61,611 nt of DNA from Roseateles sp. GTDB taxonomy: Bacteria; Pseudomonadota; Gammaproteobacteria; Burkholderiales; Burkholderiaceae_C. Below, one piece after another: positions 1 to 61,611 of this stretch. The DNA lies in the NCBI RefSeq assembly GCF_031397715.1, contig NZ_JANNMI010000199.1:1-61611 (forward strand). Direction: 5' to 3'. Made by a program: the position numbers and the translations under genes. The notes beneath the pieces were generated by a model. That model was not told the origin of the DNA and searched no databases. It saw only the letters and a program-made list of their open reading frames with translations. Position 1 is the stretch's first letter, and every line of letters starts with the position of its first letter.

Positions 1-538
1 GCAGGGCGTGCAGTTCGAGACCTTCGCCACCCAGCGCATCCGCGGCGCCATGCTCGACGAGCTGCGCGGCAGCGACTGGATGAGCCGCGGTGACCGGCGC
101 CAGCAGCGCGCGATCGAGACCGCGGTGCACAAGCTGGAACAGCGCTTCGGCCGCGCCCCCAGCGAAGGCGAAATCGCGCGCGAGATGGGCTTGTCCCTGG
201 TCGACTACCAGGAGCTGCTGGGCAAGGTGCGCGGCACCCAGCTGATCTACCTGGAAGACATGAGCGGCGACGAAGGTGACGAGGACTTCCTCGACCGCCA
301 TGTCGCCGACAACAGCAATAACCCCTTACTCAAGCTGCAAGACCACCGCATGCGCGAAGCGCTGGTGGCCGCGATCAAGAACCTGCCGGAACGCGAGCAG
401 TTCATGATGAGCATGTACTACGAGCACGATATGAATTTGAAGGAAATCGCGGTGGTGCTGAAGGTCACCGAGTCCCGCGTTTGCCAATTGCATAGCCAGG
501 CGATCGCTCGTTTACGCGTCAAGCTGCGCGACTGGTAA
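1..538 (+). CDS. fliA: RNA polymerase sigma-28 factor FliA (5'-truncated by window edge)
   Basis: FETFATQRIRGAMLDELR (region 2.4) and EIAVVLKVTESRVCQLHSQA (region 4.2 HTH); frame is open to the window start; flagellar context. Confidence 0.93.
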   Translation, partial: QGVQFETFATQRIRGAMLDELRGSDWMSRGDRRQQRAIETAVHKLEQRFGRAPSEGEIAREMGLSLVDYQELLGKVRGTQLIYLEDMSGDEGDEDFLDRHVADNSNNPLLKLQDHRMREALVAAIKNLPEREQFMMSMYYEHDMNLKEIAVVLKVTESRVCQLHSQAIARLRVKLRDW

Positions 539-583
539 CTGATAAATTCAGCGGCTTATGAAGTTCAGGGACCGGGAGAATCA

Positions 584-1960
584 ATGTCATTGATATGGTG
601 GAAGCGCCGATCCGAACCTGCCGATCGACTTGAGCACGCGACGCCAGGTGCTTTGAATGCCTCGGCCAAGCCTGAGGCCGAGACCTTGATGGCGCTGATC
701 CGCAAGGTCGCCCGTTCGGTCTCCAGTGTCGGCAAAGATGCCGCTGAAGTGCGCGGCGTGCTGGAAGACACCCAAAAAATCGTGGTCGCCCAATGCGAGG
801 CGATGGGTGCGCTGTCAGGTGACTTGGCGCAGGTGCGCAGCGCACAGAAAGCCATCAGCCATTCGACCGAACAGTCGCGCAGCGCGGTCAGCCGGGCGGC
901 CCATGCCTTGGAGGGGGTCGGCAACGAGGTCGGTGGCATTGTGCAGACGCTCAGGCAGGTGTCGGATGCCGCCTCAGAAATTACCAAGATCGCCCTGCAA
1001 ACCCGCTTGGTTGCCTTCAACGCCTCGGTGGAGGCGGGCCGCGCCGGTGAGGCGGGCAAAGGCTTTGGCGTGGTGGCAGATGCCGTCAAGGCCTTGGCCG
1101 GCCAAGTCGAGAACTCGTCCAAGTCCATCATGGGCACGGTGGCGAATTTGGATGCCCGCATCGAGATCTTCAGCCGCGAATTGCGCAATGATCCAACGCA
1201 GGCCAAGAAAAGTCTGATCCACCAAGCCTTCGCCGATGTGCAGGCCGATGTGGGTCGGATCGCCGACTCGGCCAGCCAAAGCGCGCTGACGATTGACTCA
1301 CTGTCCGGGCGCGCGGCCGAGCTGGAGCAGGAGGTCCAGCAGGCGATGATCAGCCTGGATGCGGCCTTTGCTTGCAGCGACCGCTTCCTGAAAATGTCCG
1401 AGCAGTTGATCGAGCAGATCGCCGGCTCGGGTGTCGAGGTCGATGACGCGCCGTTTATCCGTGCCGCGCAGGCCGCCGCACTTGAGATTTCGGCGCTGTT
1501 GGAGCAGGCCTTGAAGAGTGGGGCGATCAAGCCGGCGCAACTGTTTGACGACAACTACCGGCCGCTTGCCGGCACCAATCCGGCCCAGCATTTGACCGGC
1601 TTTGTCGACTTGGCCGACCGGCATTTCCCGGCGGTGCAGGAAAAGCTGCTCAGCTTCAGTGACAAGGTGGTCTATTGCATTGCCGTGGACCGCAACGGTT
1701 ATGTGGCGGCCCACAACAAGAAATACTGCCAACCGCAACGCAGTGGCGATGTGGTCTGGAACACCGCCAACAGCCGCTACCGGCGCATCTTCAACGACCG
1801 CACCGGCCTCGCCTCGGCGCGCAACCAGCGGCCGTTTCTGTTGCAAACCTATCGGCGCGACATGGGTGGCGGGCGCTTTGTGTTGCTGAAGGAAGTGGCG
1901 GCGCCCATCGTCGTCAACGGCAAGCACTGGGGTGGGTTGCGGCTGGCCTTCAATTTCTAG
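584..1960 (+). CDS. Soluble methyl-accepting chemotaxis protein with C-terminal sensor-like domain
   Basis: MCP hairpin tip IALQTRLVAFNASVEAGRAGEAGKGFGVVADAVKALA; no hydrophobic TM segment; C-terminal YRRDMGGG...HWGGLRLAF domain; GGAG RBS. Confidence 0.88.
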   Translation: MSLIWWKRRSEPADRLEHATPGALNASAKPEAETLMALIRKVARSVSSVGKDAAEVRGVLEDTQKIVVAQCEAMGALSGDLAQVRSAQKAISHSTEQSRSAVSRAAHALEGVGNEVGGIVQTLRQVSDAASEITKIALQTRLVAFNASVEAGRAGEAGKGFGVVADAVKALAGQVENSSKSIMGTVANLDARIEIFSRELRNDPTQAKKSLIHQAFADVQADVGRIADSASQSALTIDSLSGRAAELEQEVQQAMISLDAAFACSDRFLKMSEQLIEQIAGSGVEVDDAPFIRAAQAAALEISALLEQALKSGAIKPAQLFDDNYRPLAGTNPAQHLTGFVDLADRHFPAVQEKLLSFSDKVVYCIAVDRNGYVAAHNKKYCQPQRSGDVVWNTANSRYRRIFNDRTGLASARNQRPFLLQTYRRDMGGGRFVLLKEVAAPIVVNGKHWGGLRLAFNF

Positions 1961-1985
1961 TGCAGCCGCTCGGTCTGGGCGTTAC

Positions 1986-3863
1986 TCAAGGCGCCACACA
2001 AGCCCGGTTTTTCCCCGTGTGCTTGGCCTCGTACAAAGCCAGATCGGCCCGGTCTAGCGCGGCTTCTAATGTTTCACCCAGCCGGTAATGGGTGACACCG
2101 GCCGAGAAGGTGACGAAGACGTCCTTGCCTTCGTGCATGAACAGGCTGGCCGACAAGGCCCGCTGTAGGCGCTGCAGCACCGCCTGCGCTTCGTCCAGCG
2201 GCGTCGCCGGCAGCATCAGCACAAACTCTTCGCCGCCGTAGCGGGCGACCAGATCACCGGGACGCAATTCCCTGGCGACGCGCTCCGCCAATGACTTCAA
2301 AGCAATGTCGCCGGCACCATGGCCCAGCGTGTCGTTCAAGCGTTTGAAGTTGTCGATATCCAGCAGGGCCAGCGCAATCTTGGCATTCTCATTGCCAGCG
2401 CCGGCCTCGTCGCCAACGCCGCGTTCCAGCTTGGCCTGTTCGGTCGCAAACGCCGCCAGCAGACCGCGCCGGTTGGCGATCTGCGTCAGCTGATCGGTCT
2501 GCACCTCGCTGGACATGCGGCGCAGCTCACCCTCCAACTCCTCGACCCTCTGCCCCATGCTGCTGGCCCGCTCATGCTCCAGACGCAATCGGTCTTGAGT
2601 CTGGCGAACCAGCGACTGCACGCTGCGGCTTTCTTCCACCATCTCGCGCACCACGCCGGCCAGGCTTTCCAGTGAGTCGGCTTTCTCTATCACTTCGGCA
2701 TAGCGGCCGATGCTGTTTTGGAATCGATCGGTGTGTTGGCCCAGTTCACCCAGCTCGGCCAGCATTTGATGGATCAGTGACTTCAGCGAATCGCGCGCCC
2801 GGCTGCGTTCGTCGCGCAGCGCGCGCTGGCGCTCGCGGGTGGCGCCCAACATTTCGGTTACCGAGCGCACGCCGCGGCCGCTCAGGCCTTGCTCCAGCGT
2901 GTCATTCATCGCCTCGCATTGGCCGCGCGCCCAGGAGTCATCCTCGGCCAGATCGACCAGGCTGGCGCTGAGTTCGCGGCAGAGCTGGCCGAGTTCACCG
3001 AACATATGTTGGCGGTGGTCCAGCATGTGGCGGGCGCGCTGGCACAGCGCTTCGATCTGCTCGGCAGCCGCGGGCGTGGCGCCGCTGCGCCGCAGGTCGC
3101 GGTGAGCGGCGGCTAGCTCAGCCATCAAAGCGTCGGCATAGCCTTCCGGGCTCTTCAGCGCATGCTGCACCGTGTCATGCAACGATGCCCCGAGCGGCAG
3201 CCAAGAGTTCGGCGCGGCCATGACAGCTTGTTGCGGCGGCGTTGCCGCCGCGGCCGGGCCCGGCGCTCCGGCCTGATCCAGCTGGCTGGGCGCAAAGTCA
3301 TCGGCCAAAAAGAACTGAGTGGGCGAGCCACCGTCGTCATCATTGGTGTCGACGCTGGCGTCGCTGGTGTCGGAATCCCAGCTGCTGACCAAAGCCCGCA
3401 TGCGCTTGAGCAGGCGCTGTGTGTCGCTGCGGTTGCCCTCCAGCACACGCTGCAGGCCATCTTTCTTCTTGGCCATGGTCCACTGGCGGCCACCGCGTTC
3501 CAGCCCGCGTACCAGGCGTTCGATCACCTGCGCCGTCGCTTCCGCTTGCGCGGCCGGCCCCTCGGTCTGCTGCAAACTTTCAACCTGCCGGATCGCATCC
3601 GCCCAGCGCGCTTCGCGGATGCAAACCTGCAAATCCAGCCGGGTCTGGCTGTTGCTGACGCCCAAGGCCAAGAGCTTGGTCAGCAGGGTCTGAGTGGCTT
3701 CGGGCAGGGCGGCAGGGGCGGCCTCGGTGCCGGACTCGACCGCATAGGCGCGGGCGTAGTTTTCGGGGGTGGGCTCCAGCTGCGCCTGGCCCAACCGAAC
3801 CAGCGCGGCTTTGGCGGTCTGCGCAGCGGGCACGCGAGCCGAGGCGGGTCGACGCTCATCCAT
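1986..3863 (-). CDS. Diguanylate cyclase (GGEEF) with long coiled-coil N-terminus
   Basis: DQLTQIANRR, LLDIDNFKRLNDTLGHGAGD, RPGD I-site five residues before GGEEF. Confidence 0.92.
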   Translation of the reverse strand: MDERRPASARVPAAQTAKAALVRLGQAQLEPTPENYARAYAVESGTEAAPAALPEATQTLLTKLLALGVSNSQTRLDLQVCIREARWADAIRQVESLQQTEGPAAQAEATAQVIERLVRGLERGGRQWTMAKKKDGLQRVLEGNRSDTQRLLKRMRALVSSWDSDTSDASVDTNDDDGGSPTQFFLADDFAPSQLDQAGAPGPAAAATPPQQAVMAAPNSWLPLGASLHDTVQHALKSPEGYADALMAELAAAHRDLRRSGATPAAAEQIEALCQRARHMLDHRQHMFGELGQLCRELSASLVDLAEDDSWARGQCEAMNDTLEQGLSGRGVRSVTEMLGATRERQRALRDERSRARDSLKSLIHQMLAELGELGQHTDRFQNSIGRYAEVIEKADSLESLAGVVREMVEESRSVQSLVRQTQDRLRLEHERASSMGQRVEELEGELRRMSSEVQTDQLTQIANRRGLLAAFATEQAKLERGVGDEAGAGNENAKIALALLDIDNFKRLNDTLGHGAGDIALKSLAERVARELRPGDLVARYGGEEFVLMLPATPLDEAQAVLQRLQRALSASLFMHEGKDVFVTFSAGVTHYRLGETLEAALDRADLALYEAKHTGKNRACVAP

Positions 3864-3883
3864 CGCTAACTCCTATCGAATGC

Positions 3884-6136
3884 TTATCGAATACCGCCGG
3901 TCGGGCGGTGGGCGTCGGACGGGTTGAACTCCAGGCCGGCGCCGATGTCGGCATTGGCCCGAGCGATCCAGGGTGCCTTGCGCGGCAGCACGGTCTGCGC
4001 CAACCACAGCTCGACCTCTTCAGGTGGCAGCGGCTTGCTGAACAAAAAACCCTGCATCAGGCTGCAACCCAGGCGGTGCAAGACGTCCATCTGCCGCATG
4101 GTCTCGACGCCCTCGGCAATCACGCGCAGGCCCATCGCGCGGGCCAAGGCGATGATGGCGGTGACGACGGCCGAGCTTTGCGGCGTGATGCCGAGATCGC
4201 GCACAAAGCTACGGTCGATCTTGACTTCGGAGATCGGCAGCGTGGTCAGATAGGCCAGCGAGGAATAGCCGGTGCCGAAGTCGTCAATCGAAATCTCCAC
4301 ACCGACCTCGTTCAAACGATGCAGCGCGGGGATGACATTTTGCAAATCCTTCATCAAGCTGTTCTCGGTGATCTCCAGCTGGATCGCCCGGTGCGGCACG
4401 CCGTAAGCGCTGACGCATTGATGAATATGCTCGACCAGGTCGGAGCGCTCGAACATGCGGCTGGGCAGGTTGACGGCGATCGAGTCGGAGAAGCCGAAGT
4501 TCAGCTGCCAGACCTTGGCCTGCCTGGCGGCCTCTTTGAGCGCCCATTCGGACAGCGGCACGATCAAGCCGGTTTCTTCGGCCAGCGGAATGAAGTCGCC
4601 CGGCGGAATCAGCTTGCCATCGCGCTTCCAACGCATCAGCGCCTCGGCGCCCACCATGCGAGCGCCGCGCACATCGACCTTGGGCTGGTAATGCAGGACG
4701 ATTTCGCCGCGCTCCAGCGCCTTGTGTAGCGCGCTCTCTAGCTCCAGCTTCGCGCGCCCGCGCCCGGCCAGCTGCGGGGTGTAGAGCGCCGAAGCATTGC
4801 GCCCTTGCGACTTCACCGCATACATGGCGACGTCGGAATTGCGCAGCAGGTCGGCCATGGTCTGGCCGTCGCGCGGATAGAGCGCGATGCCGATGCTGGC
4901 GGTCACAAAGCATTCCTGGCCGGACAGAAAAATCGGCTCCCGCAAGGCCTCCAGCACCCGATCGGCGACGCGTTCGGCATCGCTTTCATCGGCCACCTCG
5001 GGCAGCAGCGCCACAAACTCATCGCCGCCGAGCCGACCGACCGCCTCCAGCGTGCGGTGCGAGCGTCCGCCTATGGTCTCCAGCATGCCCTCCATCACTT
5101 GGTCGGAGTGCCTGACGCAAGCGCGCAGACGCCGCCCCACTTCCACCAGCAACTCATCGCCGGCGGCATGTCCGAGGGTGTCGTTGATGATCTTGAAACG
5201 ATCGAGGTCGATCAGCAGCAAGCCCACCTCGTGGCCGCCGCGCCGTGCTTGCTCGATCGCCCGTTCAACCCGCCAGATCAGCTGGCGCCGATTGGGCAGG
5301 CCGGTCAAAGCATCAAAATGCGCGAGCTGGCGAATTCTGTCTTCGGCTTGCCGCCGGTCGGTGACGTCTTGCATCACCCCGGTATAGCCATTGGCATTGC
5401 CGAGCTCGTTGAATTCAGGCTCGGCCTCGATATGAACCACCCGCTGGCGGCCGTCCAGCAAAGTGACGGTCAGGTCGGTCACCAGCACCGAGTTGTGGGC
5501 CATCACGTCACGCAGCAGGCGCAGGAACAGGGCGCGTTCCTCATGCGGCACCATGCGCATCACGCCGATGAAGTCCAGGCCTTCGTGGGGGCCGCGGCTG
5601 AACACGCGCAAGGCTTCGGCGGCGAGCGTGAAGCCGCCACCGGCATGCCATTCGAAACTGCCCATCCGGGCCAAGTCCTGCGCACGCGCAAGCTTAGCCT
5701 TGCTGCGCTCCAACTCAATGCGGGTGCGCGAGGAGCGCAGCAGATAGCGCAGCCGTCCGGCCAGCAAGCTCCACTGCGTCGATTTGACGAAAAAATCGGT
5801 GGCGCCGACCTGGTAGGCATGGTTGATCGAGGCGTCGTCGTCGAGCCCGGTCAGCATCAGCACGGGGGTTGATTCGAAACCGGGCTTTTCGCGCAGCAGC
5901 TTGCAGGTTTCGAAGCCATCGAGCTCGGGCATCATCGCGTCCAGCACGATCATGTCGGGCGACATGGCCGCCATCAGGTTCAGCGCGTCCTTGCCGCTGC
6001 GCGCTTCGGTGATCTCAAAGCCGCGGCCGCGCAAGGCAGCCGCGGTCAGTAGCAGATTAACCTCGTCGTCATCGACAAGGAGCACTTTTGGCTGCTCTGG
6101 CAAATCGTCTTCTAGTTGAGGCGGGGCGGCGTTCAT
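3884..6136 (-). CDS. REC-PAS-GGDEF-EAL c-di-GMP enzyme
   Basis: N-terminal receiver (VLLVDDD...VLDAMMP...FFVK), PAS/PAC, RLGGDEF, AEALMRW and IDDFGTGYSSL all intact. Confidence 0.93.
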   Translation of the reverse strand: MNAAPPQLEDDLPEQPKVLLVDDDEVNLLLTAAALRGRGFEITEARSGKDALNLMAAMSPDMIVLDAMMPELDGFETCKLLREKPGFESTPVLMLTGLDDDASINHAYQVGATDFFVKSTQWSLLAGRLRYLLRSSRTRIELERSKAKLARAQDLARMGSFEWHAGGGFTLAAEALRVFSRGPHEGLDFIGVMRMVPHEERALFLRLLRDVMAHNSVLVTDLTVTLLDGRQRVVHIEAEPEFNELGNANGYTGVMQDVTDRRQAEDRIRQLAHFDALTGLPNRRQLIWRVERAIEQARRGGHEVGLLLIDLDRFKIINDTLGHAAGDELLVEVGRRLRACVRHSDQVMEGMLETIGGRSHRTLEAVGRLGGDEFVALLPEVADESDAERVADRVLEALREPIFLSGQECFVTASIGIALYPRDGQTMADLLRNSDVAMYAVKSQGRNASALYTPQLAGRGRAKLELESALHKALERGEIVLHYQPKVDVRGARMVGAEALMRWKRDGKLIPPGDFIPLAEETGLIVPLSEWALKEAARQAKVWQLNFGFSDSIAVNLPSRMFERSDLVEHIHQCVSAYGVPHRAIQLEITENSLMKDLQNVIPALHRLNEVGVEISIDDFGTGYSSLAYLTTLPISEVKIDRSFVRDLGITPQSSAVVTAIIALARAMGLRVIAEGVETMRQMDVLHRLGCSLMQGFLFSKPLPPEEVELWLAQTVLPRKAPWIARANADIGAGLEFNPSDAHRPTGGIR

Positions 6137-6570
6137 GGAATATGGGGGAGCATGCTCAGCAAAGCTTGCCTGACTTGGATCACTTGCGCCAGCATACCGT
6201 CTAGCAGGGGCTCCAGACCGTCAGTTTGCCCACTGCGAGCCATTGTTTCTATCTCGGCGCAGCGCTCGGCTAAAGCAAGCGCGCCCAGGCTGGCCGACGA
6301 TGACTTCAAGGTGTGGGTGACATGGCGCACCAAGTTCAGATCCAGGTTGGCGCCGCGCGCATTCGCAAGCTCGGGCAGCAGCCGCTCCAGCGACTTCACA
6401 TAGGCCGCGATGACTCGCTCCAGCAGCTTGTTGGCACCATTTGGGTCGAGTTCTTGCAGGCGTGCCAGCGCTTGCGCGTCGAGGCATTGGGCCAGTGGCG
6501 GGAGGGGGTCAGGTGTCGGTGTGGACGGCATGGGCTTCCATCTGGGCGGGGGCAATGGCTGGTGCGTCAA
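6133..6570 (-). CDS. Stand-alone Hpt (histidine phosphotransfer) protein
   Basis: HTLKSSSASLGA Hpt motif; TTG start preceded by GGAGA; 4-bp overlap with the next gene. Confidence 0.9.
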   Translation of the reverse strand: MTHQPLPPPRWKPMPSTPTPDPLPPLAQCLDAQALARLQELDPNGANKLLERVIAAYVKSLERLLPELANARGANLDLNLVRHVTHTLKSSSASLGALALAERCAEIETMARSGQTDGLEPLLDGMLAQVIQVRQALLSMLPHIP

Positions 6571-6673
6571 AACTGCTTATCTCCGCGGCATTGTCGTTGT
6601 TTGGCGCAGGCGGCGAATGGCCTTTGGCTTGGGGCTTGTTGCATTAGTTCTCAGCCTCTCAGTCCTGGTTCGG

Positions 6674-6700
6674 GTATCGGCCGCACCCGCTTGAACTTGA
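6674..6700 (-). promoter_or_regulatory. Sigma-28 (FliA) promoter for the Hpt / GGDEF-EAL / GGDEF operon
   Basis: Minus strand reads TCAAGTTC-N11-GCCGATAC, close to the TAAAGTTT-N11-GCCGATAA consensus, ~100 bp upstream of the Hpt start. Confidence 0.75.
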
Positions 6701-6781
6701 GCGCCGGTGGTTGAGGGGATTGTTGACGCCATCGGCAGGGCGCCAAAAAGGGGCCGGCGCGCGTCCCTACAATGGCTGGCT

Positions 6782-8401
6782 ATGAATAGTCTCAGCGATG
6801 CACGCAATGGTCACCGCAGCCTGCCCGGCCGGGGCGTCGCGCTTTTGCTGGGGCTGAGTTTGCTGGCGGGGATTTTGTGCCTGCTGGCCTTGTTGCTGCT
6901 GTTGCAGCGAAGCGCCGACGGCGGCGGGTTGGCGCTGCTGCTGGCGGGGCTTTGCGCGGCCTTGGTCTTGTTGGTGGCCGCCGCGCTGGCTTGGCATGTC
7001 GGCGTGCGCCTGACGCGCCAACAGCTTTTTGGCGCGCTGCGTGAGTCGCGCCTGCAGGCGCAGATGCTGGCCCAATTGCAGCCGCATTCCCAGTGGGCGA
7101 GTGACGTCAACCATCGCTTGGTGCGCTGGCAGTCGCCGCAGGCATTGCTGGCCTCGCACTGGGTGGGTGCGGCCGCGTCGCAACTGCTGTGGGAACGATT
7201 TGAGATGCTGGACGGTGGCGGCGAGGCGCTGCGCCGCCAACTGGACAGCGGCGCCGCCAACTTTGATGTGCTGGTCGCACCGCGTGATGGGGGCAGCGCT
7301 CGCTGGCGTTTGCGCGGCATTGCCTGCGCGGACGAGCAGGGTTGTTTCAGTGGGTATCACGGCACCGCGGAAGCGCTTGCTGGCGCTTGCGCGCCGGCGC
7401 CGGTGGCTGCCGACTGGCGCTGGCTTGAGGCGTTGCCAGGGCCGGCCTGGATTTTGGCCGGTGACGAAGTCAATGATGACGCAAGGATCTTGGCACTGAA
7501 CAGTCAAGCCAGTGCCTTGAGCTGCGCCGAAGCGTCGCTGGGCGGCAGTTGGGCCGACTGCCGGGGCCGGTTGCCGGAACCGGTGGCGGCGGCCTTGGCG
7601 GCCCAAAACGCGCGCAGCTTCGCGCATGATTGCAGCAGGTTTCAGCTGATGACCTTGTGGCCGCAACCCCCACTGAGCGGCGGGGTGCGGCGCGCCGAGG
7701 TCGCGGCGACTTTGCCGCAGACGCAGCAAATGGCGTACGAGCATGAGTCCTTCAGCTACACCGTCTCGCATGATTTGCGCGCGCCTTTGCGAGTGGTCGA
7801 GGGCTTCACCCGGATCTTGAAGGAAGACTACGGGCGCTTGCTGGACCGCATCGGCAACGATCACCTGGACCGAGTGATGGGGGCGGCGGCGCGCATGAAC
7901 AGCATGATTGACTCACTGCTGTCGCTGGCGCAGTTGTCGGCCCAGCCCTTGGCACGCCAGCCGGTCAATTTGTCGCAGTTGGCCGGTTTTGTGGTGGAGG
8001 AGTTGGCGCGCGCCGCGCCCGAGCGCAATGTCAATGTGCATATCCAAGCCCATATGCTGGTGCAGGGCGACCCCACGCTCTTGCGCATGGTGCTGGAGAA
8101 CCTGCTCGGCAATGCTTGGAAGTACAGCAGCAAATGCATGCAGCCGTTGATTCGTTTCGAAGCCCAGCAAGAGGGCGGTCAATGGATTTACCGCGTCAGC
8201 GACAACGGTGCCGGGTTTGATATGCGTTTTGCCGACCGCCTGTTCGGCGTTTTCCAGCGCCTGCACAGCGCCAGCGAGTTCCAAGGCACCGGCGTTGGGT
8301 TGGCCTCGGTGCGGCGCATCGTGCGCCGGCATGGCGGTGAAATTTGGGCCGAGGCCGTGGTCGGCGAGGGCGCGCAGTTTTACTTTACGTTGGCCGGCTG
8401 A
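6782..8401 (+). CDS. Membrane sensor histidine kinase (2 TM, PAS-like, HisKA, HATPase)
   Basis: Two hydrophobic N-terminal helices; SHDLRAPLR H-box, NLLGNAWKY N-box, DNGAGFD and GTGVGLA G-boxes; start could be upstream at 6707. Confidence 0.88.
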   Translation: MNSLSDARNGHRSLPGRGVALLLGLSLLAGILCLLALLLLLQRSADGGGLALLLAGLCAALVLLVAAALAWHVGVRLTRQQLFGALRESRLQAQMLAQLQPHSQWASDVNHRLVRWQSPQALLASHWVGAAASQLLWERFEMLDGGGEALRRQLDSGAANFDVLVAPRDGGSARWRLRGIACADEQGCFSGYHGTAEALAGACAPAPVAADWRWLEALPGPAWILAGDEVNDDARILALNSQASALSCAEASLGGSWADCRGRLPEPVAAALAAQNARSFAHDCSRFQLMTLWPQPPLSGGVRRAEVAATLPQTQQMAYEHESFSYTVSHDLRAPLRVVEGFTRILKEDYGRLLDRIGNDHLDRVMGAAARMNSMIDSLLSLAQLSAQPLARQPVNLSQLAGFVVEELARAAPERNVNVHIQAHMLVQGDPTLLRMVLENLLGNAWKYSSKCMQPLIRFEAQQEGGQWIYRVSDNGAGFDMRFADRLFGVFQRLHSASEFQGTGVGLASVRRIVRRHGGEIWAEAVVGEGAQFYFTLAG

Positions 8402-8413
8402 GAGGCCCCGTCC

Positions 8414-9130
8414 TCAAAGCTTGGGCGCCAGAGCCAGCATCTCAACCGCTTCCACCAGCATCCTGGCCTGCAATTCCAGCTCCCGACCCTCGGCCGCGGC
8501 GAGCTTTTGCAGCCGCGCCAGCGCATCTTCGCGGGACAGCGAATAGCGGTGCATCAGCACCCCCACGGCGACCGGTGCCAACTCGTCCAGCACCGTTTTG
8601 GCCGGCTCCGGCAGCACCGGCGCGGCGACCTGAGTTTGCTTGCGGTTGGCAAAAGCGGCCTCCACCGCTGGCACGATCTGGTGAATGTCCAAGGGCTTGA
8701 CCAGATAAGCCACCGCACCCAGTTCTTTGACCTTGGCGACGGTTGCTTCGTCGGCAAAGGCGGACAAAAACATAAAGGGGATGTGTAGGTACTCGCGCAA
8801 GTAGGCGGCGACATCAAAGCCGCTCAAGCCTTCCATGCGGATGTCCAGCAGGGCCAACTCGGGCCGGTGTTCGCGCGCCAGCAAAATAGCGTCGTCGCCG
8901 TTGTCGGCGTCGATGACCTCGAAACCGGCTTGTGCCAAACCATAGGTCAACGTCGCCAGCACCAGCCGGTCGTCGTCGACGACGAGAATCTTGCCTTTGT
9001 CCTTGCTCACCGTTGGAGTGCCCCCGCTGTGCTGCGTCTTGGCAGGCTGTGCGCCCACCTCGTTGGCAGCATTGTCACCCAAACCCTTGCAAGCCCAGAC
9101 GTGCGCAAATTTTGCAAGCTCAGGGCTCAC
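8414..9130 (-). CDS. Response regulator with C-terminal ANTAR-like domain (PdtaR/EutV architecture)
   Basis: ILVVDDD...LLDIRM...YLVKP receiver; C-terminal AVGVLMHRYSLSREDALARL resembles ANTAR; start may be GTG at 9010. Confidence 0.78.
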   Translation of the reverse strand: MSPELAKFAHVWACKGLGDNAANEVGAQPAKTQHSGGTPTVSKDKGKILVVDDDRLVLATLTYGLAQAGFEVIDADNGDDAILLAREHRPELALLDIRMEGLSGFDVAAYLREYLHIPFMFLSAFADEATVAKVKELGAVAYLVKPLDIHQIVPAVEAAFANRKQTQVAAPVLPEPAKTVLDELAPVAVGVLMHRYSLSREDALARLQKLAAAEGRELELQARMLVEAVEMLALAPKL

Positions 9131-12100
9131 TCAAAAGGCTGACACTGGGTGCCAGCAACTCGACACGGCAGACGACAAAAGCGTCGCGCTGCTCCAAGGT
9201 CAGGATGGCGCTGCGGCGCGGCAGCAAGGCGCGCACCAAGCCGAGGCCCGACACCCCGCCGGGCACCTGGCTCAGGTTGAAGTCGGGCGGCAGCTGGCCC
9301 GGATTGATGATCTCCACCGCGACACTATCGGCCGCGCAAATCAAGCTGCAGGACACCACGCCGTCTTGGCTGTGCTTGATTGCATTGCTCAGCAACTCGT
9401 TCAAAGTCAATGCCACCGGGATCGATTCCGCCTCGGGCAACGCCCATTGATTGACCCGGTCTGCCGTCACGCCCTCGATATGCGTGGCGACCGTGCGCCC
9501 GGTCATCCTTTGTACCGAGCCAATGATGGCGTCCATCACTCTGCGGATGCGCAGTGGCCCGGAGCCGCCCACTTGCAGGCCGTAGACCTGTGCGATCGCA
9601 TGCACCTGGCCGACCGCCTCGTTGATGACCGCGGCCACTTCCGGCCGGCGCGCGGCGATCTGTTGCAGCAGGCCGGCCACGCCCTGCAAATTATTCTTGA
9701 TCCGGTGATGCACCTCGCGCACCAGCAATTCGCGCTGCGAGATGGCGGCTTGCAGCCGCGCTTCTTCGGCGGCGCGCTGTTCGGTGACGTCGCTGGCGAC
9801 CAGCAAGAGCTGCTCGGGCGCGCCCACTTCGGACGATTCCGACCCCTCGCTGGTGCCGGCCAAGTGCAAGAAGCGCGCATCCCAGACGCGCATTTTTTCG
9901 CCACTGCCCAGCCTGTATTCGTGCTGCGTCACCGCACTCGCGTGCAGCGCGGCCAACATATCGCGGCGAATCAGCTCACCCTGCTCTTGGCCGAACAAAT
10001 CTTCCGGGGTGGCGCCCATCAGCTCCGCCTCGGTGCGCCCGGCCAGTGCAGCCGCCGCTTGGTTGATCTGCTCGACTCGCAGCGTCTTGGCGTCATGCAA
10101 ACTGATGGCCAAGGGTGCTGCTTCGATGATGCGGCTCAAGCTGGCCTGCGCTTGCTGGGTTTGCGCCTCGGCTTGGCGGCGCCGGTCGATGTCCAGCAAG
10201 GCGTAGGTCAGCTGCCGGCCGGTTTCGCGCACGCCGGTCACGACGGCATTGCCGACGACCCAGAACTCGCGCCCGTCGCGGGCCTTCAGTCGACACTCAA
10301 ACGCTTCGGTCTGGCCCTCGGTCAACTCGTCCAGATATTGGCTTTGCCTGAAGGGGTGATCGGAGGCGGGCGTGGCGACGATGCTCATCGGCTGACCGGC
10401 GAACTCGCTCAGATCGCCGCCGAACATGCGCCGCGCCGAGCGGTTCATCCATTCGATGCCGCCGCGCCCGACCGTCACGATGCCCACCAGCACCGAGTCC
10501 AGCACCGCGCGCTCACGTTCGGTCTGCAGCATCAATGATTGCTGGGCACGCCAGCGGTCATCGACATTGACATAGGTGGCGATCAGCCCTTCGTCGGGTG
10601 CGCCCGGGCGCATCACGCGTTTGCTGACCTGTACCCACAGGAAGCTGCCGTCTTGGCGGCGCACGCGCCGCTCGCCGCGCCACAGCCCGTGCGTGCGCAA
10701 GGCGCTGGCTACCGACTCGCTTTGATTGTCAAAGTCCATCGAGTTGTCAAACAACGCTTGAGGGTCCAAGCCGCTCAGCTCGTGAATGCGGTAGCCGGTC
10801 AAGTGGGCCAGCGCCTCGTTGGCGCGGGTGACGCGGCCATTGCGCAAGATCGCAATGCCCACATCGGAGAGGCTGAACATCATTTCACGGTCCTGCACCA
10901 AGGCCTCCAGTTCGGCCTGCTGCGCCTTCAGGCGGCTGATGTCGCTGATGACGGCGATGCTTTCCTTGCTCGCGTTCGGTGCTTCGCTGGCGCCCGGCGG
11001 GGTGACTCGGCGTAGGCTCAAGGACAGCCAGCGGGGTTGCTTTTCCTCGCTGCCGACCTGCAAAAATTCCGCCTCAAAGGTCTGCTGAACTGCCAAGTTA
11101 GGCAGCGCGGCCAGTATCTGGCTTCCTAGCTCGGGCAAGGCCGCAAACAAGCTGCCGACCGACGCACCGGCCGCCTGCGGCTGGCTCAAGCCCAGCATAT
11201 GTTCGAAGCCGCGGTTGCAACGCAGCAACTGGTCGCCGCGCAAATAGGCCAGGCCTAAGCTGGCGCTGTCCATGATGGTGGTCAGCTCGTGCAGCAATTG
11301 CTCGCTGCGGTCCTCGGCCTGCGCTTGCGCCGTCACGTCAAGCGTGACCACCGAAGTGGTGCGCTGGCCCGATTTCAGCTGACCCGGCTCAACCCGGGTC
11401 AGCAGCCAGCGCCGGCCCAGTTCGGGGTGGCGGACCGCATACCTGACCTCGATCCGGTCGCCTTTCTTGAGCGCCTTTTGCAGGCGCTCGAACTCGGGCA
11501 AGGAGGCCGGCTCGACGATGTCGCGGCCGACGCCTTGCAGGCTGGCCAGCGGATTGCGGGCGGCGCCGCCCGGACTGCTTGCGCCGACGGTGCTGCGGGG
11601 CGCGCGCGGGCGCAGCCAGCCGGCGTCTTGTTGGAAGGTGGCCAGGCCGACGCCGGCCGTGTCCATCAATGCATCCAGTTGCTGATGGGCCAGGTCGCGC
11701 TCTTGCTCAAAGGTGCGATCCTCCAGCAAGGCCAGAAAGCGCCGCGGCAGGCCACTGCTTTGACCACCACTTTGCATGCCGCTGAAGGCTTGCAGGCGGC
11801 CGAGCAACCAGAGCGTGCGCCCATTCGGCCCCAGCAGGCTGGCCTGTGTCAGCAGCGAGGCCTCGGGCTCGGTCAGCGCCAGCAAGGCCTCGGTCAAGGC
11901 GCCGCTGTGCCAGCCCAGCAGTTGCTGAATGGCCGGGTCGGCTTCATGCAAGGTGCTCGGCAACTGCAGGCACAGGGCCGCAAAGGCCGCGTTGTTCTTC
12001 AGCAGCAAGCCTTGGGTGTCAAACAAGACCATCGGCAGCGGGCAGAGCTTGAACCACTGCGTCAGCTCGGCATGCTCGCGCGCGCTCACTTCCAAGCTGC

Positions 12101-12536
12101 ATTCTTGCTGCAGCGCCTCGGCTGACGACTCCGCGGCCGGCGCCTTGTTGCGGAGCTTGTCGTCGGGGCGTGCATGCAGCAGCCAGCGAGCGAGATCGCC
12201 GCCGTCCTTGGGGGTCAGGGCGAGCAAGCTGAGCCCGGCACGCTGGCCGCCGCCGAGCTTGATGCTGGGCGCGGGCGGGCCGCGCCGGCCTTCGCTGATG
12301 GCCCGGCTGGCCAGCCGCAGCCAGTCACCCAAACGCCCGCCATGACTGGTTTGCAGGCCATGCAGGCCCTTGGCTATGCTGGGCTGTGGCGCCTGTTCCA
12401 GCAGCGCCAAGGCGCTTGGATTCGCCTCCAAGAGCTCCAGTGACTCCCCGAGCAACATCAGTGGGTCGCTGATCAAAGCGAACAGGCCGCGCAGGGCGGC
12501 CGAGTCTTGGGGCAGGAGGGAGAGCTGTTCTGACAT
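9120..12536 (-). CDS. Cytoplasmic multi-PAS histidine kinase, HisKA_2 (PdtaS/EutW-like) class
   Basis: EVHHRIKNNLQ H-box, LNELLSNAIKH N-box, GLGL G-box; several PAS/PAC repeats ending in D(V/I) motifs; no TM helix. Confidence 0.88.
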   Translation of the reverse strand: MSEQLSLLPQDSAALRGLFALISDPLMLLGESLELLEANPSALALLEQAPQPSIAKGLHGLQTSHGGRLGDWLRLASRAISEGRRGPPAPSIKLGGGQRAGLSLLALTPKDGGDLARWLLHARPDDKLRNKAPAAESSAEALQQECSLEVSAREHAELTQWFKLCPLPMVLFDTQGLLLKNNAAFAALCLQLPSTLHEADPAIQQLLGWHSGALTEALLALTEPEASLLTQASLLGPNGRTLWLLGRLQAFSGMQSGGQSSGLPRRFLALLEDRTFEQERDLAHQQLDALMDTAGVGLATFQQDAGWLRPRAPRSTVGASSPGGAARNPLASLQGVGRDIVEPASLPEFERLQKALKKGDRIEVRYAVRHPELGRRWLLTRVEPGQLKSGQRTTSVVTLDVTAQAQAEDRSEQLLHELTTIMDSASLGLAYLRGDQLLRCNRGFEHMLGLSQPQAAGASVGSLFAALPELGSQILAALPNLAVQQTFEAEFLQVGSEEKQPRWLSLSLRRVTPPGASEAPNASKESIAVISDISRLKAQQAELEALVQDREMMFSLSDVGIAILRNGRVTRANEALAHLTGYRIHELSGLDPQALFDNSMDFDNQSESVASALRTHGLWRGERRVRRQDGSFLWVQVSKRVMRPGAPDEGLIATYVNVDDRWRAQQSLMLQTERERAVLDSVLVGIVTVGRGGIEWMNRSARRMFGGDLSEFAGQPMSIVATPASDHPFRQSQYLDELTEGQTEAFECRLKARDGREFWVVGNAVVTGVRETGRQLTYALLDIDRRRQAEAQTQQAQASLSRIIEAAPLAISLHDAKTLRVEQINQAAAALAGRTEAELMGATPEDLFGQEQGELIRRDMLAALHASAVTQHEYRLGSGEKMRVWDARFLHLAGTSEGSESSEVGAPEQLLLVASDVTEQRAAEEARLQAAISQRELLVREVHHRIKNNLQGVAGLLQQIAARRPEVAAVINEAVGQVHAIAQVYGLQVGGSGPLRIRRVMDAIIGSVQRMTGRTVATHIEGVTADRVNQWALPEAESIPVALTLNELLSNAIKHSQDGVVSCSLICAADSVAVEIINPGQLPPDFNLSQVPGGVSGLGLVRALLPRRSAILTLEQRDAFVVCRVELLAPSVSLLSEP

Positions 12537-12574
12537 TGGGCTTGAGTTTACGGGCCAGCCGAGGCTGGGCGTAC

Positions 12575-13768
12575 TCACTCCAATTGCGCGGCCTTGCTCA
12601 AGGCGCGCAGTACACACATATTGACTTCCTCCGCACCCAACATCAGCTGCTCGGTCGCACTGCGAAAGTCGTACAGCGAAGCGTCTTCAACCGCCCGCAC
12701 CAACTCCAAATAGGGCTGCAAGGGACCCGCCTCGTCGACCAAGGCTTGGCGCACCCGTTCCGGCATCGGTATCGACTGCAAGAGCTTGCTGAACGGTTGT
12801 TTCAGCATATGGTCCAGCAAGGAGAACAGGCCGCAGATGAACATCTCGTCGCGCAACTCCGCGTCGCCGCTGTCGCGGGCCAGCTCTTCCATCAGCAGGC
12901 CGCGGCGCAGCGCTGCGAACATGATGGGGCGCATCGCGTGGTCTTTGCTCGCCGTCGTCAGCAGCAGGGCCAGCCAGCGCTTCATGCGGGCATAACCCAA
13001 CAACATGATGGCGTGGCGGAACGAGGCCACCTCGACCGGCAAGCCAAACGCGGCCGAATTCAGATAGCGCAGCAGTTTGAAAGCCAGGCTGGGGTCGCGC
13101 TTGAGGGTTTGCTCCAGGCGCTCGACGTCTTCGCCCTGGTCGATGCGTGACATCAACTCGACGATGACCTGCAAATCGGCCTGATTTTCTGCCTTCGCCG
13201 GAGCCGCCGCTGCTGCTTCAAAAGCGCCTTGCATGGGCCAGCCAATCACGCCGCTGACGCCGCGCGCAAAGCTGGCGTCGATGGCAGCCGCGCTGCGCAG
13301 GCCGGACTGCAGCTTGGGCAGGCCGGGGTCGGTGTGGTTGGCGGTGCTGGCGCGGCTCTCGTCGTCCAGGTCCAGCACCACATACTTGAAGCAGGGCTTG
13401 ATTTCGGCCGGCAAGGCCTGGCTGGGCAGGCCCTTCAGCAGCAAAGGCGTGGCACGTTTTTTGAGCGCCAGCAGCAGCTCGGAATGGGCGCTGTCGGTCG
13501 CCATAAAGGCCGGCACTTCAATCATCAAGTTGGCCGAGGGCTCGGTGCGCAGCAAGCTCTCCAGCAGGTCCTCGCTCAAGACATTGAGGATCACCTGAGC
13601 CCCGCCGGCGGGCCACACTTCGGCCACGGCGGCCAGCAATTCGGTGGCATCCAGCTTGGCGTCGGGGCGCAGCGGCATCACCGTCAGACGCGTGGCCGTG
13701 ACCATGCGCTGGCGGTCGATCAAGGGGGTATAGCCCAGCGCAACAGCGCCCAGAATTTGATGGTTCAT
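12575..13768 (-). CDS. Degenerate EAL + HDOD domain protein (YuxH/PdeH-like architecture)
   Basis: HDOD core LKRDPSLAFKLLRYLNSAAFG...AIMLLG...FICGLFSLLD; N-terminal EAL-like fold lacks ExL and DDFG motifs. Confidence 0.8.
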   Translation of the reverse strand: MNHQILGAVALGYTPLIDRQRMVTATRLTVMPLRPDAKLDATELLAAVAEVWPAGGAQVILNVLSEDLLESLLRTEPSANLMIEVPAFMATDSAHSELLLALKKRATPLLLKGLPSQALPAEIKPCFKYVVLDLDDESRASTANHTDPGLPKLQSGLRSAAAIDASFARGVSGVIGWPMQGAFEAAAAAPAKAENQADLQVIVELMSRIDQGEDVERLEQTLKRDPSLAFKLLRYLNSAAFGLPVEVASFRHAIMLLGYARMKRWLALLLTTASKDHAMRPIMFAALRRGLLMEELARDSGDAELRDEMFICGLFSLLDHMLKQPFSKLLQSIPMPERVRQALVDEAGPLQPYLELVRAVEDASLYDFRSATEQLMLGAEEVNMCVLRALSKAAQLE

Positions 13769-13777
13769 GGAGTCAGG

Positions 13778-15004
13778 TCAGGTGTTGATGTACTGGAACA
13801 GCGACATGCGCTGCACCATCGCGTAGGTCTTCAAAGCGGTGTCGTAACCGGTTTGCTGGTTTTGAAAATCGGAAATTCCCTGCACCATGTCCAGGTCCTC
13901 GGCGGCCGAGCGTTCGGCTTGGTTGTACTGCTTCAAGGCGGCCATGCGGCCTTCGGTGCCGTCCAGATTATTCAGCCGCTCACCCAGCTGGCTGCGGACA
14001 TTTTGCAGATTGACCATCACCGCATCAATGTCACGCACCCGGCTGGAATTCGACTGGGTGATTTCGGGGCCTTTTCGGTCCGTGCTTTTGAGTTGAAGCA
14101 CGGTTTGGTCGAGCACATCAAAGAGCTTGAGCGAATTGGTCGAAGGTGCGATGTCGTACTGGTCGCCATCGGCTCCCGGCCCCGATATCGTGACCGCCAT
14201 ACCTTCAAAGGTGATCGCCTTGCCGGCGACGTAAGCACCGGATTGAACCGACGCGCCGGTCTGTGTATCCAAAATGTCGTAGCTGGTGCCAGGGCTGCCG
14301 GTGATGTTGATCTGGTAGCCGTGGCCGGTGAGCAGCGCCGGATCGGTGACGCGACCCGCGTCGATCCACCCGGTGTTCGGGATGGGCTTGCCACTGACGT
14401 CCGGGCTGAATCGGTTGTCCAGCGCCTGGGTGATAAAGGTGCCATTGCCGCTGCGCGCTTGCTCAAAGGCCATGCGCCCGTCAACGGTCAACGGAAAGCT
14501 GTCGATATTGCCGGTTTGGATGCTGCCTGAAACGCCGTTGAAGCGCACGCCGCCGGCTTGGTCAAGAAACGGTGGGTCGCTGGAGCCTTGCCCAGAGAAC
14601 AGAAAGCCGCCGGCACCGTCGCCGCGATTGGCAATCGCCAGCAACTGATCCCGCAAGCCAGCGATCTTGTTGCCCAGGCCTGCCCGTTCGGACGCGCTGT
14701 AACTGGCGTTGCCGGCGGACACCATGGTTTCGCGTATTTGTTGAAGCAACTCATTGGCGTCGCCCAAAGCAGCCTCGCCCAGCGTGGTGCTGTTGCGGCT
14801 GGCTTCCAGCGCACGTTGATTGGCATCCACCCGGCTGATGGTCGCCATTGCTCGCTCGGCGCGTGCCGCGCCGGTGGGATCGTCGCTGGCGTTGGCAATC
14901 TTCTTGCCCGAGGTCAGCTGAGTCTGCGCGTTCTGCATGTCTTGCTGCCGACGTTGCAAGGTGGCGATGCTGGCATCAAAAATATTGGCGGTGGACAAGC
15001 GCAT
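13778..15004 (-). CDS. flgL: Flagellar hook-associated protein 3 FlgL
   Basis: QLTSGKKIANASDDP N-terminus, SLFQYI C-terminus, position after flgK. Confidence 0.93.
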   Translation of the reverse strand: MRLSTANIFDASIATLQRRQQDMQNAQTQLTSGKKIANASDDPTGAARAERAMATISRVDANQRALEASRNSTTLGEAALGDANELLQQIRETMVSAGNASYSASERAGLGNKIAGLRDQLLAIANRGDGAGGFLFSGQGSSDPPFLDQAGGVRFNGVSGSIQTGNIDSFPLTVDGRMAFEQARSGNGTFITQALDNRFSPDVSGKPIPNTGWIDAGRVTDPALLTGHGYQINITGSPGTSYDILDTQTGASVQSGAYVAGKAITFEGMAVTISGPGADGDQYDIAPSTNSLKLFDVLDQTVLQLKSTDRKGPEITQSNSSRVRDIDAVMVNLQNVRSQLGERLNNLDGTEGRMAALKQYNQAERSAAEDLDMVQGISDFQNQQTGYDTALKTYAMVQRMSLFQYINT

Positions 15005-15031
15005 GATCAATAACTCCTTGAATGACCTGAT

Positions 15032-17077
15032 TCAGCGGGCTGCGATTCGCATCAGCTCATCAAAAATGGACTGGGCCGCCTGCAGCACCTTGGCGGCCGC
15101 TTGATAGCCCTGTTGGTACTGCATCAGGCGCGACGCTTCTTCGTCGATATTGACGCCGGCCTGGCCGGCCCGACTGGCTTCGGCATCGGCCGCCACGCTG
15201 ACCGAGACGCCGGACAAATAAGTGGCACCCTGCACACGCGAACCAATCTCGCTCATCGAGGACGCATAGGCCTCATTGACCGTCGATCCCACCGCCAAGC
15301 TGCCGTCGGGTTGCAGGCGCTGCCCGATGAACTTCTCGGTCTGGATATTGAGGAAGGCCTTGGCGTTGCCGTTGTTGGTCGCCGTGTACTTGGTGACTTC
15401 GATCGAAACCATGTCGTTTTCGCGCGGCACGCCGTTCAGGGTCAATTCAAAACCGAGGTCAATGGCTGGCGTTGCGTTGGGCTGGTTGCCGATGCGTTGC
15501 CCGGCCGACCAGGTGCCGTTCAGCACCGAGCCATCGGCCAGCGTCAGCGCATAGGGTACGGAGCCGTCCTCCTTCAATGTGCCGTCGGGCTGCATGACCT
15601 TGCTGGGCGCGCCAAAGCTGATTGTCATCGGCGCCCCCGTCACTTCCACCTTGGAGCCGTCCGAGACCACCTTCAGCTGGTCGTTGACGGCGTACAACGA
15701 GTTGACGGTGATGGTTCCCGTGTTGTCAATATGGGTGGTGGCGCTGAGCGGCGAAGCGGCCGCAATGCCCGAGGTTTGATCCAGCACGCGGCGCATTTCG
15801 AGGGCTGCTTGTCCCACCGGCTCCAGCACGAAGGTATCACTGGCGCCCAGCGGAGCCCCGTTGAACTTGAATTCAAAGCCGTCAACGGTTTCCCCTTCGG
15901 CCACGCTTCGTGCGAGGTTGTCGCTCAAGCGGGTCAGCAAGTACTTGCCGGCACCCCCGTTGGGATCGGCCTGCAGTTTGTAGGCACTGGCCTGCAGCTG
16001 ATTGGCATTGCTGATGGTCACTGCCGCGTCGGTCAGAAACTTGCCGCCGGCCTTGCCATTGGTGCTGGCCGGCAAGGCGCGCGGCGCACCGACAGCGAAC
16101 AGATCCGCACCTTGCCCGGCCGGGTCTGACAGATCCAGGCCTAGTTTTTGCTGGCTGTTGACCCGGTAGGAGATGGCCGCAGACATTTGCCCCAACATAT
16201 TGCGCGCATCTTGCAAATCCTTGTTCTGAAATCTCAGCAAGGCGGTCAATGATCCACCGGTCAGCACACTTTCATCCAACTGGCGGCTGTTGCCGGGCGT
16301 GCCAATGCTCAAGGCACCGCGTTTGTTGTCGTAGGAGTCAGGAGTGACCGACAAGGACTCTGCCTTGGCGCCCAGCACCAGACTCTGGCCGCCGCCGATA
16401 AAGACCCCGACCGAACCGTCAGAGGCAGTCAGGGTGGAGACCTGGACATACTCGCTCAAGTTGGAGATCAGCCGGTCGCGTTTGTCGAGCAAGTCATTGG
16501 GCATGTGGCCGGTGCCGACCGCCCCCGAAATTTCTCGATTGGCAAACGCAATTTGTTGCGCCAACTGGTTCACCACATCGACGTTGGTGCGCATATCGCT
16601 GATGACGCCGGCCTGCATTTCGCCCAGTTGCTGGCCGGCACTGGCGAAGCGCGAAGCCAACTCGGTGGCGCGGCCCATCACGACCTGCCGTGCCGACGGA
16701 TCCGAAGGGCGGCTGGTGACATCGACCATGGCACTGAGAAACTGCCCGGCGGCGGCGCCCAGGCCGGTCTCCCCGGGCGGGAAGACCTTTTCCAGCTGCG
16801 ACATTTTGTCCATGCTGGTGGAGTCCATATGGGCCGTCGCCTTGGAGTTCACGGCCCGGCTGGTCAGAAACTCGTTGTGAGCGCGTTCCACCGTTTGTAC
16901 GTTGACGCCGCGGCCGAAGAAGCCGCCGCCGGTGAACTGACCGTTTGGCGTCGTCAAGATGACGGACTGGCGTGAATAGCCCGCTGTATTGGCATTCGCA
17001 ATGTTTTGCCCGACCGCCTGGATCGCGGCCTGGTTGGCCATCATGGCCTGGATGCCAATCGACAGTAAAGATCCCAT
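15032..17077 (-). CDS. flgK: Flagellar hook-associated protein 1 FlgK
   Basis: GQNIANANTAGYSRQ; GVNIDEEASRLMQYQQGYQAAAKV. Confidence 0.95.
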   Translation of the reverse strand: MGSLLSIGIQAMMANQAAIQAVGQNIANANTAGYSRQSVILTTPNGQFTGGGFFGRGVNVQTVERAHNEFLTSRAVNSKATAHMDSTSMDKMSQLEKVFPPGETGLGAAAGQFLSAMVDVTSRPSDPSARQVVMGRATELASRFASAGQQLGEMQAGVISDMRTNVDVVNQLAQQIAFANREISGAVGTGHMPNDLLDKRDRLISNLSEYVQVSTLTASDGSVGVFIGGGQSLVLGAKAESLSVTPDSYDNKRGALSIGTPGNSRQLDESVLTGGSLTALLRFQNKDLQDARNMLGQMSAAISYRVNSQQKLGLDLSDPAGQGADLFAVGAPRALPASTNGKAGGKFLTDAAVTISNANQLQASAYKLQADPNGGAGKYLLTRLSDNLARSVAEGETVDGFEFKFNGAPLGASDTFVLEPVGQAALEMRRVLDQTSGIAAASPLSATTHIDNTGTITVNSLYAVNDQLKVVSDGSKVEVTGAPMTISFGAPSKVMQPDGTLKEDGSVPYALTLADGSVLNGTWSAGQRIGNQPNATPAIDLGFELTLNGVPRENDMVSIEVTKYTATNNGNAKAFLNIQTEKFIGQRLQPDGSLAVGSTVNEAYASSMSEIGSRVQGATYLSGVSVSVAADAEASRAGQAGVNIDEEASRLMQYQQGYQAAAKVLQAAQSIFDELMRIAAR

Positions 17078-17102
17078 GCTCTGCGCTCCCTACCTCAGCC
17101 CG

Positions 17103-17966
17103 TCAGGCCAGGGCACGCTGTACGCGCACCGTGGTGTTGATGACGCGAGCCAGCTTGGCGGCGTACTCGGGGTCGGTGGCGTAGCCGGCTTTTTGCAGGC
17201 CGCGGGCGAAGCCCTCGGCGCTGCCGCTCTGGGCTTGGGCCATCACCTTGCTGTAGCGCTCGTTGCTGCCGATCAGCTTGGCGTAGTCCTTGAAGCCTTC
17301 TTCATAGCTGGCGTAGGCACGGAACTTGGCCATGACTTTTTGCGGCTTGCCGTCAATGAACTCGGTGGTCTGCACCTCGGCCACGCGGCCGGTCCAGCTG
17401 GACGTGGCCTTGATGCCGAAGACGTTGAAGGACGGTGTGCCGCCGGCGCCGGTGATTTCTCGTTTGCCCCAGCCCGACTCATGCGCGGCTTGCGCCAGCA
17501 TGAAGCTGGCCGGGATGCCGGTTTGCGCCTCGGCTGCCTTGGCCGCACCGTCGTGCTTTTGAATGAAGCTCTGCACATGCGGCGCGATGCCTTTTTGGGC
17601 CATCGCCGGCAAGGGCTGCAGGGTTTTGTCGCCGGGCTTTTCACCGTCTTTCCCACTGATGCCCAGCTGGCGTTGCAAATGGCGCTCGATCGCGCCCGAC
17701 AAGCCGCCGGGCAGGCCGGTCATCTTGCCGGCGAATTGGGTGTCCAGCATTTCGGTGCCGAGCTTGGTGGCCGAGTTCTCCATCATCTCGGAGGACATGG
17801 TGGCGGCGCGCATGCTTTTCATCACCTCTTGCATGAAGAGGGACTCGAACTGCTTGGCGGTTTCGCGGATGCTGGACTTGGGGTCGCGCACCGCCGAGCC
17901 GCGCAGGGATTCGATCGAGCGGAAATCGGTGCCACCCGAGTTCAGGGTGTTGAGAGACACGGCCAT
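17103..17966 (-). CDS. flgJ: Flagellar rod assembly protein / peptidoglycan hydrolase FlgJ
   Basis: AKQFESLFMQEVMKSMR rod-binding domain; LAQAAHESGWG, NVFGIKA, GYATDPEYA glucosaminidase motifs. Confidence 0.95.
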   Translation of the reverse strand: MAVSLNTLNSGGTDFRSIESLRGSAVRDPKSSIRETAKQFESLFMQEVMKSMRAATMSSEMMENSATKLGTEMLDTQFAGKMTGLPGGLSGAIERHLQRQLGISGKDGEKPGDKTLQPLPAMAQKGIAPHVQSFIQKHDGAAKAAEAQTGIPASFMLAQAAHESGWGKREITGAGGTPSFNVFGIKATSSWTGRVAEVQTTEFIDGKPQKVMAKFRAYASYEEGFKDYAKLIGSNERYSKVMAQAQSGSAEGFARGLQKAGYATDPEYAAKLARVINTTVRVQRALA

Positions 17967-17967
17967 T

Positions 17968-19122
17968 TCAAATTACCTCCAGCTCGGCGTTCAAAGCGCC
18001 CGAACTCTTCATCGCTTGCAGGATGGCCAGCAGGTCTTGCGGTGTGGCGCCCAAGGAATTGAGCGCCTTCACCACATCGGCCAACTTGGCGCCGGCCGGC
18101 AGTTGGATCAAGTTGCCGGGTTCTTGTTTGATGGCGATGTCGGTCTTCTCGCTGACCACGGTTTGGCCGCCGGACAAGGCATTGGGCTGGCTGATCACCG
18201 GCGTTGAGCTGATCGTCACCGACAAGCTGCCATGCGCCACCGCGCAGGCCGCCAAGGTCACCGCCTGGTTGATCACCACCGAGCCGGTGCGCGCATTGAT
18301 GATGATGCGGGCGGCCGGTTCGGACAGCTCCAGCGTCAGGTTTTCCATATCGGCCATGAAGTTGACGCGCTCGTCGGCGTCCATTGGGGCGCGCACGCGC
18401 ACCACTCGGCCGTCCACCGCCTGAGCCACGCCGGCCCCCTTGGCCTTGTTGATGGCACGCGCCACGGCGCGGGCGGTGGTGAAGTCAATCGAATTCAAAT
18501 CGAGCTGGATGAAGTCACTGATTTGCAGCGGCGTGGCGACACTGCGCTCGACCAAGGCCCCCGACGGGATGCGGCCGGCGCTGAGGTGATTGACCTGCAC
18601 CTTGGAGCCGCCCGCCGCGGCGCCGGCGCCGGCGATGATCAAATTGCCCTGGGCCATCGCATAGACCTGACCATCGGCGCCGCGCAGGGGTGTCGAGATC
18701 AAGGTGCCGCCGCGCAAGCTTTTGGAGTTGCCGATCGAGGCGACGGTGATGTCGATTTGTTGGCCCGGCTGTGCGAAGGCCGGCAGCTGCGCCGTCACCA
18801 TCACGGCGGCCACGTTCTTGGGCTGAATCGTCACGCCGGGCGGCAAGGTCACGCCGAACTGTTGCAGCATGGCCGCCAGGCTTTGGCCGGTGTACGGCGC
18901 CTGAGTGGTTTGGTCGCCGGTGCCGTCCAGGCCCACCACCAGCCCGTAGCCGGTCAGGGCATTGTTGCGCACCCCCTGGACGGAGGCGACCTCCTTGATG
19001 CGGGCCGCCTCGGCCGCATTGGGCCACCCGAGCAGGGCGCTGAGCAGGGCGCCGAGCAACAGCAGGGCCGAAAAGAGCGGGCCGTTGGCGCTGAAAATGG
19101 TGGTTTTTGAGGAGGTTTGCAT
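17968..19122 (-). CDS. flgI: Flagellar P-ring protein FlgI
   Basis: Signal peptide then RIKE...GYGLVVGLDGTGD; GALNAELEVI C-terminus. Confidence 0.96.
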   Translation of the reverse strand: MQTSSKTTIFSANGPLFSALLLLGALLSALLGWPNAAEAARIKEVASVQGVRNNALTGYGLVVGLDGTGDQTTQAPYTGQSLAAMLQQFGVTLPPGVTIQPKNVAAVMVTAQLPAFAQPGQQIDITVASIGNSKSLRGGTLISTPLRGADGQVYAMAQGNLIIAGAGAAAGGSKVQVNHLSAGRIPSGALVERSVATPLQISDFIQLDLNSIDFTTARAVARAINKAKGAGVAQAVDGRVVRVRAPMDADERVNFMADMENLTLELSEPAARIIINARTGSVVINQAVTLAACAVAHGSLSVTISSTPVISQPNALSGGQTVVSEKTDIAIKQEPGNLIQLPAGAKLADVVKALNSLGATPQDLLAILQAMKSSGALNAELEVI

Positions 19123-19165
19123 GATGGTCGTGAAGGGGGACTTCTACGACCGATTTTGCGCAAAC

Positions 19166-19864
19166 TTAAATCGGCGAAAGGTTCAAAAAGAAGCGGGAGA
19201 ACCAGCCTATTCCGTGTATGTCGGAGGTGGCGCCGCGGCCCTTTTGCTCGATCCGCACATTGGCCACCGAGGCCGAGGCAATGATATTGCCCTGGGTGAT
19301 CATGTGGGGGTCAACCTGGCCCGAGAAGCGCAGCACATCGACGTTGTGGTTGACACCGATCTGCTTCTCGCCGCTGATCAAGAGGTGGCCATTGGGCAGC
19401 ACGGCGGTCACCACCGCGGTGATGCTGCCGGAGAAGTTGTTGGAGTTCTCGTTGCTGCCCTTGCCGGCGGCCGTGGTGGCCGAATTGCCGGCGGCCGAGG
19501 CGCGCGCAAAGGCATTCGGGCTGACGAAGGGGATGGCCGAAACCGCGGCGCTGAGGGTGCCGCTCTTGTTCAGGGCGCTGGTCGAGCTTTGGCTGGCGCT
19601 GATCTTCTCGACGATCTGCACGATCAAGGTGTCGCCGGCGATGCGTGCGCGGTGATCCTCGAACAGCGGCCGGTAGCTGGCCGCCTGGTAGATGGACCCG
19701 TTGCTGGGGCTGTGTTGCGGCAAGGACGGCAGCGTCACGACCGGGCCCGGCTGCAGCTCGACTTGCGGTTCGCGGTAGAGCGTGCCGCAGCCGGCAAGCG
19801 CCAAGGTCCAGGCCAGCGCGCAGGGCAGCGCGAGCCGCCGCATGAAAGAAAGCTTGTGGGTCAT
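19166..19864 (-). CDS. flgH: Flagellar L-ring lipoprotein FlgH
   Basis: LAGC lipobox; LFEDHRARIAGD; VLPNGHLLISGEKQI. Confidence 0.95.
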   Translation of the reverse strand: MTHKLSFMRRLALPCALAWTLALAGCGTLYREPQVELQPGPVVTLPSLPQHSPSNGSIYQAASYRPLFEDHRARIAGDTLIVQIVEKISASQSSTSALNKSGTLSAAVSAIPFVSPNAFARASAAGNSATTAAGKGSNENSNNFSGSITAVVTAVLPNGHLLISGEKQIGVNHNVDVLRFSGQVDPHMITQGNIIASASVANVRIEQKGRGATSDIHGIGWFSRFFLNLSPI

Positions 19865-19872
19865 GGAAAGCC

Positions 19873-20655
19873 TCAAATCTGGGCGAGTTTTTGCAGCATC
19901 TGGTCCGAGGTCTGAATCGCCTTGGAGTTCATTTCATAGGCGCGCTGGGTCTGAATCATCGCCACCAGTTCTTCCACCACATTGACGTTGGAGGTTTCCA
20001 CATAGCCTTGCTGCAGCATGCCCAGGCCATCGGAGGCCGGTGTGCCGTTCGTCGGGGTGCCGGAGGAGGCGGTTTCGGTGAAGAGGTTTTGGCCCTTGGG
20101 GTCCAGGCCGGCCGGATTGATGAAGTTGGCCAGCTGGACTTGACCCACGGTTTGCGGCGCCGGGTTGCCCGGCAGCGTGACGCTGACCGTGCCGTCATTG
20201 CCGACCGTCACGCTTTGGGCATTGTTCGGGATGGTGATGCCGGGCAGCAGCGTGAGGCCGTTGTTGTTGACGATCTGGCCGGCCGCGCTGAGTTGGAAGG
20301 AGCCGTCGCGGGTGTAGGCGGTGGTGCCGTCCGGCTGCTGAATCTGGAAGAAGCCATTGCCCTTGATGGCGATGTCCAGATTGTTGCTGGTCTGCTGCAG
20401 ATTGCCCTGGGTGTAGATGCGCGCGGTGGCCACCGGGCGCACGCCCAGGCCGACCTGCAGGCCGGTCGGCAACTGGGTTTGCTCGGTGGTGTTGGCCCCG
20501 CTTTGGCGCAGGTTTTGATACATCAGGTCTTCGAAGATGGCGTGCGAGCGCTTGTAGCCATTGGTCGACACATTGGCCAGGTTCTGCGAGATGGTGTCCA
20601 GCTGGGTTTGCTGGGCTTCCATGCCGGTCTTGGCGATATAGAGGGAGCGAATCAT
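19873..20655 (-). CDS. flgG: Flagellar basal-body rod protein FlgG
   Basis: [31 protein letters not shown]; 260 aa. Confidence 0.97.
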
Positions 20656-20679
20656 GGTGGCTGTCCTTGAAGAACTGCG

Positions 20680-21405
20680 TTAGGTGGAGCCGAGCAATTT
20701 GGCCGACTGCTGGCCCTGCGTCTGGGCAATTTGCAGCAGCTTCATCTGCTGCTCGAACTGGCGGGCGGCGGCAATCATGCCGACCATGGTCTCGACCGGG
20801 CTGACATTGGAGCCCTCCAGCGCACCGTCTTGCACGCGTGCGTCCGCATTGGCGGCTAAGTCGCCTTCGGCGGCTCTGAACAGTCCATCCGGCCCGCGGG
20901 TCAGCGGCGCTTCGGGCGTGACGAGCTTGAGCTTGGCGACCGTGCTGGTTTTGCCTTTGCTGTCTTTGGCGCTGATGGTGCCGTCGCCGCCGATGGCCAG
21001 CTCGGTGTTCTGCGGCACCGTGATCGGGCCGCCGTCACCAATCACCTGCAGGCCATTGCGTGTCACCAGCAGGCCCTCCACATTGACGTCGAGCGAGCCG
21101 GCGCGGGTGTAGGCCTCGGTGCCGTCCAGCCCCTGCACGGCCAGCCAGGCGCTGTCCTTCATGGCCACGTCCAGATTGCGTCCGGTGGCTTGCACCGGCC
21201 CGCCGTTGGGGTTGTAGCCGGTGGTGGTTTCGAGCGCATAGGCACGCGTGCTGGCGCCGTCGCCATTCACCGGCACCGCCCGAAACGCCTGCAACTCGGC
21301 CCGAAAGCCGTTGGTCGAGACATTGGCCAGATTGTTGGCGAGCACGTCTTGGCGCTGCATCGCGGCCTTGGCGCCGGCCATCGAGAGGTAAATCATGCGG
21401 TCCAT
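20680..21405 (-). CDS. flgF: Flagellar basal-body rod protein FlgF
   Basis: [30 protein letters not shown]. Confidence 0.96.
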   Translation of the reverse strand: MDRMIYLSMAGAKAAMQRQDVLANNLANVSTNGFRAELQAFRAVPVNGDGASTRAYALETTTGYNPNGGPVQATGRNLDVAMKDSAWLAVQGLDGTEAYTRAGSLDVNVEGLLVTRNGLQVIGDGGPITVPQNTELAIGGDGTISAKDSKGKTSTVAKLKLVTPEAPLTRGPDGLFRAAEGDLAANADARVQDGALEGSNVSPVETMVGMIAAARQFEQQMKLLQIAQTQGQQSAKLLGST

Positions 21406-21445
21406 GGTGGGCCTCCTTCAGTCCGGCATTGATCTTGCAAATTCA

Positions 21446-22819
21446 TCAACGCAGGTTGACGATGGTTTGCAGAACCTGGTCTTGCGTCTTGATGGTTTGC
21501 GCGCTGGCCTGGTAGGCGCGCTGCGCTGTCACCATATTGACCAGCTCAGCGGTCAGGTCGATATTGGATTCCTCCAGCGCGCCGGACTGGATGCGGCCCA
21601 AGTTGCCGTCCCCTGCGACGCCGACCACCGCCTCACCCGAGGTGAGGGTGCGCGCCCAGCGGTTGCCACCCAAGGGCTGCAAGCCCTGCGGGTTGATGAA
21701 GTTGGCCAGTTCGACCTGTCCGGCGGGCTTGGATTGGCCGTTCGAGTAGCGCGCCGTCACGACGCCGGTTCCCTCGACCACGATGCCGGTCAGCTGCGCC
21801 GGGGCGTAGCCGTTTTGGGTCAGATTCGTGACACCAAAGCTGGAGCCGTTTTCGCTCGCCCCCAATACATTCAGTGAGACTCCGAGGATCTCCAGGCTTG
21901 AGCCTGTCAGTGTAGAAGTGGCTGGAATTTGCATCGCCAGTTCCGCCGTGGGTGAGATGGGCTTGCCGCCCTTGGGGTCAAACTCAAGCGTGGTGTACGG
22001 CGAAATCATCCGGGCCACGGCCGGCGGAATGGCGGCCGGATCGGCCGGCGTCGTGAGGGTGGGATTGCCGGCTGAATCTTTGGTGAAGAACTCCCCGTTG
22101 GCGGTCGCGAAGACATTCCATTTGGTGGTTTCCAAGGGGTCTACGGTGGCGGTCGGTGGGTCGGCCAAGGGGCCGCTCTCAGGCTGAACTTTTTGGAAGT
22201 AAAAGGTCACCGCGACGTTTTGTCCCTTGGCGTCAAAGGCGGTCAGCGAGGTGGCGTTGTTATAGGTCTTGGCGTCTTTCAGGTTGATGCCGGGATCCAC
22301 CGTCTTGCCGGTATAGATGGCGCGCGAGTCAAGATTGAACTCCATCTTCACTTCGGAGGTTGGCTTTGGCGCAATGCCGGCGGTTGGCAGGCGCAAGGTT
22401 TGCGCCAAACCGGGTTGAATCACGCCGGTGGCGTCGGCCGGGTAGCCCAGCAATTTGAAGCCTTCGCCGTTGACAATGAAGCCCTCTTGGCTGACCTTGA
22501 ATTGCCCATTGCGTGAGTAAGACACGGGACTCTTGCCGTCGCCCACCTGGAAGAAACCACCGCCATTGATGGCCAGATCCATCGGGTTGTCGGTGGCGGT
22601 GATGTTGCCCTGCGTGAACTGTTGGGAGACCGTGCCCAGCGCCACGCCGATGCCGATGGGGCTGCCCCCGGCGCCGCTGAGCGCACCGGCATAGACCTCC
22701 TTGAATTCCGCCCGCGAGGACTTGGCGCCATAGGTGCCCGCGTTGGCGATATTGTTGCCAATCACATCAAGATTCTTGGCGGCGGCATTGAGGCCGGATA
22801 GACCTTGTTGAAAGCTCAT
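21446..22819 (-). CDS. flgE: Flagellar hook protein FlgE
   Basis: MSFQQGLSGLNAAAKNLDVIGNNIAN; LEESNIDLTAELVNMVTAQRAYQA. Confidence 0.96.
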   Translation of the reverse strand: MSFQQGLSGLNAAAKNLDVIGNNIANAGTYGAKSSRAEFKEVYAGALSGAGGSPIGIGVALGTVSQQFTQGNITATDNPMDLAINGGGFFQVGDGKSPVSYSRNGQFKVSQEGFIVNGEGFKLLGYPADATGVIQPGLAQTLRLPTAGIAPKPTSEVKMEFNLDSRAIYTGKTVDPGINLKDAKTYNNATSLTAFDAKGQNVAVTFYFQKVQPESGPLADPPTATVDPLETTKWNVFATANGEFFTKDSAGNPTLTTPADPAAIPPAVARMISPYTTLEFDPKGGKPISPTAELAMQIPATSTLTGSSLEILGVSLNVLGASENGSSFGVTNLTQNGYAPAQLTGIVVEGTGVVTARYSNGQSKPAGQVELANFINPQGLQPLGGNRWARTLTSGEAVVGVAGDGNLGRIQSGALEESNIDLTAELVNMVTAQRAYQASAQTIKTQDQVLQTIVNLR

Positions 22820-22855
22820 GATGGTGCCTTGTTCTGGGGTGCGTTGGGAGTGAGA

Positions 22856-23509
22856 TCAGTCGATCGTCTTGATGCTGGCGTAGTCGACCAGGCCGGCGTT
22901 TTGCAACTGCAGTTGCAGCTTTGATCCGCTGGTGTTGACGGCCAGCACCTTGTCCAGGCTGTAGGGCACGTTCGCGACTGCGGCGGCGCCGTTGCTGGCG
23001 GTGATGCGGAAGTTGTAGCTGGCAGCCGGGTCGTTCTTGTCGGCCGCCCACTCGAAGTTGTGTCGGCCAGAGCCCTGTGCGCCAAGCTGAACCGTGTCGA
23101 CCACAGTGCCGGCCGGGCTGAGCACTTCGAGCTTGACGGCATCGGCCGGTGCGCCGAGCTCGAACACCCCTTTGCCGTTGCCTTGGTCCATCTGCAGGCG
23201 ATTGCCCTCCACCGTGACATCCCGTCCAACCAGAGAAACGCTTTGCAGCGCCTGCATCTGGACAAATTGCGAGGACAAGGCCTTGATGCTGGTGTCCAGG
23301 GTGCTGACACCGGTGACCGTCTGAATCTGCGCCATCTGGCTGGTGACCTGCGCGTTGTCCATCGGGTTCATCGGGTCTTGATTCTTCATTTGAGCGATCA
23401 GCAGCTTCATGAACCGATCCTGCGTGTCGGCGGCATTTTTGCTGCCTTGGGATGCCAGCGTAGCGGTCGCTGAAGTGCCTGAGGTGTTGGTGACTGCGGC
23501 TGTGGCCAT
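22856..23509 (-). CDS. flgD: Flagellar hook capping protein FlgD
   Basis: FMKLLIAQMKNQDPMNPMDN. Confidence 0.95.
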   Translation of the reverse strand: MATAAVTNTSGTSATATLASQGSKNAADTQDRFMKLLIAQMKNQDPMNPMDNAQVTSQMAQIQTVTGVSTLDTSIKALSSQFVQMQALQSVSLVGRDVTVEGNRLQMDQGNGKGVFELGAPADAVKLEVLSPAGTVVDTVQLGAQGSGRHNFEWAADKNDPAASYNFRITASNGAAAVANVPYSLDKVLAVNTSGSKLQLQLQNAGLVDYASIKTID

Positions 23510-23531
23510 GATGAGCTTTCTGTGTCAGTCC

Positions 23532-23948
23532 TCAGGACTGACCAAGTTGCAGGGTTTTGAGCAGCAGGCTTTTTGCCGTGCTCATCACTTCGATATTGTT
23601 TTGATAGGAGCGTGAGGCCGAAATCATGTTGACCATTTCCTCGACCGTGTTGACATTGCTATAGGTCACATAGCCCTCGGCATCGGCTTTTGGGTGCTTG
23701 GGGTCATGGACACGGCGCCCCGGTGTCTGGTCTTCGCTGATGGTGCTGACGCGCACACCGGCACTGGCGGGGTCGTTGCCGGCACCGACCAAGGCGGTCT
23801 GAAACACCACCTGGCGCGCTTTGTAGGCCTGGCCGTCGGGCCCGGCCACGGTCTCGGCATTGGCCAGATTGCTGGCCACCACATTGAGGCGCTGGCTTTG
23901 CGCGCTGACCGCGCTGCCGGCGACATTGAAGATCTGGAACATTGACAT
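23532..23948 (-). CDS. flgC: Flagellar basal-body rod protein FlgC
   Basis: RLNVVASNLANA; VEEMVNMISASRSYQ. Confidence 0.96.
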   Translation of the reverse strand: MSMFQIFNVAGSAVSAQSQRLNVVASNLANAETVAGPDGQAYKARQVVFQTALVGAGNDPASAGVRVSTISEDQTPGRRVHDPKHPKADAEGYVTYSNVNTVEEMVNMISASRSYQNNIEVMSTAKSLLLKTLQLGQS

Positions 23949-23982
23949 GAGGGACTCCTGTTCTCAAGCTGATTCGCTGGCG

Positions 23983-24396
23983 TCAGGCTGAGTTATGCGA
24001 CTTCATCGCATCCAGCGTCGTGCGCACCGAACCGCTGATGAAGCGCAGCGTCGCCTCGTACTTGACCGAGTTGTCGGCGAAGCTGGCGCGCTCGCGGTCC
24101 ATGTCCACGGTGTTGCTATCAAGATTGGTTTGCGCCGCCATGGAAAATTGCTTCTGGCTTTCGCTGCGTGCGCCGGCCGGCGGCGCGATGTGGCCACTTT
24201 GGGTGGTTCTGAGGGCGCCGGCCTGTGCGTTGTCGGAGCTGGCCTCACGCAGGGCGCGGGCGAAGTCCATATCCTTGGCTTGGAAACCCGGCGTGTCGGC
24301 ATTGGCAATATTGCTGGCCAGCAGGCGCTGCCGCTCCGACCGCAGCGTCAGGGCCTGGGTCTGGAAATTCAAAGCATCGGTCAGTCGGTTCAGCAT
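23983..24396 (-). CDS. flgB: Flagellar basal-body rod protein FlgB
   Basis: RQRLLASNIANADTPGF; DSNTVDMDRE. Confidence 0.96.
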   Translation of the reverse strand: MLNRLTDALNFQTQALTLRSERQRLLASNIANADTPGFQAKDMDFARALREASSDNAQAGALRTTQSGHIAPPAGARSESQKQFSMAAQTNLDSNTVDMDRERASFADNSVKYEATLRFISGSVRTTLDAMKSHNSA

Positions 24397-24604
24397 GATG
24401 GGTACCTCGGGGTCGCGGCCGACTCAAACATCAAGAGCGGCGGTCAATTCCTTGCTGGCTGACGAAGGTCGGGCGAGAGGCGAGGGAATCGGCGATGTGA
24501 GCCAATTGTGTTGGTGGCTTGCAGAAAACATTAGCGGGATAAGCAATGGCTTTGCTGCGCATTTCGCAGCAAGGCAAATCGGAGCCTGGGACTAAAGTTC
24601 AGCC

Positions 24605-25345
24605 ATGTTCCAGATTCGCCCACCCTCCCTGAAAAGCGCGCGCCGACTGGCCAGCCTTATGGGGCTGGGTGTGGCTTGCTTGAGTGGCATTGCGCTGGCT
24701 CAGGACGAGAGCATGCTGAATGCCGAGTTGACTTTGCAGGTGCAACAAGTAGCCCAAGCAGGCGCCCGGGTCGGCACGCCGGCGCAGGCCCGCGTTGAAG
24801 TGCAAATTGGCCGCCTTGATCCCAGGCTCAAGCTCGCTCCCTGCAAGCAGGTGCAACCTTACCTGCCGCCCGGCTTGCAAATGTGGGGTCGCAGCCGGAT
24901 TGGACTGCGTTGTCTTGACGGCCTGGTGCGCTGGAACGTCAGCTTGCCGGTGACGGTCAAGGTCTATGCCCGCGCCTTGGTCGCTGCGGACGCTTTGCCC
25001 GCCGGGACGGTGCTGACTCAAGCTCTGCTCAGCACAGCCGAAATAGATATAGCGGCGCAAGCGGGTGCGGTATTCTCGGACGCCGGAGGGTTGGTCGGAC
25101 GCACGCTCAGCCGCCCCTTGGCGGCCGGGGAAGCCGTGCGAAGCCAGAATTTGAAGGTGCGGCAATGGTTCGCCGCTGGTGAAACCGTGATGGTCCGGGC
25201 CGTAGGCTCGGGCTATTCGGTGGCCAGGGAAGGCCAAGCATTGACGGCGGGACTGGAGGGGCAAAGCGTCAAGGTCCGGTTTGAGAATGGCCGGGTGATT
25301 TCTGGCCGGGCGGTGGGTGACAGGCATGTGGAGATGCTGCTATGA
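24605..25345 (+). CDS. flgA: Flagellar P-ring formation chaperone FlgA
   Basis: Signal peptide; LDPRLKLAPC; divergent from flgB. Confidence 0.9.
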   Translation: MFQIRPPSLKSARRLASLMGLGVACLSGIALAQDESMLNAELTLQVQQVAQAGARVGTPAQARVEVQIGRLDPRLKLAPCKQVQPYLPPGLQMWGRSRIGLRCLDGLVRWNVSLPVTVKVYARALVAADALPAGTVLTQALLSTAEIDIAAQAGAVFSDAGGLVGRTLSRPLAAGEAVRSQNLKVRQWFAAGETVMVRAVGSGYSVAREGQALTAGLEGQSVKVRFENGRVISGRAVGDRHVEMLL

Positions 25346-25439
25346 ATGCAACCAAGCTCTCGTTGTCGCCCGCGCACAAGCAGTCTCGTCGGCGCGGCTC
25401 GGTCGCCACGACGCCGGGGAGATTTTTTGTCAAATGTTC

Positions 25440-25466
25440 TAAAGTTTTCTCGTTGCCTGTCGATAC
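25440..25466 (+). promoter_or_regulatory. Sigma-28 promoter of flgM
   Basis: TAAAGTTT-N11-GTCGATAC ~95 bp upstream of the flgM ATG. Confidence 0.8.
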
Positions 25467-25559
25467 ACCGAAAAAGCCGCTCTGTTTTGAGAGAACGTCG
25501 AGCGGGTTTGAGCAAAACCTGGAAAGATTTGGGCTAGCCTCAAGTCTATGGAGAACAGC

Positions 25560-25889
25560 ATGAAGATCGGTAACAGTCCTGAAGTCGCGTCGGCCCCAGT
25601 GGGGCTAGACAAACCCGCAGCGGCCCAAACGGGACGCGCGCCAGCCAATGGCACGAGCACGCCGGTCGGGGGCAAGAAGCCGCCAGAAGCCAGTGCCAAG
25701 CTGGAGTTGTCGACCAACGCCACCCAGCTGCTGCAAGGCGTGCCCGACGACGGCAGCTTTGACGCCGCCAAGGTCAGCCGTATTTCCCAGGCCATTACGG
25801 ACGGCAAGTTCACCGTCAATGCCAATGTGATCGCGGAAAAGCTGATTGCCAACGCGCAGGAAATGCTCGGTCGAATGACGCCGCACTGA
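25560..25889 (+). CDS. flgM: Anti-sigma-28 factor FlgM
   Basis: FDAAKVSRISQAITDGKFTVNANVIAEKLI C-terminal motif; follows flgA. Confidence 0.92.
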   Translation: MKIGNSPEVASAPVGLDKPAAAQTGRAPANGTSTPVGGKKPPEASAKLELSTNATQLLQGVPDDGSFDAAKVSRISQAITDGKFTVNANVIAEKLIANAQEMLGRMTPH

Positions 25890-25984
25890 GTTGCGGATGT
25901 GGTCAGCGCTTGGCCAAAGCTTAGCCAAAACGAAGGCCTATTTTCTCCTGTACCTGAACGCTTAAACCGCGTTCTCAACGCCTT

Positions 25985-26401
25985 ATGGCGGGGACTGTCA
26001 TGCAAGCTTTGCCCACCTCAGATCCAAATGCCGCGGCGGTCAGCCAGCAGCTTGAACAGCCCTTGCTGGAGGTGGAGAGCTGCCTGAATTTGCTGGGCGA
26101 CGCCCTGCTGCGCCGCGACACCGGCGCGATCGAGCAATATGCCGGCAAGCTGCACCAAGCCCTGGCGCAGGCCATCTCGCGTTTCAGTGACGCAGCCCGC
26201 AGCGGCGCCGTGCCCCCCAATTTACGGCACCGCCTGGCGCTGGCCGGTGGCCGTGTGGCGGCCCAGCGCGAGTCCCTCGCCAGGGCTACCGCCGCCCTAG
26301 ACCGGGCCATTGATGTGTTGATGCCGGGGGAAAATACGGGTCTGTATTCGGCCTCCGGCAAGAATGAGCGCAAGGCCTTGGGCGGGTCGATTCAAGCCTG
26401 A
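25985..26401 (+). CDS. Helical protein in the FlgN position (FlgN-like export chaperone)
   Basis: Follows flgM; Ala/Leu-rich helices; C-terminal GLYSASG like the FlgN Y-x-x-x-G tail; divergent otherwise. Confidence 0.55.
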   Translation: MAGTVMQALPTSDPNAAAVSQQLEQPLLEVESCLNLLGDALLRRDTGAIEQYAGKLHQALAQAISRFSDAARSGAVPPNLRHRLALAGGRVAAQRESLARATAALDRAIDVLMPGENTGLYSASGKNERKALGGSIQA

Positions 26402-26423
26402 GCCCGCGACATGCCCCTTGCTC

Positions 26424-26454
26424 AAAAAGCCACGCTAGCGATGCGTGGCTTTTT
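26424..26454. terminator. Bidirectional intrinsic terminator
   Basis: AAAAAGCCACGC-7 nt-GCGTGGCTTTTT between convergent genes, overlapping the DUF1841 stop. Confidence 0.8.
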
Positions 26455-26869
26455 TGCTGACGCAGTCGAGATAGCGGTGACCATCGGGCGGCAAGCCGCT
26501 GCGCTGTGACGCCCAGATCATTTCACCCAGGCAATCCATGGCGACATGCTGGGCCTCATGCAGCGAATTGCGTTTGGCCGCCAGCAAGTCGATGGCTTGG
26601 CGAATGCCGTGAGGTTGATCGATCGATTGCTGTTCGCTGATGGTGAGGTGCATGGACAGATGTAAAAACGGATTGGCGCGGCCGTCTTCCACGCTGTAGA
26701 CGGCGGCCAGCGCGGCGGCCTCGTCCGTCAGCTCGGCGTGATACTCCGGATGCTGTTCAATCCAATCGGCAGCAATCACCTCCATTGGGATCAGCGGCTG
26801 CTTGTCGCGCAGCTTGCGATAGGTGGCGCAAAAAAAGCGCCGTACGTCGAGTTGTGAGGGTGCAAACAT
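26435..26869 (-). CDS. DUF1841 family protein
   Basis: MFAPSQLDVRRFF, HPEYH, NPFLHLSMHL. Confidence 0.82.
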   Translation of the reverse strand: MFAPSQLDVRRFFCATYRKLRDKQPLIPMEVIAADWIEQHPEYHAELTDEAAALAAVYSVEDGRANPFLHLSMHLTISEQQSIDQPHGIRQAIDLLAAKRNSLHEAQHVAMDCLGEMIWASQRSGLPPDGHRYLDCVSKKATHR

Positions 26870-26969
26870 GGCTTGATTGTCGCAGTGCCGGCCGCCTAGC
26901 GTGGCCGGCCTGGCCGTTGGGCCGCTACCATTGGCGGCCGTAGTGAAAATATCCAAGTGAGGAGCTGTC

Positions 26970-27620
26970 ATGCCTGTGATCCTGATCGCCAATCCCAAGG
27001 GCGGGGTGGGCAAAAGCACGCTCGCGACCAATACCGCCGGCTATCTGGCCCGGCGCGGCCATGCGGTGATGTTGGGCGATGTGGATAAGCAGCAGTCGGC
27101 GCGCCGCTGGCTGAGCTTGCGTACGGCCGAGCTGCCCTTGATCCGGGGCTGGGAGCTGGACGCCGAGCAACAAACCGTCAAGCCGCCCAAGGGCGTCAGC
27201 CATGTGGTGATGGACAGCCCGGCCGGCCTCAGCGGCAAGAAATTGCGTGCGCTTTACAAATTGGCGGACAAGATTCTGATCCCGCTGCAGCCAAGTTTGT
27301 TTGACATCCAGGCGACCTTTGACTTTGTGCAGAAGCTGCAGGAGTTGCGCGCCGAAAATGAGGGTCGCGGCGCCGGCAAGGCCCCGCAGCTGGCCATCGT
27401 CGGCATGCGGGCCAAGGAGGGCACCCTGTCGGTGCAGCAGCTGCAGGACTTTCTGCCCGAGTTGGCAGTGCCGGTTTTGGGCCTGCTGCGTGACACGCAA
27501 AACTATGTGCAGCTGGCGGCGCGCGGCATGACGCTGTGGGATGTGGCGCCGAGTCGGGTCGAGCGCGATCTGGCTCAATGGCTGCCCGTCACCGCTTGGC
27601 TAGAGGCTGCCAATGCGTGA
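26970..27620 (+). CDS. Orphan ParA-family ATPase
   Basis: Deviant Walker A ANPKGGVGKST; DVDKQQS; MDSPAG. Confidence 0.87.
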   Translation: MPVILIANPKGGVGKSTLATNTAGYLARRGHAVMLGDVDKQQSARRWLSLRTAELPLIRGWELDAEQQTVKPPKGVSHVVMDSPAGLSGKKLRALYKLADKILIPLQPSLFDIQATFDFVQKLQELRAENEGRGAGKAPQLAIVGMRAKEGTLSVQQLQDFLPELAVPVLGLLRDTQNYVQLAARGMTLWDVAPSRVERDLAQWLPVTAWLEAANA

Positions 27621-28065
27621 GTTTGAGCGACTGCTGGAGTTGACCGATCTGGTGGGTCAAGAGATCGGCTGCAGTGAGTGGATTCTGGTGGACCAGGCTC
27701 GCATTCAGCGCTTTGCCGATGCCAGTGATGACCAGCAATGGATACACACCGATCCGCAGCGAGCGGCCGCCGGCCCGTTTGGCACCTGCATCGCCCATGG
27801 GTTTTTGACGCTCAGCCTGATCCCGCGCTTCTTTGAAACCGCCTTCATGGTGCGCGAGAGCCGTCTGGGCCTGAACTACGGCCTCAACCGCGTGCGTTTT
27901 CCGGCGCCGGTGCCGGTGGACAGCCGGCTGCGCGGTCGCTTCAAGCTGCTTAAATGCGAGCCCGTCGACGGCGGCGTGCAGCTGTGCATCGAGGTCAGCG
28001 TCGAGCGTGAGGGCGCGGCCAAACCGGTCTGCGTCGCGGAATCGCTGACTCGGCAGTTTCGCTAG
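27613..28065 (+). CDS. MaoC-family dehydratase
   Basis: FADASDDQQWIHTD, IAHGFLTLSL, NYGLNRVRF. Confidence 0.9.
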   Translation: MREFERLLELTDLVGQEIGCSEWILVDQARIQRFADASDDQQWIHTDPQRAAAGPFGTCIAHGFLTLSLIPRFFETAFMVRESRLGLNYGLNRVRFPAPVPVDSRLRGRFKLLKCEPVDGGVQLCIEVSVEREGAAKPVCVAESLTRQFR

Positions 28066-28118
28066 CCCTATCATTTGCGCCATATGAAGTTAAAAGTACA
28101 TCGCCAAAGGGGGCGCCC

Positions 28119-28862
28119 ATGAAAGTCTTGCTCATCGATGATCATCCGCTGATCTTGTCGGCATTGAAGACCGTCATTGAAGGCTTGGACGACAGCGTCG
28201 AGGTGATCGGCGTTGACAGCGCCGCGGCCGCGCGCCTGGAACTGGGCAAGCATGCCGACTTTGATCTGGTGCTGCTTGATTTGCAGCTCGGCGACGCCAG
28301 TGGTTTTGATGTGCTGGATGAGTTCCGCGGCGCCTATCCAGCTTTGCCGGTGGTGGTGATCTCGGCCTCCGACCGCGCCAGCGATGTGATTCGCGCGATC
28401 GACCAGGGCGCGATGGGGTTTGTGCCCAAACGTGCCGGCACCGAATTGCTGTCGCAGGCGCTGAAGCTGGTGATGGCCGGAGGCATCTACGTGCCGCCGA
28501 TGAATTTGGGCGCGCCGGAAAGCCCAAGTTTGAGCGGCAAGGCCTCGACCAAGCAGGCCAAGCTGGTGCAGATCCAGCAGCAGGCGATGGCGTCCAATTA
28601 CCAGGTGTCCACGGGGCTGGAAAGTCTGGCCTTGACGCCGCGCCAAACCGATGTGTTGGCCCTGCTCTTGCAAGGCAAGCCGAACAAGATCATTGCGCGT
28701 GAACTGGGCATCACGGTGGAGACGGTCAAGGACCATGTGGCCGCCGTGCTGAAGGCGCTCGGCGTGGGCTCTCGAACCCAGGCGGTCTTGGCGGTCGGCC
28801 AGATGGTGCAGCACCAGCCGGAAACGATGTTCTCAACCTGGCGCGGCGCCCCTACCAGCTGA
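28119..28862 (+). CDS. NarL/LuxR-family response regulator
   Basis: VLLIDDHPL receiver; LTPRQTDVLALLLQGKPNKIIARELGITVETVKDHV HTH. Confidence 0.92.
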   Translation: MKVLLIDDHPLILSALKTVIEGLDDSVEVIGVDSAAAARLELGKHADFDLVLLDLQLGDASGFDVLDEFRGAYPALPVVVISASDRASDVIRAIDQGAMGFVPKRAGTELLSQALKLVMAGGIYVPPMNLGAPESPSLSGKASTKQAKLVQIQQQAMASNYQVSTGLESLALTPRQTDVLALLLQGKPNKIIARELGITVETVKDHVAAVLKALGVGSRTQAVLAVGQMVQHQPETMFSTWRGAPTS

Positions 28863-28864
28863 AT

Positions 28865-28968
28865 TGGGACTTACGCAAAACCGCCCCAGCGTCGTTATGA
28901 CGCCTTGCCGTACAAGGCGTACTGTCTGCGGCGTCATGCCTAGCTGGAACAATTTTGCGTAAGTCCTA
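28865..28968. mobile_element. MITE (104 bp) with terminal inverted repeats and 5-bp target-site duplication
   Basis: GGACTTACGCAAAA (28867-28880) / TTTTGCGTAAGTCC (28953-28966); TGAAT directly before (28860-28864) and after (28969-28973). Confidence 0.8.
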
Positions 28969-28978
28969 TGAATGAAGT

Positions 28979-29842
28979 TCAGCTCGGCTTGTAGGCCAGC
29001 CTGACATAGATGGGCGCGAAGGCCTCGGCCTGGGTAATTTCCAGCAGCCGCTCGCGCGCCAGCTCCAGCATCGCGATGAAGGTCACCACCAGCACCGGCT
29101 GGCCGCGGCTGACATCGAACAGCTGCTGGAACTCCAAAAATCGCTCACCTTGCAGGCGCCGCAGCACGATGCTCATATGCTCGCGCACCGACAGCTGTTC
29201 GCGCGTGATCTTGTGGTGCTGATTGAGCTTGGCCCGGCGCAGGATGTCGGCCCAGGCGTCGCGCAAGTCGTTCGCATCCACGTCCGGAAAACGCGGCAGC
29301 AGCGATGGCTCGGTATGCACTTGGGCGAGCTGAAAATCGCGCCCCGCGACCGGCAAGGCGCCCAGCCGCGCGGCGGCCAACTTGATCTGCTCATATTCCA
29401 GCAGCCGGCGCACCAGCTCGGCGCGGGGATCCTCGGGTTCGGAGCCGTCGTCGGTCTTCTTGGGCGGCAGCAGCATGCGGGATTTGATCTCGATCAGCAT
29501 CGCCGCCATCAGCAAATACTCGCTCGCCAACTCCAGATTGTGTTTGCGCAGCTGGTCCACGTAGCTCAAGTACTGGCGCGTCACATCGGCCAGCGGGATG
29601 TCCAGAATATTGAAATTCTGGCGCCGGATCAGGTAAATCAGCAGGTCCAGCGGGCCTTGAAAGGCTTCGAGAAAAAGCTCCAGCGCGTCCGGCGGGATGT
29701 ACAGATCCAGCGGCATCTGGAACAGCGGTTCACCGTAGAGCCGCGCCACGGCGACCGCGTCCACGGTCTCGGGCAGACCCGGAACGGCCGGCGCCAAGGG
29801 GTCGAGCGCGGGCAGGCTGACGCTGGCGGGAGCGACACTCAT
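28979..29842 (-). CDS. scpA: Segregation and condensation protein A
   Basis: FQGPLDLLIYLIR, EYLLMAAMLIEIKSRMLLP, TFIAMLELAR. Confidence 0.93.
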   Translation of the reverse strand: MSVAPASVSLPALDPLAPAVPGLPETVDAVAVARLYGEPLFQMPLDLYIPPDALELFLEAFQGPLDLLIYLIRRQNFNILDIPLADVTRQYLSYVDQLRKHNLELASEYLLMAAMLIEIKSRMLLPPKKTDDGSEPEDPRAELVRRLLEYEQIKLAAARLGALPVAGRDFQLAQVHTEPSLLPRFPDVDANDLRDAWADILRRAKLNQHHKITREQLSVREHMSIVLRRLQGERFLEFQQLFDVSRGQPVLVVTFIAMLELARERLLEITQAEAFAPIYVRLAYKPS

Positions 29843-29891
29843 GCACGCATTCAATCAAACAGTCAGTTGGTCGGGCGGCCTGAAAAACCAG

Positions 29892-30095
29892 CTACTTGGC
29901 GCTGGTCTGGTAGACGTAGGGCTGCTGGGGCACGCGAGCGGCACTGAACTCGGCTTGTTCGGCACGGTCCACCGGCTTTTCCCACAGCAGTGCTCGGCCG
30001 GCGCGTTGTTCCTGCTCCAGCGTCGGCTTCTTGGCCTTCAATTCATCGATGAAATTGCTGACTTCGGACTTGTAAGGCTTCCAGAACAATGGCAT
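29892..30095 (-). CDS. DUF3460 family small protein
   Basis: YKSEVSNFIDELKAKKP...GRALLW...VPQQPYVY; typical position upstream of scpA. Confidence 0.78.
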   Translation of the reverse strand: MPLFWKPYKSEVSNFIDELKAKKPTLEQEQRAGRALLWEKPVDRAEQAEFSAARVPQQPYVYQTSAK

Positions 30096-30157
30096 GGCGT
30101 TGGGTGTCAAAAGCAAGAAAGGCCTGAGTTTACAGGCGGGTCGGTACGCATCAAGTT

Positions 30158-32212
30158 TCAGCGCACCCGCATGCCGGGTTGCGCACCAGGGAAGGGTTCC
30201 AGCACAAAGATGCCGGGCTTGGCCTTCTCGTCGGCATGTGAGGCCGCCAGCACCATGCCTTCGCTGATGCCGAACTTCATCTTGCGCGGCGCCAGATTCG
30301 CCACCAGCACGGTCAACTTGCCTTCCAGCTGCTCGGGTTTGTAGGCACTCTTGATGCCGCTGAAGACATTCCTCAAGCGGCCTTCGCCGGCGTCCAGGGT
30401 CAGGCGCAAGAGCTTGTCTGAACCCTCGACGACCTCGGCCTTGACGATTTTGGCGATGCGCAGATCGACCTTGGAGAAGTCATCGATCTTGATTTCTGGC
30501 GCCAGTTCCTCGCCGCCGGGGACCACTTTGGGGGCTTCCGGCGCCTCGAACAAAGCGTCCAGCAACTTGGCATCGACGCGCTGCATCAGGTGTTGATAGG
30601 CGCCGATTTGGTGTGGGCCCATCGCACGCGCGGCGTCGGCGAACTGCAAAGGCTCGATGCGCAAGAAGGCCTCGACCTTGGCCGCCAGTTCGGGCAGTAC
30701 CGGCTTCAAGTAAATCGTCAGCAGACGGAAGGCCTCGATGCAGACGCTGCAGACGTCGTGCAGCACGGCGTCCATGCCTTCCTGCTTGGCCAAATCCCAA
30801 GGCTTGTGCTGGTCCACATACTCGTTGACCCGGTCGGCCAGCAACATGATTTCGCGCAGCGCCTTGCCGAACTCGCGCTCCTCGTACAGCTCGGCAATTT
30901 TGTCGGCATGCGCGCGCAGCCCGTCCAGCAGCGTGCGGCCCTCGACGCCCAAGTCGCCGGACAAATGACCGTCAAAACGTTTGGTCAGGAAGCCGGCCGC
31001 GCGGCTGGCGATATTGATGTATTTGCCGACCAGATCGCTGTTGATGCGGGCGCAGAAGTCTTCCGGGTTGAAGTCGATGTCCTCGACCTTGGCGTTCAGC
31101 TTGGCCGCAATGTAGTAGCGCAGCCATTCGGCGTTCAGACCCAGGCCCAGATACTTCAAGGGGTCGAGGCCGGTGCCACGGCTCTTGCTCATCTTCTCGC
31201 CGTTGTTGACGGTCATGAAGCCGTGCACATAGACATGATTGGGCGTTTTGCGGCCGCTGAAGTGCAGCATCGCCGGCCAGAACAAGGTGTGGAAATAGGT
31301 GATGTCCTTACCGATGAAGTGGATCTGCTCCACCGTTTCGTCGGCCATATAGGCATCAAAGGCGTCGGAGTCGGCGCCGGTCTTGGCGAAGTAGTTCTTC
31401 AGCGAGGCCAGATAGCCGATCGGCGCGTCCAGCCAAACGTAGAAATACTTGCCCGGCGCGTCCGGGATCTCGATGCCGAAATAGGGCGCGTCGCGGCTGA
31501 TGTCCCAGTCACCCAGGCCGCCCTTGCCGTCGGCATCTTTGGCAAACCATTCCTTGATCTTGTTAAAGACCTCGGGCTGCAGGCGCCCCGGCGTCTGCGT
31601 CCATTCTTCAAGGAAAGCGACGCAGCGTGGGTCGCTGAGCTTGAAGAAATAATGCTCGGAGCTCTTCATCACCGGCGTGGCACCGGACAGCACCGAGAAC
31701 GGGTTCTTCACCTCGGTCGGCGTGTAGACCGCACCGCAGACCTCGCAGGAGTCGCCGTACTGGTCCTTGGCGCCGCATTTCGGGCATTCGCCCTTGATGA
31801 AGCGGTCGGGCAGGAACATCTGCTTTTCGGGGTCGAAGAACTGCTCGATGGTCTTCACATCGATCAGCTCATTGCGGCGCAGCGCAAGGTAGACGTCGCG
31901 GCTCAGTTCGTGGTTCTCGGGCCCATCGGTCGAGTGCCAGTTGTCGAAGCTGATGTGAAAGCCGTCGATATAGGCCTTGCGGCCGGCGGCGATATTGGCG
32001 ACGAAGGCTTGCGATGTGATGCCGGCCTTTTCGGCCGCGATCATGATGGGTGCGCCATGCGCGTCGTCGGCGCAGACGAAATTCACCTGCTGGCCGCGCA
32101 TGCGCTGGAAGCGCACCCAGATATCGGCCTGCGTCCATTCCATGATGTGGCCAATATGGCAGTTGCCATTGGCGTAGGGCAGGGCGGTCGTGACGAAGAG
32201 CTTACGGGTCAT
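30158..32212 (-). CDS. metG: Methionine--tRNA ligase
   Basis: TALPYANG-x2-HIGH, CPKC/CEVC zinc knuckle, KMSKS, C-terminal tRNA-binding domain. Confidence 0.98.
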
Positions 32213-32376
32213 GGTGTCTTTGCGGGCCTGGCAGCAGATGCCGGCAGCAGTGCCGGGCAGGCCCGCATTTTAGGGCCAGCGCAAGCGGTGCCCTTCGGTC
32301 GCTGCGCTAAAACACCGGACCAAGCCTTTGCGGCCGGGCGTTCAAGGCCTGGCCAAGTCTCGCCGCGGCTTGCCGT

Positions 32377-32574
32377 TCAGGTGGCAGCGGGCGGTGTGTC
32401 CGGGCTGGCAGCGGGTTTGTCGGCGGCGTCGCCTTCAGGACTGTCACCGCCATCGACAGGCTGGCCGTCGCCGTCCACCTTGCCGCCGATCTTGCGCTGG
32501 CGCTTTTCTTCGACCTTGCGCTTCTTGGCCAATTCACGTTGGCGTTTTTCGTATGAGTAGTTGGGTGTGGCCAA
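32377..32574 (-). CDS. Small basic hypothetical protein (65 aa)
   Basis: TTG start after AGGAG; (M)ATPNYSYEKRQRELAKKRKVEEKRQRK. Confidence 0.7.
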   Translation of the reverse strand: MATPNYSYEKRQRELAKKRKVEEKRQRKIGGKVDGDGQPVDGGDSPEGDAADKPAASPDTPPAAT

Positions 32575-32726
32575 TGCCGTGCTCCTGCAAGAGTCCGCGA
32601 GACGCGGATTTGCCGTCACTGTAACCGCTACGGGCACCCGTGCCCTCACAGGGCGCTGCTCGTCAACGCCTTTTGCGGGACTGCGAGTTAGCGGCGAATA
32701 CTCCATTTAAGTTGAGGCATGGTCCT

Positions 32727-33096
32727 TAAGTCTATGATTTTTAAAGCCTTCAAAGGCTATCCACCTTTGCTGTGGATAACTTTGTGGACAAGGGCGGTGG
32801 GGCGGCACCAAGCCCTTGAAACGCGGCGCTTGGGCTTAGCCTGCCTCATTTCGGAGCACCGGCCTGAGTTGTATATAAATCAATGACTTAGCTTGGTGCG
32901 GCGGGGGCGGCGTGCCTGCCTGCAAAATTCAAGCCACGGCCCTTGACCGCGGCTCAAAATGGGGATAAGTCAAGCTTGCACTGGCAGATGTCACGAAAAT
33001 GGGTGACAAACCTCGCACAGGGGCGGCCGATTTTTCCACAGACGCTGTGGATATCCATGTGGGTTGGGCTGGCAAAGCGCGCATAAGTGCTTGATT
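32727..33096. promoter_or_regulatory. Cluster of DnaA boxes and IHF sites (datA/DARS- or oriC-like)
   Basis: TGTGGATAA 32771, TTTTCCACA 33032 (perfect); TGTGGACAA 32783, TGGGGATAA 32960, TGTGGATAT 33046, TGTATATAA 32870, CTATCCACC 32757 (near); IHF WATCAANNNNTTR at 32878-32890 and 33084-33096, near match at 32727-32739. Confidence 0.7.
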
Positions 33097-33221
33097 GCTT
33101 TGGTGCTTTGTTGGCTTGCTTAAATTTGTTGCAAGCGGTTTTTCGGCTCTGGGGCCAACGCCTAGAGGCAGCTTCGTGCACCGCGGCTAAAATCGCGCCC
33201 TTTGCACAACAGCAGCACTCG

Positions 33222-34109
33222 ATGTCTCAGGCACAACAAGATACACAGCAAGGTCGGACGGCATCAAAGATCGCCGATGTATTCGAGTTGAAGAGCGCCT
33301 CTTTGAGCCTGCTCTCCTTGGTTCTGAAGTCGGCGGATTTGCCGGCTTTGGCGGCGGCCCTGCACGAGCGGCTGGGCGATACGCCGCATGTGTTCAACCA
33401 CGAGCCCCTGCTGATCGATTTGACGCAGCTTGCCCGTGCGAGCGCCGCACAGCACCACGGCGACGGCGACGGCGCCGAGCCCGCGCAATTGCGCCTAGAC
33501 GACGAGGCTGAGGGCGAGCAGGCGCTTGACCTCGCCGTTTTGCTGTCGATGTTGCGGCAGTACAACATGCAGCCGGTGGCCGTGCTGGGCGCCAATGCGC
33601 TTGAGTTGGCGCAAGCATTGGCCTTGGGGCTCGCCGAATCGCCTCCGCTCGACCAGCCCCAGGGCAGTCGCCCGGCGCTGGCGGCTGCGGTGCAGATCCA
33701 AGAAGTCATCAAAGAGGTGCAGGTCGAGGTGCAGGTCGAAGTGATTCGCGAGGTGCTGGTGCCGGCCGAGGCCGCCAAGACCATGATCATCGACAAGCCC
33801 TTGCGCTCGGGCCAGCAGGTCTATGCCAAGGGTGGTGATCTGGTGGTGCTGGCCCTGGTCAACCACGGCGCCGAGGTGATCGCCGACGGCAGCATCCATG
33901 TCTACGCGCCGCTGCGCGGCAAGGCGATTGCTGGCGCCAAGGGCAATACCGAGGCACGTATTTTTGCCACCAGCATGGAGGCCGAGCTGATTGCCATCGC
34001 GGGCACCTACCGCACGACCGAGAACCCGCTGCCGGACAGCGTGTTTGGCAAGCCGGCGCAGATCCGCCTGGAAGGTGAAAAATTAATCATGGAGCCGCTC
34101 AAGTTTTGA
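33222..34109 (+). CDS. minC: Septum site-determining protein MinC
   Basis: PLRSGQQVYA, GAEVIADGSIHVYAPLRGKAIAG; upstream of minD. Confidence 0.94.
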   Translation: MSQAQQDTQQGRTASKIADVFELKSASLSLLSLVLKSADLPALAAALHERLGDTPHVFNHEPLLIDLTQLARASAAQHHGDGDGAEPAQLRLDDEAEGEQALDLAVLLSMLRQYNMQPVAVLGANALELAQALALGLAESPPLDQPQGSRPALAAAVQIQEVIKEVQVEVQVEVIREVLVPAEAAKTMIIDKPLRSGQQVYAKGGDLVVLALVNHGAEVIADGSIHVYAPLRGKAIAGAKGNTEARIFATSMEAELIAIAGTYRTTENPLPDSVFGKPAQIRLEGEKLIMEPLKF

Positions 34110-34179
34110 AATGAATGCAATCGCGGCGCCGAATTCTTCGGCTGCTTTAAGAAATATCTATTTTTAGGAAATTGATTCG

Positions 34180-34995
34180 ATGACAAAAATCGTCGTGGTG
34201 ACTTCGGGCAAGGGCGGCGTGGGCAAAACCACCACCAGTGCCAGCTTCGCAACCGGCCTGGCCTTGCGCGGCCACAAAACCTGCGTGATCGACTTTGACG
34301 TCGGCCTGCGCAATCTGGACCTGATCATGGGTTGCGAGCGCCGTGTGGTCTATGACCTGATCAACGTCATCAATGACGAGATCAAGCTCAGCCAGGCGCT
34401 CATCAAGGACAAGCAGTTGGACAAGCTGTTCATCCTGGCCGCCTCGCAGACGCGCGACAAAGATGCGCTGTCGGTCGAGGGCGTGGAGCGGGTGCTGGAG
34501 GAGCTTAAAGCCATGGACTTCGAGTTCATCATCTGCGACTCGCCGGCCGGGATTGAGACCGGCGCCTTGATGGCCATGCATTTCGCCGATGAGGCCATCG
34601 TCGTGACCAACCCCGAGGTCTCGTCGGTGCGTGACTCCGACCGCATCCTGGGCATGCTCAATAGCAAGACCCGCCGCGCCATCGAGGGCAAGGAGCCCAT
34701 CAAGGAGCATCTGCTGATCACCCGCTACAACCCGAGCCGGGTCGAGGGCGGCCATATGCTGTCGCTGGAGGATATTCACGAGATCCTGCGTACGCCGCTG
34801 ATCGGTGTGATCCCGGAGTCCGAGATCGTGCTGCAGGCGTCCAACCAGGGCTCGCCGGCCATCCATATGCAGGGCAGCGATGTGTCCGAGGCCTACAAGG
34901 ACGTGGTGCGCCGCTTCCTGGGCGAGGAGCGTCCAATGCGCTTTATCGAGGCGATCAAGCCGAGCTTGTTCAAGCGCCTGTTCGGCGGCAAGTGA
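34180..34995 (+). CDS. minD: Septum site-determining ATPase MinD
   Basis: [22 protein letters not shown]-terminal amphipathic LFKRLFGG. Confidence 0.98.
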
Positions 34996-35005
34996 GGAGG
35001 TTGAG

Positions 35006-35263
35006 ATGGGATTTCTGAAATATTTTCTCGGTGAGAAAAAGACCACCGCCAATGTCGCCAAAGAGCGGCTGCAGCTGATCCTGGCGCATGAGCGCAATGG
35101 CCGCACCGCCAGCCCCGACTACCTGCCGCAGCTGAAGAACGAGCTGCTGCTGGTGATCTCCAAATACATGAAGATCGACCCGGAAGACATCAAGGTCAGC
35201 CTTGAGCATCAGGGTGATCTGGATGTGCTGGAGCTGAAGATCGAGTTGCCGGACGGGCGCTGA
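35006..35263 (+). CDS. minE: Cell division topological specificity factor MinE
   Basis: [17 protein letters not shown]; GAGGAGG RBS. Confidence 0.97.
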
Positions 35264-35266
35264 TCG

Positions 35267-35527
35267 TCAACCGGGCAGACTGCGCGTTTGCCCACGAGAT
35301 TTCTCGCGCAGCATGAACAAGTACAAGCTCTCCACCTTGGCGCGTGCCCAGGGTGTCTTGCGCAGAAACTTCAGGCTGGAGGCGACGCTGGGGTCGATCA
35401 CAAAGGAGCGGATCTCGATCCGCTGGCCCAGCTCCTCCCAGCCGAAATAGTCGACCAGGGCGGTCACGATCGCTTCCAGCGTGAGGCCGTGCAGCGGGTC
35501 TTTGGATTTGCTAGTTTGTTCGGTCAT
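35267..35527 (-). CDS. DUF2132 / VF530-family putative DNA-binding protein
   Basis: DPLHGLTLE...SSLKFLRKTPWARAKVESLY. Confidence 0.85.
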   Translation of the reverse strand: MTEQTSKSKDPLHGLTLEAIVTALVDYFGWEELGQRIEIRSFVIDPSVASSLKFLRKTPWARAKVESLYLFMLREKSRGQTRSLPG

Positions 35528-36114
35528 TGATGGTCGAACTGCTGCCAGTTCTTGCCCTTGAATTGTGCGTAGTAGGCCTTGATGCGGACCATATCGGCGT
35601 CGATGTCGCCGGTCGGCACGAATACCGGCCCCAGGCCGCTGAGCTTGCGCGGGTAGTCCATATAAGCCATCACGATGGGCACCTGTGCGGAGTGGGCGAT
35701 CCAGTAGAAGCCGGTCTTCCAGTAGCGCGTCTTGCTGCGCGTGCCCTCGGGCGGCACGATCAATTGGACCGGGAAGTCGGCAGCCTGCAGCGCCGCGGCC
35801 GAGGCAGCAACCAGATTGCTGGCCTGCTCCCGGTCCACCGAGATACCGCCCAGCCAGCGCATCAGGCCGCCAAAAGGCCAGCTGAAAATCTGGCTCTTGC
35901 CCATCCAGTACGGCGTCAGCCGCAAAGCAAAGGCCACCATCAGGGTGTAGGGGAGATCCCAGTTGCTGGTGTGCGGTGCGGCGATCAAGACAAACTTGGT
36001 CTGACCCGGTGGCAGGCTGCCGTCAATCGTCCAGCCCTTGAGCTTCAGAAAGGCCAGCGAGGCGGCGCGCAGCAGGCTGTTGACGCCGGGCGTGGTGAAA
36101 ATAGTTCGGTGCAT
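35524..36114 (-). CDS. Phospholipid/glycerol acyltransferase (PlsC-like)
   Basis: APHTSNWD (HxxxxD) and PEGTRS motifs. Confidence 0.88.
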   Translation of the reverse strand: MHRTIFTTPGVNSLLRAASLAFLKLKGWTIDGSLPPGQTKFVLIAAPHTSNWDLPYTLMVAFALRLTPYWMGKSQIFSWPFGGLMRWLGGISVDREQASNLVAASAAALQAADFPVQLIVPPEGTRSKTRYWKTGFYWIAHSAQVPIVMAYMDYPRKLSGLGPVFVPTGDIDADMVRIKAYYAQFKGKNWQQFDHQ

Positions 36115-36284
36115 GGGGCGAGCCTGTTGACAAGCGGGCCAGCGAGTCTGACCCATCCCGGATTATCCCGTGCCCGCTGACGGTGCCAGGCCGGCGCTGC
36201 CCACTTTGGAGGCAATTCAATAAAGATTGATTTTTTTCAAGCACTTGGCGCAGGCGTACGCAGGCTGTGGGCGCAGCGCCCCAA

Positions 36285-36572
36285 TCACGGGCGCTGCAAG
36301 AGCAGATCGCTGCGCGCCTGTGCGACGCAAGGCAAGATCCAACCGTCGGCCTTTTCTTCGGCGCTGAGGCCCGGCCATTCGATCAAATAGCTTATTTCGC
36401 CCTGCAGCAATTTGCAGCGGCAAGCCCGGCAAGTGCCGTTGCGGCAAGAACTGAGCAGGCCGCCATTGCCTGCCAATGAAGCGCGCAGCAGGGTCAGCTC
36501 TGGCGTGGCCCAGAAGCGGGTCGACTCGCCCGCCAGCGTGATTTGAAAACGTTTCGCCATGGCGGGCATCAT
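36285..36572 (-). CDS. 2Fe-2S ferredoxin-like protein
   Basis: CRNGTCRAC...WILPC. Confidence 0.85.
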   Translation of the reverse strand: MMPAMAKRFQITLAGESTRFWATPELTLLRASLAGNGGLLSSCRNGTCRACRCKLLQGEISYLIEWPGLSAEEKADGWILPCVAQARSDLLLQRP

Positions 36573-36644
36573 CTCAGAACCGTCGGGCCAAGCCTGCAGG
36601 CGCTATGCTCTCGGCCCTTGCAGACTCCACAAGAGCTCGATTCC

Positions 36645-38531
36645 ATGCAGCCATCCGCACGCGCCTTCTTTGATCAACTGAACCTTGCCTACAACGCGGT
36701 CCACAAGACCAAAGAGGATCTGTTCTGGGCCACCTATATGGCGACCAGCGACGACCAGGCCGGCTTTGCCGAGGCCGAGGGCGCCTACAAGGACTTCATC
36801 TCCGACCCGGCCAAGCTGAGCGCCACGCGCGCGCACATAGCCGCCTTGCAGGCCTTGCCGGCGGCCGAACAAGACGTAGCAGTTCTTCATGGTCTGAAGG
36901 GCTGGCTGGCGCTGTTCGAGGCCAATATCATCGACAACGACGCCGCCCGCGCCCTGATGGGCGAGATCATTCAGGCCGAGGCGGCGCTATTCGCTGCCAA
37001 GCGCGAGCTGCAGCCTACCCATATCAGCCAACGTGGTGAGCCAGAAGTTGCCTCGCTGTCGATGCTGGCCATCAATCTGGCCACCAATCCGGTCGAGGTC
37101 AGGCGCCGCAGCTCGTTTGCGGCCTTTCAAGAGATCGAGCATTGGGTTTTGGCGAATGGCTTTTTGGAGCTGGTCAAGTTGCGCAACCGCTTCGCGCGCG
37201 CGCTCGGCTTCGACAACTATTTCGAGCTGAAGCTGCGCAAGAACGAGCGCATGACGCCGGCGCAGCTGACCGCCATCCTGGACGACTTCATAGCCCGCAC
37301 CGACGGCGCGCATGCGCGCACGCTGAGCCGTTTGCAAATCAGCCACGGCGCCGAAGCACTGGCGCCCTGGAATCTGCGTTTCTATTCCAGCGGCGATGTG
37401 GTGCGCCGACTCGACGAATACATGCCGTTCGGGCCGGCCTTGCGGCGCTGGATCGAGTCGTTCCGCCGCCTGGGCATTCAGTACCGCGGCGCCACCCTGC
37501 AGCTGGACCTGCTGGAGCGCAAGGGCAAGTACCAGAACGGCTTTTGCCACGGCCCCATCCCCAGCTATGTGAATGCGCAAGGGGCATGGGTGCCGGGCCA
37601 GATCAACTTCACTGCCGAGGCCAAGCCCGACCAGCTGGGCAGCGGTCTGCGCGCGATCAACACCTTGTTCCACGAGGGCGGCCACGCCGCGCATTTCGCC
37701 AATGTGACTCAGAACTCGCCCTGCTTTTCGCAGGAGTTCGCGCCGACCTCGATGGCCTATGCCGAGACGCAGTCAATGTTCTGCGACAGCCTGCTCGGCG
37801 ACGCCGATTGGCTCAAACGTTATGCCAAAAACGCAGCCGGCGAGACCATCCCCGATCAGCTGATCCACGACCGCATCGCCAGCAGCCAGCCGATGCGCGC
37901 CTTTGACGAGCGCGCTATCGCCGTCGTGCCCTACTTCGAGGCGGCGCTGTATCAGCTGAGCGACGAGCAGCTGAGCGCCGAGGCGGTGTTGGCGCTGGCG
38001 CGGGCAACCGAGCTGCGGGTTCTGGGCGTGGCCAGCCCGCGGCCGATGCTGGCGATCCCGCATTTGCTGAACCAGGAGTCGGCGGCCAGCTATCAGGGCT
38101 ATTTGCTCGCTCATATGGCGGTCTATCAAACCCGTGCTTTTTTCTTGCGCGAGCACGGGTTTTTGACCGATAACGTGGCCATCGGCCCACTGCTGGCCGA
38201 GCATTACTGGCAGCCGGGCAATAGCATCGACCATGATGCGACGCTGCGCAGCCTGACCGGCGAGGGTTTTTCGGCCCGCTATCTGGCCGAGGCCTGCAAT
38301 CAGTCGGTCGATTCTTGCTGGGCCGAGGCGCAAGCCAGCCTGGCGGCCGCTGCAAGCAGAAGTTATGAGCAAGAGGGGCCGGCGGCGCTGGACGCGCAGA
38401 TCCGCATCGTTCACGGCGCCGAGCTGCTGGCCGACAGCAGCGCCGGCGAAGACGCGATGTGCGCGCGCTTCGAGGCCTGGGTCAGCGAGCATTACCCCGA
38501 ATCCCCGTCAGCGGCGGCGCAGCCTCAGTGA
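36645..38531 (+). CDS. M3-family zinc metallopeptidase
   Basis: TLFHEGGHAAH (HExxH) with downstream AETQSMF; RKGKYQNGFC. Confidence 0.82.
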   Translation: MQPSARAFFDQLNLAYNAVHKTKEDLFWATYMATSDDQAGFAEAEGAYKDFISDPAKLSATRAHIAALQALPAAEQDVAVLHGLKGWLALFEANIIDNDAARALMGEIIQAEAALFAAKRELQPTHISQRGEPEVASLSMLAINLATNPVEVRRRSSFAAFQEIEHWVLANGFLELVKLRNRFARALGFDNYFELKLRKNERMTPAQLTAILDDFIARTDGAHARTLSRLQISHGAEALAPWNLRFYSSGDVVRRLDEYMPFGPALRRWIESFRRLGIQYRGATLQLDLLERKGKYQNGFCHGPIPSYVNAQGAWVPGQINFTAEAKPDQLGSGLRAINTLFHEGGHAAHFANVTQNSPCFSQEFAPTSMAYAETQSMFCDSLLGDADWLKRYAKNAAGETIPDQLIHDRIASSQPMRAFDERAIAVVPYFEAALYQLSDEQLSAEAVLALARATELRVLGVASPRPMLAIPHLLNQESAASYQGYLLAHMAVYQTRAFFLREHGFLTDNVAIGPLLAEHYWQPGNSIDHDATLRSLTGEGFSARYLAEACNQSVDSCWAEAQASLAAAASRSYEQEGPAALDAQIRIVHGAELLADSSAGEDAMCARFEAWVSEHYPESPSAAAQPQ

Positions 38532-39034
38532 CGCAGCTGAAGTACTTAGGCGGTTACCCGGCCGAGACGCTGCAACAGGTGCAGGCCTTGATCGACGCCG
38601 GGCGGCTCGGTGAGCTGCTGGCCAAGCGCTACCCGCTGGGCCACGCCGTGCGCAGCGACAAGGCCTTGTTCGACTACACGCAGGACTTGAAGCTGCGCTT
38701 TTTGCGCAATGCCGAGCCGCTCTCCAAGGTCTGTTTTGATGGCAAGCTGAAGGTCATCCAGCACGCTTTAGGCACGCATACGCGGGCCTCGCGCGTGCAG
38801 GGCAGCAAACTCAAGACCAAGCGCGAGATCCGCATCGCTGGCCTGTTCAAGGAGGCGCCGGCCGAGTTCCTGAAAATGATCGTCGTGCACGAGCTGGCGC
38901 ATCTGAAGGAGCTGGATCACAACAAGGCCTTTTATCAGCTCTGTCAGCATATGGAGCCCAGCTACGGGCAGCTGGAGTTTGATCTGCGCTTGTATTTGAC
39001 CCAGCAAGATTTGTTGGCCGAGGTGGCGGCGTGA
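38528..39034 (+). CDS. YgjP/DUF45-like metal-dependent hydrolase
   Basis: LKYLGGYP, MIVVHELAHLKELDHNKAFY; GTGA overlap with upstream stop. Confidence 0.85.
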   Translation: MTQLKYLGGYPAETLQQVQALIDAGRLGELLAKRYPLGHAVRSDKALFDYTQDLKLRFLRNAEPLSKVCFDGKLKVIQHALGTHTRASRVQGSKLKTKREIRIAGLFKEAPAEFLKMIVVHELAHLKELDHNKAFYQLCQHMEPSYGQLEFDLRLYLTQQDLLAEVAA

Positions 39035-40059
39035 TGGGGTCGAGCGCCGGGCCGCCCCAAGCCGACCCGCATCCCCTCGGGGGATCGCCCGCCGTACCCG
39101 GTGGGCGAGGGGGCATCCTTCTGGCTCCGATGGAGGGCTTGCTCGACCACATGCTGCGCGATGTGCTGACGCGCGTCGGCGGCATTGACCGCTGCGTGTC
39201 CGAATTCATCCGCATCACCGACCGCTTGATGCCTAACCGCGTCTTCACCCGCATCGTGCCCGAGCTGCTGAACGGCGGGCTGACGCCGGCCGGCGTGCCG
39301 GTGCGCGCGCAATTGCTGGGGTCTGACCCCGTCTGTATGGCCGAGAACGCGGCCAAGTTGGCGGCGCTCAAGCCGGCCGGTATTGACCTGAATTTTGGTT
39401 GCCCGGCCAAGAGCGTCAATCGGCACCGGGGCGGCGCAGTGCTGTTGGATGAGCCCGAGTTGATTCTGCAAATCGTCGGCGCGGTGAAGCGCGCGATGCC
39501 CGTCGGCATGCCGCTGTCGGCCAAGATGCGGCTGGGCTATATGGACGATTCGCGCACGCTGGAATGCGCGCAGGCGATGGTGGCCGGCGGTGCCGAGGAG
39601 CTGGTGATTCATGCCCGCACCAAGGCCGACGGCTACAAGCCTCCCGCCTACTGGGACCGCATCAACGCGGTGCGGACAATGGTGGCGGTGCCGGTCGTGG
39701 CCAACGGCGAGGTCTGGAACGCCGCCGATGCGCAGGCCTGTTTGGATCAGTCCGGCTGCACGGCCCTGATGCTGGGCCGCGGCATGGTCGCCAATCCGGG
39801 CCTGGCGCTGGCGATCTGCGCGCCCGGCACGGCCGCTTTGAGCTGGCAAGCCATGCTGCCGCTGATGCAGCTGTTCTGGGGCCAGGTGATGATTCACATG
39901 CCGGCCAAGCACCAAGCCGGCCGGCTCAAACAGTGGTTGCACTATTTGCGCCGGCATTACCCGCAGGCCGAGGAGGCTTATCTGCGGGTGCGCACGATTA
40001 ACTCGCCACTTGAGCTGCATCTGCAGCTGTTTGGCAGACCCGCGGAGGCCATGCCATGA
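39031..40059 (+). CDS. dusC: tRNA-dihydrouridine synthase C
   Basis: LLAPMEG, DLNFGCP, HARTKADGYKPPAYW, GRLKQWL. Confidence 0.9.
   Translation: MMGSSAGPPQADPHPLGGSPAVPGGRGGILLAPMEGLLDHMLRDVLTRVGGIDRCVSEFIRITDRLMPNRVFTRIVPELLNGGLTPAGVPVRAQLLGSDPVCMAENAAKLAALKPAGIDLNFGCPAKSVNRHRGGAVLLDEPELILQIVGAVKRAMPVGMPLSAKMRLGYMDDSRTLECAQAMVAGGAEELVIHARTKADGYKPPAYWDRINAVRTMVAVPVVANGEVWNAADAQACLDQSGCTALMLGRGMVANPGLALAICAPGTAALSWQAMLPLMQLFWGQVMIHMPAKHQAGRLKQWLHYLRRHYPQAEEAYLRVRTINSPLELHLQLFGRPAEAMP
39045..39114 (+). repeat. Palindromic REP-like element inside the dusC 5' end
   Basis: Head CGCCGGGCCGCCCCAAG shared with 49450; hairpins ATCCCC-TCG-GGGGAT and TCGCCCGCCG-TACC-CGGTGGGCGA; ends GGGGGC. Confidence 0.72.
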
Positions 40060-40439
40060 AACCCACTAAAACCTTGTCGGGCCTGGGCGCGCTCAGCGGC
40101 CTGGTCTATTCCACCGAGACAGGGCGCACTTGCCCGGAATGCCGCCAGGCCAAGGCCGACTGCCGCTGTGGCCGGCCGGTCCCGCCTAAGGGCGACGGCG
40201 TCGTGCGGGTGTCGCGCGAGACCAAGGGTCGGGCCGGCAAGGGCGTCACCTTGGTCAAGGGCGTGCAATTGGACGAGGCCGGCTTGGTCGCGCTGGGCAA
40301 GGTCTTGAAGACCGCCTGCGGCTCCGGCGGCACGGTCAAGGACGGCGTGATCGAGGTGCAGGGCGACCATTGCGAGCGGGTGGTCGAGCTGCTGAAGAAG
40401 ACGCAGCCGGGCTGGACGATCAAGCGGGCGGGGGGCTGA
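40056..40439 (+). CDS. yciH: Translation initiation factor SUI1-like protein
   Basis: RETKGRAGKGVT, LKTACGSGGTVKDGVIEVQGDH. Confidence 0.92.
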   Translation: MKPTKTLSGLGALSGLVYSTETGRTCPECRQAKADCRCGRPVPPKGDGVVRVSRETKGRAGKGVTLVKGVQLDEAGLVALGKVLKTACGSGGTVKDGVIEVQGDHCERVVELLKKTQPGWTIKRAGG

Positions 40440-40489
40440 GGACGGTTCAAAACGAGAGTCGCCCGGAGAAATTGCCCGACACAGGCTGG

Positions 40490-41128
40490 TCAGCGGCCTG
40501 GACTTTGCGGCGTCATCATGTGCTTGATAGCAGTGGAGAACGGTAGTTGGGCTGTAGCCTGGAGTTCCTCTTGCAGCAGCGGCAGCCACTCGTCCTCGCT
40601 GAACTGATGTGACAGCTCGGCAAAGTACTCGGCGGTTTGTTTGTAGCCTACGAGTTCTGTGAATCGAATTTGCCTCAATGGCCCGTTGAGATTGAACAGA
40701 CGAATAGTTTCAGCGGCACGGTGGTCGCTTTTGTCTGAGAGGCCATTTTTTGGGCTAACCGTGCCATCTGGCGAGAATAGAAGATAGTCCTCAGGGTCTT
40801 CCTCGTCTGGTTTTATCAGGTCGGCTGGCGCATATGGTTCAGCACAATCTTTGTGCCTGCCACAACTACAACTTCGGTTGCAGGAGCCAAATAGGTTTGA
40901 CCAAACAAAAGTGACAGTGGGGTCGCGTCCCTTCTGGCGGAAGTGCTCGATGTGCCTGCGGTCTGGAGCAATCCGCGCTTCGCAGTATGCGCAACGGTCA
41001 CCTTGCATCGCTAGCAGTTCGTCCCAGATCGAGTTTTTGTCGAATTGACTCACCTCTGACCAATTGTTCAACCCATGGCGATATCCGCGTAGGCAAGTCG
41101 GCGGTTCGCCTCGATGCAGCTTATGCAT
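40490..41128 (-). CDS. ptuB: PtuB-type HNH endonuclease (Septu / retron Ec78-type effector)
   Basis: CAYCE, HIEHF, WSNLFGSC...CGRHKD, AAETIRLFNLN; 8-bp overlap with upstream ATPase. Confidence 0.82.
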   Translation of the reverse strand: MHKLHRGEPPTCLRGYRHGLNNWSEVSQFDKNSIWDELLAMQGDRCAYCEARIAPDRRHIEHFRQKGRDPTVTFVWSNLFGSCNRSCSCGRHKDCAEPYAPADLIKPDEEDPEDYLLFSPDGTVSPKNGLSDKSDHRAAETIRLFNLNGPLRQIRFTELVGYKQTAEYFAELSHQFSEDEWLPLLQEELQATAQLPFSTAIKHMMTPQSPGR

Positions 41129-42545
41129 TCGGCGATTCACCAATGGATAGCGGAAGTTTTTGTTTGAATACTTGCAGTCGAATCATTCGGGCGCAATCTC
41201 GAATGACGGGATGTTCGGCGCCGAAATGGGCATCGAGTTTGGCCCTCAAAGCCCGACCTTCTTCGCTTTCATGTAGATTTTGCTGAATAAGCGCGTGATA
41301 GCTGGAAAGCTTGCGTGCCTCTGGAACATCAGGAACAGGATCGACTCCCATAATTTGAGCGAGGAGGTCCGCGCTTGAGACTCCGCGTGTTTGGATCTGA
41401 ATCGGTTCAACGACTGTGGTCGTATGGTGCGATTCAGGGTCTGTGAACTGTCGCAGCTTCCGGATGCAGGCAGCGTCGACGCTGGTCAATACCTGTGGGC
41501 TGTGGGTGGTGACGATGAACTGCAGTTCCGGAAAGGCGGTCGTTAGGCACTGCATTACGACTTGTTGCCATTCTGGATGTAGGTGCAGTTCGACTTCGTC
41601 GATCAGCACAATGCCGGCGGTTTCCTTGGCAGCCCTATTACCCTTGTGTGGATTCAGTTTGGTAGCGCGAAAAGCGATGTCGGCAACCATGGCAATCATA
41701 TTGCGAATGCCATCACTAAGCAGGGAAACAGGCAGTTCCCCATGCAATTCATGGTGTGCCACAAGTTCTTCACGGGCAAGTGAATAGGAAAGTTCGCCCC
41801 AGCCCGCAGGCGCAAGGCAGGTGTTGACGGCCTCAGCTACCGATTCAAGGTAATGGTCGAACTCTGTGGGCTCAAAGCGGCGACCGGTTTTGCTGGCTTC
41901 TAACTGCCCCTTGAATGCGTTGGTGCTCCAGTACCGAAACCAGGCCTCGAAGATTTTGTAACTGGAACCCGGATCTAGGCAGTCGGTATACCCAATCGTT
42001 CTAGAAGTTCGTGGTAGCTTGCCCTCCATCAGTTTCTTTTGTTGCCACAAGCGACTTGTGCCGTAGTAGGCCAGCAAGGGCAGCATGACGTCGGTTCCAG
42101 GCGTTCTAACTGCAACTTGCTGGCGTTTGCCGAAGTCGATCAGCTCCTTTGCATCTTTGATGGTGGTCTTTGCCTTGGTCGGGCCAGCTAGGCTGCGCCT
42201 CCATGTGGCATTGGAGGGTACTTCACCGAGTAGCTCAAGCAAAGTGCCGGGTATGTGCCCAGTGGCCTCTAAGCGAATACCTTTGGGTGCGAATTCCATT
42301 TCATTGCTGGCAGTATCCCGGACTGCGGTAAGTCGAATGTCGCTTGGCTTAAAGCTTTTCCCGATACTTTCATCAAACGCACCGACATACGGGCCGAAAG
42401 CGACTGCAATGGCGTCCAGAATCGATGTCTTGCCAGCTCCATTCGATGCGACGAGAACGGTTACCCGTGCGTGGAAGTCGAGATCAATTGCTTCAAAACA
42501 GCGATAGTCTCGCAGCCTTAATTTTTGTATGTTCAGGTTCGGCAT
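41121..42545 (-). CDS. ptuA: PtuA-type ABC/AAA ATPase (Septu / retron Ec78-type effector)
   Basis: Walker A ASNGAGKTS, YYGTSRLW, signature LSDG, Walker B LIDEVELHLHPEWQ, H-loop VTTHSPQV; AT-richer codon usage. Confidence 0.85.
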   Translation of the reverse strand: MPNLNIQKLRLRDYRCFEAIDLDFHARVTVLVASNGAGKTSILDAIAVAFGPYVGAFDESIGKSFKPSDIRLTAVRDTASNEMEFAPKGIRLEATGHIPGTLLELLGEVPSNATWRRSLAGPTKAKTTIKDAKELIDFGKRQQVAVRTPGTDVMLPLLAYYGTSRLWQQKKLMEGKLPRTSRTIGYTDCLDPGSSYKIFEAWFRYWSTNAFKGQLEASKTGRRFEPTEFDHYLESVAEAVNTCLAPAGWGELSYSLAREELVAHHELHGELPVSLLSDGIRNMIAMVADIAFRATKLNPHKGNRAAKETAGIVLIDEVELHLHPEWQQVVMQCLTTAFPELQFIVTTHSPQVLTSVDAACIRKLRQFTDPESHHTTTVVEPIQIQTRGVSSADLLAQIMGVDPVPDVPEARKLSSYHALIQQNLHESEEGRALRAKLDAHFGAEHPVIRDCARMIRLQVFKQKLPLSIGESPNA

Positions 42546-42809
42546 AGGTTTTGTTGCTCGGTTTATATTCGCGTGCAATTTCAAATCTTATCTATTCGGC
42601 AGTAGAAGTGGACCTGTTTTACTTCGGCGAGCAGAGCATTCGTAATTGGAGACACGAATTGGTCAGGGTCCAGTTAGTGAAGGATCTTACGTGCATGACG
42701 TGAGAGGTGGAGATAGCAAACCGGCGAACGATGGCATGCGTCGGAGTCCTCGAAGGGCAGCGGAGGTGCCGCGGCAGTTCATTGCGCTGCAGCCTGGGAT
42801 AATCAAGCC

Positions 42810-44234
<1,425 letters not shown>

Positions 44235-44411
44235 TCTCGCCAAGGAGCCACCAGGTTTTCGTGACAAATTGGTGTCAGCGAAAGTCCTAGTCCACCGCAA
44301 GTGTTCATCCGACGTTATTTTGAGACGTATGCACATGGTCTTCCCCTCAGAAGGGGTCTAGTCTTCAGACAGGCAGAACTAGATCATGGTGACAGCTCAG
44401 GAGTAAACAAG

Positions 44412-44663
44412 ATGGACACCCAATTTATGCAAAGCAGTAGCAGGCAAAACCCACCCGCACCCATGCCGCCGGACACCGAGCAGTTCGAGTTGCGTTTCCA
44501 ATCGCTGTTCCACAGCGGCAAGGCCTTGGCCTTCCCCTGCGATGCACAGGGCGATGTATTGATGGACGTGCTCAGCGCCAGGGCGCTGGATAACTATCTG
44601 TTCGCCCGCGCCGTGGTCGGCCATGAATACGCGAACCCGGTCGTGCTGGTTCGCGAGGACTGA
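44412..44663 (+). CDS. Small hypothetical protein
   Basis: AGGAG RBS before ATG; genome-like codon usage; FELRFQSLF...AFPCDAQG...NYLFARAVVG. Confidence 0.7.
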   Translation: MDTQFMQSSSRQNPPAPMPPDTEQFELRFQSLFHSGKALAFPCDAQGDVLMDVLSARALDNYLFARAVVGHEYANPVVLVRED

Positions 44664-44674
44664 AGTTTTTTTGC

Positions 44675-46462
44675 CTACTTTGACCAGCCGTCCTTCAGCC
44701 CGGTGATCTTGTTGAAGACCGGCCTGTCGGTTTGGTGGTCAATGCGGTCGGCAACGAAATAGCCGTGCCGCTCGAATTGAAAGTTATCACCGGCCGCCAC
44801 TTGCGCCAATGAGGGCTCCAAAAAGGCCGTGATCACGCGACGGCTCTGCGGATTGATGAAGCTCAAGAAGTCACCGTCCCCACTGTCTGGCTGCTCTACC
44901 GTGAACAAACGGTCATACAGCCGCACCTCGGCCTCAATCGCCTCATGCACGCTGACCCAGGTGATGGCACTCTTGACCTTGACCGCGTCGGCGCCCGGCG
45001 TGCCGCTCTTGGTGTCCGGCACCACGCTGGCCAGCACGGCGGTGATGTTGCCGCTGGCATCTTTCTCGCAGCCGGTGCACTCGATCACATAGCCGTATTT
45101 CAGCCTGGTCTTGTTGCCGGGGTAGAGGCGGTGATAGCCCTTCACCGGCACTTCCATGAAGTCGCCGGCCTCGATCCAGACCTCGTGGCCAAGACCGAAT
45201 TCGCGCTGTCCCAGTTCCGGCAATTGCGGATGGGCCGGCGCGCTGCTGGTTTCAATATGCGCGTCGCTGCCGAACAGCTCAGCCCAGTTCGTCAACTTCA
45301 ATTTAAGCGGATCCAGCACCGCGCAGGCGCGTGCCGCCTTGCCCTCCAGATCGGCGCGCAGGCAGCCGTCCAGCACCGAGTAATCGAGCCAGGCATTGCT
45401 TTTGGTCACGCCGGTGGCCTCGACCATATTGCGGATGCTGGCCGGCGTGTAGCCGCGCCGGCGCATGCCCACCAGAGTCGGTAGGCGCGGATCATCCCAG
45501 CCGTCCACATGGCCCTCGTCGACCAGTTGGCGCAGCTTGCGCTTGGAGGTGACGACATAAGTCAGGTTGAGGCGGCCGAATTCGTATTGTTTGGGCAGCG
45601 GATGGGCCAGCAAACCACCGTCGGCCAGATGGCCCAGCAGCCAGTCGTAGAACGGCCGCTGGTCTTCGAATTCGAGCGTGCACAGGCTGTGCGTGATGCG
45701 CTCCAGCGCGTCCTCGATCGGATGGGCGAAGGTGTACATCGGGTAGATGCACCAGGTGTCGCCGGTGTTGTGGTGGGTGGCGCGGCGGATGCGGTAGAGC
45801 GCCGGGTCGCGCAGATTGATGTTCGGCGCTGCCATATCGATCTTGGCGCGCAGCACCATCGCGCCGTCCGCGTGCTTGCCGTCGCGCATTTCTTGCAAGC
45901 GCAGCAAGTTGTCGGCCGGGCTGCGGCTGCGGAACGGGCTGTCGACGCCGGGGCGGCCGAAGTCACCGCGACTGAAGCGCATCTCCTCGGGCGTCTGCTC
46001 GTCCACATAGGCCAGGCCGGCCGTCACCAGATACTCGGCGGCGCGGTACATGAAGTCGAAATAGTTGCTGGCGAAGAACAGGTGGGATGTGCCGCCGGCG
46101 TTCCAATCCCAGCCCAACCAAGCGACCATCTCCTGGATCGCGTCGACATACTCCTGCTCTTCTTTTTCGGGGTTGGTGTCGTCGAAGCGCAGATGGCAGA
46201 TGCCGGCGTAGTCACGCGCCAGGCCGAAGTTCAGGCAGATGCTCTTGGCGTGGCCGATATGCAGGTAGCCGTTCGGCTCAGGCGGAAAACGGGTGCGGAT
46301 CCGCGCTGCATCCAGCGGGCCGGCGGCGTGATGGGCGGCGTCGCCAGGTGTGCCGGCGAAATGACGCTCAGGCTGCCCAGCCAGTGCCAAGTCGCGCTCG
46401 ATGATGCTGCGCAGGAAGTTGTTGCTGAGGGCGGGCTTGGTGTCGGCAGTCGGATCGGACAT
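44675..46462 (-). CDS. glnS: Glutamine--tRNA ligase
   Basis: TRFPPEPNGYLHIGHAK, THSLCTLEFE, TSKRKL, FQFERHGYF. Confidence 0.97.
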   Translation of the reverse strand: MSDPTADTKPALSNNFLRSIIERDLALAGQPERHFAGTPGDAAHHAAGPLDAARIRTRFPPEPNGYLHIGHAKSICLNFGLARDYAGICHLRFDDTNPEKEEQEYVDAIQEMVAWLGWDWNAGGTSHLFFASNYFDFMYRAAEYLVTAGLAYVDEQTPEEMRFSRGDFGRPGVDSPFRSRSPADNLLRLQEMRDGKHADGAMVLRAKIDMAAPNINLRDPALYRIRRATHHNTGDTWCIYPMYTFAHPIEDALERITHSLCTLEFEDQRPFYDWLLGHLADGGLLAHPLPKQYEFGRLNLTYVVTSKRKLRQLVDEGHVDGWDDPRLPTLVGMRRRGYTPASIRNMVEATGVTKSNAWLDYSVLDGCLRADLEGKAARACAVLDPLKLKLTNWAELFGSDAHIETSSAPAHPQLPELGQREFGLGHEVWIEAGDFMEVPVKGYHRLYPGNKTRLKYGYVIECTGCEKDASGNITAVLASVVPDTKSGTPGADAVKVKSAITWVSVHEAIEAEVRLYDRLFTVEQPDSGDGDFLSFINPQSRRVITAFLEPSLAQVAAGDNFQFERHGYFVADRIDHQTDRPVFNKITGLKDGWSK

Positions 46463-46525
46463 CGGGTAGGGGCAGGGCAGCAGGGCTGCGCCGTCAAAGT
46501 GGCGGGTTTGCGCCGATTTTATCGG

Positions 46526-47338
46526 CTACATGCCCTTGAACAAATGCGTGTACATGCGGCTGACCGTCAGCCGGTCTTTGCTGCCGTGCAAGTAGAGTGT
46601 TAGTTTGCCGGATTCATCGCGCACTGCGCGATCAATCGCGTCGCAGCGCACGACCACGCTGCGGTGGACTTGCCAGAAGCGCGCGGCGTCTAGTTGCGGC
46701 AGCAACTCGCGCAGCGAGGTGCGCATCAAATGCTCTTTGTTGGGCGTCAGCACGCGCACATACTTGTCGGCCGCCTCGAAATAGAGCACTTCGTCAACCG
46801 GCAGCATCTGGATGGCGCTGCCCTGCGCGATTTGCAAGAGGCGCAGCGGTGCTTGAACTGAGGGCGGGGGTAGGGATGTGCCCAGCATCAAGCGCAGTTG
46901 CTCGACCGCTTGCGCGATTTTCTCCTCGGCCTTGCCTTCACTTTGACGCAAGGCCAGGGCCGTCTGCAAGCGTAGGCAAGTCTGCGCCAGTCGCTCGGGG
47001 CTGACCGGCTTGAGCACATAGTCGACGGCGGCGCGCTCAAACGCTTGCAGCGCGTATTGGTCATAGGCGCTGACGAAAACCAGCAAGGGAAAGGCCTTCT
47101 CGTGCGACCAGTCCTCGGCCAGCGCCTGCGCCTGCGCCGCTTCCAGGCCGCTCATGCCCGGCATGCGGATGTCGAGGAAGCAGATGTCGGGCTGCAGGCG
47201 CAGCGCGGCGTCCACGGCGGCTTGGCCATGCGGGGCGGTGGCGATGATCTGCAAGTCCGGCCACAGGCGCGCCAGTTCTTGGCGCAGGTTTTCAGCCAGC
47301 AGGGGCTCGTCTTCGGCAATCAGGGCTGTGATGTTCAT
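46526..47338 (-). CDS. LytTR-family response regulator
   Basis: LIAEDEPL receiver; C-terminal FWQVHRSVVV...LTVSR LytTR domain. Confidence 0.92.
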   Translation of the reverse strand: MNITALIAEDEPLLAENLRQELARLWPDLQIIATAPHGQAAVDAALRLQPDICFLDIRMPGMSGLEAAQAQALAEDWSHEKAFPLLVFVSAYDQYALQAFERAAVDYVLKPVSPERLAQTCLRLQTALALRQSEGKAEEKIAQAVEQLRLMLGTSLPPPSVQAPLRLLQIAQGSAIQMLPVDEVLYFEAADKYVRVLTPNKEHLMRTSLRELLPQLDAARFWQVHRSVVVRCDAIDRAVRDESGKLTLYLHGSKDRLTVSRMYTHLFKGM

Positions 47339-48441
47339 GGCGTCTCGATCGGAATTTCCACCGTTACCAAGGTGCCACTGCCTGCAGCAGGGGCGATGTT
47401 CAGCGTGGCGGCGGGGCCGTACTGGGTGGCCAGGCGTTCGCGCACTTGGTGCAGGCCGAAACCACTGCCTGCTTGCGCCTCAGCGCTGCCGGCTTGGCTC
47501 AACCCGACACCGCTGTCGCTGACGGTGAGCTGCAGATGCCGGCCGACCCGGCGTGCCGTGACGCGCAGCTCACCGCCCTCAATGGCCGGCTCCAGGCCAT
47601 GCTTGATGGCGTTCTCGACCAGCGGTTGCAGCAGCAGCGGCGCAATGCTCAGTTCGGCCAGTTCGGCCGGCAGATCCAAGACCGGCCGCAGCCTGGCACC
47701 CATGCGAATCTGCATCAAGCCCAGATAGTCATTCAGGCGGGCAAATTCCTCGCGCAGCGGATGGCTGCCGGACCGTGAGGCGTTCAGCGTGGCGCGCAAG
47801 AAGGCGATCAGCTGATCCAGCATCGCTTGCGCGCGCGACGGATCCAGGCCGATCAACACGCGCAGATTGGCCAGCGTGTTGAACAACATATGCGGCTCCA
47901 GCTGCGACTCCAGCAGGCGCAGCTTGTTCTCGGCGGCAAGGCGCTGGGCGGTCAGCAATTGGGCGTTGGCGCTGGCGATGTGGCTGCGGTTGACGAAATA
48001 AAAAGTCACCACCATGCCGGGCAGCAGCGAGATCAGCAAGATGCTGAGCAGGTTGCGCAGATCACCGGAGTGCAAGCTGGGGTTGCGCAGGCCCGAGATC
48101 AGGTTGCCGAGCTCATTGCCGATGGCCGCACCCAAGAACGTGCCCAGCACCAGGCTCAAGCTCATCAGCGGCCAGCCCGGCCATTCCAGCGGCGGCTCGG
48201 TCTTGGGTCGGCGCTGATTGAGCCAATAGGTCGACCCACAGCTGAGCAGCTGGATCATCGTGGAGCAAGCCGCGCTGATGCAAAAGGTGAAGAGCAGCAC
48301 GATGCCCCAAGGCTGGCGGAACACCAGTAACTGGATCAGGCTGAATACTGCCGTGATGGCCAAGACGATCGCCAGCTGATTCAGCGCTCGTCTCAACAGG
48401 CCGAGTGGCAAGGGTTTGGCTGGGGGCGGATTGGATGTCAT
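47335..48441 (-). CDS. LytS-family sensor histidine kinase
   Basis: Four N-terminal TM segments; QLEPHMLFNTL, LQPLVENAIKHG, GFGLHQVRERL. Confidence 0.92.
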   Translation of the reverse strand: MTSNPPPAKPLPLGLLRRALNQLAIVLAITAVFSLIQLLVFRQPWGIVLLFTFCISAACSTMIQLLSCGSTYWLNQRRPKTEPPLEWPGWPLMSLSLVLGTFLGAAIGNELGNLISGLRNPSLHSGDLRNLLSILLISLLPGMVVTFYFVNRSHIASANAQLLTAQRLAAENKLRLLESQLEPHMLFNTLANLRVLIGLDPSRAQAMLDQLIAFLRATLNASRSGSHPLREEFARLNDYLGLMQIRMGARLRPVLDLPAELAELSIAPLLLQPLVENAIKHGLEPAIEGGELRVTARRVGRHLQLTVSDSGVGLSQAGSAEAQAGSGFGLHQVRERLATQYGPAATLNIAPAAGSGTLVTVEIPIETP

Positions 48442-48576
48442 GTCAGGGAAATAGGGCCAGCGGTCATGATGGGCTGCGGCAGGCTGTGCGGACAGCGTCC
48501 TGCGACCAAATGCAGATTGGCGGCGCCAACGCCGGTGGGTGCGGCGCCAGCGTCACTGGTGCCTTCGGGCCTGCCC

Positions 48577-50160
48577 TCAGCGTCGCTTGGCTCCGCCGCC
48601 CAGCAGGCTGCCCAGCACGCCGCGCACGATTTCGCGCCCGACCGAGCTGCCCATGGTGCGCATCGCCGACTTGGCCGCCGTCTCGGCCAAGCCCGCATGA
48701 TGGCCGCCGCGCGGGCCGGTTCTACCGAACAGCAGCTCCTTGAGGCCGCCCAGCATGCCGCCGTCGCTGTCGGCAGCCGTGGTTGCGGCGGGCGTCGCCG
48801 CAGAGGCCGCGCCGCCCTTGAGCTTCTCGAATGCCGACTCGCGGTCGACCAAGGCTTCATAGACGCCGGCCACCAACGAGTTTTTGATCAAGTCCTGGCG
48901 CTGTTCGGGCGTGATCGGCCCGATCTGGCTGCCCGGTGGCAGCACGAAGACGCGCTCGGTCACGCTGGGCCGGCCCTTCTCGTCCAAGAGGCTGACCAGT
49001 GCCTCGCCGACGCCCAACTCGGTAATGGCGGTGGCGATATCCAGACCCGGCTTGGCGCGCATGGTATCGGCCGCCGCCTTGACCGCTTTTTGGTCGCGCG
49101 GCGTGAAGGCGCGCAACGCGTGCTGGATGCGGTTGCCGAGCTGGCCCAGCACGGCGTCGGGAATATCCAGCGGGTTTTGCGTCACGAAATAGACCCCGAC
49201 GCCCTTGGAGCGCACCAGGCGCACGACCAGCTCGATGCGTTCGACCAGCGCTTCCGGTGCGTCCTTGAAGAGCAGATGGGCCTCGTCGAAGAAGAACACC
49301 AGTTTGGGTTTGTCCAAGTCGCCAACCTCGGGCAGGGTCTCGAACAGCTCGGACAACATCCACAGCAGGAAGCTGGCGTACAGGCGCGGCGCGTTCATCA
49401 GCTTGTCGGCGGCCAGCACATTGATGACGCCCAGGCTGGAGGTCGGCGTCGCCGGGCCGCCCCAAGGCGCCGACGCGCCCCCTTGGGGGGCAGGAGCCGC
49501 AGGCGACGTGGGGGCCCAAGGTACGGTTTGCATGAAGTCGGCAATGTTCAGCATCGGTTCGCCGAAGAATTTGTCTCCGCCTTGGGCCTCGATCTGCAAC
49601 AGCCCGCGCTGAATCGCGCCGACGCTGGCGGCCGAGACATTGCCGTACTGGGTGGTGAACTGCGCGGCGTTGTCGCCGACATGCTGCAGCATTGCGCGCA
49701 AATCCTTCATGTCGATCAACAAGAGGCCGGCGTCATCGGCGATCTTGAAGACCATCTGCAGCACGCCTTGCTGGGTCTCGTTCAGCGCCAACATGCGGGC
49801 CAGCAGCAGCGGGCCCATGTCAGAGATGGTGGCGCGCACCGGGTGGCCTTGCTCGCCGAACACATCCCATAAGGTGGTCGGGCAGGCCAGCGGGGCCGGG
49901 GCTTCGATGCCGCGCTCCTTGAGCGTCGCCAAGAGCTTAGGGGAAGGCGCGCCGGCCTGCGAAATGCCGGTCAAGTCGCCCTTCACATCGGCCATGAACA
50001 CCGGCACGCCGATGCGGCTGAAATTCTCGGCCAGGGTCTGCAGGCTGATGGTCTTGCCGGTGCCGGTGGCACCGGTGATCAGGCCATGCCGATTTGCTAA
50101 CGCTGGCAGCAGATGGCATTCAATTTGACCGTGGCTGGCCAGCAAAATCGGATCGGACAT
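48577..50160 (-). CDS. DUF853 / YjgR HerA-like ATPase
   Basis: [46 protein letters not shown]. Confidence 0.92.
49450..49515 (+). repeat. Palindromic REP-like element inside the DUF853 gene
   Basis: 66 bp; head CGCCGGGCCGCCCCAAG identical to 39045; GCCCCC-TTG-GGGGGC hairpin; ends GGGGGC. Confidence 0.75.
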
Positions 50161-50181
50161 GAGGGCTCCAGAAAGCAAGGC

Positions 50182-50296
50182 TAAAGCGCTTTTGCGCTTC
50201 AGAGAAGACTCATATCGCGAAGCGATGTGATGTCGGAATTAAAGCGTTTTGCGCTTCAGAGAAGACTCATATCGCGAAGCGATGTGATGTCGGAAC
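50182..50296. repeat. Tandem duplication of a 57-58 bp double-hairpin element
   Basis: Units 50182-50239 and 50240-50296 differ by one indel and the last base; each carries TCATATCGC-GAA-GCGATGTGA. Confidence 0.9.
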
Positions 50297-50362
50297 TAAA
50301 ATTGCAGTCTATCCAACTAATGTGGGTCGCAATTTTGACGACCCAGCAGGAGCAAAAGCCAC

Positions 50363-51088
50363 ATGGCTGGTCATTCCAAATGGGCCAATATTCAGCATCG
50401 CAAAGGCCGCCAAGACGAAAAGCGCGGCAAGATCTGGACTCGCATCATCCGTGAAATCACCGTCGCCGCGCGCCTGGGCGGCGGCGACGTCAAAGAAAAT
50501 CCGCGCCTGCGTTTGGCGGTTGAAAAGGCCCGCGGCGCGAACATGCCGGCCGACCGCATCAAGTACAACGTCGACAAGGCCACCGGCAATCTGGACGGCG
50601 TTCATTTCGACGAGATCCGCTATGAGGGCTACGGTATCGGCGGTGCGGCGGTGATCATCGACACGATGACGGACAACAAGGTGCGCACCGTTGCCGAGGT
50701 GCGGCATGTGTTCAGCAAATGCGGCGGCAATATGGGCACCGAGGGTGCCGTCGCCTTCCAGTTCAAGCATTGCGGCCAGCTGGTGTTTGCGCCCGGCAGC
50801 TCGGAAGACAAGATCATGGACGTGGCGCTGGAGGCCGGTGCCGAGGATGTCATCGCGGGCGACGACGGCGCGGTGGAGGTGCTGACGGCACCGGCCGACT
50901 TCGAGGCGGTCAGAGATGCACTCGAGGCCGCCGGCCTGAAGGCCGAGGTGGCCGAGGTGACGATGCGGGCCGAGAATACCGTCGAGTTGAGTGGTGACGA
51001 CGCGACGCGTATGCAAAAGCTGCTGGACATGCTGGAAGACCTGGACGATGCGCAAGCCGTCTACTGCAACGCCAATATCAACGAATGA
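50363..51088 (+). CDS. yebC: YebC/PmpR family protein
   Basis: [31 protein letters not shown]. Confidence 0.96.
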
Positions 51089-51107
51089 GTAAGAAGAAAG
51101 TCTGCGC

Positions 51108-52388
51108 ATGAAGGTTTTGGTAATTGGCAACGGCGGCCGCGAACACGCGCTGGCCTGGAAGCTGGCACAAGCTGAGCGGGTCAGCCAGGTCTATGTGGCC
51201 CCCGGCAACGGCGGCACCGCGCGGGACCCCCGGCTGACGAATATCGCCATCACCGATGTGAAAGCGTTGGCCGACTTTGCCGTCGAGCAAAAGGTGGTGC
51301 TGACCGTGGTCGGCCCGGAGGCCTATCTCGCCGCCGGTGTCGTCGACGAGTTCCGCGCCCGTGGTCTGCGTATTTTTGGGCCCACCAAGGCCGCCGCGCA
51401 GCTGGAGTCGTCGAAGGCCTTTGCCAAAGACTTCATGAAGCGCCACAACATCCCTACGGCTGCTTACGAGGTCTTCAGCGATGTGGCATCAGCGCATGCT
51501 TATGCCGAAGCCCAAGGCGCTCCGATCGTCATCAAGGCCGACGGCCTGGCCGCCGGCAAGGGCGTGGTCGTGGCGATGAGTTTGGCCGAGGCGCATGAGG
51601 CGATCGACTGGATTCTGGAAGACAACAAGCTCGGCGTCGTGCACAACGAAGGCGGCGCGCGGGTCGTGATCGAGCAATTCCTGCAAGGTGAAGAAGCCAG
51701 CTTCATCGTCCTGTGTGACGGCAAGAACGTCGTTTCGCTGGCCACCAGCCAGGACCACAAACGCCTCAAAGACGGCGACGAAGGCCCGAACACGGGCGGC
51801 ATGGGTGCGTATTCGCCGGCCCCGGTCGTCACGCCCAATGTGCATGCCAAGGCGATGCACGAGATCATCATGCCGACCATCCAGGGCATGGCGCGCGACG
51901 GCATCCCCTTCACCGGCTTTCTCTATGCCGGACTGATGATTGACGCGGCCGGCCAGCCCCACACGGTCGAGTTCAACACCCGCATGGGTGATCCCGAAAC
52001 GCAACCCATCATGATGCGGCTGAAAAGCGATCTGCTCGAAGTGCTGCTGCACGCCACCGACGGCACGCTCGACCAGGTCGAGTTGCAGTGGGATCGGCGC
52101 GTCGCACTCGGCGTGGTGATGGCCGCCGGGGGCTACCCACTCAGCCCCCGCAAAGGTGACGCGATCAGCGGCTTGCCGACCGACGCGGAGGATCATATGG
52201 TCTTCCACGCCGGCACCGCTGAAGTAGCAGGGCAGCTGCAGACCTCGGGCGGGCGCGTGCTGTGCGTGACGGCCTTGGGTGAGTCGGTGCGCAAGGCGCA
52301 GGCGCTGGCCTATGAGAGCCTAGTCAATATCCAGTTCGAAGGCAAGCAGTACCGCCAGGACATTGGCTATCGGGCGGTGAAGCGTTGA
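51108..52388 (+). CDS. purD: Phosphoribosylamine--glycine ligase
   Basis: [25 protein letters not shown]...[20 protein letters not shown]. Confidence 0.98.
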
Positions 52389-53320
52389 ACACGCAACGCG
52401 TACGTGACTATCTGCTTGATCTGCAGGCGCGCATCGTCGCGGCCTTGCAGGCGGCCGACGGCGGCGAATTCCTCAGCGACGGCTGGACCCGCGAGCCGGG
52501 TAGCCGCCTGGAGGGCGACGGCCTGTCGCGCCTGATCGAGGGTGGCGCGGTGTTCGAGCGCGGCGGCGTCAATTTTTCCCATGTGCGGGGTCGGGTCTTG
52601 CCACCCTCGGCGACACAGCATCGCCCCGAGTTGGCCGGTGCGCCGTTTGAGGCGATGGGTGTGTCCTTGGTGATGCATCCGCACAACCCCTTTGTGCCGA
52701 CGGTGCACATGAATGTGCGCATGTTCGCGGCCTTCCCAGTCGATGCAGAACCCGTCGTGTGGTTTGGCGGCGGCATGGACCTGACGCCGTACTACGGCTT
52801 CGAGCGCGACGCGCAGCATTTCCACCGTACGTGTGAGGCGGCGCTGCTGCCGCATGGCGACGCGCTCTATGGCCGCTTCAAGCCCTGGTGCGATGAGTAT
52901 TTCTATCTGAAGCACCGCGACGAGCCGCGCGGCATCGGCGGGATCTTTTTTGACGATTACTCGGAAGGCGGTTTCGAGGCCGCGTTTGCAATGCTGCGCT
53001 CGGTCGGCGATGCGTTTGTGCCGGCCTATCTGCCGATAGTCGAGCGCCGCCATGGCCTGGCCTATACCGAGCGCGAACGTGACTTCCAAGCCTATCGGCG
53101 CGGACGTTACGTCGAGTTCAATCTGGTGTTTGACCGTGGCACCCTTTTTGGCCTGCAATCGGGCGGCCGCACCGAGGCGATTCTGATGTCGATGCCGCCC
53201 ATCGTAAAATGGCGCTATCAGTGGGCACCGGAGCCCGGCACGCAAGAGGCCAAGCTGTACAGCGATTTTCTGCGGCCACGCGATTGGGCGCATGAAGCAG
53301 CCACCCATCTATGGCTGTAG
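52385..53320 (+). CDS. hemF: Oxygen-dependent coproporphyrinogen III oxidase
   Basis: [45 protein letters not shown]. Confidence 0.97.
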
Positions 53321-53925
53321 CAGGGCGGCGCACCGGCTTGTTCGGTGGCAGTTTTGATCCTCCTCATCTGGGACATTTGAGCCTGGCGCATTGCGCCTTG
53401 ACTCAGCTGGGATTGGACCAATTGCTGTGGATGCCGGCCGGCAGGCCTTGGCAAAAAACCGGCCGAGGTTTGGCCGCACCCTTGCACCGGCGCGCCATGG
53501 CCGAGTTGATGGTGGCGGGCGAGCCGAGGTTTGCGCTTGACGACAGCGAGCTGGAACGCGATGGGGCCAGCTACACCATCGACACCGTGCGGGCACGCTT
53601 GGCTGCACACCCGGATGAGCAATTGTTCCTGGTGATAGGCCAGGATCAGTTCGAGCGCTTTCACACCTGGCGCGACTGGCGTGAGCTGCTCGGCCTGGTC
53701 ACGCTGGCGGTTGCGGCCCGTGCGGGTCAAGAAGTTCAGGGTTCGGGCGAAGTCGGGGAAGCCCTTCAAGCCGAGTCCAACAAAATGCGGAAACTGGCGA
53801 TGCCGGCGATGCAGGTTTCATCCACCCAAGTGCGCGAGCTGGCCTCGCGCAACGAGGATATCCGCCCCTTGGTGGGCGACGCGGTGGCGGGGTATATTGC
53901 CCAACACCGTCTTTACTGTGAGTAG
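53311..53925 (+). CDS. nadD: Nicotinate-nucleotide adenylyltransferase
   Basis: [29 protein letters not shown]. Confidence 0.95.
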
Positions 53926-53932
53926 GTACTGC

Positions 53933-54679
53933 ATGGACATTCGTAAACTGCAACGCGCCATCGTCGATGGTTTGGAAGATGTGAAGGCCCAGAACATTCT
54001 GGTCTTCAACACCGAGCACCTGACCCCGCTGTTCGAGCGCGTGATCATCGCGTCCGGCACCAGCAACCGTCAGACCAAGGCCCTAGCTTCGGCCGTGCGG
54101 GTCACGGTCAAGGAGCGCGGCATGGATGTGTTGCGCTGCGAGGGCGAGGAAAACGGCGAATGGATCATCGTTGACTGCGGCGCCGCCGTCGTGCACGTGA
54201 TGCAGCCCGCCATTCGCGACTACTACCACCTCGAAGAGTTGTGGGGCGAGAAGCCGGTCAAGATGACGCTGGGCGATGGCAAGACCCGCTTGGTCAAGGC
54301 CTCGGAAGAAGAGGACGAGGACGCACCCAAGAAGCCCGCCAAGAAGACAGCGGCCAAGAAGACGGTTGCGGCTTCCTTGCCGGGCAAGCCGGGCGTGGGC
54401 AAAAAGGTCGCCGCCAAGGCCGCCGCCGACAAGCCTGCCGTCAAGAAGCCAGCCGCCAAGAAGCCGGTGGATCGCTCGTCTACCAGCAGCCGCGAGGTCG
54501 ATCACAAGACACCCGCCACCAGCACCTTGAAGGTCGGCGCCGCCAAACCAGCGGTGAAGAAGGCCGCCGTCAAGAAGGCCGCCGTCACCAAGACCGTCGG
54601 CGTCAAGCGAGCCGCAACTAAGCCTGCGGTGAAGGCCGCGGTCAAGAAGGCCGCCAGCAAGAAGAGCAGCGACGCCTGA
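53933..54679 (+). CDS. rsfS: Ribosome silencing factor RsfS with long Lys/Ala-rich C-terminal tail
   Basis: EDVKAQNI, IASGTSNRQ, WIIVDCG, YYHLEELW; then PAKK/AAKK repeats. Confidence 0.93.
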   Translation: MDIRKLQRAIVDGLEDVKAQNILVFNTEHLTPLFERVIIASGTSNRQTKALASAVRVTVKERGMDVLRCEGEENGEWIIVDCGAAVVHVMQPAIRDYYHLEELWGEKPVKMTLGDGKTRLVKASEEEDEDAPKKPAKKTAAKKTVAASLPGKPGVGKKVAAKAAADKPAVKKPAAKKPVDRSSTSSREVDHKTPATSTLKVGAAKPAVKKAAVKKAAVTKTVGVKRAATKPAVKAAVKKAASKKSSDA

Positions 54680-54687
54680 TCTGCTGA

Positions 54688-55155
54688 ATGCGTTTGCTCT
54701 TGGTGGCCGTGGGCCAGCGCCAACCGGCCTGGGCCGAGACGGCCTATGAAGACTTCGCCAAGCGCTTTCCACCGGAAATGCGCCTGGAGTTGAAGGCGGT
54801 CAAGGCCGAAACACGCGGCAGCAAGACGGCCGAGCAATTGATGGCGGCGGAAGCGCTGCGCATCGAGGCCGCCTTGCCGCGCGGCGTGCGCCGGCTGATT
54901 CTGGACGAGCGCGGTGAGCGCCGCACCAGTATGCAGTTAGCCGAGCGGATGAAGTTGTGGATGGGCGATGGCCGCGATGTCGCCTTGATCATCGGCGGGC
55001 CGGATGGTTTGGCCCCGTCCTTGAAGGCCACTGCCGACGAGACGCTGCGTTTGTCTGACCTGACCTTGCCGCATGCCTTTGCTCGCGTGCTGCTGGCCGA
55101 GGGCTTGTACCGCGCTTGGACGGTGATGACCGGCCACCCCTATCACCGCGAATGA
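54688..55155 (+). CDS. rlmH: 23S rRNA pseudouridine-1915 N3-methyltransferase
   Basis: [23 protein letters not shown]. Confidence 0.96.
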
Positions 55156-55763
55156 GGTCGGTCATAGACTTCATCTATCTGGCTTCGCAGAGCCCTCGTC
55201 GAAGTCAGTTGTTGACACAGCTTGGCGTGCGCCATGAATTGCTGCTGGCCGGTGCCGAGGAAGATGCCGAAAGCCTGGAAGCCGAGATCGCCGGGGAGTC
55301 GCCCGAGGTTTATGTGGCGCGGGTCACCGAGGCCAAGCTGGATGCGGCCTTGGCCAGGCTGGCCGCGCGCGGCTTGCCGCCGGCGCCGATTCTTTGTTCG
55401 GACACGACGGTGGCGATCGATCAGCACATCCTCGGCAAGCCGGTGGACGCAGACGACGCGTTTCGCACACTGCGCCTGTTGGCGGGTCGCAGTCACCGCG
55501 TCATCACCGCCGTGGCGCTGGGCCAAGGCGCGCGCCGCAACGCGGCCTTGAATGTGTCCTGGGTTGATTTCGCTGTGCTCACCGACGCGCAGATTCACCA
55601 CTACATCGGCAGCGGCGAGCCCTTCGGCAAGGCCGGCGCTTATGCGATTCAAAGTCAGGCGGCGGCCTGGATTTCGCGCATCGAGGGCAGCTATTCAGGC
55701 ATCATGGGCTTGCCGCTGTTTGAGACGGCGCAACTGCTTCGGCAATGGGAAGTTCAGTGTTGA
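55152..55763 (+). CDS. maf: Maf-family nucleotide pyrophosphatase (YhdE-like)
   Basis: [32 protein letters not shown]. Confidence 0.93.
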
Positions 55764-55798
55764 CGCATATCGGCAGCCAGTGCCGATATGCGTCAACA
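55758..55798. repeat. Perfect 18-bp inverted repeat between maf and rng
   Basis: TGTTGACGCATATCGGCA-GCCAG-TGCCGATATGCGTCAACA; no U-tract. Confidence 0.85.
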
Positions 55799-55813
55799 TT
55801 CGAGATTAGCGCC

Positions 55814-57301
<1,488 letters not shown>

Positions 57302-57366
57302 GCGGATGTAAGCCCGGCCTTGGCGCCGGTTTGTTCGGTCAAAATACTTTAATAATTTTTTTAGTC

Positions 57367-58707
57367 ATGAATGCGAACCCCATGCCTGAGCAGAAGTCTC
57401 TGAATCGTCACTCGCGGCGCAGTGTGCTGCGGCAATCCGCCGGCGTCTATGCCGCTGCGTGTTCAGCGGTTTTGGCCGGTTTCAGCCCGCTGGCCAGCGC
57501 CCAATTTCGTGTCGATATCGCCGGCGTGGGGGGCACTCAGATGCCGATCGCGCTGCCGGATTTCCGGGATGAAGCGCGCGCCGGTCAACCGGTGGCCGCC
57601 ATCATCCGCTCGAACCTGGAGCGCAGCGGACAGTTCCGCATCATTGATGCGCCGGCCGGCCTGTTTGAGGGGAGCCAACCGCTGTGGCCCGAGTGGCGCG
57701 CACGCAATGCCGACGCCTTGGCGGCCGGCTCCGCCGCGCGCCTGGCCGACGGCCGCGTCGACCTGCGCTACAAACTCTGGGACGTGGTCAAGGGTCAAGA
57801 CCTGGGCGGCGAGGCCCATGCGGTCGCCCCCGAGGATGTGCGCCTGGGCGCTCACCGCATCGCCGACACCATTTACCAAAAGCTGACCGGTGAGCGCGGC
57901 ATTTTTGCCACGCGCATGGCCTATGTCACCAAGGCCGGCGGGCGTTACAGCCTGCGCATCACCGACGCCGACGGCGAAGGCGGCCAAGTCGCCTTGGCAA
58001 GCCCTGACCCCATCATCTCGCCCGCCTGGGCGCCGAACGGCAAAGAGCTGGCCTATGTGTCGTTCGAGACCCGCAAGGCGGTGGTCTGGATTCAGGACGT
58101 ATCGACCGGCCGGCGCCGGGTGCTGGCGGACTTTCGCGGTACCAATAGCGCGCCGGCGTTCTCGCCCGATGGCCAGCAGGTGGCGCTGACGCTGTCACGC
58201 GAGGGCGGCTCGCAGCTCTTCATCATGAACCGGGACGGCAGCGGCCTGCGCCGGCTCACGCAAAGCTCGGCGATCGATACCGAGTCGGTGTTTTCTCCCG
58301 ATGGCCGCTCGATCTATTTCGTCAGCGACCGCGGCGGCGGCCCGCAGATTTACCGCATGGCCGTGGCCGGTGGCGCGGCCGAGCGCGTCACCTTCAACGG
58401 CGCCTACAACATCAGCCCGGCCATCAGCCCGGACGGCCGAACCATGGCCTTTATCGCGCGCATGGGCGGCAATAGCTTTCGCCTCAGCGTGATGGACCTG
58501 GGCTCGGGCACGGTGCAGCAGATCAGTGACAGCAATGATGATGAAAGCCCAAGCTTTGCGCCGAACGGCCGCTTGCTGGTTTATGCGACGCGGGCTGGTG
58601 GCCGCGATGTGCTGATGACCAGCACCCTGGACGGCAAAATCAAGGCCAAGTTGATTTCAAGTGCGGCCGATGTTCGAGAGCCAACTTGGGGCCCGTTTGG
58701 GCGTTGA
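57367..58707 (+). CDS. tolB: Tol-Pal beta-propeller protein TolB
   Basis: AHRIAD, SPAWAPNGKELAYVSFE and repeated SPDG propeller blades; exact start uncertain. Confidence 0.95.
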   Translation: MNANPMPEQKSLNRHSRRSVLRQSAGVYAAACSAVLAGFSPLASAQFRVDIAGVGGTQMPIALPDFRDEARAGQPVAAIIRSNLERSGQFRIIDAPAGLFEGSQPLWPEWRARNADALAAGSAARLADGRVDLRYKLWDVVKGQDLGGEAHAVAPEDVRLGAHRIADTIYQKLTGERGIFATRMAYVTKAGGRYSLRITDADGEGGQVALASPDPIISPAWAPNGKELAYVSFETRKAVVWIQDVSTGRRRVLADFRGTNSAPAFSPDGQQVALTLSREGGSQLFIMNRDGSGLRRLTQSSAIDTESVFSPDGRSIYFVSDRGGGPQIYRMAVAGGAAERVTFNGAYNISPAISPDGRTMAFIARMGGNSFRLSVMDLGSGTVQQISDSNDDESPSFAPNGRLLVYATRAGGRDVLMTSTLDGKIKAKLISSAADVREPTWGPFGR

Positions 58708-58852
58708 TTTAAATCGTTTAGATTGAGTTTTTTGCCTGTCAAGGCTGCTGCAGAAGTTGTTGGATAATTACTACGTTGCTTGCGGTCTGAATCTGGATCA
58801 GCAAGCCAAGCCCCGCAAGCGTTTTGCGATCGTATTTGAAGGAGTGATCCGA

Positions 58853-59404
58853 ATGAAATTGACTCGAACGAATTTGACCGGTTATGCGATGAGTTTGTTG
58901 ACGCTTGCGGCCCTGGGCGCTTGCAGCACACCCGTTAAATTGGATGAGCCGGCCCCCGTAGAGACCCGTCCTGTGGCGCCCAACAGCTCGGCAAACAGTG
59001 GTGCCAACAGCACGCCGATGGCCGAGTCCAAGGTGTCCACGGTTGACCTGGGCGCCCAGTTGACGGCTGCTGTGGCCAGCCAACGTGTGGTGTTGTTTGA
59101 CTTTGACAGCTATGTGGTCAAGGACGACTACCGCGGCTTGGTCGAAGCCCATGCCAAACGCCTGGGCAATGACCGCAAGCTCGCGCTAAGCCTGGAAGGC
59201 CATACCGACGAGCGCGGCGGCCGCGAGTACAACTTGGCGCTGGGTCAGCGCCGCGCTGAGGCGGTGGCCAAGTCACTGAGCCTGATGGGCGTTGGCGCGG
59301 CACAAGTCGAGCCGGTCAGTTTCGGCAAAGAGAAGCCTGCAGCGCAAGGCAGCGACGAAGCCGCTTGGGCGAAGAATCGCCGCGTTGAGTTGAAGGACAA
59401 GTGA
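58853..59404 (+). CDS. pal: Peptidoglycan-associated lipoprotein Pal
   Basis: LGAC lipobox; FDFD, EGHTDERGGREYNLALGQRRA, KNRRVE. Confidence 0.96.
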   Translation: MKLTRTNLTGYAMSLLTLAALGACSTPVKLDEPAPVETRPVAPNSSANSGANSTPMAESKVSTVDLGAQLTAAVASQRVVLFDFDSYVVKDDYRGLVEAHAKRLGNDRKLALSLEGHTDERGGREYNLALGQRRAEAVAKSLSLMGVGAAQVEPVSFGKEKPAAQGSDEAAWAKNRRVELKDK

Positions 59405-59405
59405 G

Positions 59406-60209
59406 ATGACGCTGCAGCGTCAGCAGATAGGCCGATCCTTGGTGGCGCTGGCACTGGCAGTGGCGGTGAGCGCCTTGTTCAGTCTGTCGGCACATGCCGC
59501 CTTGTTCGATGACGACGAGGCGCGCAAGGCGATTCTTGAATTGCGCAATCGAGTGCAGCAAAGCGAAGATGCGCAGCGTTTGCGCATTGAGCAACTCGCG
59601 GCGCAGTCGCAAGAGCAGGTCGGGCCTTTGCGCCGCAGCATGCTGGACCTGAATGCCCAGATTGATGTGTTGCGACTAGAGGTCACCAAGCTGCGCGGCC
59701 AAAACGAGCAGCTGGCGCGCGATTTGTCCGAAACTCAACGCAAGCTGAATGACCAAACTCAGTCTCTGGACACGCGTTTGAAGCCCTTGGAGCCTCAAAA
59801 GGTTCAGCTTGATGGGCGTGAGTTTCAGGTTGACCCCGAGGAGCGCCGGCAGTATGACGCGGCAATGGGCTTGATTCGGCGCGGCGATTTCGCTGAGGCA
59901 GCAACGGCGATGGTGGGTTTTCTGCGGCGTTTTCCGGCCAGCGGCTATGTCGATTCGGTGCGCTTCTGGCTTGGCAATGCGCAGTACGGCAAAAGGGATT
60001 ACAAGGACGCGATCGCGACCTTCAAAACCTTTATCTCCGGCAATCCTCAGCACCCGAAAGCCGGCGAGGCCTTGCTGGCGATGGCCAACAGCCAAATCGA
60101 GCTGAAAGACGGCAAGTCGGCTCGGCGCAGCTTGGACGACTTGATCAAGGCCTATCCAGGCACCGAAGCCGCTCAGGCCGCCAAAGAGCGCTTGGCGTCC
60201 CTGAAGTAG
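59406..60209 (+). CDS. cpoB: Tol-Pal cell division coordinator CpoB/YbgF
   Basis: LFDDDEARKAILELR, coiled coil, TPR repeats; follows pal. Confidence 0.93.
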   Translation: MTLQRQQIGRSLVALALAVAVSALFSLSAHAALFDDDEARKAILELRNRVQQSEDAQRLRIEQLAAQSQEQVGPLRRSMLDLNAQIDVLRLEVTKLRGQNEQLARDLSETQRKLNDQTQSLDTRLKPLEPQKVQLDGREFQVDPEERRQYDAAMGLIRRGDFAEAATAMVGFLRRFPASGYVDSVRFWLGNAQYGKRDYKDAIATFKTFISGNPQHPKAGEALLAMANSQIELKDGKSARRSLDDLIKAYPGTEAAQAAKERLASLK

Positions 60210-60233
60210 GTTCCAGTCAAACATCTTTTCAAT

Positions 60234-60259
60234 GAAGCCCTGTTCGCGGGGCTTTTTTC
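60234..60259 (+). terminator. Probable intrinsic terminator after tolB-pal-cpoB
   Basis: AAGCCCTG-TTCG-CGGGGCTT followed by a T tract. Confidence 0.7.
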
Positions 60260-60267
60260 ATCCCGCC

Positions 60268-61107
60268 ATGCACGCTATCCCAACGAATCAGGTTCTAGCC
60301 CAGAGTCAAGCCATTGACACGTCCATGGACGCGGATGCCGAACGTCGCTTTGGTGGCCTGCGCCGGCTCTATGGCGATGCCGACTACCGGCACTTGCGCG
60401 CAGCACATTTTGCGGTCGTCGGGCTGGGCGGCGTCGGGTCCTGGACCGTCGAGGCGCTGGCGCGAAGCGGGGTGGCGGCGCTGACCTTGATCGATTTTGA
60501 CCAAGTCGCCGAATCCAATATCAATCGCCAAGTTCAGGCGTTGGGGTCGACGCTCGGCATGGCGAAGGCGGAAGCGCTGCGGCGCCGCATTCATGACATT
60601 CATCCTGACTGCAAGGTTCGCATCATCGAAGAGTTTGTCGATGAGCAAAATTGGCCGGCGATGTTGGACGGGGCCGACACCCAGTTAGATGGCTTGGTTG
60701 ATGCCTGTGACCAAGTTCGAGCCAAGGCTCATTTGGCGGCATGGGCGCTGCAGCAGGGCTTGCCCTATGTTGTGGTTGGTGCGGCTGGCGGCAAGCGTGA
60801 GCCGCATCTGCTGAGCATCGAGGATTTAGCGGACACCACGCATGACCCCTTGCTGGCCTCCTTGCGTCAGCGCCTGAGGCAGCATCATGCGGCGCCGCGC
60901 AAAGGCCGGATGGGCCTGGCCTGTGTGTTCTCGCGCGAAGCCGTGTTGCGCCCGATTGCGCAAGAAGGTGCGGCTTGCGCTGTGGACGGCAGTCTGAATT
61001 GCCATGGTTATGGCTCCAGTGTCACGGTGACTGCCAGCTTCGGCATGGCGGCTGCCGCCGAGCTGATCAAGGTTCTTCTGCAAAATCTGCACAAGACTCT
61101 TGCGTGA
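60268..61107 (+). CDS. tcdA: tRNA threonylcarbamoyladenosine dehydratase (ThiF family)
   Basis: RRFGGLRRLYG, GLGGVGSW, SNINRQ, CVFSRE, LNCHGYGS. Confidence 0.88.
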   Translation: MHAIPTNQVLAQSQAIDTSMDADAERRFGGLRRLYGDADYRHLRAAHFAVVGLGGVGSWTVEALARSGVAALTLIDFDQVAESNINRQVQALGSTLGMAKAEALRRRIHDIHPDCKVRIIEEFVDEQNWPAMLDGADTQLDGLVDACDQVRAKAHLAAWALQQGLPYVVVGAAGGKREPHLLSIEDLADTTHDPLLASLRQRLRQHHAAPRKGRMGLACVFSREAVLRPIAQEGAACAVDGSLNCHGYGSSVTVTASFGMAAAAELIKVLLQNLHKTLA

Positions 61108-61146
61108 CAAGCTAAATTAAGATTAGAATGGTGAGCTTCGCTTGAT

Positions 61147-61222
61147 GGGTCGTTAGCTCAGTTGGTAGAGCAGCGGACTTTTAATCCGTAGGTCGCAGGT
61201 TCGAGTCCCGCACGACCCACCA
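61147..61222 (+). tRNA. tRNA-Lys (UUU)
   Basis: 76-nt cloverleaf, anticodon loop CTTTTAA, TTCGAG T-loop, encoded CCA. Confidence 0.97.
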
Positions 61223-61332
61223 TATCTAGCCTAGGTTAGTATGAAAGCACTGTAAAGTGAGTTTATACTAAACATAGATTATAATTAGAATAGGTTAGTT
61301 CGCAAATATAATAGCGAGTTAAGCAAAGAGTA

Positions 61333-61408
61333 GGGCTCTTAGCTCAGTTGGTAGAGCAGCGGACTCTTAATCCGTAGGTCGAGTGTTCGAGTCACTCAGG
61401 GCCCACCA
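61333..61408 (+). tRNA. tRNA-Lys (CUU)
   Basis: 76-nt cloverleaf, anticodon loop CTCTTAA, encoded CCA. Confidence 0.97.
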
Positions 61409-61429
61409 CTCAATCCCGCATGGGGCTTG

Positions 61430-61463
61430 AAAAGCCTGCTATCGAATCGGTAGCAGGCTTTTT
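61430..61463 (+). terminator. Intrinsic terminator after the tRNA-Lys genes
   Basis: AAAAGCCTGCTATCG-AAT-CGGTAGCAGGCTTTT followed by further Ts. Confidence 0.85.
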
Positions 61464-61611
61464 GCTTTTCCAAGCCGTTGGTTTTTCTAAGCTGACCGTC
61501 AAGGCCCGCAGCTCGTTGGCGGCGCCAGATTGACGCGCGATATCCTGTTGGCGAGCCGACCTCGGTCGGTACATTTTGTCCTGCCGAGATTGCGCCGTGA
61601 AAGCAACTCTT

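What the first reader, a model, noticed from the sequence alone, without database searches (positions are those of the whole stretch)
40440..42760. Stand-alone PtuAB (Septu / retron-Ec78-type) defence island lacking a reverse transcriptase
Seen: an AT-richer two-gene cassette with atypical codons sits antisense between yciH and dbpA; a 474-aa ABC-type ATPase overlaps a 212-aa HNH nuclease by 8 bp; only 264 bp separate the ATPase start from dbpA, so there is no RT, integrase or transposase. Established: PtuAB forms the Septu anti-phage complex, and in type I-A retrons (Ec78, Ec83, Vc95) it is held inactive by RT-msDNA. By eye both proteins, especially the HNH N-terminus (CLxxYxHGxxNW) and the ATPase C-terminal domain, resemble the retron-associated clade. 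Inference: either a retron effector that became RT-independent, one neutralised in trans, or a distinct Septu lineage with another control mechanism. This is the best candidate for a new system variant here.
Basis: partly seen in the sequence, partly recalled or inferred. Interest (0 to 1): 0.75.

Follow-up and report, generated by a model that had tools for sequence, protein, structure and literature searches.

The report
Ordinary stand-alone Septu defence insertion
Two intact genes inserted between two housekeeping genes encode an ordinary stand-alone Septu pair (an ATPase and a nuclease) that likely defends the cell against phages; having no reverse transcriptase is the normal state for this family, so this is a new copy of a known system.

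Summary
The cassette is real: ptuA (474 aa) and ptuB (212 aa) overlap by 8 bp in a 2,354-bp insertion (53% GC, genome 63%) that the nearest relative lacks. The 'retron effector without its RT' reading fails. PtuA is closest to E. coli stand-alone Septu PtuA (8EE4, 279 bits; retron PtuAs 161 or less). It lacks the retron N-terminal extension and helical flap, carries Septu-type Q-loop and signature residues, and nests among RT-less PtuAs in a tree. No RT was found in the genome (96% complete), and no ncRNA signal upstream. Of the 80 nearest PtuB loci, 40 are RT-less, 4 have an RT and 36 are too short to call. Only about 7.6% of Septu systems carry an RT (PADLOC paper). Tail and nuclease behave as one cassette that is swapped between ATPase cores, which would explain the published scatter of PtuB across retron and Septu trees. 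This scan has noted ordinary Septu insertions, and such a swap, on other DNA before. Verdict: new member of a known kind, low interest.

The parts
40440..42793 (.). Horizontally acquired insertion of 2,354 bp, 53% GC, placed directly after the yciH stop codon; no mobility gene; no terminal repeat pair among the repeats listed
   Evidence: empty site in G002 and 6 other genus members; joint 40439>42794 in run X3; GC; repeats
41121..42545 (-). ptuA, type I Septu ABC/SMC-type ATPase, 474 aa: Walker A K39, Q-loop position G162, signature LSDGIR 276-281, Walker B D316/E317, H348; C-terminal tail (about 385-465) predicted to grip PtuB
40490..41128 (-). ptuB, HNH nuclease of the TIGR02646/NF041761 (Ec78-like) type, 212 aa; C46, C49, H59, H62, N78, C83 and C89 are invariant in 7 aligned homologues
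42546..42793 (-). Non-coding leader of the island, presumed to hold the promoter; no Rfam match, no unusual fold, no similarity to 150 other loci
40056..40439 (+). Flanking host gene, SUI1/YciH family (not part of the system)
42810..44234 (+). Flanking host gene dbpA, DEAD-box RNA helicase (not part of the system)

Best explanation
This is an intact type I (stand-alone) Septu pair, inserted between yciH and dbpA, that likely protects the population by abortive infection. Shown here: the two genes, the insertion, intact nucleotide-binding and HNH motifs, the Septu-type ATPase core and the Ec78-type nuclease. Inferred from E. coli Septu: PtuA binds ATP but hydrolyses it weakly or not at all (Gly at the Q-loop site, Ile in place of the retron Gln in the signature), oligomerises (6:2 with PtuB in E. 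coli) and holds PtuB through its C-terminal tail. A phage protein or a fall in ATP would then release the nuclease, which would cut host nucleic acid and stall the infected cell. tRNA is the more likely target, since Ec78 PtuAB and the stand-alone Septu EcB88 both cut tRNA-Tyr; DNA nicking is the alternative. Control would come from PtuA and ATP, not from RT-msDNA.
For: PDB sequence search: 8EE4 279 bits over residues 5-458, retron PtuAs 102-161 bits. AlphaFold model (pLDDT 86.9) has E. coli Septu chains at Foldseek ranks 1-10 (TMq 0.67-0.76, best E 2e-41); retron chains start at rank 12 (best E 2e-30). NF041760 (Ec78 PtuA) gives 290 bits against a cut-off of 500. PADLOC ATPase_I-A gives 290 bits here but 609 for a true retron PtuA. 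Residue 6 aligns with Ec78 residue 66, so the N-terminal extension is absent. First ATG to Walker A is 32 aa here, 87-92 in 7 of 7 RT-linked loci and 29-43 in 49 of the 54 RT-less loci with an in-frame ATG (11 more had none). The flap segment is 65 aa here, 94-113 in 7 of 7 RT-linked and 54-87 in 58 of 58 RT-less rows. In the PtuA tree (79 rows) the RT-linked rows lie on one side of a branch with SH-aLRT 98, and the window sits in a 14-row group with no RT-linked row (support 100). No RT in the genome: Pfam RVT_1 gave 0 matches; a profile from six retron RTs gave a best E of 10 on the genome while scoring 116-586 bits on all 7 RT loci. Literature: PMC12819146, PMC8565338, PMC13096335, bioRxiv 10.1101/2025.05.23.655875.
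Against: No experiment on this pair, so defence, toxicity, oligomeric state and target are all borrowed from relatives. PtuB is far closer to retron Ec78 PtuB (177 bits) than to the solved Septu PtuB (24 bits), so the E. coli 6:2 architecture and DNA target may not carry over. The genome is a 493-contig assembly (96.4% complete), so an RT on an unassembled piece cannot be excluded. The tree is a quick IQ-TREE run (SH-aLRT only), with long-branch and composition warnings on the RT-linked rows. PADLOC's 'PtuA1' label alone does not separate the types, because a retron PtuA also scores best on a PtuA1 model.
Confidence: 0.92

Rival explanations
1. A type I-A retron effector that lost its RT and ncRNA and became RT-independent.
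For: PtuB passes the Ec78 PtuB model. PtuB is 40-53% and the PtuA tail 28-54% identical to the 7 RT-linked systems. In the PtuB tree the window falls in the same 53-row group as the retron PtuBs (support 85).
Against: The ATPase core is only 25-30% identical to RT-linked PtuAs but 63-77% to close RT-less ones. It is nested among RT-less rows, not inside the RT group. N-terminal extension, flap and signature Gln are all absent. No ncRNA remnant upstream. PtuB is known to be scattered between retron and Septu (PMC12819146, section 9).
Confidence: 0.03
2. PtuAB is neutralised in trans by a retron RT-msDNA encoded elsewhere in the genome.
For: The assembly is 96.4% complete in 493 contigs, so a gene could be missing.
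Against: No RT found by Pfam, tblastn or a retron-RT profile. PtuA lacks the surfaces that bind RT and msDNA (PMC12819146 section 8). 40 of 44 callable close loci are RT-less.
Confidence: 0.02
3. The pair is a silent or decaying passenger with no defence activity.
For: No sigma-70 consensus was found in the region (1.2 expected by chance, so weak).
Against: Both frames are full length with intact motifs and the 8-bp coupling. 63-77% identical PtuA cores occur in unrelated hosts.
Confidence: 0.05

Closest known systems
Type I Septu of E. coli (PtuA/PtuB; PDB 8EE4, 8EE7, 8EEA, 8SUX; Li et al. 2024, known to me only as cited in PMC12819146 and PMC12640716)
   Same: Two-gene ATPase plus HNH operon without RT. 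PtuA is collinear over residues 5-458 (279 bits; 36-39% identity in Foldseek rows), with no N-terminal extension or flap, Gly at the Q-loop site and a hydrophobic signature residue (Leu there, Ile here).
   Different: PtuB is a different HNH subtype (24 bits to 8EE7_C), 212 against 243 aa.
Septu EcB88 (PMC13096335)
   Same: Stand-alone PtuAB that needs Walker A/B and HNH residues, aborts infection and cuts tRNA-Tyr. Its H75/N91 spacing matches H62/N78 here (my inference).
   Different: Sequence not compared here; its PtuB subtype is unknown to me.
Type I-A retron Ec78 / Retron-Eco7 (type II Septu; PDB 9NNB, 9VH1, 9KJX)
   Same: PtuB subtype (NF041761; 166-177 bits) and a related PtuA C-terminal tail.
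   Different: No RT, no ncRNA; PtuA lacks the roughly 60-aa N-terminal extension, the helical flap and the signature Gln (474 against 550 aa).

Membership tests
Septu type I (stand-alone) | Adjacent co-oriented ptuA (ABC/SMC ATPase) and ptuB (HNH) genes | tested here: met
   PADLOC PtuA 516 bits, PtuB 287 bits; 8-bp overlap
Septu type I (stand-alone) | No RT gene before ptuA | tested here: met
   264 bp to dbpA, no RT hit
Septu type I (stand-alone) | Short PtuA without retron N-terminal extension and helical flap | tested here: met
Septu type I (stand-alone) | Gly at the Q-loop site (Asn in Ec78) and a hydrophobic residue at the signature Gln361 position | tested here: met
   G162 aligns with Gly in 8EE4 and Asn in retron PtuAs; LSDGIR at 276-281; features taken from bioRxiv 10.1101/2025.05.23.655875 and PMC12819146
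Septu type I (stand-alone) | PtuA clusters with retron-independent PtuAs | tested here: met
   (quick tree, SH-aLRT only)
Septu type I (stand-alone) | Longer 'm loop' that blocks msDNA binding | tested here: inconclusive
   Extra residues against retron PtuAs near positions 70-105, but the loop's coordinates are in a figure I could not see
Septu type I (stand-alone) | 6:2 PtuA:PtuB assembly, ATP-inhibited nuclease, phage protection | not testable with these tools
   needs biochemistry and phage challenge
Retron type I-A (type II Septu) | Retron RT gene directly upstream of ptuA | tested here: not met
   none at the locus, none found in the assembly
Retron type I-A (type II Septu) | Structured msr-msd ncRNA upstream | tested here: not met
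   no Rfam match; fold z-score -0.16; no similarity to 150 other loci
Retron type I-A (type II Septu) | PtuA of about 550 aa with N-terminal extension, flap and signature Q/E | tested here: not met
   474 aa; NF041760 290 bits against cut-off 500
Retron type I-A (type II Septu) | Ec78-type PtuB | tested here: met
   NF041761 186.7 bits against cut-off 150, but not diagnostic: mostly found in RT-less loci

The most novel reading that the evidence does not exclude
Septu diversifies by swapping a cassette made of the PtuA C-terminal tail plus ptuB onto different ATPase cores, with the break just after the H-switch. All four combinations of two cores and two cassettes occur among the loci fetched here, and cores 77% identical carry either an Ec78-type or an Ec83-like nuclease. 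Type I-A retrons would draw their effectors from the same pool. This locus is then an RT-free host of the Ec78-type nuclease: a natural control for testing whether the target follows the cassette and the trigger follows the core.
Probability: 0.55. Interest if true: 0.4.

Novelty: new member of a known kind. Interest (0 to 1): 0.15.

Why it matters
As an annotation it is routine: one more horizontally acquired Septu. It warns that an Ec78-like PtuB (NCBIfam names it 'retron Ec78 effector') does not mean a retron. The tail-plus-nuclease swap, if confirmed on a large unbiased set, would explain why PtuB trees mix retron and Septu sequences while PtuA trees do not, and would let trigger and target be tested separately with natural chimeras.

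Tried and rejected
RT in trans: Pfam RVT_1 on the genome, 0 matches; tblastn with 6 retron RTs, one hit at E 0.77; profile search, best E 10. Second retron-type ATPase in the genome: only short Walker-region matches. Hidden ncRNA in the leader: no Rfam match, fold no better than shuffles, no conservation. The 66-aa ORF 42619-42819 matches no family and overlaps the dbpA start; treated as spurious. Terminal repeats: no repeat pair at the two ends among those listed (20 of 29 direct families and 25 of 43 inverted pairs were shown). Defence hotspot: 20 of the 26 relatives with a yciH match were fetched and 19 could be read; 7 are empty (13-78 bp) and 12 hold 2 to more than 7 kb at host-like GC (0.62-0.70) that look by eye like receptor and sensor-kinase genes (not scanned against families); none matched ptuA or ptuB, so the site is variable but not shown to be a defence hotspot. 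Named phage genomes: no PtuB match; 2 loci in viral contigs. Expression: no RNA holder listed. The careful PtuA tree did not finish, so the quick tree was used. The second-look structural alignment did not run. No complex prediction was made, since PtuA-PtuB binding would pass by likeness to solved structures. Literature searches for an effector or nuclease swap in Septu gave no paper stating it in the listings or passages I read; the exact phrases 'effector exchange' and 'nuclease swap' had 0 occurrences in the listed papers. Figures and supplements were not seen, and the supplementary trees of PMC12819146 and PMC12640716 may bear on this.

Full report
Observation. The window holds two antisense genes between a SUI1/YciH-family gene (40056-40439) and dbpA (42810-44234): an ATPase at 41121-42545 (474 aa) and an HNH protein at 40490-41128 (212 aa), overlapping by 8 bp, with 264 bp between the ATPase start and dbpA. 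The island is 53% GC in a 63% GC genome; GC3 is 0.55-0.57 against 0.83-0.90 in four neighbours. The nearest relative examined (G002, 91-93% DNA identity in the flanks) aligns up to 40439 and from 42794 with only 38 bp between the genes. I fetched 20 of the 26 relatives with a yciH match; 19 could be read, 7 are empty, 12 carry other genes at host-like GC, and none matches ptuA or ptuB. Contigs from runs X1 (possibly the source) and X2 cross both junctions, and a related strain's contig in X3 skips exactly 40440-42793 (all four runs are from one study). So this is a real 2,354-bp insertion with no mobility gene.

Identity of the ATPase. Among solved proteins the best match is the stand-alone E. 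coli Septu PtuA (8EE4, 279 bits, residues 5-458); retron PtuAs score 102-161 bits, mostly over the C-terminal half. An AlphaFold model (45 sequences, pLDDT 86.9) puts E. coli Septu chains at Foldseek ranks 1-10 and retron chains from rank 12. The Ec78 PtuA model gives 290 bits against a cut-off of 500. PADLOC's best model is a 443-position PtuA (516 bits) and ATPase_I-A gives 290, whereas a true retron PtuA gives 609 on ATPase_I-A; that same retron protein scores best on another 'PtuA1' model, so the label alone is not diagnostic. PMC12819146 (I read the outline, search passages, section 9 and part 1 of 2 of section 8; no figures) names what retron PtuA gained: an N-terminal extension that binds RT, a helical flap and basic loops that hold msDNA, and Gln361 in the signature where Septu has Leu. 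Here residue 6 aligns with Ec78 residue 66, the flap is missing and the signature is LSDGIR. bioRxiv 10.1101/2025.05.23.655875 (passages) says type I Septu has Gly where Ec78 has Asn at the Q-loop site; this protein has G162 there.

Context of relatives. I gathered 111 loci plus the window from GTDB genomes, metagenomes, viral contigs and plasmids. Of the 112, 65 had at least 1.3 kb upstream of ptuA and no RT, 7 had an RT and 40 were too short or lacked a callable PtuA (duplicates not removed). Of the best 80 of 328 metagenomic PtuB relatives, 40 were RT-less, 4 RT-linked and 36 uncallable. All 7 RT-linked PtuAs have 87-92 aa from the first ATG to Walker A and Q or E in the signature; the window has 32 aa and Ile, like 49 of 54 RT-less loci with an in-frame ATG (29-43 aa). 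Six of the 65 RT-less loci also have Q or E, so that residue alone does not sort them. The flap segment is 94-113 aa in RT-linked and 54-87 aa in RT-less rows, 65 here. The PtuA tree used 79 rows (duplicates, truncated, off-length and weak rows left out; N-terminal extensions cut off): RT-linked rows form one side of a branch with SH-aLRT 98, and the window lies in a 14-row group without any RT-linked row (support 100), nearest to Nitrosomonas and unclassified proteobacterial PtuAs at 75-76% identity. It is a quick tree with long-branch and composition warnings on the RT rows.

No RT or ncRNA. Pfam RVT_1 found nothing in the genome (96.4% complete, 493 contigs). Six retron RTs gave one tblastn hit at E 0.77, and their profile gave a best E of 10 on the genome while recovering all 7 RT loci. 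The 250-nt leader has no Rfam match, folds no better than shuffles (z -0.16) and resembles none of 150 other loci. PMC8565338 (passages) reports that about 7.6% of Septu systems are preceded by an RT, so lacking one is the rule.

PtuB passes the Ec78 PtuB model and scores 177 bits on Ec78 PtuB against 24 on E. coli Septu PtuB. In a 66-row PtuB tree the RT label needs two changes and the window sits in a 45-row RT-less group inside a 53-row group that also holds the retron PtuBs. PMC12819146 already reports that PtuB is scattered between retron and Septu while PtuA clusters. My data suggest why. Across 78 loci, identity of the PtuA tail tracks PtuB (Spearman 0.81; 0.77 given the core) far better than the core does (0.42; 0.12 given the tail). 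These 3,003 pairs are not independent and most loci were chosen by PtuB likeness, so the figures are descriptive. The clearer sign is a four-way set, given as core/tail/PtuB identity: window-L022 77/28/24%, L022-L154 42/79/66%, L154-L151 68/23/21%, window-L151 43/70/49%. Identity to L022 and L021 drops abruptly after about residue 365. L022's nuclease is nearest to Ec83 PtuB (106 bits). Among 89 pairs with cores at least 70% identical, 16 have tails under 40% and the same 16 have PtuBs under 35%, but all involve just two loci (L021, L022); among 210 pairs with tails at least 70% identical, 107 have cores under 45% and none has PtuB under 45%. The tail is the part that grips the nuclease in solved structures (PMC12819146; PMC12475279, passages). 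Co-evolution of an interface could give the correlation, but not easily the sharp break between close cores.

Mechanism. Shown: genes, insertion, motifs (K39, D316/E317, H348; C46/C49, H59, H62, N78) and the mosaic. Inferred from E. coli Septu as described in PMC12819146, PMC12640716 (passages) and the bioRxiv paper: ATP-bound PtuA oligomers hold PtuB, and phage proteins or a fall in ATP release the nuclease. PMC13096335 (outline, introduction, part 1 of 4 of the results) shows that a stand-alone Septu needs Walker A/B and HNH residues, aborts infection and cuts tRNA-Tyr, as Ec78 does; the genome has a tRNA-Tyr(GTA). I therefore favour tRNA cleavage over DNA nicking, untested. Li et al. 2024 was not read; it is known to me only through these citations.

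Verdict. A new member of type I Septu (0.92). A retron effector that lost its RT (0.03), neutralisation in trans (0.02) or a dead passenger (0.05) are unlikely. Interest 0.15. The cassette-swap reading is the only part that might be new; I did not find it stated in four literature searches, but supplementary trees were not seen.

Noticed in passing
L097:878-2779 (+), metagenome contig Ga0208396_102985: An RT-less Septu PtuA of 633 aa carries an N-terminal translation-initiation-factor-2 piece (Pfam IF2_N and IF2_assoc, both above cut-off), followed by an Ec78-type ptuB. A 92% identical full-length protein (P0003, 3 member sequences) exists elsewhere, and none of the other 119 listed hits has the domain. 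Possibly a captured host-protein decoy or sensor; rare and untested.
   Followed up: partly
L139 (G436:C2:113500-121500), ORF 3721-5955 (-): A 745-codon frame with N-terminal TPR repeats fused to a PtuA-type ATPase, beside a ptuB-like gene: another Septu with an added putative sensor domain. The same genome has a second, ordinary Septu (L138).
   Followed up: partly
L021, L022, L019, L154, L151: Close PtuA cores carry different tail-plus-nuclease cassettes (about 195-aa, 270-aa Ec83-like and 212-aa Ec78-like types); all four combinations of two cores and two cassettes occur.
   Followed up: yes
window 42056: Contigs from runs X1 and X3 read C instead of T here, making PtuA codon 164 Gly instead of Ser; the four close relatives aligned have Gly. 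The window's Ser may be a strain variant or an assembly error.
   Followed up: partly
yciH-dbpA interval in genus relatives (L027-L045): The interval is variable: empty in 7 of 19, about 2 kb in 6, about 5-5.6 kb in 5 and over 7 kb in 1, with host-GC genes that look by eye like TonB-receptor and sensor-kinase sets. The motif GGGATAAT just before dbpA is kept in all 18 where dbpA was reached.
   Followed up: partly
L019:3120-6062 and L054: Septu pairs sit directly beside DUF1156 methylase genes, with a helicase-related gene upstream in L054, which fits cargo in larger defence operons.
   Followed up: no
window 44301-44663 (+): A 120-codon ORF between dbpA and glnS with no Pfam or NCBIfam match but conserved, at least in part, in 14 of the 20 genus loci.
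   Followed up: no
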